The notes beneath the pieces are model-generated. The model was not told where the DNA came from. It made no database searches and was given only the letters and a program-made list of their open reading frames with translations. A stretch of 32,000 nt of DNA, taken from positions 2,322,300 to 2,354,299 of the forward strand of contig NC_014501.1 of NCBI RefSeq assembly GCF_000147335.1. Direction: 5' to 3'. The position numbers and the translations under genes are program-made. This DNA is from Gloeothece verrucosa PCC 7822. Its GTDB lineage: Bacteria; Cyanobacteriota; Cyanobacteriia; Cyanobacteriales; Microcystaceae. Positions 1 through 32,000 of this stretch are shown piece after piece. Position 1 is the stretch's first letter, and each line of letters opens with the position of its first letter.

Positions 1-1401
1 AGAGGGTACTGTCACCGTCCAAACATCAGTTTTAATCGGTGTTAACTGGCAACCGAGATCGGTTAAAATACGTTCTACATCTGCCGCTTCTACAACACCT
101 ATTCCGTCGGATGTTTTGACATTACCTAAAATTTGCTGTAGTCTTTCTAAACGCAATTCGATCGAACGAGTTTGTTGATCGGGTCTAGCATCGGCAATCA
201 CTTGATGAACCGCCTTACCTCCCGCTATTTCCGTAATCAAAGAGATGGCCCTAGCACAAGCTAAGTCTAACTCAATTTGGTTCACGCCGCGCTCATATCG
301 GGCAGAAGATTCACTGCGTAACCCTTGAGATTTTGAAGACCGACGAATGGTGATCGGATCAAATAGTGCCGCTTCTAAAACAAGATTTTCCGTGCCTTCA
401 TAAACCTCGGTTTCTTCTCCTCCCATCACGCCAGCGATGGCAACCGGAACATCATTACTGGTAATGAGTAAATTTTGGGGAACCAGAGAGCGAGTTTGAC
501 CATCGAGGGTTTTAATTTCTTCTTTTTCACGGGCAAATCTGACCCCTATACTTAAACTTTTGCCCTTGCCTACGGTTTTCAAGCGTTCCCGGTCAAAAGC
601 ATGAAGCGGCTGTCCCCATTCTAGTAATACATAATTGGTGACATCCACCACATTATTAATCGGACGAACCCCTGCCGCTTCTAAGCGTTTTTGTAACCAT
701 TGGGGAGAGGGAGCAATTTTAACGCCTTCTATCACCGTACCCATATAAGCCGGACAAGCTACCCCATCATCCACCTCTAGACTTAAACTGCCTTTTTTAG
801 AGGGGATAGATAAGTCGGGGGGTTGAGGAAGGTTTAAGGCCGCACCGGTTAAGGCGGCGACTTCTCGTGCTACTCCCACCATACTCAAGGCATCCGCGCG
901 GTTAGCGGTAGGAGAGATATCTAAAATCACATCATCTAACCCTAATAAGGGACGGACATCAGAACCTAATTCTAAATTCTTTTGTGAAAATATATGAATT
1001 CCTTCAGACTCTTTGGTTAATCCTAACTCAGCCAAAGAGCAAATCATGCCTTCTGAACGAACGCCGCGCAGTTTAGCCGGTTTAATTTTGAGATCTACGG
1101 CAGGTAAATAGGTTCCGGGGGTGGCGACAGCAACAAAAATATCTGCTCTTGCATTGGGTGCCCCACAGACAATTGTAGAGGTAGACTCTCCTCCGATATC
1201 CACTTCACACACACTTAATTTATCCGCATTGGGATGGGGTTCTCGTTTGAGAATTTTTCCGATGACTACCCCGTCCGCTTGTTGACGACGATCTTCTATC
1301 TCTTCAACTTCTATACCTGCAATGGTTAAGGTTTCCGCTAACTCCTCTGGAGTTAAGGTGATATCGACTAATTCCCGCAGCCAATTAATAGAGATTCGCA
1401 T
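1..1401 (-). CDS. pheT: phenylalanine--tRNA ligase beta subunit, N-terminal ~467 codons (3' end lies outside the window)
   Basis: Reverse-strand translation from the ATG at 1401-1399 reads [39 protein letters not shown]...[24 protein letters not shown]...[19 protein letters not shown], the canonical PheT N-terminal tRNA-binding domain. Spot translations near position 1 ([26 protein letters not shown]) fit the PheT B5 region. It is absent from the ORF track because there is no stop inside the window. Confidence 0.9.
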
Positions 1402-1558
1402 CTTCTCTTTCTTATCAGTGACCAGTTATCAGTTTAACCTGTACTGACCTATTATTCTGTATTTAGGCGATTTAGCCACCCATTCAAAATGAGTGGCAAC
1501 TGTAGCAATACTCTAGTTTATTAATCTTTTCCTAGGCGCTTTCGCTATTTCAACGAGC

Positions 1559-2683
1559 CTAGGTAGGAGTCTCATAATTATCAACATTGCATTCACCAGT
1601 ACGACCAAAATCCGGACTAGCATCACTATAGAAAGTACGAATTGCCCCTTCACGAGCGACAAAAACGTTTTCAAAAGTCTGCCCTTCGTCTGTAATTCCT
1701 ACTAAACAAGCTATATTTGTTGAGTCTGTATTGGGGTTATCTTTGTAGGTTCTAGCACCCAGTTCTAAAATTTCTTCGGCATCGAGGGTATAAGCATAAC
1801 CTTTGATCGGGGCGCTAACTTTACGGTCGCCGAGTTGCAGTTCTACACCTAGGGTATAAACTGCTCCCTCTTGAATTTCTGCGTTAGGAATACTCCTGGG
1901 TAAAATGCCAGCTAAATTTTTTTGTTGCAAATCTAAGTAGCGTCCTGCAAAGTGTAATCCGCCAATACCTCTACCAGGTTCACCACAAAATACATGATCA
2001 AAACCCTTGACCTTAAACCAAACATCGGTTAAATCATCCAGGAATTCATCATCAGAAGTACGTCCTTCTTCTAAAGAACCTCCTACATATTCTTTGATAT
2101 TAGCTAGAACGCCGGGAAAGTTATTTAGAGTTGATTTAAATTCGTTCTCACTAACGACTTTACCCGGCTGGCCACAGAGTTCAACGATCGCCAGATCAAA
2201 ATCATTCAATGCACGAGGAATAGGGGTAATGTCTTGATGTTGCCTATTGAACAAACCATCAGAATTATCGTCAAAAAAAGGAATAAATGCGGTTGGTTGG
2301 CTGCCGCTTTCCCCAGTGGTAGTTCCCGTTTCTGAAGGATTGCTCTCTGTAGAAGTGGCTAAAGCCGGATTGAGTTCCCCACAGGTTAAAGCGACCCAAT
2401 GATTGGTTGAATTGGGAATCTTGATGTAAACATAAGTAGGATTATCTTGTTTATTTAGTCCCACTGCTTCGTAGGGGATAGATGTTTCTAAAGGGATGGG
2501 ATTTTTCCCACTAATGGAAGTAGTACCGTTACAAGGTTGAGTGAGAGTGAATCTACCCGTATAGGGTGTTTGTGCCCAAGCGGCACTCGGTAAAATGATC
2601 AGAGAAATTAGTCCGGCTAATAAAGTTAGACAAAGGACAGATTTCAATTTTTTCATGGAAGATAGCAAGGTTGTTTTTTTCAT
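1559..2683 (-). CDS. secreted protein with an EndoU/XendoU-like (poly(U)-specific endoribonuclease fold) C-terminal half
   Basis: 374-aa ORF with a signal peptide (MKKTTLLSSMKKLKSVLCLTLLAGLISLIILPSAAWAQ). It contains KGFDHVFCGEPGRGIGGLHFAGRYLDLQQK followed by PIKGYAY, which resembles the His/His/Lys core GFEHVFvGE-x7-GxHNW...K of XendoU-family RNases. The family call is motif-level only. Confidence 0.5.
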   Translation of the reverse strand: MKKTTLLSSMKKLKSVLCLTLLAGLISLIILPSAAWAQTPYTGRFTLTQPCNGTTSISGKNPIPLETSIPYEAVGLNKQDNPTYVYIKIPNSTNHWVALTCGELNPALATSTESNPSETGTTTGESGSQPTAFIPFFDDNSDGLFNRQHQDITPIPRALNDFDLAIVELCGQPGKVVSENEFKSTLNNFPGVLANIKEYVGGSLEEGRTSDDEFLDDLTDVWFKVKGFDHVFCGEPGRGIGGLHFAGRYLDLQQKNLAGILPRSIPNAEIQEGAVYTLGVELQLGDRKVSAPIKGYAYTLDAEEILELGARTYKDNPNTDSTNIACLVGITDEGQTFENVFVAREGAIRTFYSDASPDFGRTGECNVDNYETPT

Positions 2684-2830
2684 CTTCTGGCTTAAACGAG
2701 CAGAGATACCATTTAATAGTGTAAGGTTAATGGTACTGAGGATATATTAACTTTTTTTTTATTAAAGTCAGAGGACATAGATAACATAACCTAAATTTTA
2801 CCTAAATAAGTTATAAAGGAGTTCCGCTTA

Positions 2831-3433
2831 ATGACCACCATAAATCGACGACAAAACCGCCCTTCACAGGAAGAGATCGAGCAAATGTTTAGGGAATTGG
2901 AAGTTATACCTAGTCCCTTAGACCAGCCGGCTATTATTCAACTGTTGCAAAAGTTTCGGGAGATTTATGCTAATGGTGGCGCAGAGTTTGCTCGATTTCA
3001 GTTATCTAATCACCCTGTATTTGATTGGTTTTCTTCTCATAATCGCTTAAAGGAGATTAATTTTTTTGACCAATGTATCACCCGGACTGCGGTAAGGGAA
3101 GCTTTACCTTCATTAGAGATTGAGACTAGCTTAAAGTCTTCTCTAAATTTAAAAGATGATAGCAGTGCATTTACCTTTGATGGAGAATTAGCCAAGGTTC
3201 TCTTCAAGGGCGGCGCTTACAATAAATTTAAAGGTTCTGCTAAAGAAGCGAAAACTTTAGGAGGTAATTTTTCTGCCGCTCTTTTTGGTGATCGCTATGA
3301 TGAAGTGAAAATTTATGTGAGTTATGAACCTTGGTCAAATTGGTTTGGTGCTGTTGCTTGGGATATGACTTGGTTGGGTATTGATAAGGGTAATAATCAA
3401 CTTTGGTTATTATCTGTTACGGATACTGATTAA
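2831..3433 (+). CDS. hypothetical protein (200 aa)
   Basis: Long ORF with GGAG ending 9 nt upstream of its ATG. No recognisable motif. Confidence 0.6.
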   Translation: MTTINRRQNRPSQEEIEQMFRELEVIPSPLDQPAIIQLLQKFREIYANGGAEFARFQLSNHPVFDWFSSHNRLKEINFFDQCITRTAVREALPSLEIETSLKSSLNLKDDSSAFTFDGELAKVLFKGGAYNKFKGSAKEAKTLGGNFSAALFGDRYDEVKIYVSYEPWSNWFGAVAWDMTWLGIDKGNNQLWLLSVTDTD

Positions 3434-3520
3434 TCAATTGATTGCCCCCTGATTAAAGCCTTTTTAAGGATTGGGGGGGATCAAATTTACAATATAAACA
3501 TCAACCCGAAAATTGCTCAG

Positions 3521-4096
3521 ATGGTCAAACTCATGATACAAACCGCTAAACCTGCACTCTCCTTAGAGGAATTCCTCAAACTCCCAGAAACCCAACCGGA
3601 GAGCGAATACCTCGATGGTAAAATTATTCAAAAACCGATGCCTCAAGGAAAACACAGTAGAATACAAGGTAAATTAGTCACAACCATCAATGCTATCGCC
3701 GAAACTGAACGCATTGCTTTAGCCTTACCCGAGTTACGTTGTAGCTTTGGAGGCCAATCTATTGTTCCTGATGTAGCCGTCTTAAAATGGGAGAACATAC
3801 CCAAAGATGACAATGGAGATATTGCCAATGTGGTTGCTACCTCTCCAGACTGGATTATTGAAATTCTCTCCCCTGAGCAAAATCAATCTCGAGTCACCAA
3901 CAAAATTTTACATTGCCTCAATTGCGGCTGTAAATTAGGATGGTTAATCGATCCTCAAGTGCATTCACTGTTAATTTTTCCACCCCAACAACAACCCCTA
4001 TTTTTTGAAGAAGAAGATCGACAGCTTCCTGTTCCGGATTTTCTAACACAACTCAATCTAAAAGTCAAGGATATTTTTAGTTGGCTGAAGCTTTGA
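3521..4096 (+). CDS. Uma2 family (DUF820) putative restriction-endonuclease-like protein
   Basis: LSLEEFLKLPETQPESEYLDGKIIQKPMP...HSRIQGKL...PELRCSFGGQSIVPDVAV...PDWIIEILSPEQ...KILHCLNCGCKLGWLIDPQ matches the typical Uma2 layout (D...E-x-K-like core PDxxV / EIxSP). The family is highly expanded in cyanobacteria. Confidence 0.8.
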   Translation: MVKLMIQTAKPALSLEEFLKLPETQPESEYLDGKIIQKPMPQGKHSRIQGKLVTTINAIAETERIALALPELRCSFGGQSIVPDVAVLKWENIPKDDNGDIANVVATSPDWIIEILSPEQNQSRVTNKILHCLNCGCKLGWLIDPQVHSLLIFPPQQQPLFFEEEDRQLPVPDFLTQLNLKVKDIFSWLKL

Positions 4097-4446
4097 GGTT
4101 TGGATGCTGCCTCTTTAGTTCCTGCACTGGCATTAAGCTCTTTTATGCGTATATGTTCTGAATCTTAGGGCAATTTTATTAAAACTATATATTATCTCTC
4201 ATTAATTTACTGAAACGCCTCTATCTAAAGTATGGTATTATGGAAGGTGTATCACAGTCTGTTAATGAAGCTTCTCTCGAGTCTAACTACTTTTATAAAA
4301 ATAAATATCTAAGAGAAGTTGTTAAATTAAGCGAATTTTCGGGCATTATAAGATTAGATTCCAAAAAATCCCTGGGCCAAACTAACCCGCTTTTTGAAAT
4401 CCTATTTTCACTTCCATTTGGACACAGCAATCTTTGGTGACCTTGC

Positions 4447-6123
4447 ATGAGCTACTGCGTCAATCCTTCCTGTAGTAATCCGAAAAACCCTGATAATGTC
4501 GTCGTTTGTCAAGCCTGCGGTTCCAAACTCTTATTGCGCGATCGCTATCAGGTACTTGGCATTCTTGGTAAAGGAGGGTTCGGAGCGACTTTTGCTACTA
4601 TAGATACAAAAATTCCCAGCAAACCCTTATGTGTCGTCAAACAACTCAGGCCATCTTCGGATGACCCCAATGTTTTCCGCATGGCAAAAGAGTTATTCGT
4701 CCGAGAAGCCCAAACTTTAGACAAAGTCGGGGTTCATCCTCAAGTTCCCAGATTATTAGACTATTTTGAAGAAGCACAACAATTTTACTTAGTTCAAGAA
4801 TACGTTAAAGGCAACAACTTACACCAGGAAGTTAAAAAGAATGGGCCATTTAGTGAAGCTGGTGTTAAACAATTTCTCTCAGAATTATTACCGATTTTAA
4901 AATATATTCATGCCCAAAAAGTTATTCACCGAGATATTAAACCGGCAAATTTAATTCGCCGTCAAACCGATAAAAAGCTGGTTTTAATTGATTTTGGAGC
5001 CGTTAAAAATCAAGTTAATACCGTAGTAGCCAGTAGTAATTCAGAACAGACTGCCTTTACAGCTTTTGCTGTCGGAACGGCTGGCTTTGCTCCTCCCGAA
5101 CAAATGGCCATGCGTCCAGTCTATGCCAGTGATATTTATGCTGTCGGGGTAACTTGTATTTATTTACTTTCCGGGAAATCTCCTAAAGAGATGGGTATTG
5201 ATCCAGAAACCGGAGAATTAACTTGGGAAAGTTGGGTAGAGATCAGCAACGGTTTTGCCGAAGTCCTGAAAAAAATGCTCGAGGTATCTGTTCGCCATCG
5301 TTATAAATCAGCCCAAGAGGTGTTAGATGCGCTTGAACTGACAGATTACACTCTTTCCTTAGAACAAGGAATGATTATGGCGGGTAAAGGCGAAGAAACT
5401 AATATGCCAACCCAAAGCCGCGCTTCTGGCTTAATCACTAAAGTCAACAATGGCATAGGATCGGGAACGAGGTCCTCATTGCCCAATAGCAGTGTGCGGA
5501 ATCGTCAAAATTCCTCCATAGTCAGTAGCGGTGTGTCGAGTCGTACTTCTCCGGCCATGCCTTCACAGCCTTTGTCAAGTCACTTCAATAAACATCAACC
5601 TCGTAGTAGTCAGATAGATTTTCAGGTGGCTCATACCTCGCATCTGCTCAAGGGACAAAATGGAAACGAACAAGCTGGATTAAAGAAAAAACCTAGATTT
5701 GATGCTCATACTCTTTTAAATAATTATGAAAAAGGAAGACGAGATTTTGCCCAACAAGAATTGAAAGCGATTAATTTATCTAAAGCTAAGATCCCCGGGA
5801 TTAATTTGTATCAAGCCGAATTAGTGAGAGCTAATTTACAATCGACAGATTTATCCGGTGCTGATTTAGGACGGGCTAACTTAAGTCAAGCTGTTTTAAA
5901 AAATACCAATTTAGGGCAAGCTTATTTAGGCTATGCTAATTTAGAACAAGCCGATTTACGAGGAGCAGATTTAACTGGCGCTAATCTTAAATTTGCAAAT
6001 TTAAAAGCCGCGAATTTATGTGGAGCTAATTTATATGAGGCACAAGTCACTCAAGAACAACTCGCTATGGCGAAAACCAATTGGTTAACCGTAATGCCTA
6101 GTGGAAAACGCGGATTTTGGTAA
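4447..6123 (+). CDS. Ser/Thr protein kinase with N-terminal 4-Cys prefix and C-terminal pentapeptide repeats (SpkB-like architecture)
   Basis: 4-Cys prefix: CVNPSCSNPKNPDNVVVCQACGSKL. Kinase motifs: GKGGFGATF, VVKQL, HRDIKPANL, DFG, GTAGFAPPE. A Ser-rich linker follows, then about 20 A(D/N)LxX pentapeptide units (ANLQSTDLSGADLGRANLSQAVLKNTNLGQAYLGYANLEQADLRGADLTGANLKFANLKAANLCGANL). Confidence 0.9.
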   Translation: MSYCVNPSCSNPKNPDNVVVCQACGSKLLLRDRYQVLGILGKGGFGATFATIDTKIPSKPLCVVKQLRPSSDDPNVFRMAKELFVREAQTLDKVGVHPQVPRLLDYFEEAQQFYLVQEYVKGNNLHQEVKKNGPFSEAGVKQFLSELLPILKYIHAQKVIHRDIKPANLIRRQTDKKLVLIDFGAVKNQVNTVVASSNSEQTAFTAFAVGTAGFAPPEQMAMRPVYASDIYAVGVTCIYLLSGKSPKEMGIDPETGELTWESWVEISNGFAEVLKKMLEVSVRHRYKSAQEVLDALELTDYTLSLEQGMIMAGKGEETNMPTQSRASGLITKVNNGIGSGTRSSLPNSSVRNRQNSSIVSSGVSSRTSPAMPSQPLSSHFNKHQPRSSQIDFQVAHTSHLLKGQNGNEQAGLKKKPRFDAHTLLNNYEKGRRDFAQQELKAINLSKAKIPGINLYQAELVRANLQSTDLSGADLGRANLSQAVLKNTNLGQAYLGYANLEQADLRGADLTGANLKFANLKAANLCGANLYEAQVTQEQLAMAKTNWLTVMPSGKRGFW

Positions 6124-6135
6124 TGAGGCAACCGC

Positions 6136-8256
6136 TTAATTGCTATTCGGTTTTAAAAAAGAGTTATCTTCACTAATCGTCAATTTATAGTCAAGAGGTT
6201 GTTTCGATTTGGAGATAATCGTCAATTCATAAAAGCCATCTTCAGGCAGCACACCAGACCATTGAGTTTCTTTAGAATCTTCTAATAAATTATTTTTACC
6301 TGTAGGAGAATAAATAGAAAAAAGAGTATCATGGTCAGCTTGAAGCTGTATTTTAAAATTTTTAGCAGCAGATAGCCGCACCACATAAGCGTTGCCTTCT
6401 CCGGGTTCAAGTCTTCCAGTGGCTTCAGTGGCTAATTGCTGTTCATCGAGTTCCAGTTTTTGATAAATTTTTCCGGAGTCGAGGTCTTGAAGCTTACTAT
6501 AAATAATCGCATTCCAAACTTGACCAATGGGTTTATCAATAAAATCTTGATTTTCTTGCTCAGGAAAATAATAAAAAAAGGTAGCGTCAGCTAAATCGTA
6601 AAGAGCGCGGCTACTGAGATGGAGTTGATTAACTTGCTGTTTCCAACTATCGCGTTGTGCTTGATTATACTGTCCCAAATTTTGGCGAGCCGCTTCACTT
6701 AAAAAACTTAATTTATCTAATAACTGTGCGGCAATTTTATCCCACTTTTCTCGCCACTCAGCATCTTCGGGTTTATTAGTCAACATTTTGCCTTGCTGAG
6801 AAGGATATTCACTGTTATAAACCTGATCCACTAGGTTGTAAAAAAATTGGCTATTAATCCCCAAACTCAGTCGACGATTTTGAAGATCATTTTTCCGTTG
6901 CCATTCTTGATCTGAGATCCCCGAGGAAGGCTTAGACGATGAATTATCGGTAAAGACAGTAGATGTCTTTGAATCTGAACTTTTGTGACCTTGAGTAATT
7001 TGATCGAGCCATGTCTTACCGGCTAACCATCCCATCATTCCCGAACCTATACTGAGAAGCAAGACTAGCATCAATTTTCCCAAACAGCCATTCAAAGGGT
7101 TAACCGTTCTGGTAGAAGTAGAGGTCATAGTTGAGTTATTTTCAGAAAGCGAGAGGGAATTTAGCTGTGAGGGCGTAGAAGAAGGAAGCGATGAATTGGC
7201 GGGTGTTATTGGACTGGGGTGCGGAGCTCGTTCCGCACTCGCTGGCGTTACTGGAGTGACTGGTGTTACCGGTGTGACTGGCGTTACTGGAGTCGCTACA
7301 ACAGATGAGCCATTAGAGGAACTAGAAGCCACCGACGGCATAACCACAAGGGTCGCTTGGGTTGGATCACTAGAAATTACTGCGGCTTGCACAGGTTGAG
7401 ATTGAGTGCCTTTGAGAATTTCCAGAACTTCCCTTGCATTTTGGGGGCGTTCGTGCCCATTTTTAGCCAGCATTTTCCACAGCAGATTTTTTAATTTCGG
7501 ACTCAGCAACAAATCTTGTTTTGGGTCCGTTCTCAGGCTAGTGACTTCAAGTACCTCGCTAGGCGGTTTGCCTGTAAGTAATACCAAGACAGTAGCAGCT
7601 AGGGCGTACAAATCACTATGAGGAAAGACGATTCCGCTTTGAATCTGTTCCGGGGGAGCATAGCCCATTTGTCCGAGTTGGGTAGCCACAGCAATCGTCA
7701 GGGGTTGACTCGACATGGGATGAGTTCCTGTGGTGGCCAGTTGCTTAACGCTGCCAAAATCGATTAAAACCGGTAATTGATCGCTATGGCGTAAAATGAT
7801 ATTATCCGGACAAATGTCTCGATGAATGATCCCTCTCGCATGAATATAGGCGATCACAGGCAATAGATTTTTTAATAATTGGGTCACTTCCTCTTCAGTA
7901 AAAGTTTGACCCTGCAAGGCGCGAATTTTGAGGAGGTCGCCATAGGTTTGCCCTTGAATATAATCTTGAACCAAAAATAGCCGCTTTTGGTGTCGAAACA
8001 GTTCTCGGAAACGAGGAATTTGGGGATGTTGCAGCTTATAGAGAACTTTAGCTTCTCGTTCAAAGAGTTCCTCAATTTTTTGGAGTTGTTCAGGATGTTC
8101 AAGTTGAGGAATTAATTCTTTAACAACACACAATTCATCAAAGCGATGGGTATCTTCAACGAGATAGGTAGACCCTACGCTACTATGTCCCAACTGTCGC
8201 AATGTGCGATAGCGCTCATTTAAGACGACTCCTAAGTGCATGGAATGGTTCATCAA
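6136..8256 (-). CDS. membrane-spanning Ser/Thr protein kinase with extracytoplasmic C-terminal domain
   Basis: Kinase motifs: VVKEL, HRDICPDNI, DFGS, GQMGYAPPE. Then a Ser/Pro/Thr-rich linker with (PVT)5, one TM helix (LGKLMLVLLLSIGSGMMGWLAG) and a ~290-aa C-terminal region ending in a beta-rich module. The exact start is uncertain (M1, M2 or M6). Confidence 0.85.
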   Translation of the reverse strand: MMNHSMHLGVVLNERYRTLRQLGHSSVGSTYLVEDTHRFDELCVVKELIPQLEHPEQLQKIEELFEREAKVLYKLQHPQIPRFRELFRHQKRLFLVQDYIQGQTYGDLLKIRALQGQTFTEEEVTQLLKNLLPVIAYIHARGIIHRDICPDNIILRHSDQLPVLIDFGSVKQLATTGTHPMSSQPLTIAVATQLGQMGYAPPEQIQSGIVFPHSDLYALAATVLVLLTGKPPSEVLEVTSLRTDPKQDLLLSPKLKNLLWKMLAKNGHERPQNAREVLEILKGTQSQPVQAAVISSDPTQATLVVMPSVASSSSNGSSVVATPVTPVTPVTPVTPVTPASAERAPHPSPITPANSSLPSSTPSQLNSLSLSENNSTMTSTSTRTVNPLNGCLGKLMLVLLLSIGSGMMGWLAGKTWLDQITQGHKSSDSKTSTVFTDNSSSKPSSGISDQEWQRKNDLQNRRLSLGINSQFFYNLVDQVYNSEYPSQQGKMLTNKPEDAEWREKWDKIAAQLLDKLSFLSEAARQNLGQYNQAQRDSWKQQVNQLHLSSRALYDLADATFFYYFPEQENQDFIDKPIGQVWNAIIYSKLQDLDSGKIYQKLELDEQQLATEATGRLEPGEGNAYVVRLSAAKNFKIQLQADHDTLFSIYSPTGKNNLLEDSKETQWSGVLPEDGFYELTIISKSKQPLDYKLTISEDNSFLKPNSN
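7247..7291. repeat. 9-bp x5 tandem repeat encoding the (PVT)5 linker of the kinase
   Basis: gttactgga gtgactggt gttaccggt gtgactggc gttactgga on the + strand. The units differ only at synonymous third positions of the minus-strand codons. Confidence 0.8.
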
Positions 8257-8540
8257 AACCAGTAATAAAAGTTCATTCTACAATATACATAAATTAATAG
8301 ACGATTTCTCAAGAAATTATTTTCTCGGGTTTCTATAATAAGGCTGTTACAGGAAACGGCAAGACGCGCGAAATATTGGCCATCTCTCGATGAGCAACTG
8401 TGGAAAAAAATTGTGTCAGATCAAGCACCGACTTGAGAAAAGCCTTTAAAATCTAAAGTCAGATCCACTGAGTTCTATCCCACGCTCTCACTCGCTCTTG
8501 GTAGTGTCGATAGTTTACCTAGTATTAGGAGTTGCTCGTG

Positions 8541-9098
8541 ATGAATTTTCCATCAAGTTTGAAATTTTTAACTTGTTGCGCCGTTTCTTTAATGACTCTA
8601 ACTGGCATTATTCCCGAAATCCAAGCTCAACCCAAACCCGAAATTCGTTTTATTTGTGGCAATGGACTTGATCCTCAAGATAATCAATATTATCCTACTA
8701 CCTATGCTTTAACCGAGCGAGGCAAAATTGCCGTAGTCCGTTGGAAATATCAATGGTTTGGTGATCCGGATGTGGTTTTACAAGGTCGTTGTCAGACAGT
8801 AGCAAGTACCTTTCAATTTGCCTATGACCAGGGTAACCTCAACTATATTACTAACGATCAAGACCTGAATGGACAACCGAGAATTTGTGGCACTAGCCGC
8901 TTTTTTGGTCATTGTGTCACTGTGCTTTTCGGCTTACGTTCTTCTACGGATTCTCTCAAAGTGTTGAGCCAAATTCAACAAGCACTTAAAGGGCATAAGG
9001 TTAGTCTGCCCTCTCCTCGTTTGATGGATAAGTCACAAGCGTATATTTCCCTTGATATGAATCAATTTTTTGCCACCGCTCCGGTTGAACCCCAATGA
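8541..9098 (+). CDS. COP23 (circadian oscillating polypeptide 23) domain protein, secreted
   Basis: Signal peptide: MNFPSSLKFLTCCAVSLMTLTGIIPEIQA. FICGNG...YPTTYALTERGKIAVVRWKYQWFGD...QGRCQTVASTFQFAYDQGNLNYIT...NGQPRICGT...GHCVTVLFGL fits the conserved Cys/Trp pattern of the cyanobacterial COP23 family. I prefer the ATG at 8541 (AGGAG 9 nt upstream) to the ORF-track TTG at 8532. Confidence 0.65.
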   Translation: MNFPSSLKFLTCCAVSLMTLTGIIPEIQAQPKPEIRFICGNGLDPQDNQYYPTTYALTERGKIAVVRWKYQWFGDPDVVLQGRCQTVASTFQFAYDQGNLNYITNDQDLNGQPRICGTSRFFGHCVTVLFGLRSSTDSLKVLSQIQQALKGHKVSLPSPRLMDKSQAYISLDMNQFFATAPVEPQ

Positions 9099-9109
9099 TC
9101 TAATGGGTG

Positions 9110-9145
9110 AAGGGGCAAGGTATGCTGCCTGTCATCCTTCCCCTT
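9110..9145. terminator. hairpin between convergent COP23 and response-regulator genes (possible bidirectional terminator)
   Basis: aaggggcaagg (9110-9120) pairs with ccttcccctt (9136-9145), giving 10 bp with one bulged C and a 15-nt loop. There is no clear U-run. Confidence 0.3.
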
Positions 9146-9232
9146 TAACTCCTCAATGAATTGCTATAGATTATTCTCAATTTCTTTGCCTGTTCAAATA
9201 GAGGGTTAGAAAAGGGTCCGACAACTGGTTTA

Positions 9233-9655
9233 TTAGCAGAGTGGTTGAATGTTTGGCTGCTTTCCCAGTTCTTTAATTAGATGAACCAGTTGATGAATAG
9301 CTATATCTTTTTGACAGACTCTATCAATAGGTACCGTTTGACACATTACCTCAGTTTGGGGATCTTCTAGGGAAGTATAAGCAATAATTCGGGTATTCGG
9401 CGCAATTTGTTTAATTTCCGAAGCGGCACTTAACCCATTGAGAATAGGCATTTGTAGATCTAAAATAATGACATCTGGACAACTCGCTTTGACTTTTTCA
9501 ATGGCCTCTAAACCATTCTCCGCTAAACCCACAATATCGATTTCTTCATCCTTTGATAAAGAGAGTTTGAGGCTAAGGCGAGTTAGGTCATGATCATCAA
9601 CAATTAAAACACGAACCATACACTGCCGATTGGTTAATAGCATTGACACTTCCAA
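9233..9655 (-). CDS. single-domain CheY-like response regulator (receiver only)
   Basis: VRVLIVDDHDLTRLSL...PDVIILDLQMPILNGL...RIIAYTS carries the receiver acidic pocket DD, the phospho-acceptor D in ILDLQMP and a T/S. The true start may be the internal M at 9619 (MVRVLIVDD). Confidence 0.8.
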   Translation of the reverse strand: MEVSMLLTNRQCMVRVLIVDDHDLTRLSLKLSLSKDEEIDIVGLAENGLEAIEKVKASCPDVIILDLQMPILNGLSAASEIKQIAPNTRIIAYTSLEDPQTEVMCQTVPIDRVCQKDIAIHQLVHLIKELGKQPNIQPLC

Positions 9656-9877
9656 ACCTTTTCTGTTTGCTTTTCCTGTTATATTTTAGTGTAAAAGATT
9701 AGGTCGATTTTGAGGGTCTATCATCCGGGAGATTAAATTAAAGTATAATAATATTCAACTTTCTTAAAAATTGATCATCTCTCTTGAGAAGCTACCTCAA
9801 ATAATAACTGAGCCTATGATATTAATTGTTGTATTTTTTTCTTGACTGGCTTGCTCTCGAGTAAACCAATGGATTAA

Positions 9878-10402
9878 TCAAGTTTCAATGATAGCCGCTT
9901 GTGGATCAACTTGAGCCAGTTGCGCTACAGTCATCTGTTCATAAATTTCAAAAGGTTGATGAATCCAGGGACTTGAAGAAAGATAGTGAGCCGCATAATC
10001 GGGTTGAAAGCTTGAACTCGCCTTATGCCAAATGACGGCAGTGCGAATTTCCTGGATTTGATAACGACTTTTAAGCCAATTGATTGTTTGAGAGAGTGTG
10101 ATTCCCGAATCAGCTAAATCATCAACTAATAGAATACGATTCCCTAACTTGGGAGTGGTCATGGAAAGATGCTCACTGAAAACTAATTTTCCTCTAACCT
10201 GATTGCTTGTACCGCCATAGGAAGAGGCACTAAGTATGGCTAAAGGTTGTCTAAACAGACGAGAAAGGATATCCCCTAAGCGTAATCCTCCTTTGGCTAA
10301 ACAGACAATCTGATTAAATTCCCAACCGGATTGATAAATTGTAATAGCTAGGCTTTCAATATTTTTATGGTACTCTGACCAAGATACATACAAATCTGAC
10401 AT
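9878..10402 (-). CDS. phosphoribosyltransferase (purine PRTase-like)
   Basis: PRPP-binding motif RILLVDDLADSGITL. The ~170-aa size and the N-terminal ISW-E-...-LA pattern are typical of xanthine/hypoxanthine-guanine PRTases. Confidence 0.75.
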   Translation of the reverse strand: MSDLYVSWSEYHKNIESLAITIYQSGWEFNQIVCLAKGGLRLGDILSRLFRQPLAILSASSYGGTSNQVRGKLVFSEHLSMTTPKLGNRILLVDDLADSGITLSQTINWLKSRYQIQEIRTAVIWHKASSSFQPDYAAHYLSSSPWIHQPFEIYEQMTVAQLAQVDPQAAIIET

Positions 10403-10425
10403 AAACCCTTAAGAACCAATAACTA

Positions 10426-12093
10426 ATGACCAATAACCCTAACATCCATGTTATAAAACCTAAACCCGAAAAACTCAACTTCACCACAAAACTCGCTTTT
10501 GGTGCTGGAGATCTCGGTGCGGCTATCACAGCCAATATTTTAGCTTTTTACCTGCTGTTTTTCTTTACCGGTGTGGCCGGTTTACCTGCCGGGATGGCGG
10601 GAAGTGTATTAATGATCGGTAAAATTGCTGATGCGATTAATGATCCCATTGTGGGAGTGATGAGTGATCGCACTCGTTCGCGTTGGGGTCGCCGTCTTCC
10701 CTGGATTTTGTTGGGGGCTATTCCTTTTGGGCTACTCTATTTTTTACAGTGGCTTGTTCCTCACTTCAGTGACAGTCGAGCCGTCAATAACTGGTGTCTT
10801 TTTGTCTATTATGTTTTAATTGGCATTTTGTTTAATATTGCCTACACGGCGGTCAATCTTCCTTATACTGCCCTTACGCCCGAATTAACTCAAGATTACG
10901 ATGAACGAACTAGGCTCAATAGTTTTCGCTTTACCTTTTCTATTGGAGGTAGCATTCTTTCGTTAATTTTAGCCGGCTTAATTTTTGCGGCTTTTCCTGA
11001 ACCTCAAGATAACATTAAAAAATATCTAATCTTGGGATTACAGTGTAGTATTTTATCAGTTATACCGGCTTTTTGGTGCGCTTTAAGAATTCAAGAAAGG
11101 GGAGCAATCCCAATTTTAAATCAACCCCAAAAAAGACTATTAGGATATTTTTTAATTGGGTTAGGAGGGCTGAGTGGACTTTATGGCTTAGGTAATCTAA
11201 TCATTTTTAAATCCCCGCTTTATCTAAGTGCTTTTTCTCTGTTGTTAAGTTTATTAATTCTTTTATTTGGCGTGACCTTAATTTCGGCTACACCTGAGAC
11301 TCATTTAATTGATGAAGATGCGGTCAAAAAACGCTCTGATGAGGCGAATACCCCCACAATTTCTTATCAAGAGCAACTCCAAGTAGCTTTTAGTAACAAA
11401 CCTTTTTTATATGTGATCGGAATTTATCTATGTTCCTGGTTAGCCGTGCAATTAACTGCTTCGATTCTGATGTATTTTGTGGTTAGTTGGATGGGCTTAT
11501 CAGAGGCTATGTTTTCTCTGGTAGCGTTAGCGGTACAAGGAACGGCGTTAGTGATGCTCTTTTTTTGGCAGAAACTCAGTGATATATATGGTAAAAAAGC
11601 CGTTTATTTTATGGGGATGAGTGTTTGGATTATTGCTCAAATAGGCTTGTTTTTCCTGCAACCGGGTCAAGTGAATTTAATGTATGCTCTAGCCATTTTA
11701 GCCGGCTTCGGAGTCTCTGTGGCCTATCTTATTCCTTGGTCAATGATTCCAGATGTGATCGAATTGGATGAATTAAAGACAGGAAAACGCCGAGAAGGGG
11801 TCTTTTATGCCTTTATGGTTTTATTGCAAAAGTTTGGATTAGCATTAGGATTATTTTTAGTAGGAATAGCTTTACAAGCGGCAGGATTTCTGGAAAAAAT
11901 GCCCGATAAGCCTGTGCCTGTTCAACCCGAAAGTGCTTTATTCGCTATTCGGATTGCTATTAGTCCTTTACCCGCTTTGTTTTTAATTGTCGGCTTGGTT
12001 TTGGCTTATTTTTATCCTATTACTCGAGAAGTCCATGCTCAAATTCGTTTGCAACTAGAGGAAAAAATGAGAAGTCAACCAAAAACCGAATAA
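10426..12093 (+). CDS. MFS transporter, glycoside-pentoside-hexuronide (GPH):cation symporter family
   Basis: About 12 hydrophobic segments. GPH signature: KLAFGAGDLG...GKIADAINDPIVGVMSDRTRSRWGRRLPW. Confidence 0.85.
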   Translation: MTNNPNIHVIKPKPEKLNFTTKLAFGAGDLGAAITANILAFYLLFFFTGVAGLPAGMAGSVLMIGKIADAINDPIVGVMSDRTRSRWGRRLPWILLGAIPFGLLYFLQWLVPHFSDSRAVNNWCLFVYYVLIGILFNIAYTAVNLPYTALTPELTQDYDERTRLNSFRFTFSIGGSILSLILAGLIFAAFPEPQDNIKKYLILGLQCSILSVIPAFWCALRIQERGAIPILNQPQKRLLGYFLIGLGGLSGLYGLGNLIIFKSPLYLSAFSLLLSLLILLFGVTLISATPETHLIDEDAVKKRSDEANTPTISYQEQLQVAFSNKPFLYVIGIYLCSWLAVQLTASILMYFVVSWMGLSEAMFSLVALAVQGTALVMLFFWQKLSDIYGKKAVYFMGMSVWIIAQIGLFFLQPGQVNLMYALAILAGFGVSVAYLIPWSMIPDVIELDELKTGKRREGVFYAFMVLLQKFGLALGLFLVGIALQAAGFLEKMPDKPVPVQPESALFAIRIAISPLPALFLIVGLVLAYFYPITREVHAQIRLQLEEKMRSQPKTE

Positions 12094-12233
12094 ACTTTTG
12101 GCCTAATTGAGTTTAGGATTGCTATAGGCCTGAGTTCGATGTAAGGAATTGGCAGGTTTTGCCAAGGAGAGAAGAGAGAATGTTTAGCCTAAATTCCTTT
12201 ATTCTGACTCTTGCCTCCTGACTCCTGCCTTCT

Positions 12234-14258
12234 TTAAACTATAAAGTTAGCGGCACTTAAAGCAAGACCTGAATTCAATTGAGCGATTTGCTGTTCGGAA
12301 CCGGCAGCATTACCGTTGGAATCATACAAAAGTACCCCAGTCAAGTCATTATAGATTAATCGCTGGTCTGCTGTGGTAGCCTCTGAGCCGATCACGAACT
12401 GACTAGAGTCTAATGCCGCATTAGATAGAATTCGGTTAACCTCAAAGCCAGAACCTAACTTAAAAACATCGTTGATGACATTAAAGTCTGTAATGATATC
12501 AATGCCTTCTGAGGGGTTAACAAAGACAAAGGTATCATTACCGTAACCGCCAGTGAGGAGATCATTACCGTCACCGCCAGTGAGGGTATCATTACCGTAA
12601 TTGCCGCTAAGATTGTCATCGCCGTAATCCCCATTGAGGATGTCATTACCGTAACCGCCATTAAGGGTGTCATTGCCGTAACCCCCGTTAACGAGATCAT
12701 CGCCCACAATAACGTCATTAATCGTGGAGAAAGAAGCGGCTGAGATGACAAAGGCATCGGTAGTTCTTTCGGTGTTACGAACAGTGACGCGATTAAACGG
12801 TTGCCCATCAAAGTCCAAAGAAACCTGACTCAGGGAATTTGGACCGCCGGTGAGCATCCCCACCACAGTGCCGATTAAAGTATTACCATAGTAAGCATCT
12901 ATTTGATAGCCAGGGCCAGCTAAGGAAGTATTGTTGGAGTTCACACCTAGGGTGATAGTACCAGCAGTAGCCACAGTATTTTGGTTCATCAATTCCAGGG
13001 TCAAACCCACGTCTAATTGCTCAATGTAAGCCCCCCGTGAGCCATCCCCATCAATTCCGCGAGCATCAGAGACCCCCGTATCGTTAGCCACGTTAACCCC
13101 AAAACCGGCCTCGGATACCCCAGTCTGATCCACCGCCCGGTAGGCGACTTTGGCTCCTCCGGCCGGGGTAGCACCCGGCGTAGAGGCGGTGAGGATAAAA
13201 GTATTATCCACTGTAGCAACGCTAGTGCCTGCACCTACCACCGCCAGAGATGGACCCGCCGTAAATTCCAGTACCGTAACTGGGAGAGGTCCATCGCTAT
13301 CGCCGTAGAGTAAATCATTACCGTAACCGCCATTGAGGGTATCATCCCCGTAACCCCCATAGAGAGTATCATCGCCATAACCGCCATTGAGGGTATCATT
13401 GTCGTAACCCCCCTCGAGAAAATCATTGCCGTAACTGCCGTCGAGCAGATCGTTGCCATAACCGCCGTCAAGAAGATCGTTGCCAATTACGGTTTTGTCG
13501 ATGATCGAAAAAGAACCGGCTGAGATGACAAAGGCATCAGTCGTTCTTTCGGTGTTACGAACAGAGACGCGATCAAATGGTTTCCCATCAAAGTCCAGAG
13601 AAACCTGACTCAGGGAATTCGGACCGCCGGTGAGCATTCCCACCACAGTGCCGATTAAAGTATTACCATAGTAAGCATCTATTTGATAGCCAGGGCCAGC
13701 TAAGGAAGTATTGTTGGAGTTCACACCCAGGGTAATGGTACCGGCAATAGCCGCAGTATTTTGGTTCATCAATTCCAGGGTCAAACCCACGTCTAACTGC
13801 TCAATGTAAGCCCCCCGTGAGCCATCCCCATCAATTCCACGAGCATCAGAGACCCCCGTATCGTTAGCCACGTTAACCCCAAAACCGGCTTCGGATACCC
13901 CAGTCTGATCCACCGCCCGGTAGGCCACTTTGGCTCCTCCGGCCGGGGTAGCACCTGGAGTAGAGGCAGTGAGGATAAAAGTATTATCCACTGTAGCAAC
14001 GCTAGTGCCTGCACCTACTACCGTCAGAGACGGACCCGCCGTAAATTCGAGCCGGGGAGCCGCACCAACGCTATCGATATCGCCGTAGAGTACGTCGTTG
14101 CCTGCACCACCGCTTAGGGTATCGCTACCGCCTTTGCCAACAAGGATGTCATTTCCTGCTCCACCGCTAAGCACGTCATTACCGCTAGTTGGTTCGCTAT
14201 TAACACTGACAATCCCATTGGGATCATTAGAATTAGATGTATTAACTGTATCTGTCAT
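12234..14258 (-). CDS. RTX-type calcium-binding repeat protein with an internally duplicated 260-aa module (probable T1SS substrate)
   Basis: Many GGxGxDxLx nonapeptides ([47 protein letters not shown]). No N-terminal signal peptide. The C-terminal tail [18 protein letters not shown]...[17 protein letters not shown]...IAQL is typical of cyanobacterial hemolysin-type Ca-binding proteins. Confidence 0.85.
12739..13270. repeat. copy A of a 780-bp-period direct repeat inside the RTX gene
   Basis: Aligns base for base with 13519-14050 at an offset of exactly 780 bp (for example gtctaattgctcaatgtaagccccccgtgagccatcccc at 13011 against 13791). By eye there are roughly two dozen mismatches over ~530 bp. 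Confidence 0.9.
13519..14050. repeat. copy B of the 780-bp-period direct repeat inside the RTX gene
   Basis: See copy A. The flanking GGYGND repeat blocks are also duplicated but are more diverged. Confidence 0.9.
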
Positions 14259-15135
14259 CAGTAATTTCCTCGATTTTATAATTTTTAACTGTAATTAACT
14301 AGATTAATGACATATCTTCCCTAAATTCGCTGATCCTTTCCGTCACCACATCCCATTTCAGCGTGATTACCTACTTGGTAAATTCAGCGATTTAATATGA
14401 ATAAGTCTATAAACAGAGAATTTTGTTAGTTTAGCTATTAGGTAATAAGTTATTCCCCTAAGCAGAATCCTTTGTTTTGAGTTTGCTTGCTTATTTTTGC
14501 TATAGTTTTAGCCTAATTATTTTCTGAACAAGATTATATTTATTTCCTCTATTTAATTAATTTCCTCTACTTTATCATAAAAATTTAGCGGATTTTACTG
14601 AAAATAAACCCTATAAGAAAAAAAAAATTTAAAGATTTAGTTAATCTTACCTAAGTAAGTTGCTCTAGGGGTTTTTCTTTGATATAATAATAGTTTTTCT
14701 GAAAAGAAAAAAGATAAAAATTGCTATTTATTTTATATTTTTTATTTTATACACTATATTATGTACTTAAGTAAATCCCGATTTTTAAATTTAATTTAAA
14801 GAAAAAATTCCTAATGACTTTAAACTCTATATAAGTTTTTGAAATAAGTGGGGATAGCGGCAAGGAAGCCGTGATAATAAATAAAAGTAATGTTAACTAT
14901 GGGACTAGACAATCAAAGTATGTTTTCAGGAATGTTACATTTCTTAACCCGCGTCGACTTTATTGATTTATGTCTAGGTACTGAATGTGCCAACTAAAAA
15001 CCTTGTCAAGAGTTCCTTCTCAAGGTAGAAGCAAGAGAGTTTTTTAAAGATTAGATTATAAATAGTTCAAGTAAAAATCATTCTAAAAAACAGGATTTTT
15101 ACGGTAATTTACTTTAAAAAAAGGATTGAAAAACT

Positions 15136-15318
15136 ATGAGTATTCAAGAAAGAGCAGAAGCAGCCGGAAAAAATTTAGAAGGTAAAGCTCAAGAAGCTGT
15201 AGGTCATGTAACCGGCGACCCCAAAGATAAAGCCGAAGGCAAAGCTAAACAAGGCGAAGCGCAAACCCGTCAAGCGGTTGAAGATGTCAAGGACGAAGCG
15301 AAGAAACTAATCGACTAA
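15136..15318 (+). CDS. CsbD family general stress protein
   Basis: The 60-aa sequence MSIQERAEAAGKNLEGKAQEAVGHVTGDPKDKAEGKAKQGEAQTRQAVEDVKDEAKKLID shows the characteristic CsbD G-K-x-K-E-x-x-G / GD-x-x-x-x-EGK pattern. Confidence 0.85.
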   Translation: MSIQERAEAAGKNLEGKAQEAVGHVTGDPKDKAEGKAKQGEAQTRQAVEDVKDEAKKLID

Positions 15319-15356
15319 TCTTTCTCTGTTTTGGGTAAAACTTTTTTTAGATAGCC

Positions 15357-15400
15357 AGGGTATAAGCGCAATTTTTTAGCTCTTATACCCTATATTTTTT
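15357..15400 (+). terminator. rho-independent terminator of csbD
   Basis: Perfect 10-bp stem: agggtataag (15357-15366) pairs with cttataccct (15382-15391). The stem is followed by atatttttt. Confidence 0.6.
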
Positions 15401-15538
15401 AAGTTTGATTTGGCTTTTTTAGATTTTTTAAGCTGATAAAGCTCTACCTAAAGATAGTGTTAGAAAGAAAAAACCTCTTTTAATCTATTTATTATGAGAA
15501 TTCATTAAAACAATTAATAATAATTAAGGAGCAAGTAT

Positions 15539-15712
15539 ATGTTACTACGGTGGGCGATCGCTTTTCTCATTATTGCCTTAATCGCTGCGTTCTTTGGCTT
15601 TGGAGGTATTGCCGCCAGTGCGGCCGGAATTGCTAAAATACTCTTCTTTGTCTTCTTGATCATCTTTGCAATTACTCTGGTGGCCAGTCTTATGCAAGGA
15701 CGGAGCATTTAA
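15539..15712 (+). CDS. DUF1328 (UPF0391) small membrane protein, 57 aa; not in the ORF track
   Basis: My own translation: [57 protein letters not shown]. The sequence ML(R)W..IFL.IA.IA...[17 protein letters not shown] is the DUF1328 hallmark. AAGGAG (15526-15531) lies 7 nt upstream of the ATG. The listed minus-strand ORF 15514-15708 is its antisense shadow. Confidence 0.8.
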
Positions 15713-15894
15713 TCAAATTCAAGAGACTGCTTGCAGAGGTGACAAACAGCTTACAAACAACACATTGCTCAAACTGAGCATTGGCAAAAGGTCTAATGTA
15801 GATGGTTTTCCAAAAAATTGCTTTTAAATACCAAAATTTACCCCTCTCGATTTTTAGGCTTGACTTTTAGAGAGAAAAGAGAGGGGATTTTAAT

Positions 15895-16329
15895 TTACTG
15901 ATAAAATCGCGGCTTAGGCGCAAACTTAGAAGTAGGAGAACGGCGAGTACGATGTTTTCTTCTAGTAGTCGGTTTATTAAAACCGTTATCAGTTCTCACA
16001 GTTCGTTTGGGACGGGGAACTTCGGCCTGGTTTTCGTAAATATCTAAATATAAGCTTTGACCTGCCGATGCGGCTGCCGTTTCCAAAACAGTGCGAATGG
16101 CCTGTAAGTTTCTTCCCCCACGACCATATACTCGACCTTTATCAGCACTTTCAAATGCTAAACGAATCCAAATTCGTCGACTTTGGTTGGCCTGTTCGCA
16201 ATCTACACTTAATGAATCTGGAGATTCCAAAAAGGGACTGATGAGAAATTCTACTAGCCCAGGATAATCCGGACTAGCATATTCTGCTTGAGAAGAATAA
16301 AAAGCTAACTTAGGCATTGACTTGTTCAA
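15895..16329 (-). CDS. KH-domain RNA-binding protein (YlqC/KhpA-like) with basic C-terminal tail
   Basis: [21 protein letters not shown]...[33 protein letters not shown] contains the KH GxxG-type loop (GRGGRN). The position immediately downstream of rpsP, overlapping it, is conserved in bacteria. Confidence 0.75.
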
Positions 16330-16558
16330 ACACTTTCGCTTTTCTTAAAATGCTGCGTACAGTCTCAGTCGGTTGCGCTCCATCTTGAAGACGCTTGACG
16401 ATGGCAGGAACATCTAAGCGAGTTTCATCAGTTCTAGGATTGTAAAATCCCAATTCTTCTAAAGGACGACCATCCCGACGACTGGTACTTGTAGTGGCTA
16501 CAATTCTATAGCTCACTTCTCTTTTTTTCCCATAACGCTTCAGACGTAATTTGATCAT
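16310..16558 (-). CDS. rpsP: 30S ribosomal protein S16
   Basis: [41 protein letters not shown] is the canonical bS16 N-terminus. Confidence 0.95.
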
Positions 16559-16694
16559 AGTAACCCAAAATACTGCAATTACCGATTATAGCGTATTAAT
16601 CAAACAATTTGACAAAACAATAATGATAAGACAAATGCTAATATACCTCAAGTATAAACAAAATCTGTTACCTAATTATTAGTAGAGTTATATC

Positions 16695-17318
16695 ATGCTA
16701 AAGATAACGGTTAGCTGTTTTAGTGTGTGGTGTGTCGCCTTAAGCTTGGGGACAGTGCCGTGGCCGGTTCAAGCTCAAAGCTTGGCTCAATCAACTCCAC
16801 AGATAACAGAAGAAACACCCAATGGTGAGCCAACACCAAATCCAGATGAATTGCGTCCCTTAGCCCAGTCCGATAGCCTTCTAAGTCTTGAAGGAGGGGA
16901 AAAATTAATGCAAGAAGCCAGCGAAGCGATCAACACTGAAAAGTATGATGTCGCCGCCGCTAAACTTAACCAAGCTCGCCGTGTGTTTAATCAACTATCG
17001 AATTATCATTTAAAACTTGCTACTATTTTTTCAGGGATTGATAGAACCGTCGTGGAAGCGCAAAGGAGTAACGCGCTAAAAAGTGGACAACTGCGGGATC
17101 AGGCGACTTATCAACTAGCTTTAGTCCATCGCGCGCAAAACAAGCCTGAATTGGCTGTTCCTTTGCTCATTCAAGTCATAGAATCCCAAAACCCAACCAG
17201 TGAAATGGGGCAGAAATGCTATCAACAACTTTACGAGTTAGGATTTGTCAATGCCCCTCTTAATGGTGAAAAACCCGCCGCCTCGAGTTCAGCACCGGCT
17301 CCTTCAGCCAAGAAATAA
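16695..17318 (+). CDS. secreted hypothetical protein (helical, TPR-like)
   Basis: Signal peptide: MLKITVSCFSVWCVALSLGTVPWPVQAQ. The rest is helical with a Pro/Ala/Ser-rich tail. No diagnostic motif. Confidence 0.55.
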   Translation: MLKITVSCFSVWCVALSLGTVPWPVQAQSLAQSTPQITEETPNGEPTPNPDELRPLAQSDSLLSLEGGEKLMQEASEAINTEKYDVAAAKLNQARRVFNQLSNYHLKLATIFSGIDRTVVEAQRSNALKSGQLRDQATYQLALVHRAQNKPELAVPLLIQVIESQNPTSEMGQKCYQQLYELGFVNAPLNGEKPAASSSAPAPSAKK

Positions 17319-17363
17319 GCGGCTTGGGTGTAATGTTTTTTTGATGTCGTTATAGGAGTTTAC

Positions 17364-17624
17364 ATGGTTAGCCTTAAACAGGTTGAAACAATGATTCAAG
17401 CCAAACTGCCTGATGCTCAAGTTTTTGTCAAAGATTTAACCGGCGGTGGAGATCATTTAGAAGCAACTGTTGTCTCCTCTGAGTTTGAAGGGAAAACAAA
17501 AGTCATACAGCATCAAATGGTTTATGGTGCTGTTGCTTCGGCTATGGCTGATGAGTCTATCCACGCCCTAGCTTTGAAAACCTATACCCCTGAAACTTGG
17601 CAACAAGCAGGACAACCGGTTTAA
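17364..17624 (+). CDS. BolA family protein
   Basis: 86 aa. The sequence [42 protein letters not shown]...[14 protein letters not shown] shows the BolA fold signature (F.G...V.RHr.V...L...IHAL.lkT). Confidence 0.85.
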
Positions 17625-17647
17625 TCCCCCAGTCACAGACTGTGTTG

Positions 17648-17675
17648 TAGGGGCAGCACGTTATTACTGCCCCTA
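17648..17675 (+). terminator. hairpin downstream of bolA-like gene
   Basis: Perfect 9-bp stem: taggggcag (17648-17656) pairs with ctgccccta (17667-17675), with a 10-nt loop. A T-run (attaattttttttct) begins ~15 nt later. Confidence 0.4.
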
Positions 17676-17751
17676 GTATAAATATGATTAATTTTTTTCT
17701 CCCCCTCTTTGAGAGAGGTAATTTCTCCACTCCCGCAAGGTCTTAGGTGAT

Positions 17752-18747
17752 ATGCTTCAGTTTCAAATCCAGTCAGACAGCGAAATTCCCGCCTCTAAAC
17801 AACTGTTTGACCAAATTCGCTTTGCCATCGCCTCTCGCCAATATCCGCCTGGACATCGCTTACCCAGTACCCGACAATTAGCGATGATTACGGGTTTACA
17901 TCGCAACACCATCAGTAAAGTTTATCAGCAATTAGAAGAAGATGGTTTAGTAGAATCGTTGGCCGGTTCGGGTATTTATGTTAAAGTTCAAGGCCATGAA
18001 GGCGGTTTCTCCTCTCAGTCTCCTATCCTTCAACAATATCCCCAAGCTAGTCAGTTAATACGCAAAAGTCTAGATGATTTACTCTCACAGGGGTTAACCC
18101 TTTCCCAAGTGCGAGAATTATTTTTGAGTGAAATTGATTGGCGTTTACGCTGTGGGGCGCAAGTTTGGATAACGGTACCTACGGCAGATTTAGGGGCCGG
18201 AAAACTAATGCTCAAAGAACTCGAACAATCTTTAGCCGTTCCGGTTCAATTAGTGCCGCTAGAAGAGTTAACCCAAGTTCTAGCACAGACGAAATCAGGA
18301 ACAGTGGTCACTAGCCGCTATTTTATCGGACCAGCCGAGGCCATTGCTACGCCTTATGGAATTCGAGTCATTCCCATTGATATTTATGACTACAGCAAGG
18401 AATTAGAATTTGTTAAAAAACTGCCTACTGATAGTCGTCTAGGGATAGTCAGTCTCAGTGACGGGATTTTAAGAGTGGCTGAAATCTTAATTCATAGTTT
18501 ACGGGGAGAAGACTTATTAGTGATGAGCGCCCAAGTCAGTGAAACTGAAAAACTCATGTCGATCGTGCGTACCAGCCAAACCATTATCAGCGATCAAGAT
18601 AGTTATCCCATTGTCCAAAGGGCCATCGAGTCAGTCAGAGATGACCTGATTCGGCTACCGGAAATTATTTGTAGTAAAAATTATATTGGAGAAAAATCCA
18701 TAAATTTACTCCGTCGGGAACTTGGCTTAGGGACAGAAGAGACTTAA
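17752..18747 (+). CDS. GntR-family transcriptional regulator, cyanobacterial PlmA-like
   Basis: N-terminal GntR winged helix: PASKQLFDQIRFAIASRQYPPGHRLPSTRQLAMITGLHRNTISKVYQQLEEDGLVESLAGSGIYV. The ~250-aa C-terminal domain and ~330-aa size fit the PlmA subfamily. Confidence 0.7.
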   Translation: MLQFQIQSDSEIPASKQLFDQIRFAIASRQYPPGHRLPSTRQLAMITGLHRNTISKVYQQLEEDGLVESLAGSGIYVKVQGHEGGFSSQSPILQQYPQASQLIRKSLDDLLSQGLTLSQVRELFLSEIDWRLRCGAQVWITVPTADLGAGKLMLKELEQSLAVPVQLVPLEELTQVLAQTKSGTVVTSRYFIGPAEAIATPYGIRVIPIDIYDYSKELEFVKKLPTDSRLGIVSLSDGILRVAEILIHSLRGEDLLVMSAQVSETEKLMSIVRTSQTIISDQDSYPIVQRAIESVRDDLIRLPEIICSKNYIGEKSINLLRRELGLGTEET

Positions 18748-18827
18748 ACTATAGTGAGTCTGTAATGGGTAATACAAAAGCTCATTGACTAACCGAGAAA
18801 TACAAGAGTAATTGTATTAATTTAACG

Positions 18828-19562
18828 ATGACTATCAATCGCCGAAATTTCCTTTATCTTTTGGGTGCCGGTGCAGGAGCGACCGCTTTAGGAATGTTTC
18901 CAGGTCAGACGATCGCTCAAACTATGGCTCAAACAAGCGGCTCAGATGAACCGTTTACCTTACCCCCTCTGCCTTATGCTTATAATGCGCTGGAGCCTTA
19001 TATTGATCAAGAAACCATGCGCTTTCACCACGACAAACACCATGCCGCCTACACCAAAAATCTGAATGGGGCAGTGAATAAATATCCACAATTAAAGGGA
19101 AAAAGTGCCGAAGATTTAATCAAAAATATTAATAGTTTACCCCAAGACATTCAAACTACCGTGCGAAATAATGGCGGTGGCTACGTCAATCATGATATGT
19201 TTTGGAAAATTATGAGTCCTAATGCCGGGGGCAAACCCAAAGGAGAAATTGCCAAAGCAATTAATCAGGATTTTGGCAGTTTTGAAGCTTTTCAAGCTGC
19301 TTTTAATAAGGCTGGTGAATCCCGATTTGGCAGTGGTTGGGCTTGGTTGATTTTAGATAAAAATGGTAAGCTTAAAGTGAGCAGTACCGCTAATCAAGAT
19401 AGCCCTTTAATGGAGGGCATTTATCCCATTATGGGGAATGATGTTTGGGAACACGCCTATTATCTTAAATATAAAAATAATCGAGGTCAATATTTACAAC
19501 AATGGTGGAATGTGGTGAACTGGGATGAAGTGAATAAGCGTTTTCAGCAAGCAAAAAGTTAG
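18828..19562 (+). CDS. sodA: Mn-type superoxide dismutase with twin-arginine (Tat) signal peptide
   Basis: Fe/Mn-SOD motifs: [13 protein letters not shown]...[35 protein letters not shown]. Gln in TANQDSP points to the Mn type. The N-terminus [20 protein letters not shown] matches the Tat consensus (S/T)RRxFL. Confidence 0.9.
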
Positions 19563-19579
19563 TTAATTATTATTAATGA

Positions 19580-20260
19580 ATGGCTAGAGGCGATCAAATT
19601 TATGTATATCGAGAGTTGCTCAATTTGCAGGGACTTTATGAGCATCATGGGATTGACTGTGGAGATGATACAGTCATTCATTATCGTAAACCTAGCGAGA
19701 CAATTGAGCGTACTTCTTTAGATATTTTTACGCGCGGGAATCCCACTTATATTAGGCAATATGCTCAGGGGTTTTGTTTTATTCCTGACATAGTCGTGCA
19801 ACGGGCACAAAGCCGCTTAGGAGAACAAAAATATAATCTTTTATTTAATAATTGTGAGCATTTTGCTACCTGGTGTAAAACGGGAATTAATGATAGTAAA
19901 CAAATCCGCGATTTTATCCCAATTATTAGTCAACTGGAAACCTCGAATTTATATGAGCCTTTAAAAGAGGCTTTAGGGCAATCAGATCCCAACAATGCCA
20001 AACGTTTATTAAATAATGCTTTAGGCGATCTTAAAGGGGTTTGGGATGAGCTACAGCCTAAGTATAAATTAAGTTTAAAAGAGGTAGAAACTTGGGATAA
20101 AGTAGCCAAAGAAGCTGTTAAACGAAATCGAGATGACTTGGCAAGAGCGGCTTTAGAACGTAAACTAGGCTATAAGCGGCGAGCAACCGAATTAGAAAAT
20201 CAGTTAAAGCAATTGGCAACTATGACCGAAGATGTTTTAACTAATTTACTGAATGTTTAA
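19580..20260 (+). CDS. LRAT/H-rev107 (NlpC/P60 superfamily, NC-domain) thiol enzyme fused to a PspA/IM30-like helical segment
   Basis: N-terminal half: GDQIYVYRE...YEHHGIDCGDDTVIHY...LLFNNCEHFATWCKTG, with the catalytic His and NCEHF Cys of LRAT-family proteins. C-terminal half: KEVETWDKVAKEAVKRNRDDLARAALERKLGYKRRATELENQLKQL, compared with E. coli PspA [31 protein letters not shown]. Confidence 0.75.
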   Translation: MARGDQIYVYRELLNLQGLYEHHGIDCGDDTVIHYRKPSETIERTSLDIFTRGNPTYIRQYAQGFCFIPDIVVQRAQSRLGEQKYNLLFNNCEHFATWCKTGINDSKQIRDFIPIISQLETSNLYEPLKEALGQSDPNNAKRLLNNALGDLKGVWDELQPKYKLSLKEVETWDKVAKEAVKRNRDDLARAALERKLGYKRRATELENQLKQLATMTEDVLTNLLNV

Positions 20261-20323
20261 TCAAGGGGTAAAAACTACATCTTAATACCTACATCAATAT
20301 ACGACATTAATATAAAATACAAA

Positions 20324-20360
20324 ACGTAGGGTGTGTTAGCAAAGCGTAACGCACCTAAAA
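20324..20360. repeat. small palindromic repeat, copy 1
   Basis: acgtagggtgtgttagcaaagcgtaacgcacctaaaa. GGTGTGTTAGC and GCGTAACGCACC form an imperfect hairpin. It is related to copy 2, which lies 121 bp downstream. Confidence 0.6.
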
Positions 20361-20444
20361 AATCTAATTTACTTAATGCCTAAACTCATATAAAATATAA
20401 GGCAATATCCCCCTAACCCTCCTTAATAAAGGGAGAAACAAGTA

Positions 20445-20482
20445 ACGTGGGGTGTGAAGCGCGAAGCCTAACATACCTAAAA
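20445..20482. repeat. small palindromic repeat, copy 2
   Basis: acgtggggtgtgaagcgcgaagcctaacatacctaaaa shares the ACGTrGGGTGTG...AGC...TAAC.(C/T)ACCTAAAA frame with copy 1. Confidence 0.55.
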
Positions 20483-20511
20483 TAAAACATACTATTAGGG
20501 TAGTATTATTG

Positions 20512-21441
20512 ATGTTCAGTATCTTTTTATTTAGCTTAATTTTTTGCTTTATTTGTTGGTTGATTTATAGCAGTAAAAACTCAGTTAATAACTCTCAAAA
20601 TTTAACAATAAATCAGGGTAAATTATTGGATGGTTCATCTTATCATTTAGCTTGTTTATTAGAAGATGCGCCGCCAAGTTCTTTAAGAGGTCAATTTTAT
20701 CCATTAGCAACACCGTTAATGACCCCTCTAGCTTGTATAGTACCTCGAACTTGGCAGGATTTTTACCGACAAAATTTAGGTCAACCCGGGGTGAATTATT
20801 GGGAATGGCGAGATAAACCTGAATCAAAAAATGTCTGTCAGGAATTAACTTTATTGTTAGACTTGACAGAGCCGAAAGGTTATGCTAGAGATTTTTTAGA
20901 AATTTTAGCCGCAGGGAAAAATCCCCTAGCGAGTTTTTATCAGGAAACGTTAAAAAATAAGGGCAAATTTGATCAACAAGACTTTCAAGTGCAAAAGCAA
21001 ATCTATGTGGCATTTAAACAATGGCATGAATTAGCCCAGCAACAAATCGGACTAGCCGCTTTACAAAGGGTTTATCGGGTGTGTTATGGTGCATCTTGGT
21101 CATTAATAGAGGAAATTTTTGCCGAAAAAACCTTTTTAATTTTTTCACAATATTTAATCGATCAATCTGCCCCTTGGTGGAAAGTTTTAGGGGTGCCACC
21201 TCGGTCGAATTTTTCACAAGTTGAACAAGCTTATAAATCACTGGTTAGAACCTGGCATCCAGACCTTAATCAGCATCCTTTAGCAACAGATGTTACGGCA
21301 AGGATTAATGTTGCTTATGAACAATATCAAGCTTTATATGAAAAGTCTAAACCTGTAACTGTAAGTAATAATAATTTTCAGAAAAATCCCAAGTTATGGG
21401 TAAAAATTCGGGAATGGATTACAACAAATCGAAATAAATAA
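20512..21441 (+). CDS. membrane-anchored J-domain (DnaJ-like) protein
   Basis: N-terminal TM helix: MFSIFLFSLIFCFICWLIY. The C-terminal J domain WWKVLGVPPRSNFSQVEQAYKSLVRTWHPDLNQHPLATDVTARINVAYEQYQAL has the HPD tripeptide. The ~200-aa middle region has no recognisable motif. I prefer the ATG at 20512 to the TTG at 20509. Confidence 0.75.
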   Translation: MFSIFLFSLIFCFICWLIYSSKNSVNNSQNLTINQGKLLDGSSYHLACLLEDAPPSSLRGQFYPLATPLMTPLACIVPRTWQDFYRQNLGQPGVNYWEWRDKPESKNVCQELTLLLDLTEPKGYARDFLEILAAGKNPLASFYQETLKNKGKFDQQDFQVQKQIYVAFKQWHELAQQQIGLAALQRVYRVCYGASWSLIEEIFAEKTFLIFSQYLIDQSAPWWKVLGVPPRSNFSQVEQAYKSLVRTWHPDLNQHPLATDVTARINVAYEQYQALYEKSKPVTVSNNNFQKNPKLWVKIREWITTNRNK

Positions 21442-21649
21442 GTAAGTATCTGGACATCAATAAAGCACTCTGTATAAAGAACTGTAAAACGCCCACAATT
21501 CCCCCACACCCGGCCCCCATTTCCCTGCACCCTAACCTCACAGTTAACTTGAAATAAGAAGAATGGTTATAAATACAGGTTTTGTTGGGTTCATAGAGAT
21601 TTATTATGCTAGAATTGGGCAAAAAAACATTTAGGGATGTCATAAGCTT

Positions 21650-22087
21650 ATGGACCCTTTAAGTATCGCGACGATATCTATCATCTCTGCTGTTGCTACT
21701 AAAGTTTTGGAAAACGCCGGCGAAAAGGTAGGAGAAACCCTCTACGACAAGACGAGTAAATTTCTAGCATCTCTGAAAAAACAATCTCCTGATACAGTAA
21801 CCGCTATAGAAAAAGCCCCCCAACAACCTCTAGATTATGGCACAGCTATATTAGAAATCGAGTCGGCGGCTAAAGCTAATCCTGATGTGGCTAAATCTAT
21901 GGCAGAATTAGCACAAGCGGCTAGAACAGAATCTAATCCTCAATTGCAGCAACAGATACAGGAAATATTAAATAGTTTGAAGTCAGCAAAAAGCTCGCAA
22001 AATACCATTAACTGTGAAAAATTGGCAGATGATCTCAAGAATTTCTTCCAAAATCCTATATTTAATGCTCCAGTCACATTTAATTGA
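21650..22087 (+). CDS. 145-aa helical N-terminal (effector/adaptor-like) domain of the downstream STAND ATPase, ended by an in-frame TGA
   Basis: Same reading frame as 22187-25015, with only the TGA at 22085-22087 between them. It starts with a hydrophobic helix (MDPLSIATISIISAVATKVL) followed by amphipathic helices. No catalytic motif is visible. Confidence 0.5.
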   Translation: MDPLSIATISIISAVATKVLENAGEKVGETLYDKTSKFLASLKKQSPDTVTAIEKAPQQPLDYGTAILEIESAAKANPDVAKSMAELAQAARTESNPQLQQQIQEILNSLKSAKSSQNTINCEKLADDLKNFFQNPIFNAPVTFN

Positions 22088-22186
22088 CTACAGTCGCCCT
22101 TTAGGGAACGGGTAAAGTTAACTCCCTCTAAATCTAAACTTTATAGCGGTTCTGTCCATTTTGTAGGACGAGAAAAAGAACTGCAC

Positions 22187-25015
22187 TTGCTGCATGAAGA
22201 TTTACAGCGAGGTAATTATGTTGCCATAACAGGAATGGGAGGAGTGGGTAAAACCGAGTTAGCTAGTCAATATATTCACCGCTATGGAGAAGCTTATGAG
22301 GGCATTACTTGGTTTAATGATAGACAAAAAGGTCTAGCGGCAGAGGTTTTAGAGTATTTTTCTTTGCAGTTAAATTATGAGATTCCCCAACAGTTAAGGG
22401 GAAAACGGTTAACGCTTTCTGAACAAGTGCGGGAGTGTTGGGGTCAATATGCGGCTTCTGAATTGCCTATATTACTGGTTTTTGATGATGTTACTAATTT
22501 AGATAATCTTCGGGAGGTTGTGCCGAGTGAAAACCGTTTCCGAGTTTTGGTGACGACTCGATTACAATATTTAGACCCGAATTTTATTAGTGAGGTGGGT
22601 TTAGAGGTTCTCTCCCCAGAATATGAACCGGGGAAGGCGTTAGAACTGTTACAAGCTTTGTTAGGTAAGAAAGATAGGCGCATTTATAGGGAACCCGAAG
22701 CGGCGGCAGATATTTGTCGGTGTTTGGAGTATTTGCCTTTGGGGATAATTTTAGTGGGGGGTTATTTGGTACAAGACCCGGATTTATCTTTAGAGATGAT
22801 GCTAGGGCAGTTGCAGGAGAGAAAGTTAGCAGAAAAATCGTTACAGGTAAGGGAAAGTCTTAACCAGTATCAAAGGGGTGTTAGGGCGGCTTTTGCTTTA
22901 ACTTGGGAAGAACTCGATCCTTTGTCTCAGCAAGTGGGAATGTTCCTTAGTTTATTCTCTCCTAAGTTGATTATTTGGGATTTGGTGGTGTGGGTTGCGC
23001 TTAGAAAGTGGCACGAAGAGATCGCAAATGAAGAGGAAACAGAGGTTAATGCTGAACTCGACTCCTCCGGAGAAGTAAAAAAAGAAGATAATTATTTAAG
23101 TTGGTCGAAGTATGAGTTAAACGAGGGGAAAAAGCGACTCTATCAACGAAATTTGCTACAACGGAAAGAAGAGAGAGAAGGATCTTATAAAATTCATGCT
23201 TTGGTGCGGTGGTTTTTACAGGAAAAGTTAGAGGAGTCAGAGGAGATAAAGGGCGTTTTCAGACAAACTTTCGCCATCGCTATGATAAGCGTCGCTAAAA
23301 TTATTCCTGACTCACCCACCTCTAAAGATATTGAAGATGTTAAAGATTTTATTCCCCATATAGAAGCACTAACAGAAAGTTTAATTGAAGAAGCAAAGGA
23401 AAAAAGAGAAGAAAAGAGAATAACTTTAGCATCAGTGCCCGATGAGTCGCTTATCTGGCCTTTTCTGGGAGTAGGAAGGTTTTATCAAGGTCAGGGGTTG
23501 TACTCTTTAGCAGAACCTTGGTATAAACCTTGTCTCGATGTGCTTAAAAGTCACTTTGGAGAAGAACATCCTGATGTAGCAAGCAGTTTGAACAATTTAG
23601 CGGCACTCTACTCTTCAATGGGGCGCTACAGCGAAGCCGAACCTCTGTACCAACAAGCTTTGGAGATCAATGAGCGGCTGTTGGGGACGGAGCATCCTGA
23701 TCTGGCAAGCAGTTTGAACAATTTAGCGGCACTCTACTCTTCAATGGGGCGCTACAGCGAAGCCGAACCTCTGTACCAACAAGCTTTGGAGATCAATGAG
23801 CGGCTGTTGGGGACGGAGCATCCTGATCTGGCAACCAGTTTGAACAATTTAGCGGCACTCTACTCTTCAATGGGGCGCTACAGCGAAGCCGAACCTCTGT
23901 ACCAACAAGCTTTGGAGATCAATGAGCGGCTGTTGGGGACGGAGCATCCTGATCTGGCAACCAGTTTGAACAATTTAGCGGGACTCTACTCTTCAATGGG
24001 GCGCTACAGCGAAGCCGAACCTCTGTACCAACAAGCTTTGGAGATGAGAGAGCGGCTGTTGGGGACGGAGCATCCTTCTGTGGCAACCAGTTTGAACAAT
24101 TTAGCGGGACTCTACTCTTCAATGGGGCGCTACAGCGAAGCCGAACCTCTTTACCAACAAGCTTTGGAGATCAATGAGCGGCTGTTGGGGACGGAGCATC
24201 CTTCTGTGGCAACCAGTTTGAACAATTTAGCAGGACTCTACAAGGCAATGGGGCGCTACAGCGAAGCCGAACCTCTGTACCAACAAGCTTTGGAGATGAG
24301 AGAGCGGCTGTTGGGGACGGAGCATCCTGATCTGGCAAGCAGTTTGAACAATTTAGCAGGACTCTACAAGGCAATGGGGCGCTACAGCGAAGCCGAACCT
24401 CTGTACCAACAAGCTTTGGAGATCAATGAGCGGCTGTTGGGGACGGAGCATCCTGATCTGGCAACCAGTTTGAACAATTTAGCGGGACTCTACGATTCAA
24501 TGGGGCGCTACAGCGAAGCCGAACCTCTGTACCAACAAGCTTTGGAGATCAATGAGCGGCTGTTGGGGACGGAGCATCCTGATCTGGCAACCAGTTTGAA
24601 CAATTTAGCGGGACTCTACGATTCAATGGGGCGCTACAGCGAAGCCGAACCTCTGTACCAACAAGCTTGGGAGATGAGAGAGCGGCTGTTGGGGACGGAG
24701 CATCCTGATGTAGCAAGCAGTTTGAACAATTTAGCAGGACTCTACTCTTCAATGGGGCGCTACAGCGAAGCCGAAACTCTGTACCAACAAGCTTTAGCCA
24801 TACTCGAACCCATCTTAGGGCCTAATCATCCTTCTACCATAACAGTTCGAGAAAATCTTGTCTTGCTGTCACAGCAACGTACTCGCCGCTACCTCTGGAG
24901 TCGTCGCTTAATTAAGCTTGTGGAATTTTTGTTAGCAATTGTGTGTTTACCGTTTTATTTGCTGTGGTTGCTGTTTAAGCAGTTGTTTAGTTTCTTCTTC
25001 CGTCGCTTGCGGTGA
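22187..25015 (+). CDS. NB-ARC (STAND) ATPase with TPR array and C-terminal TM helix (NLR-like); 5' boundary unresolved, frame open from 22088
   Basis: FVGREKEL (upstream of the listed TTG start), Walker A [11 protein letters not shown], Walker B [15 protein letters not shown], GLPL-like [16 protein letters not shown]. Then 10 full and 2 degenerate 42-aa TPR_12-type units ([42 protein letters not shown]). Terminal hydrophobic helix: [20 protein letters not shown]. Confidence 0.85.
   Translation: [942 protein letters not shown]
23564..24823 (+). repeat. 126-bp x10 near-identical tandem repeat (coding, TPR units)
   Basis: Unit starts (GAxCATCCT) fall at 23564, 23690, 23816, 23942, 24068, 24194, 24320, 24446, 24572 and 24698, an exact 126-bp period. 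A degenerate capping unit starts at 24824. Confidence 0.95.
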
Positions 25016-25040
25016 ATAAGTTTCGGCAGTTGAACAATGA

Positions 25041-25153
25041 TAGGACTTACGCACTCTCTACGAAATCATTAGGGTTTGAGATTGTCCGTGATCCTTCGCA
25101 AGGCTCAGGATGACATAAAATCCTTGTTTTTAATTGGGAGTGCGTAACTCCTA
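25041..25153. mobile_element. MITE-like element, copy 1 (113 bp)
   Basis: Terminal inverted repeats TAGGACTTACGCAC ... GTGCGTAACTCCTA. The internal sequence agggtttgagattgtccgtgatccttcgcaaggctcaggatgacataaaa is shared with copy 2. No ORF. Confidence 0.7.
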
Positions 25154-25215
25154 AATGATTTGATCCCTGAGCAAGCAGAAGTCCGCCAGTGTGAAGTAGA
25201 ACTTTTTTATCGTAC

Positions 25216-25327
25216 TAGGACTTACGCACCATAACCAAATCACAAGGGTTTGAGATGGTTCGAGGTCCTTCGCACAGCGAGGGATGACATAAAATTGTTG
25301 TTTTTCATCAGGAGTGCGTAACTCCTA
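25216..25327. mobile_element. MITE-like element, copy 2 (112 bp)
   Basis: Same TIRs (TAGGACTTACGCAC ... GTGCGTAACTCCTA) and same orientation, 62 bp after copy 1. The interior is ~80% similar by eye. Confidence 0.7.
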
Positions 25328-25491
25328 AGCTAGACCCAGTTGCAACTAATTGGGTAAACTCATCAAAGGTCAAACCAGAAAGCGTCATTGCTTTTCATCT
25401 GCTCTGCCATTGAAAGTTAATAAACCATAACTTCATCCCCTATGCTATATACATGATGCTTCATCGCACATCCTCCCTCTAGTTTATCAAC

Positions 25492-26469
25492 ATGATTCAA
25501 TTAAATTACGCAATAACCTTATTTTTAAGCTTATTACTGACTTCTCTCCCCTTCTTATTGTTGGGTATATTCGTTTCTAGTTGGTTACTGGTGTTTGTGG
25601 ATGAGCATCAACTAGCCGCTAAATTCCCTCATAACCCCATCTTAGGGGCTATCCTCGGCAGTAGTCTAGGGATGATTATCCCTGTCTGTCAATATGGCAA
25701 TATCCCAGTCACCAGACGTTTATTAATGCAGGGCGCTCCTCTATCGGTGGCCATCAGTTTTTTGCTGGCTTCTCCTACCGTAAATCCTATTGTGCTTTGG
25801 TTGACCTGGCAAGCTTTTCCCGATTACGCCAGCATCTTATTCTACCGCCTCTTATTGGCTTGGATAATCGCTTTTATAATTGGTTTAATCTTTAGCACTT
25901 ACAGAGAAAAACCCGCATCTGCTGAGGAATTGGCTTCTCCTCGTTGCTATTTACTGCCTTCAGGAACCTTTTTACGCCCCTCCGATGAAAGTGAACCCCT
26001 ACACCGCATCGGGAATTTAGTTTATGAGTACAAAACTACCGCCACTTTTAGAAAATCTTTAAAAATTAGCTTAAGTCTCTTCTGGCAAAATGTGGTTAAA
26101 GAAACCCTTGAGTTAGGAGGCATCTTAATGGTTGGATGTGCTATAGCGGCTTTAGCACAGATGTTTCTTCCTCAAGGTCAAATGCTAACTTGGGCACAAG
26201 CGCCTGTGGTCCAGATCTCTGTTATGATTTTATTAGGGGTGATATTATCCCTCGGCTCACCGAATAGTGCCGCGTTTCTAAGCTTTTTCGCTCCAACGTT
26301 TCTCAAAGGATCGCTGTTGAGTTTCTTGCTGTTTAGTTCAGTTGTAGACCTCAAAAGCGTGTGCCTATTATTTTTTGTGTTGCGATTTAAAGCCGCTCTT
26401 TATTTGATAATTTTAGTCCTAGAATTGACGATTTTATCAGCTTTAATCCTCAATTTTTACCCGAGTTAG
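25492..26469 (+). CDS. predicted permease (UPF0718 / ArsP_1-type family)
   Basis: Polytopic membrane protein. GAILGSSLGMIIPVCQYGNIPVTRRLLMQGAPLSVAISFLLASPTVNPIVL resembles the G.llP.CsC..vP....L...Ga....a.aFl.a.P.iNp core of this permease family. Confidence 0.65.
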   Translation: MIQLNYAITLFLSLLLTSLPFLLLGIFVSSWLLVFVDEHQLAAKFPHNPILGAILGSSLGMIIPVCQYGNIPVTRRLLMQGAPLSVAISFLLASPTVNPIVLWLTWQAFPDYASILFYRLLLAWIIAFIIGLIFSTYREKPASAEELASPRCYLLPSGTFLRPSDESEPLHRIGNLVYEYKTTATFRKSLKISLSLFWQNVVKETLELGGILMVGCAIAALAQMFLPQGQMLTWAQAPVVQISVMILLGVILSLGSPNSAAFLSFFAPTFLKGSLLSFLLFSSVVDLKSVCLLFFVLRFKAALYLIILVLELTILSALILNFYPS

Positions 26470-26595
26470 TAAGATCAAAGACGGATATTTCTCAAGGGTA
26501 TCCGTAAAATTTCCTATTTTTGTTGGCTAATTATCTTGATCCCTAAATGTAAAGTTTATTTACAACCTGAGAAAAGGTTCCCTCATCAATGCTAA

Positions 26596-26852
26596 ATTAA
26601 TAATTGAAGCTAGATAAGCTTCCCTGGCAGAATAGCTTGCAAGGTAAATTCATAAAACCCAAAGGAGAAAAACCTGTTAAAGTTAACATCTGTCTCGTTC
26701 ACCCAAAATAACAGCAATCAACTTGAATCATCATATTTCCTAAAGTGAAAGAAGGGAGCAAAACACCTGAAGAGTAATTTTCAGAGGACTCCAAGAAAAA
26801 TCAACTTAAAAAAGGAAATCCCTGGTCTTTAATGCTTGATTGCTGTTATTGT
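26596..26852 (+). ncRNA. candidate structured RNA, copy 1 (unknown family)
   Basis: Three nested helices. P1 is 26707-26721 with 26836-26850 (15 bp). P2 is 26745-26751 with 26813-26819. P3 is the hairpin 26767-26784 with a GUAA loop. There is also a 5' hairpin at 26606-22. Compensatory and wobble changes relative to copy 2 support folding on the + strand. Confidence 0.4.
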
Positions 26853-26918
26853 TATAAAAACCCAAAAAGATGTAAAGTTTAATTGCAAAATATGCTTGGG
26901 TTGAAAAAAAAATGTTAG

Positions 26919-27178
26919 ATTAATAATTGAAGCTAGATAAGCTTCCCTGGCAGAATAGCTTGCAAGGTAAATTAATAAAACCAAAAGGAGAAAACCCTGT
27001 TAAAGTTAACATCTGTCTCGTTCATCCCAAATAACAGTAATCAACTTGAATCATCATATTTCCTCAAGTGAAAAAAAGAGAGCAAAGCATTTGAAGGATA
27101 ATCTTCAGAGCGACTCCGAGAAGACTCAACTATTAAAGAGGAAATCACTGGTTGTTAATGCTTGATTGCTGTTATTGT
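26919..27178 (+). ncRNA. candidate structured RNA, copy 2 (unknown family)
   Basis: P1 is 27030-27044 with 27162-27176 (one G-U). P2 is 27058-27065 with 27138-27145 (8 bp). P3 is 27091-27108. Confidence 0.4.
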
Positions 27179-27439
27179 CATTTAATAACTCTTTTTAAAA
27201 GTATTCAAATCCTCAAATAAGCCTGACCTAAGACTCCGAAACGCCATAAGTATTTAAACTCAAAGTTTTTTCACCAGATAAAGCCAAAAAAAATCTAAAA
27301 TAGATCTAGTAGTGGTTTGAGTGACGTGACCGAATCATCAATCAGAACGATGTGCCGGGAAAGGTTTCAAACTTGAGGAAGAAATAAACCAGCCGCGTAC
27401 TATTCCTGATGAAGATGTATTGAAGCAATAATTTGTTTA

Positions 27440-27475
27440 ACATTTAAAATTGAAACACAAGTTCATTTTAAATGT
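27440..27475. promoter_or_regulatory. perfect 11-bp inverted repeat with 14-nt spacer upstream of the DHH gene (operator or RNA hairpin)
   Basis: ACATTTAAAAT (27440-27450), spacer tgaaacacaagttc, ATTTTAAATGT (27465-27475). It lies ~130 nt upstream of the ATG at 27607. Confidence 0.35.
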
Positions 27476-27606
27476 ACCTACCGACATATCAATAAAATTA
27501 ACTTATCGCCACCCCGGAAGAGAGTAAAAAGCTTTTCAGTTTCTCTTTACCGGTTTTAAGTGTTAATTGTATTATAGATCAACCCAATGATGGGTATTGT
27601 AAACAA

Positions 27607-28845
27607 ATGACATCAGAATTACTCAATTCAAGCAATTATAAAAATAAAGAGTCTGACGAAGAGACAAAACCGACCATCAGTAAATCTTCTAATGGAAACT
27701 CAGATCTAGGAGGAGATCCAGATGGTACAACTCGTTCCCTAGCCCAAATTATCCAGAAATTCCGCCAGACTTTAGAAAACCATCGCGGCGATCGCCAAAT
27801 CGTCGTCATTCAAGATTTCCCCGATCCTGATGCTTTAGCCAGTGCTTGGGCCTATCAACTCATTGCAGAACAATACCAAATCAATTGCGATATCGTATAT
27901 GCAGGCACCCTATCTCATCAAGAAAATATTGCTCTAGTAAAACTCACCGGACTACCGGCTAAACGTTGGGGAGTCTACACCCTCAAAGATAGAGACTTAT
28001 CGGTTTATTCGGGATGTGTCCTAATGGACAGTCAAGGAACCACCAGTCAGCTATTCCCCCTCATCCAACAGCATCACATTCCGATCGTAGTGGTGATCGA
28101 CCATCACAGCAAACAGGGAAACCTCGAAGCAGAATTTATTGATCTGCGTCCTCAAATTCGCGCAACCGCCACCATACTAGCCCAGTATATTCAACAAGGA
28201 GTAATAGAATTCAATAGTAATGATAATACTCATGTAAAATGTGCCACCGCCTTAATGCACGGCATCCGTTCAGATAGCAATAATTTGCTACAAGCGCAAG
28301 AAGCTGAATTTCTCGCCGCCGCCTATCTGAGCCGCTTTTATGATATACAGTTACTAAATGCTGTACTACAATCGGCTCGCTCTCGTCGAGTCATGGATAT
28401 TATCGAACGCTCTCTAAAAAACCGTCTGATTAAAAACAACTTCTCCATTGCCGGAGTCGGCTATCTACGTTATGATGACCGAGATGCCATTCCCCAAGCG
28501 GCTGATTTTCTCGTCACCGAAGAAAACATCCACACAGCCGTCGTTTATGGGATAGTTCATGACGAAGATGATGACATAGAATTGATTATCGGTTCCTTGA
28601 GAACCACAAAACTCACCTTAGACCCCGATGAATTTCTCAAAGAAGCCTTTGGCCATGATGGACAGGGACGTTACTTTGGGGGAGGGCGCTATATGGCCGG
28701 CGGGTTTGAAATACCCATTGGTTTCTTAGGTGGATTTAATGAAAACAATCAGTATACCAAACTGAAATGGGAAGTCTTTGATACTCAGATAAAACAAAAA
28801 CTACTCCGTTTAATTAATCCTGATAGTACCGTGATTCATACTTAA
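27607..28845 (+). CDS. DHH/DHHA1-family phosphoesterase (NrnA-like)
   Basis: Motifs: VVIQDFPDPDALAS (DxD), VLMDSQG, VVVIDHHS (DHH), and GGGRYMAGG (a variant of the DHHA1 GGGH motif). A ~50-aa low-complexity N-terminal extension is present. Confidence 0.8.
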   Translation: MTSELLNSSNYKNKESDEETKPTISKSSNGNSDLGGDPDGTTRSLAQIIQKFRQTLENHRGDRQIVVIQDFPDPDALASAWAYQLIAEQYQINCDIVYAGTLSHQENIALVKLTGLPAKRWGVYTLKDRDLSVYSGCVLMDSQGTTSQLFPLIQQHHIPIVVVIDHHSKQGNLEAEFIDLRPQIRATATILAQYIQQGVIEFNSNDNTHVKCATALMHGIRSDSNNLLQAQEAEFLAAAYLSRFYDIQLLNAVLQSARSRRVMDIIERSLKNRLIKNNFSIAGVGYLRYDDRDAIPQAADFLVTEENIHTAVVYGIVHDEDDDIELIIGSLRTTKLTLDPDEFLKEAFGHDGQGRYFGGGRYMAGGFEIPIGFLGGFNENNQYTKLKWEVFDTQIKQKLLRLINPDSTVIHT

Positions 28846-28850
28846 GCTCA

Positions 28851-29348
28851 ATGACACAACTGTATTTAATTCGTCACGGAATCGCCGCCGAGGCGGCAGA
28901 CTATAGCGATGATCAAAAACGTCCATTAACCGAAAAAGGTCGTCAAAAAACCGAACAAGTGGCTCAAAAACTGCTGCAAAAAGGGATACAGTTTGATTTG
29001 ATTTTAACTAGCCCCTTAGTGAGAGCAGTTTCTACCGCCGTGATCCTAATGGACGTAGGATTAAGTAAAAAAGTCCAAGAATTTGCACCATTAGCACCCG
29101 AGGGAAACCTAGAAACTTGGGTAAATTGGTGGAACCAATCAGGATATAATAATAAAGATAGCTCTCTTGCCCTAGTCGGTCATCAACCAGACTTAGGTAA
29201 CTGGTCAGAAGTTCTTGTTTGGGGAAAGACGCAAGAAAAACTAATCGTTAAAAAAGCCGGTGTAATTGGACTAAATATACTCGACAAAACAGCACCGATC
29301 GGTAACTGTGAGTTATTTTTGTTAACTTCCCCGAAGTGGTTACTCTAG
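28851..29348 (+). CDS. sixA: phosphohistidine phosphatase SixA
   Basis: LYLIRHGIA (RHG catalytic motif), RPLTEKGRQ, TSPLVRAVSTA and LVGHQPDLG, in a 165-aa protein typical of SixA. Confidence 0.8.
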   Translation: MTQLYLIRHGIAAEAADYSDDQKRPLTEKGRQKTEQVAQKLLQKGIQFDLILTSPLVRAVSTAVILMDVGLSKKVQEFAPLAPEGNLETWVNWWNQSGYNNKDSSLALVGHQPDLGNWSEVLVWGKTQEKLIVKKAGVIGLNILDKTAPIGNCELFLLTSPKWLL

Positions 29349-29457
29349 TCTCATAAAGATCTTAAAACTTTTCGGTTAAATCGACATAGAGAATAAATTA
29401 TAGGGTAAGTTAGCTTCAGATCTTGATCTAAATCCTTGCAACGATACAGGTATAACC

Positions 29458-30627
29458 ATGACGACCGTTTGTGAATATCGCCCAGGTTTGGAAGGCATTC
29501 CGGCTGCACAATCAAGTATTAGCTACGTTGACGGACTAAGAGGGGTTTTAGAATACCGAGGAATTAATATAGTTGAACTCGCTCAACATAGTAGTTTTTT
29601 AGAAACAACTTATTTACTCATTTGGGGTGAACTGCCCACAAAAATAGAACTAGAAGAATTTGAAAATGAAATTCGCTATCATCGCCGAATAAAATATCAT
29701 ATTCGGGATATGATGAAATGTTTCCCGGAAACGGGACATCCGATGGATGCGCTACAAACCAGTGCGGCAGCATTAGGCTTATTTTACTCCCGTCGTGCCC
29801 TCGATGACCCCGCCTACATTCGTCAAGCAGTGGTGCGTCTAGTGGCAAAAATTCCCACGATGGTAGCGGCTTTTCACATGATTCGCCGGGGGAACGATCC
29901 GATTCAGCCTAATGATAGTTTAGATTATGCCGCCAATTTCTTGTATATGCTCACAGAGCGAAAACCCTCGGAATTAGCGGCTAAGATTTTTGATGTGTGT
30001 TTGACGCTTCATGCTGAACATACCATGAATGCCTCTACATTTTCGGCCATGGTAACCGCTTCTACTTTAACCGATCCCTATGGAGTGATAGCCTCAGCCG
30101 TAGGAACCCTCGCCGGGCCCTTACATGGTGGGGCCAATGAAGAAGTTTTATTTATGCTCGAAGAAATTGGTTCAGTGGACAATGTTCGCCCCTATGTGGA
30201 GCATTGTATTGAGCATAAAAAGAAAATCATGGGATTTGGGCACCGGGTGTATAAGGTTAAAGACCCTCGCGCTACCATTTTACAAGAACTGGCGATGCAG
30301 CTATTTGAACAAATGGGGCATGATGAATATTATGAGATTGCAGTGGAGTTAGAAAAAGTCGTCGAGGAAAAATTGGGGCACAGAGGAATTTACGCTAACG
30401 TGGATTTTTATTCAGGTCTAGTGTATCGGAAAATGGGTATCCCCACCGATTTATTTACCCCTCTGTTTGCAATTTCTCGGGTAGCTGGATGGTTAGCTCA
30501 CTGGAAAGAGCAATTAAATGAAAATCGTATTTTCCGTCCCACTCAAATTTATACCGGTCGTCACGATACGGTTTATATTCCCATTGAAAAACGCTTAACG
30601 GCAGTCACCCGCAATGGCTATCAGTAA
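29458..30627 (+). CDS. gltA: citrate synthase
   Basis: GLEGIPAAQSSISYVDG..G.LEYRG, LHAEHTMNASTF, GPLHGGANE, GFGHRVYKVKDPR, NVDFYSG: all classic citrate synthase motifs. Confidence 0.95.
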   Translation: MTTVCEYRPGLEGIPAAQSSISYVDGLRGVLEYRGINIVELAQHSSFLETTYLLIWGELPTKIELEEFENEIRYHRRIKYHIRDMMKCFPETGHPMDALQTSAAALGLFYSRRALDDPAYIRQAVVRLVAKIPTMVAAFHMIRRGNDPIQPNDSLDYAANFLYMLTERKPSELAAKIFDVCLTLHAEHTMNASTFSAMVTASTLTDPYGVIASAVGTLAGPLHGGANEEVLFMLEEIGSVDNVRPYVEHCIEHKKKIMGFGHRVYKVKDPRATILQELAMQLFEQMGHDEYYEIAVELEKVVEEKLGHRGIYANVDFYSGLVYRKMGIPTDLFTPLFAISRVAGWLAHWKEQLNENRIFRPTQIYTGRHDTVYIPIEKRLTAVTRNGYQ

Positions 30628-30649
30628 ATTGAATTAAATCTAGTCAATT

Positions 30650-30686
30650 GCGATCGCTTCAGCAGGGGGCGGTCGCTTTAATTTTT
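30650..30686 (+). terminator. terminator hairpin after gltA (HIP1-containing), between convergent genes
   Basis: gcgatcgc (30650-30657) pairs with gcggtcgc (30669-30676), 8 bp including one G-U. It is followed by tttaattttt. Confidence 0.5.
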
Positions 30687-30707
30687 AAGTATTATTACGA
30701 TTGAGCA

Positions 30708-32000
30708 TTACCCATCTTCTTCGATAACTTCCAGTAGCTGATTTAAAGATTCAGACAAAATTCTCGATTCTTCTGACGTTTGGCGGCTAAATCTTTCCAT
30801 TTCCTGCACAGATTCTCTGACCAAATCGGAAATTTCTACACCGTTCATTACGGCAACTGAAATAGCCGCTATCAGCTTGCTAAGGTCATCATTCACATTA
30901 GCCATTTGCTCAGATGAGGACCGAGTTTGCTCTACTAACTGAGTGCCAATATTTAACTGCTGAAACTCGCTTTTCATCACGCTAGACATTTCCGATATTT
31001 GAGTCTGAATATCGACTAACAAGGGCATAATTTCCGCGATTTCCATCTCTAATTGCCTTACGTGCGCGTTAGCTTTTTTAGTGACTGAAGACAATTCTTG
31101 AGCCGACTCACCCATGCGGCTCGCTTCTAGTTCAGCCGTCAAAGTTTGCAGTTTTACTTGATAAACGGTGGTATTGAGAAGATTAATCACCTCAGAAAGT
31201 TTTCGAGCCGGACGATCTAAAGATTGAAATTTTTCTACGGCTTGTACTAATCTATTTTGAAGCGTAGAAATGTTTTCTAAAAGCTGACTAATCGATTGAT
31301 CACAAGACTGCACAATCTGCCTAGCTGGCTGTTGAAGCCGCTCTGCTTGTTGAATCAGAGAATTAATATCCTCAACCCAATCTATCACCGCTCGAATTTG
31401 ATGATGAGTAGCACTGACACACTCCATCTGGAGAGCCGCTTGGGCTGAAAGATTTTTGAGAACCGCTTGGCTTTCTTGAAAGGTTTTTAAAACCTGACGT
31501 TGGAGTGTTTCTTGGTATTGAGACTGTTGAAGACGGAATAATTCTGTGCTTTGGTAAGCCTCTTCTACCTGAGCTAAAAGTCTTGCGTGGTCAAGAGCAA
31601 ATCCCACTTGAATAGCGATCTGGGCAAATAAATCAATTTCTGAGTGCTGCCAATTTCTCGGGCCTGAACATTGATGAGCAATGAGCAGCCCAAACAATTG
31701 ATCATCTTTGAGAATGGGGGCTACTAAATTGGCTTTTACCGCAAAAGGTTCGAGTTGTTGCAGATGACACTCGGTGAGTCCGGCTTGGTAAATATTATTA
31801 GTAGCAGACACTCTACCCCTTTGATAAGATTCCACATAATTTTCAGCAAAACAAGGGTCTTTAATTTTTGCCCACAAGGCTTTCGGAAATCCAGGAACTA
31901 CCGATTCAGCCACTACCGTTCCATACCAGTCAGCATCAAAACTATAGACAATCACTCGGTCTGTTCTCAGGGCCAAGCGCATTTCTTCGACGGTAGTGAG
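30708..32000 (-). CDS. PixJ-like receptor: DXCF-type cyanobacteriochrome GAF domain plus degenerate methyl-accepting (MCP) signalling coiled coil; 5' end outside window
   Basis: GAF domain: DRVIVYSFDADWYGTVVAESV...IKDPCFAENYVESYQRGRVSATNNIYQAGLTECHLQQLEPFAVKANLVAPILKDDQLFGLLIAHQCSGPRNWQHSEIDLFAQIAIQVGFAL, containing both the DXCF Cys and the canonical CH bilin-binding Cys. The C-terminal long heptad region contains QTLTAELEASRMGES, compared with the MCP tip [18 protein letters not shown]. The frame is open to position 32000 (LTTVEE before the listed M). Confidence 0.8.
   Translation of the reverse strand, partial: LTTVEEMRLALRTDRVIVYSFDADWYGTVVAESVVPGFPKALWAKIKDPCFAENYVESYQRGRVSATNNIYQAGLTECHLQQLEPFAVKANLVAPILKDDQLFGLLIAHQCSGPRNWQHSEIDLFAQIAIQVGFALDHARLLAQVEEAYQSTELFRLQQSQYQETLQRQVLKTFQESQAVLKNLSAQAALQMECVSATHHQIRAVIDWVEDINSLIQQAERLQQPARQIVQSCDQSISQLLENISTLQNRLVQAVEKFQSLDRPARKLSEVINLLNTTVYQVKLQTLTAELEASRMGESAQELSSVTKKANAHVRQLEMEIAEIMPLLVDIQTQISEMSSVMKSEFQQLNIGTQLVEQTRSSSEQMANVNDDLSKLIAAISVAVMNGVEISDLVRESVQEMERFSRQTSEESRILSESLNQLLEVIEEDG

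Follow-up and report, generated by a model that had tools for sequence, protein, structure and literature searches.

Here we analysed a 32,000-nucleotide stretch of DNA from Gloeothece verrucosa PCC 7822 (hereafter the window), in which positions 21650-25015 of the plus strand comprise 1122 codons with a single internal stop, the TGA at 22085-22087. A 145-codon ORF (21650-22087) and a 975-codon open frame (22088-25015) lie in a common frame with the TGA alone between them, and translation bore out the preliminary description in this respect. With open runs averaging 16 codons at 41% GC, 975 open codons would arise by chance with a probability of about 1e-27. The following features were delineated at the locus.

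21650..22084, plus strand: short product, a predicted 145-aa Bell-type helical effector protein (homologues and AF2 model).
21650..21709, plus strand: N-terminal hydrophobic helix MDPLSIATISIISAVATKVL, with an acidic residue at position 2 ('MEPIS'-type motif).
22016..22084, plus strand: C-terminal motif EKLADDLKNFFQNPIFNAPVTFN, at the position of a BASS-type amyloid signalling motif.
22085..22087, plus strand: UGA stop codon, proposed readthrough site, invariant in the junction comparison.
22085..22129, plus strand: nucleotide-conserved junction cassette (per-position profile).
22088..22095, plus strand: 8-nt spacer CUACAGUC in UGA-CUA context (junction profile).
22096..22113, plus strand: hairpin, with 5' arm GCCCU (22096-22100), loop (22101-22108) and 3' arm CGGGU (22109-22113).
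22088..22186, plus strand: start-less 33-codon stretch LQSPFRERVKLTPSKSKLYSGSVHFVGREKELH, including the FVGRE strand that precedes the P-loop.
22187..22840, plus strand: NB-ARC nucleotide-binding domain (Pfam PF00931, E 1.4e-14, residues 34-251 of the post-stop read).
22232-22255, plus strand: P-loop GMGGVGKT (residues 49-56 of the 975-aa read).
23468..24847, plus strand: TPR sensor array (Pfam TPR_12 and TPR_10, 11 stretches each).
23567-24795: tandem repeat inside the TPR array, a 126-bp unit present 9.8 times at 95% identity (score 2150 in Tandem Repeats Finder).
24908..25000, plus strand: C-terminal hydrophobic, tail-anchor-like segment (Kyte-Doolittle 19-residue maximum 2.42).

The TGA and the surrounding 300 nt were identical in two independent Gloeothece verrucosa Logan assemblies (SRR9434948 and SRR004562), which answers the question of a read-level check raised in the preliminary description and rules out an assembly error. 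The downstream frame encodes an NB-ARC STAND NTPase, as judged by the PF00931 match and the Walker A P-loop GMGGVGKT followed by the TPR array. Its hydrophobic tail is homologous to the C-terminal segment, ILLAILILPFYLLWRLAKKL, of L004, L008, L018, L022, L030, L038 and L049, and its conservation extends to at least 8 homologues (Gloeothece, Nostoc, Xenococcaceae). The domain order proposed earlier from this single sequence was thus upheld, but its assignment to the Avs type was not: PADLOC gave no Avs/AVAST match, only a generic TPR model and sub-threshold PDC-S73 and mad8, and the system is placed with the Bell/BASS NLR pairs. The 33 post-stop codons hold no ATG or GTG, as noted earlier, and no TTG either, the first such codon being the TTG at 22187. 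The syntenic G. citriformis orthologue of this stretch reads LQSPGRERAKLTPPKSIPYRGSVHFVGREKELH. Post-stop codons 11-33, FVGRE included, are conserved at the protein level (pN/pS 0.50 over codons 11-33 and 0.35 for FVGRE), indels between the stop and FVGR are multiples of three, and the peptide KQLTPTKSIPYRGSVHFVGRE from this stretch also lies inside the ATG-initiated NLRs of the sister loci described below as class B.

In Gloeothece verrucosa the 145-aa protein carries the annotation 'hypothetical protein', and it has no family match in Pfam, NCBIfam or PADLOC. Its homologues form 83 protein clusters, every one of stand-alone proteins 86-149 aa long, and among the 395 matches to its profile in 1.84 billion representatives, the best 150 are nearly all 70-170 aa long. 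The AF2 model of the N-terminal ORF is an all-helical bundle of 6-8 helices (pLDDT 72.5, pTM 0.65). Foldseek of this domain against the PDB returned nothing significant, HeLo, Bab and CC structures included (best match Rx-CC 4m70, E 0.73, TM 0.2, not significant), and a profile search against PDB sequences revealed no relative; Bell topologies are reported as variable in the literature. The family consensus of the N-terminal helix is MEPLTTAAIAIGSVVATKALEK in alignment A1, also given as MEPLTTAAIAIGSVVATK. The MEPIS region of Bell/BASS pairs, namely a hydrophobic N-terminal helix with an acidic residue at position 2-3, is present in the window, and this hydrophobic-helix signature is known from Bell, HeLo, Hell, MLKL and CC domains (Dyrka 2020; Ibarlosa 2024). 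The earlier reading of a HeLo/Bell-type helical N-domain with a hydrophobic leading helix holds as a reading of architecture. At the other end, the C-terminal motif has the family consensus QKLADEIKNVFQGNTFNAPVTFN and the proteins all end at one aligned column; we take it to be a putative amyloid-type (BASS-like) motif. Members of this Bell family are also found fused directly in frame to dynamin-like GTPases, without BASS tail or linker.

Comparison of the junction across relatives revealed TGA in 82 of 82 distinct junctions from at least five cyanobacterial orders (Nostocales, Chroococcales, Pleurocapsales, Oscillatoriales, Leptolyngbyales), counts that are not independent events as the sequences are related. 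TGA was found in all 45 genome loci with an in-frame downstream ORF (113-1230 codons, median 728), whereas family loci without such an ORF ended in TAA (29), TGA (6) or TAG (2) (Fisher p 6e-17). It was likewise present in 41 of 41 metagenome junctions, which had been retrieved with a pattern leaving the stop codon unspecified. Synonymous sites immediately 5' of the stop are near saturation (pS 0.67). On the question of whether orthologues are contiguous or split, neither the 83 clusters nor the best 150 of the 395 profile matches contained a sense-codon form of the junction. An unvarying TGA in 82/82 junctions from several orders led us to reject recent inactivation, one of the three explanations offered in the preliminary description. 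A Brasilonema locus (L044) carries a second stop two codons past the TGA. No conserved start codon was found between stop and P-loop among the 45 loci; the first in-frame ATG/GTG/TTG lies anywhere from codon 1 to 115 and is often a Met within the P-loop.

The stop is embedded in a cassette with the consensus UGA CUR NAG UCG YCY GNN SGG GAA CGG RCA AAG UUA ANU CCC, where +4 is C in 72 of 82 junctions and +5 is U in 75 of 82. The NAG and YCG positions of the spacer are conserved and the residues they encode vary (L/P, Q/K/E, S/P). Over post-stop codons 1-10, pS was 0.18 and pN/pS 1.18, as compared to a pS of 0.67 just 5' of the stop. Because third codon positions are invariant while residues vary, and pN/pS is 1.18 with a pS of 0.18, selection on the first post-stop codons is, on these substitution patterns, acting on nucleotides and not on amino acids. 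The 5-bp stem was predicted unprompted by RNAalifold; 98.5% of its cells are paired across the 82 sequences, with slid controls pairing at 11-42%. Compensatory changes occur in three of the five stem pairs (UA 49, CG 29; CG 58, UG 18, UA 5; GC 73, CG 3, UG 3), the covariation score was reached by none of 500 shuffles, and stem pair 25-41 has the top mutual information among all column pairs. The hairpin is retained in L053 and L069 although the loop is shorter. A candidate pseudoknot was just 80% paired and had no mutual-information support. The window's own copy ranks among the weakest, having one G.U and three G-C pairs and a U x C mismatch where the loop closes, and folded alone it is not significant (z 0.91). 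As a counterpoint to readthrough, five base pairs make for a small stimulator and the stem in the window is weak.

The cassette had no match in Rfam, and our covariance model R1 matches such junctions only, with 0 of 13 class B loci recovered. It stands behind several Bell subfamilies, some without BLAST similarity to one another, and the modules 3' of it include NB-ARC-TPR, NB-ARC-APAF1_C, NACHT-HEAT, nSTAND3/NACHT, TPR-only and TM-PsbP_2. Since it joins differing Bell subfamilies to differing sensor modules, the junction is conserved more than either flank. Both the hairpin and the amyloid-type C-terminal motif lay beyond the single-sequence view of the earlier work.

In class B loci the short protein ends in TAA or TAG, the NLR has its own ATG and the hairpin is absent. 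The C-terminal segment of the short protein matches the N-terminus of the neighbouring NLR in 13 such relatives (z 3.5-12 by local alignment), so that these NLRs carry a copy of the small protein's motif; in the UGA-junction (class A) loci, the window and nine others, no such copy was found on the NLR side (z -1.0 to 1.5). By homology, the class B relatives are canonical, published Bell/BASS amyloid-signalling pairs, and the comparison reads as showing a short protein that is functional on its own. Orthologous ATPases with their own start codon and RBS, which the preliminary description had named as evidence against a single gene, were found in class B and not in class A. Its suggestion of a natural effector/sensor split stands as regards a free effector; a plain two-gene split is unsupported because the sensor ORF has neither a conserved start nor an NLR-side motif.

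The junctions keep a specific leaky stop, an open in-phase frame under selection and a covarying 3' structure at about 8 nt, features that agree with known readthrough signals, in which UGA is the leakiest stop, +4 is C, the context is UGA-CUA and, in MuLV, an 8-nt spacer precedes a structure (PMC7026636). On this comparative evidence we consider it probable that the locus is one expression unit giving two proteins via programmed UGA readthrough, and the sensor is probably made only in this way. Regulated TGA readthrough was among the explanations first proposed, and the comparative data favour it together with a real free effector.

If the UGA always terminated, the locus would be two separate cistrons, the NLR being started by termination-reinitiation or at a non-canonical start, and the hairpin and its G-rich, Shine-Dalgarno-like loop (GGGGAA/CGGGAA) would hold the ribosome or couple the ORFs. 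As a rule, a Bell gene and its NLR gene are distinct cistrons with tight coupling (Dyrka 2020), and a GTG does follow the stop immediately and in frame in two loci (L047 and L081). We nevertheless regard this as unlikely, since ATG, GTG and TTG are unconserved throughout the stop-to-P-loop interval and the first post-stop codon varies (CUA, CUG, CUC, CUU, CCA, CCG, GUG, GUA, AUA, and AUC and AAG in metagenome junctions). The first canonical start would moreover lose FVGRE, in many loci along with part of the P-loop. Reinitiation needs neither the same frame, nor an ORF unbroken from the stop, nor UGA, yet all three hold in 82/82 junctions.

Far less credible still is a dedicated decoding of the UGA, by selenocysteine with the hairpin as SECIS or by an opal-suppressor tRNA, with the long protein as main or only product. 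The geometry is SECIS-like, with a hairpin about 11 nt past the UGA and coding sequence constrained by RNA structure, but Rfam returned no SECIS match. Selenoprotein families are usually recognised by homologues that have Cys in place of the UGA, and none was present among the 83 clusters and the top 150 of the 395 profile matches. The UGA site is an interdomain linker and not a redox centre, ARAGORN, run on the window and on 1.1 Mb of related loci, detected neither a tRNA-Sec nor a suppressor tRNA, and the TAA/TAG relatives argue for a short protein that works alone. The Sec trait was not detected in Cyanobacteria (PMC1794560). We give equally little credence to a downstream ORF that is unexpressed from the junction, the cassette being a DNA recombination or gene-conversion joint that swaps sensors behind Bell genes, or the ORF a decaying pseudogene. 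A joint of this kind would fit with the recurrence of one cassette, about 45 nt long, between mutually unrelated N-domains and mutually unrelated sensor modules, with the loci truncated past the junction (L011, L014, L021, L062 and the second copy of L089) and with the 95% identical TPR repeats, which suggest active recombination. However, compensatory changes that preserve pairing point to a folded single strand, and not sequence identity alone, as the object of selection, and an unexpressed sensor would decay, whereas the downstream ORFs are open (median 728 codons) with pN/pS below 1. Persistence of the TGA across several orders excludes decay as a general state.

Under programmed readthrough, most ribosomes would terminate at the UGA (22085-22087) and release the 145-aa Bell-type protein, with its membrane-targeting N-terminal helix, helical bundle and amyloid-type (BASS-like) C-terminal motif. 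A minority would decode the UGA, most likely with a near-cognate tRNA such as tRNA-Trp, and continue in frame to a 1121-residue effector-sensor fusion with NB-ARC, TPR array and hydrophobic tail. Decoding would be aided by the weak UGA-C context and by the hairpin 8 nt downstream, which would sit at the mRNA entrance while the UGA occupies the A site. An abundant Bell-type effector would thus face a rare effector-NLR fusion. Readthrough would replace the sensor's own amyloid motif and, because it would supply that motif, the effector-side and sensor-side copies would always be identical. Once the TPR sensor is triggered, NB-ARC may oligomerise and the clustered Bell-BASS heads nucleate the amyloid fold; these heads would recruit free short protein, whose helix 1 would insert into the membrane and kill the cell, as abortive infection or regulated cell death.

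The Bell/BASS NLR pairs of filamentous bacteria (Dyrka 2020, bioRxiv 10.1101/2020.01.06.895854) likewise have a small protein that begins with a hydrophobic helix acidic at position 2, continues as a helical bundle of about 100 aa and ends in a short motif rich in N/Q/G/T; in Cyanobacteria it immediately precedes, and is collinear with, an NLR made of NB-ARC/NACHT plus TPR/WD. Unlike these pairs, the window and 81 further junctions have an NLR without start codon or motif copy, linked by UGA and hairpin; the Bell-NLR ORFs of that study have 4-bp overlaps or short gaps, and stop codons or readthrough are unmentioned (Dyrka 2020, bioRxiv 10.1101/2020.01.06.895854). We found no description of readthrough at such junctions in the literature searched. 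The 'MEPIS' N-terminal motif is also common to the window and the Bab/Agp antiphage abortive infection system of E. coli (Ibarlosa 2024, bioRxiv 10.1101/2024.11.07.622273). In Bab/Agp and fungal HET-S/NWD2, the amyloid motif of a sensor templates the matching motif on a pore-forming Bell/HeLo effector, as we propose here. Those systems consist of two independently translated proteins, whereas at the present locus the sensor would owe its motif to the effector by way of readthrough and would also bear a full Bell domain. NLRs of the all-in-one kind, bearing an N-terminal Bell/CC/HeLo-type domain (for example Avs2/Avast2 with the MEPIS motif, and plant ZAR1), combine executioner, NTPase and repeats as the proposed long product would, but they are continuous ORFs, unlike the present locus.

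To our knowledge, programmed stop-codon readthrough is almost unknown among bacterial chromosomal genes, and its stimulation by structure is established in viruses and in eukaryotes, though not where bacterial ribosomes translate a chromosomal gene. Viral readthrough (MuLV gag-pol; alphavirus and coltivirus UGA-C with a 3' stem-loop) has the leaky stop, +4 C and downstream structure seen here, with CUN at +4 to +6 and an 8-nt spacer, and gives two products with a common N-terminus at a set ratio, as may the present locus. It differs from our case, a chromosomal gene with a short 5-bp hairpin in a bacterial host with RF2 and the 70S ribosome. On bacterial ribosomes, UGA readthrough in the phage Qbeta coat/A1 gene gives a needed minor C-terminally extended protein beside a major short one (PMC7026636, Table 1). 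Qbeta coat/A1 is a phage gene, whereas the present family is cellular and has a covarying hairpin. We know of no conserved downstream structure described for Qbeta coat/A1.

In short, the locus would be a known type of system with a new expression logic. We lean towards the view that a portable cyanobacterial recoding cassette of about 45 nt drives readthrough on bacterial ribosomes, thereby fusing an executioner and its amyloid motif to many sensors. If so, an invariant UGA, a CUN context, an 8-nt spacer and a covarying hairpin would serve NB-ARC, NACHT and TM-PsbP-like sensors alike, and the executioner-sensor fusion would be made at a low set ratio. The effector and sensor sides of an innate-immunity switch would then share a single copy of the amyloid motif, an arrangement convergent with retroviral gag-pol expression.

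The ORF at 21650-22087 (ATG start, 145 aa) is in phase with an open frame at 22088-25015, and the TGA at 22085-22087 is the sole stop between them. The preliminary description of two ORFs in one frame split by a single TGA was confirmed. Two independent assemblies of public reads carried the identical junction, which ruled out sequencing error as the origin of the TGA. A hypothetical protein of Gloeothece verrucosa matches the 145-aa product at 100% identity. ATG, GTG and TTG are all absent from the 33 codons following the TGA, and the TTG selected by the gene caller at 22187 leaves only 15 residues ahead of the P-loop GMGGVGKT. The chance of a 975-codon open run at the GC content of the window (41%) was calculated to be about 1e-27. 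In the post-stop frame, an NB-ARC STAND NTPase (PF00931, E 1.4e-14) precedes 11 TPR_12/TPR_10 units. Features within and next to the locus are as follows.

19580-20260: LRAT (NlpC/P60-like)-PspA/IM30-like coiled coil fusion, upstream neighbour
20509-21441: membrane protein with C-terminal DnaJ, upstream neighbour
23567-24795: tandem repeat inside the TPR region, 9.8 copies of a 126-bp (42-aa) unit, 95% identity

Such near-identical repeats typically occur in NLR sensor arrays that diversify fast, and they leave the region prone to assembly collapse. The strongly hydrophobic C-terminal tail of the sensor is conserved in at least 8 homologues from three families. The suggestion that this NLR is of Avs type was not borne out, as PADLOC gave no Avs/AVAST match. 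Other flanking genes encode, on the upstream side, an Fe/Mn superoxide dismutase whose leader is Tat-like and, on the downstream side, an ArsP_1 permease and a DHH protein; G. citriformis has the same downstream synteny. These other genes look like housekeeping genes and not like a defence island.

The 145-aa ORF matched no family in Pfam, NCBIfam or PADLOC beyond sub-threshold noise, and neither Foldseek against PDB nor a profile search of PDB sequences returned anything significant for its fold. AlphaFold2 predicted a helical bundle (pLDDT 72.5). The N-terminus in the window, MDPLSIATISIIS, and the family consensus, MEPLTTAAIAIGS, show a first helix that is hydrophobic and has its acidic residue at position 2, the combination that defines the 'MEPIS' region of Bell/HeLo/Hell domains (Dyrka et al. 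2020; Ibarlosa et al. 2024). Homologous protein clusters from many cyanobacteria were all stand-alone (83/83; 86-149 aa), and a profile search of 1.84 billion representatives gave 395 hits, of which nearly all of the best 150 were 70-170 aa long. When aligned, the small proteins end at one common column just after a conserved tail, QKLADEIKNVFQGNTFNAPVTFN, which indicates that the stop of the small ORF is ancestral. Recent inactivation of a one-gene suicide or defence locus, one of the options raised earlier, was therefore rejected: the small stand-alone proteins are conserved and the TGA is kept in 82 distinct junctions. Since the sequences are related, neither this nor our other counts represent independent events. 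In a relative from Okeania (L058, 1595-2722), low-complexity sequence that is acidic and rich in repeats extends the Bell N-domain to 375 aa; this locus carries neither the junction cassette nor an in-frame NLR.

We fetched and scanned 80 of 202 related genome loci, which fell into two classes. Class A comprises 45 non-redundant loci, that of the window and the syntenic orthologue in G. citriformis among them, in which an in-frame open frame of 113-1230 codons (median 728) follows the stop directly. All 45 have TGA. In the 37 sister loci of class B the stop is TAA (29), TGA (6) or TAG (2), with no more than 26 open codons after it; the difference in stop usage is highly significant (Fisher p = 6e-17). 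The downstream NLR of class B has its own ATG and an N-terminal copy of the C-terminal motif of the effector (z 3.5-12). In one example the effector motif KLAEKIGQVVMPGGKGKIENQSF is matched by KFAEKIGQVVMPGGQAYIGTQII of the NLR, which then runs on ...KQLTPTKSIPYRGSVHFVGRE. Class B loci are textbook Bell/BASS pairs, i.e. a small helical effector with an amyloid-type C-terminal motif paired with an NLR sensor, as defined by Dyrka et al. 2020. NLRs of class A share the peptide KLTPTKSIPYRGSVHFVGRE with those of class B, but possess neither a start codon nor a copy of the motif (z about 0). Their first in-frame ATG, GTG or TTG occurs anywhere from codon 1 to codon 115 past the TGA, and is often a Met inside the P-loop. 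No protein with N-domain, tail and LQSSERERTK linker in one ORF, as expected of a sense-codon junction, was found among the 83 clusters or the best 150 of the 395 profile hits. Six long N-domain proteins (P0110, P0133, P0139, P0156, P0200 and P0204) were considered as readthrough-fixed forms and rejected, being of other architectures without BASS tail or linker. Three of them (P0139, P0200 and P0204; 823-901 aa) join a Bell-like N-domain in a continuous ORF to a dynamin-like GTPase (Dynamin_N, MMR_HSR1), with no BASS tail.

Nucleotide conservation in the locus is highest over the 45 nt that follow the TGA (UGA CUR NAG UCG YCY GNN SGG GAA CGG RCA AAG UUA ANU CCC). Within this cassette the third codon positions show no variation, unlike the residues that are encoded (L/P, Q/K/E, S/P, G/R). 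The first 10 codons past the stop had a pS of 0.18 and a pN/pS of 1.18, as against a pS of 0.67 just upstream; pN/pS was 0.50 for codons 11-33 and 0.35 for FVGRE. The saturated synonymous sites beside the junction argue against simple inheritance. RNAalifold predicted a 5-bp stem (+11..+15 / +24..+28) starting 8 nt past the stop codon. It is 98.5% paired in the 82 junctions, with compensatory changes in 3/5 pairs (UA49/CG29/UG3; CG58/UG18/UA5; GC73/CG3/UG3). None of 500 shuffles reached the observed covariation score, slid controls were 11-42% paired, and no other column pair had as high a mutual information as stem pair 25-41. A pseudoknot between the loop GGGA and a downstream UCCC was not supported, with only 80% pairing, two covarying cells and no backing from mutual information. 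No Rfam family matches the cassette. The hairpin of the window is among the weakest (one G.U and three G-C pairs, with a U x C mismatch; z 0.91 when folded alone); in the orthologue from G. citriformis the stem, GCCCG/CGGGC, is perfect.

A metagenome collection was scanned with a pattern for the hairpin only, leaving the stop unspecified. The scan recovered 41 non-redundant true junctions, all with TGA exactly 9 nt upstream and the CUNNAG context. Complete upstream ORFs almost always encode 125-187 aa starting MEP(L/V)T... or a close variant, and several of these N-domains are not BLAST-similar to that of the window. The exception, L121 (about 700-1610), has an upstream ORF of ~300 aa with a different N-terminus (MFGKNRRSHSQSKEDNMLGLL...), not a ~145-aa Bell protein, so that N-terminal modules of other kinds may also be served by the cassette; in a few contigs the upstream part is interrupted or cut at the contig end. 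The junctions are followed by in-frame ORFs hundreds of codons long, save where the contig ends or a stop comes early (L110, L123). The remaining pattern matches were unrelated GC-rich sequences unrecognised by a covariance model; this model matches junctions only, with 0 matches in 13 class B loci. A TGG at L126 was considered as a possible sense-codon variant and dismissed, since it lacks the CUNNAG context, a downstream ORF and a covariance-model match, and is a chance match. At least 8 unrelated metagenome contigs (L095, L101, L102, L108, L132, L138, L139, L141) share a recurring GC-rich sequence, AGCAG...CG.CCC AGCGCG CCGCCCGGGTGGGAACGGGCAAAG, with no TGA, Bell ORF or covariance-model match; it is some other conserved element.

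Modules found behind the cassette are NB-ARC-TPR, NB-ARC-APAF1_C, NACHT-HEAT-NCC-H, nSTAND3/NACHT, TPR-only and TM-PsbP_2, and the junction is therefore more conserved than either domain it joins. In the TM-PsbP_2 loci of Tolypothrix, Aulosira and Nostoc (L003 6001-7098; also L012, L015, L019, L020, L025) what comes in frame behind the cassette is a TM helix and a PsbP_2-like domain of ~220 codons, with no NLR, and the annotated GTG start falls within the TM helix. L089 (4013, 9657), L100 (6318, 10396) and L140 (5195, 8122) each hold a pair of Bell-UGA-hairpin-sensor units separated by a few kb of one contig; thus, tandem arrays of such systems can occur. Several loci are truncated past the junction. 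A Brasilonema MAG (L044 5421-5432, same contig as L123) reads TGA CTG TAG TCG, with a second in-frame stop two codons on and the remaining cassette and NLR otherwise intact; the extra stop reflects either a knockout of very recent date or an error.

Independent initiation or reinitiation of the NLR after the stop appears unlikely, as no start codon is conserved and reinitiation needs neither the same frame, nor an unbroken ORF from the stop, nor UGA specifically. A start codon overlapping the stop (NTGA) was rejected, the TTG at 22084 of the window being out of frame and meeting a stop after 6 codons; no intrinsic terminator or promoter was found at the junction. Bypassing of the gene-60 type was also rejected, since the codon before the stop is variable and no take-off/landing codon pair co-varies with it. 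Insertion of selenocysteine at the UGA is unlikely: the site is a linker with no Cys homologues, no SECIS match was obtained in Rfam, and no Sec trait was detected in Cyanobacteria (PMC1794560). ARAGORN found no tRNA-Sec or suppressor tRNA near the loci, save one spurious call, a 'tRNA-???' with a 4-base anticodon (cccg) right on the cassette of L097 (7320-7410), probably a false positive from the hairpin. A recent pseudogene does not agree with the retention of TGA, and a purely DNA-level recombination joint or decay, which would leave the compensatory base changes and long intact ORFs unexplained, is very improbable.

An invariant UGA, +4 C, CUN, an 8-nt spacer, a covarying hairpin and a startless open extension together correspond to the standard comparative signature of programmed stop-codon readthrough. 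A structure 8 nt past the A-site codon is located where the mRNA enters the ribosome. Of the three stops UGA is the leakiest, a C at +4 makes termination weaker and the UGA-CUA context favours readthrough; MuLV likewise combines an 8-nt spacer with a structure (PMC7026636). The locus of the window would accordingly give two products, an abundant Bell-BASS effector of 145 aa and, by readthrough of UGA, a rare Bell-BASS-NB-ARC-TPR fusion of 1121 residues. In canonical pairs the NLR's own motif copy templates the effector upon NLR oligomerisation, as demonstrated for HET-S/NWD2 and Bab/Agp (Ibarlosa et al. 2024). In class A, readthrough would supply the sensor-side copy, which would hence always be identical to that of the effector, and the sensor-to-effector ratio would be fixed during translation. 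Such a model would explain why UGA never becomes UAA (the sensor would be lost) or a sense codon (the free effector pool would be lost), and why class A NLRs have neither a start codon nor a motif of their own. For these loci we infer readthrough and its efficiency, the residue inserted, amyloid templating, attack on the membrane and a role in defence.

Viruses and eukaryotes classically employ programmed stop-codon readthrough that has its own RNA signal, and bacterial readthrough is known chiefly from phage Qbeta and a few anecdotal cases. The Bell/BASS-NLR type of system is already known. Our search of the literature on readthrough with Bell, BASS, NLR, Nostoc or antiphage systems found no earlier description of the junction, and both Bell papers leave stop codons and readthrough unmentioned (Dyrka et al. 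2020; Ibarlosa et al. 2024). As a candidate readthrough signal of bacterial chromosomal genes, the junction would be conserved, structured and portable. If so, it would offer a natural bacterial model for mRNA structure biasing termination versus decoding on 70S ribosomes, and the cassette is short enough for direct testing and for reuse as a protein-ratio tool. Many cyanobacterial annotations of a 'hypothetical protein' followed by a truncated TPR protein would then be single recoded units. The locus would also represent a new NLR-executioner wiring, in which one motif sequence serves sensor and effector so that the two do not drift apart, and in which the translation-set ratio could react to RF2 activity or translation stress in infection.

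Follow-up and report, generated by a model that had tools for sequence, protein, structure and literature searches.

A Tandem Pair of Probable PmgR1 (Ncr0700)-Family Small RNA Genes in Gloeothece verrucosa PCC 7822

The Locus

Between the gene for an ArsP-type permease and a DHH/DHHA1 gene, Gloeothece verrucosa PCC 7822 has a noncoding gap of 1.1 kb that holds two head-to-tail units. The permease encoded in the window is 100% identical to the G. verrucosa PCC 7822 protein. All positions given here without a contig name are those of the 32-kb window, by which we mean the whole stretch of DNA that was analyzed, and the features on which the argument turns are set out below, with the helices named as in the later sections.

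25492-26469: ArsP-type permease gene
26546-26852, + strand: unit 1 (copy 1)
26546-26563, + strand: copy 1, conserved upstream motif AATGTAAAGTTTATTTAC
26590-26598, + strand: copy 1, putative extended -10 TGCTAAATT (TGnTAnnTT), predicted start ~26603-26607
26605-26852, + strand: copy 1, probable PmgR1-family sRNA of ~250 nt, homologous to ncr0700
26606-10/26618-22 (P0), 26626-31/26689-94 (Pa) and 26661-67 (Shine-Dalgarno [SD]-like AAAGGAG), + strand: copy 1, 5' domain
26708-21/26836-49 (P1), 26735-42/26812-19 (P2), 26755-58/26789-92 (P2b) and 26767-73/26778-84 (P3), + strand: copy 1, 3' domain
26869-27178, + strand: unit 2 (copy 2)
26869-26886, + strand: copy 2, conserved upstream motif GATGTAAAGTTTAATTGC
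26913-26921, + strand: copy 2, putative extended -10 TGTTAGATT, predicted start ~26926-26930
26928-27178, + strand: copy 2, probable PmgR1-family sRNA
26929-33/26941-45 (P0) and 26949-54/27012-17 (Pa), + strand: copy 2, 5' domain
27031-44/27162-75 (P1, with U·G), 27058-65/27138-45 (P2), 27079-82/27114-17 (P2b) and 27091-97/27102-08 (P3), + strand: copy 2, 3' domain
26588-26753 and 26911-27076: repeat D1 (166 nt, 94% identity, offset 323)
Repeat D2: 47 nt, 89% identity, offset 326
26597-26689, - strand: 30-codon ORF, with a twin at 26920-27012
~27514-27557, + strand: terminator-like hairpin, CCGGAAGAGAG...CTCTTTACCGG then TTTT
27546-27575: promoter-like TTTACC-N18-TATTAT
27607-28845: DHH/DHHA1 gene

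The preliminary description of this region spoke of a tandem repeat with mosaic conservation, and repeats D1 and D2 and the pairwise alignment of the copies all agree with it: the copies are nearly identical in their 5' halves and have diverged further in their 3' halves, and identity between the whole units is ~85-90%. The repeat is not due to chance; a 23-mer from its core, expected 0 times, is present twice in the window. A profile of 77 homologs, described below, matches just two places in the 32 kb (nhmmer), namely copy 1 (E=1.8e-42) and copy 2 (E=6e-46), and a search for a third, degenerate copy between copy 2 and the DHH gene (27180-27606) found none. No tRNA or tmRNA genes were found. 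Elsewhere in the window, a 942-aa NB-ARC/TPR protein (22187-25015) has about ten near-identical 42-residue TPR repeats, and these account for a ladder of spurious antisense ORFs with a period of 126 nt.

Is the duplication an accident of one strain? The worry had been raised at the outset, and the sister species G. citriformis PCC 7424 removes it. There, the same order of genes (NB-ARC/TPR, permease, RNA, DHH, SixA-like phosphatase, and citrate synthase) surrounds two tandem copies at the same locus (E=2.7e-37 and 2.7e-19), and the duplication is therefore not strain-specific. Copies are more alike within a genome (85% and 74%) than across the two genomes (65-70%), which points to concerted evolution, and it is to copies evolving in concert that we ascribe the near-identical tract at 26596-26751. 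In PCC 7424, the P3 hairpin has an entirely different sequence.

Three Logan contigs (L001-L003, from SRR004561, SRR004562, and SRR9434948) carry an identical DHH gene; two of the three start within copy 2, 663 nt ahead of the gene, and the third starts beyond copy 2, 229 nt ahead of it. Many homologs in draft genomes are likewise located at contig ends. The tandem repeat, it appears, fragments assemblies.

A Reading Frame That Does Not Last

The 30-codon ORFs on the minus strand do exist, in both copies and where the preliminary description had placed them, and they had suggested that the locus might be a duplicated type I toxin-antitoxin module, with the 30-aa peptide as toxin and the overlapping + strand RNA as antitoxin. 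The likeness to such loci consists of a small ORF, an overlapping structured RNA, and a tandem duplication, together with the fact that the ORF differs between copies by conservative changes only. That last observation, however, is uninformative, because the DNA there is nearly identical in any case, and the ORF belongs to this genome only. Neither it nor a 35-codon ORF on the plus strand is present in either PCC 7424 copy; the homolog on a Nostoc plasmid is without it; 60 of the 77 homologs have no comparable ORF; the few ORFs found in other homologs are unrelated in frame and sequence; and the minus side has no conserved promoter. None of the features that would place the locus among type I modules was found. 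With the ORFs missing from the sister species and from most homologs, we therefore reject the toxin-antitoxin reading, which has become scarcely credible, and we judge the 30-codon ORF to be a chance reading frame inside an RNA gene.

An RNA of Two Domains

The three helices first described (P1, P2, and P3) hold in both copies, with the substitutions that had been listed for them. P1 is a perfect inverted repeat of 15 bp (26707-21 with 26836-50), whose 5' arm in copy 2, AATAACAGTAATCAA, gives a U·G wobble; P2 (ATTTCCT/AGGAAAT) has A·A at its inner end in copy 1 and C-G in copy 2; and P3 reads CTGAAGA-GTAA-TTTTCAG in copy 1 and TTGAAGG-ATAA-TCTTCAG in copy 2. Compared with shuffled sequences, the + strand folds better (z=-3.1) and the - strand does not (z=-0.44).

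What does the family as a whole say? We built a structure alignment of 77 elements (A3), with nine helices taken from RNAalifold and from our own inspection. Covariation in A3 backs P1, P2, and P3 and brings in further helices, P0, Pa, Pb, and P2b. Standard pairs fill 95.4% of the cells over 50 pairs, against 36-46% when the partners are slid by 1-3 columns, and changes on both sides are seen at 20 pairs, in 145 cells; 0 of 500 shuffles reach any of these measures. The structural proposal had been staked on additional homologs keeping the helices, and they keep them. Covariation is clearest at P2b (columns 263/337; GC 47, AU 29), at Pb (118/167; CG 50, GU 18), and at several pairs of P1. A mutual-information scan that is blind to folding, run on 182 distinct sequences, puts pairs of P2b, Pb, P1, and P3 at the top and yields one extra pair adjoining P1 (CG 74, AU 68).

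Wobble in the family alignment is one-sided, with 280 G·U against 46 A·C, and the RNA is therefore the + strand. The conserved promoter is on the + side only, and conservation ends abruptly after the 3' arm of P1 and a U run. The earlier proposal of a structured + strand RNA whose helices are under compensatory change is thus borne out across the family.

The fold that emerges has two parts. In the 5' domain (P0, Pa, and Pb), an SD-like AAGGAGG is exposed in a loop, and AUCUGUCUCG is invariant; the 3' domain (P1, P2, P2b, and P3) is ~145 nt long and has the strongest covariation. The copy 1 RNA ends in UUGUUAU after P1, and this 3' end is without a canonical terminator hairpin, the "loop" of P1 being >100 nt. 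No members of the family are more divergent than the window copies, whose Pb register departs from the consensus.

The large loop of Pb carries the SD-like AAGAGGU/AAGGAGGU, which is nearly invariant (26660-26667 and 26983-26990; A3 columns 152-158) and complementary to the 3' end of 16S rRNA. No conserved ORF follows this loop among the homologs; a small one 3' of it had been a candidate, which we rejected when its frames proved to differ between clades.

Extent of the Family

A plasmid collection returned one distant match, on a Nostoc plasmid, with the conserved blocks and with compensatory changes in P1, and a search pattern made from its conserved blocks seeded the family search. Among bacteria and archaea at one genome per species, the first pattern found 84 loci, all of them cyanobacterial, in Nostocales, Pleurocapsales, Chroococcidiopsidales, Coleofasciculus, Microcoleus, and others. 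In metagenomes, a second pattern yielded at least 120 loci, and the full element was recognized by profile in all of those listed. Several genomes carry at least two copies of the RNA. Tandem pairs account for 2 of the 84 genome loci and, among the matches listed, for 5 of the 120 metagenome loci. A phage collection gave no match to the RNA family, and viral contigs, scanned twice, yielded nothing beyond chance matches.

The preliminary description had proposed a scan of Rfam. In Rfam 15, at the gathering threshold and at E<=10, neither the window nor 15 homologous loci matched any family, the best subthreshold match being preQ1-II, with 22 bits against a threshold of 47. A literature search by sequence string returned nothing relevant, and a 2026 survey covering 202 cyanobacterial genomes makes no mention of the RNA in its text.

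One set of loci stands apart. Nostoc sp. NMS4, Nostoc sp. ChiVER01, Scytonema hofmanni UTEX 2349, and a fourth locus (L090) have in common a near-identical stretch of ~300 nt (L023:2385-2686, L058:6096-6397, L077:3994-4295, and L090:5446-5729) that carries just a 66-nt core of the RNA, from the 3' strand of Pa to the 5' strand of P2, with unrelated flanks. It adjoins the end of a Macro-domain gene and, on the opposite strand, a gene of ~1000 aa, and it looks like a mobile or defense island that captured or disrupted a copy.

Might the whole family, then, be an element of DNA, for example a recombination site or a MITE bounded by 15-bp terminal inverted repeats? The arms of P1 do resemble terminal inverted repeats, and a fragment of the family does sit within mobile-looking sequence in four genomes. 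Against this, a wobble bias as strand-specific as 280 to 46 is not expected of DNA repeats, the internal helices covary, the synteny of the RNA locus is stable within clades, and the Synechocystis homolog, to which we now come, is an abundant transcript. We give the idea almost no credence.

Probable Identity with PmgR1

What, then, is this RNA? The literature pointed to a candidate, Ncr0700 or PmgR1, a widely conserved cyanobacterial sRNA of ~200 nt or more that has no Rfam model and was reportedly described in Synechocystis sp. PCC 6803 by de Porcellinis et al. in 2016 and Kopf et al. in 2014. We took the Synechocystis 6803 ncr0700 sequence, an entry of 276 nt, from supplement file 5 of a pooled CRISPRi paper (PMC7125299). 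The family HMM matches it over profile positions 55-155 with E=1.2e-15 and matches not one of 500 shuffles; window unit W1 aligns to it with a pairwise score of 40, shuffles scoring 21.9±3.0. By eye, ncr0700 has the P0 hairpin (GGAGCC-GAAG-GGCUUC, with compensatory changes relative to the family), followed by CUGGCAGA, AACAGCC, AGAGAGGUAAAAC, GCUGUU, AUCUGUCUCGU, and, as the 5' arm of P1, ACAACACCCAA. The -10 regions align, TAAATT in the window with TACATT in ncr0700, and sgRNA offsets put the start of ncr0700 at its first hairpin (GGAGCC), a few nucleotides from the predicted start (PMC7125299).

The profile match makes the window units homologs of PmgR1. The likeness takes in the homologous -10, a start at the first hairpin, P0/Pa/Pb, the AGAGGUAAAAC loop, and the AUCUGUCUCGU and ACAACACCCAA segments just named, and it extends to the character of the gene: a free-standing sRNA gene with a strong promoter, cyanobacteria-wide and not in Rfam. 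We hold with good confidence that the region consists of two tandem paralogous genes for PmgR1 (Ncr0700)-family sRNAs. The RNA family is, that is to say, already known; of the earlier proposal of a novel structured RNA, the lack of a match in Rfam stands, but the novelty does not survive homology to the published Ncr0700/PmgR1.

There are differences. The window has two copies in tandem, and P2, P2b, P3, and the 3' arm of P1 are not alignable in the 276-nt Synechocystis entry, whose aligned part covers the 5' domain and the 5' arm of P1 and whose 3' half does not match the 3' domain of the family. One might argue from this that we are dealing with a separate and undescribed RNA family that has only an ancestral 5' module in common with PmgR1 and has some other function, for example binding a protein through its 3' domain; the alignment is indeed confined to HMM 55-155, the strongest covariation does lie in the 3' domain, and Rfam has no entry. 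We consider this unlikely. What the two have in common spans ~120 nt and takes in the -10, all the invariant blocks, and three helices. The 6803 ncr0700 locus has been rearranged by transposition and fused to ssr2227, which could account for the differing 3' part, and the ncr0700 of 6803 and that of strain 6714 overlap over only 195 nt (Kopf et al., PMC5386190). PmgR1 has, moreover, been reported to be cyanobacteria-wide, and a covariance model from its published alignment matches many genomes.

If the window units are PmgR1 genes, as we think, then much about their physiology may be borrowed from Synechocystis, where Ncr0700 has the strongest transcription start and is the most strongly transcribed sRNA. 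Its level peaks in darkness, is at its lowest in high light, and is also high upon heat shock and in stationary phase (PMC6596454, PMC4195498). Photomixotrophic growth and normal glycogen levels depend on this sRNA, downstream of PmgA (PMC8682795, PMC6596454, PMC4195498), and RNase E cleaves it (PMC8682795).

Promoter Architecture

Each unit carries the sequence of a promoter of its own. In the 77 homologs, TGnTAnnTT lies 7-8 nt upstream of P0, conserved as T 93%, G 92%, T 100%, A 100%, and then T 85% and T 100%. These conserved positions are the ones that define an extended -10 promoter. Farther upstream in the same 77 homologs, the block GTAAAGTTTAGTWTC has high information content and keeps a fixed spacing of 40-41 nt to the -10, and the sequence in between varies freely, including the 27-nt spacer between the two window copies; the upstream motif is kept from one window copy to the other although the spacer has diverged.

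In copy 1, the reverse complement of this motif, GTAAATAA-AC-TTTACATT, resembles an 8+2+8 direct repeat of the HLR1 type, and it is centered at -50.5 from the predicted start. HLR1, the site of RpaB, is (G/T)TTACA(T/A)(T/A)-N2-(G/T)TTACA(T/A)(T/A), and sites centered ~50 nt upstream of the start belong to the activating class, active in low light (PMC6525291). The HLR1 score averages 12.2 of 16 and is at least 12 in 61 of the 77 promoters, where the background chance of a score of at least 12 is 0.0023. The likeness is partial, the first half-site matching 4-5 of 8 positions in the window copies. To judge from the motif, RpaB, RpaA, or another regulator of the OmpR type probably binds the site, and an activating site of the HLR1 type would fit the light-inverse expression of Ncr0700. 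We also considered an NtcA site (GTA-N8-TAC) and set it aside: the third triplet is T-N-N and not TAC, and the center is near -50 and not at -41.5.

Two other cyanobacterial systems are worth comparing. PsrR1 and other sRNAs controlled by RpaB through HLR1 have the same sort of promoter, with an HLR1-type direct repeat, but PsrR1 is ~130 nt long, has an unrelated sequence, and is repressed by RpaB rather than activated, whereas the motif here is a partial HLR1 match. The NsiR1 array of Nostoc is also a series of head-to-tail sRNA genes with a promoter for each repeat. NsiR1, which goes back to Ionescu et al. in 2010, is reportedly ~60 nt long, present in ~12 copies, heterocyst-specific, and unrelated in sequence to the RNA here, which has two copies of ~250 nt each.

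Neighbors of the RNA

The units have the orientation of the DHH gene, and PCC 7424 has kept the arrangement; hence, the earlier suggestion that they are a tandem cis-regulatory leader or riboswitch for the DHH/DHHA1 phosphoesterase downstream. If so, one would like to see the DHH gene elsewhere beside the RNA, but it is a neighbor only in the two Gloeothece genomes among the ~200 loci listed. Neighbors vary. For the 201 loci listed, the nearest downstream gene (166 cases) is on the same strand 97 times and convergent 69 times (42%). A third relative (Logan SRR9418975, L219:1400-1703), with a permease 80% identical, keeps the order permease, DHH, phosphatase, and citrate synthase, with 300 nt from permease to DHH and no PmgR1 copy at the locus; the DHH gene therefore does not need the element. 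Nor is the RNA of the window next to it: ~430 nt separate copy 2 from the DHH gene, and that interval holds the terminator-like hairpin and, directly after it, the promoter-like site, ~30-90 nt upstream of the DHH start codon, a sequence arrangement that suggests that the DHH gene is transcribed from its own promoter and shielded from transcription coming from upstream. Each unit having a promoter besides, the idea of a cis-regulator is one that we abandon as very improbable.

The only frequent neighbor is a conserved 255-aa protein, encoded downstream of the RNA in 31 loci (L025:3423-4214, reoriented, and 30 others, with Nos7524_2057 at L214:3001-3771), on the same strand and 40-300 nt away, with 62-88% identity across orders; even this, the commonest downstream gene, is found in just those 31. 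The protein matched nothing in Pfam, NCBIfam, PADLOC, or the PDB, and its AlphaFold model (pLDDT 49) is too poor for a structure search. In Nostoc sp. PCC 7524, a textbook promoter, TTGACA-N16-TAAAAT, stands between the RNA and the gene. We dropped the protein as a clue to function, since in PCC 7524 it has a promoter of its own.

Discussion

How might such a locus work? We picture each unit as a transcription unit of its own on the + strand, in which an HLR1-like direct repeat at about -50 and an extended -10 would lead to a start just before the first hairpin and to an RNA of ~250 nt, which would end at the long-range helix P1 followed by a U run, where termination presumably occurs. The RNA would fold into two domains: P0, Pa, and Pb would make up the 5' one, in which an SD-like loop is exposed, and P1 would close the 3' one around P2, P2b, and the variable hairpin P3. 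By homology, it would act in trans and not on the adjacent DHH gene, and the two copies would evolve in concert. We infer both transcription in PCC 7822 and a physiological role there from the family to which the units belong.

A more speculative thought concerns the one PmgR1 whose function has been studied. The 6803 RNA might be a chimera, truncated at its 3' end by transposition, so that the PmgR1 on which the experiments have been done would lack half of the ancestral molecule. In that case, the complete RNA would be no simple base-pairing sRNA but a structured one of two domains, with an exposed SD-like loop, a possible role in binding a protein or the ribosome, and an HLR1-like promoter of the RpaB/RpaA type. 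We offer this tentatively, as possible and rather doubtful.

What has been gained is, first of all, the removal of a false lead: there is no new riboswitch for a nanoRNA/cyclic-dinucleotide phosphoesterase here, and no toxin-antitoxin module. In their place, detail has been added to PmgR1, a regulator that is known and yet mechanistically unexplained and that is without an Rfam model. Four things may be new, or are absent from Rfam and the literature examined: a covariation-backed two-domain model resting on ~180 sequences, the concerted evolution of tandem or multicopy genes, the possibility that the 6803 copy is atypical at its 3' end, and a conserved promoter architecture, which could account for the light-inverse expression of PmgR1.
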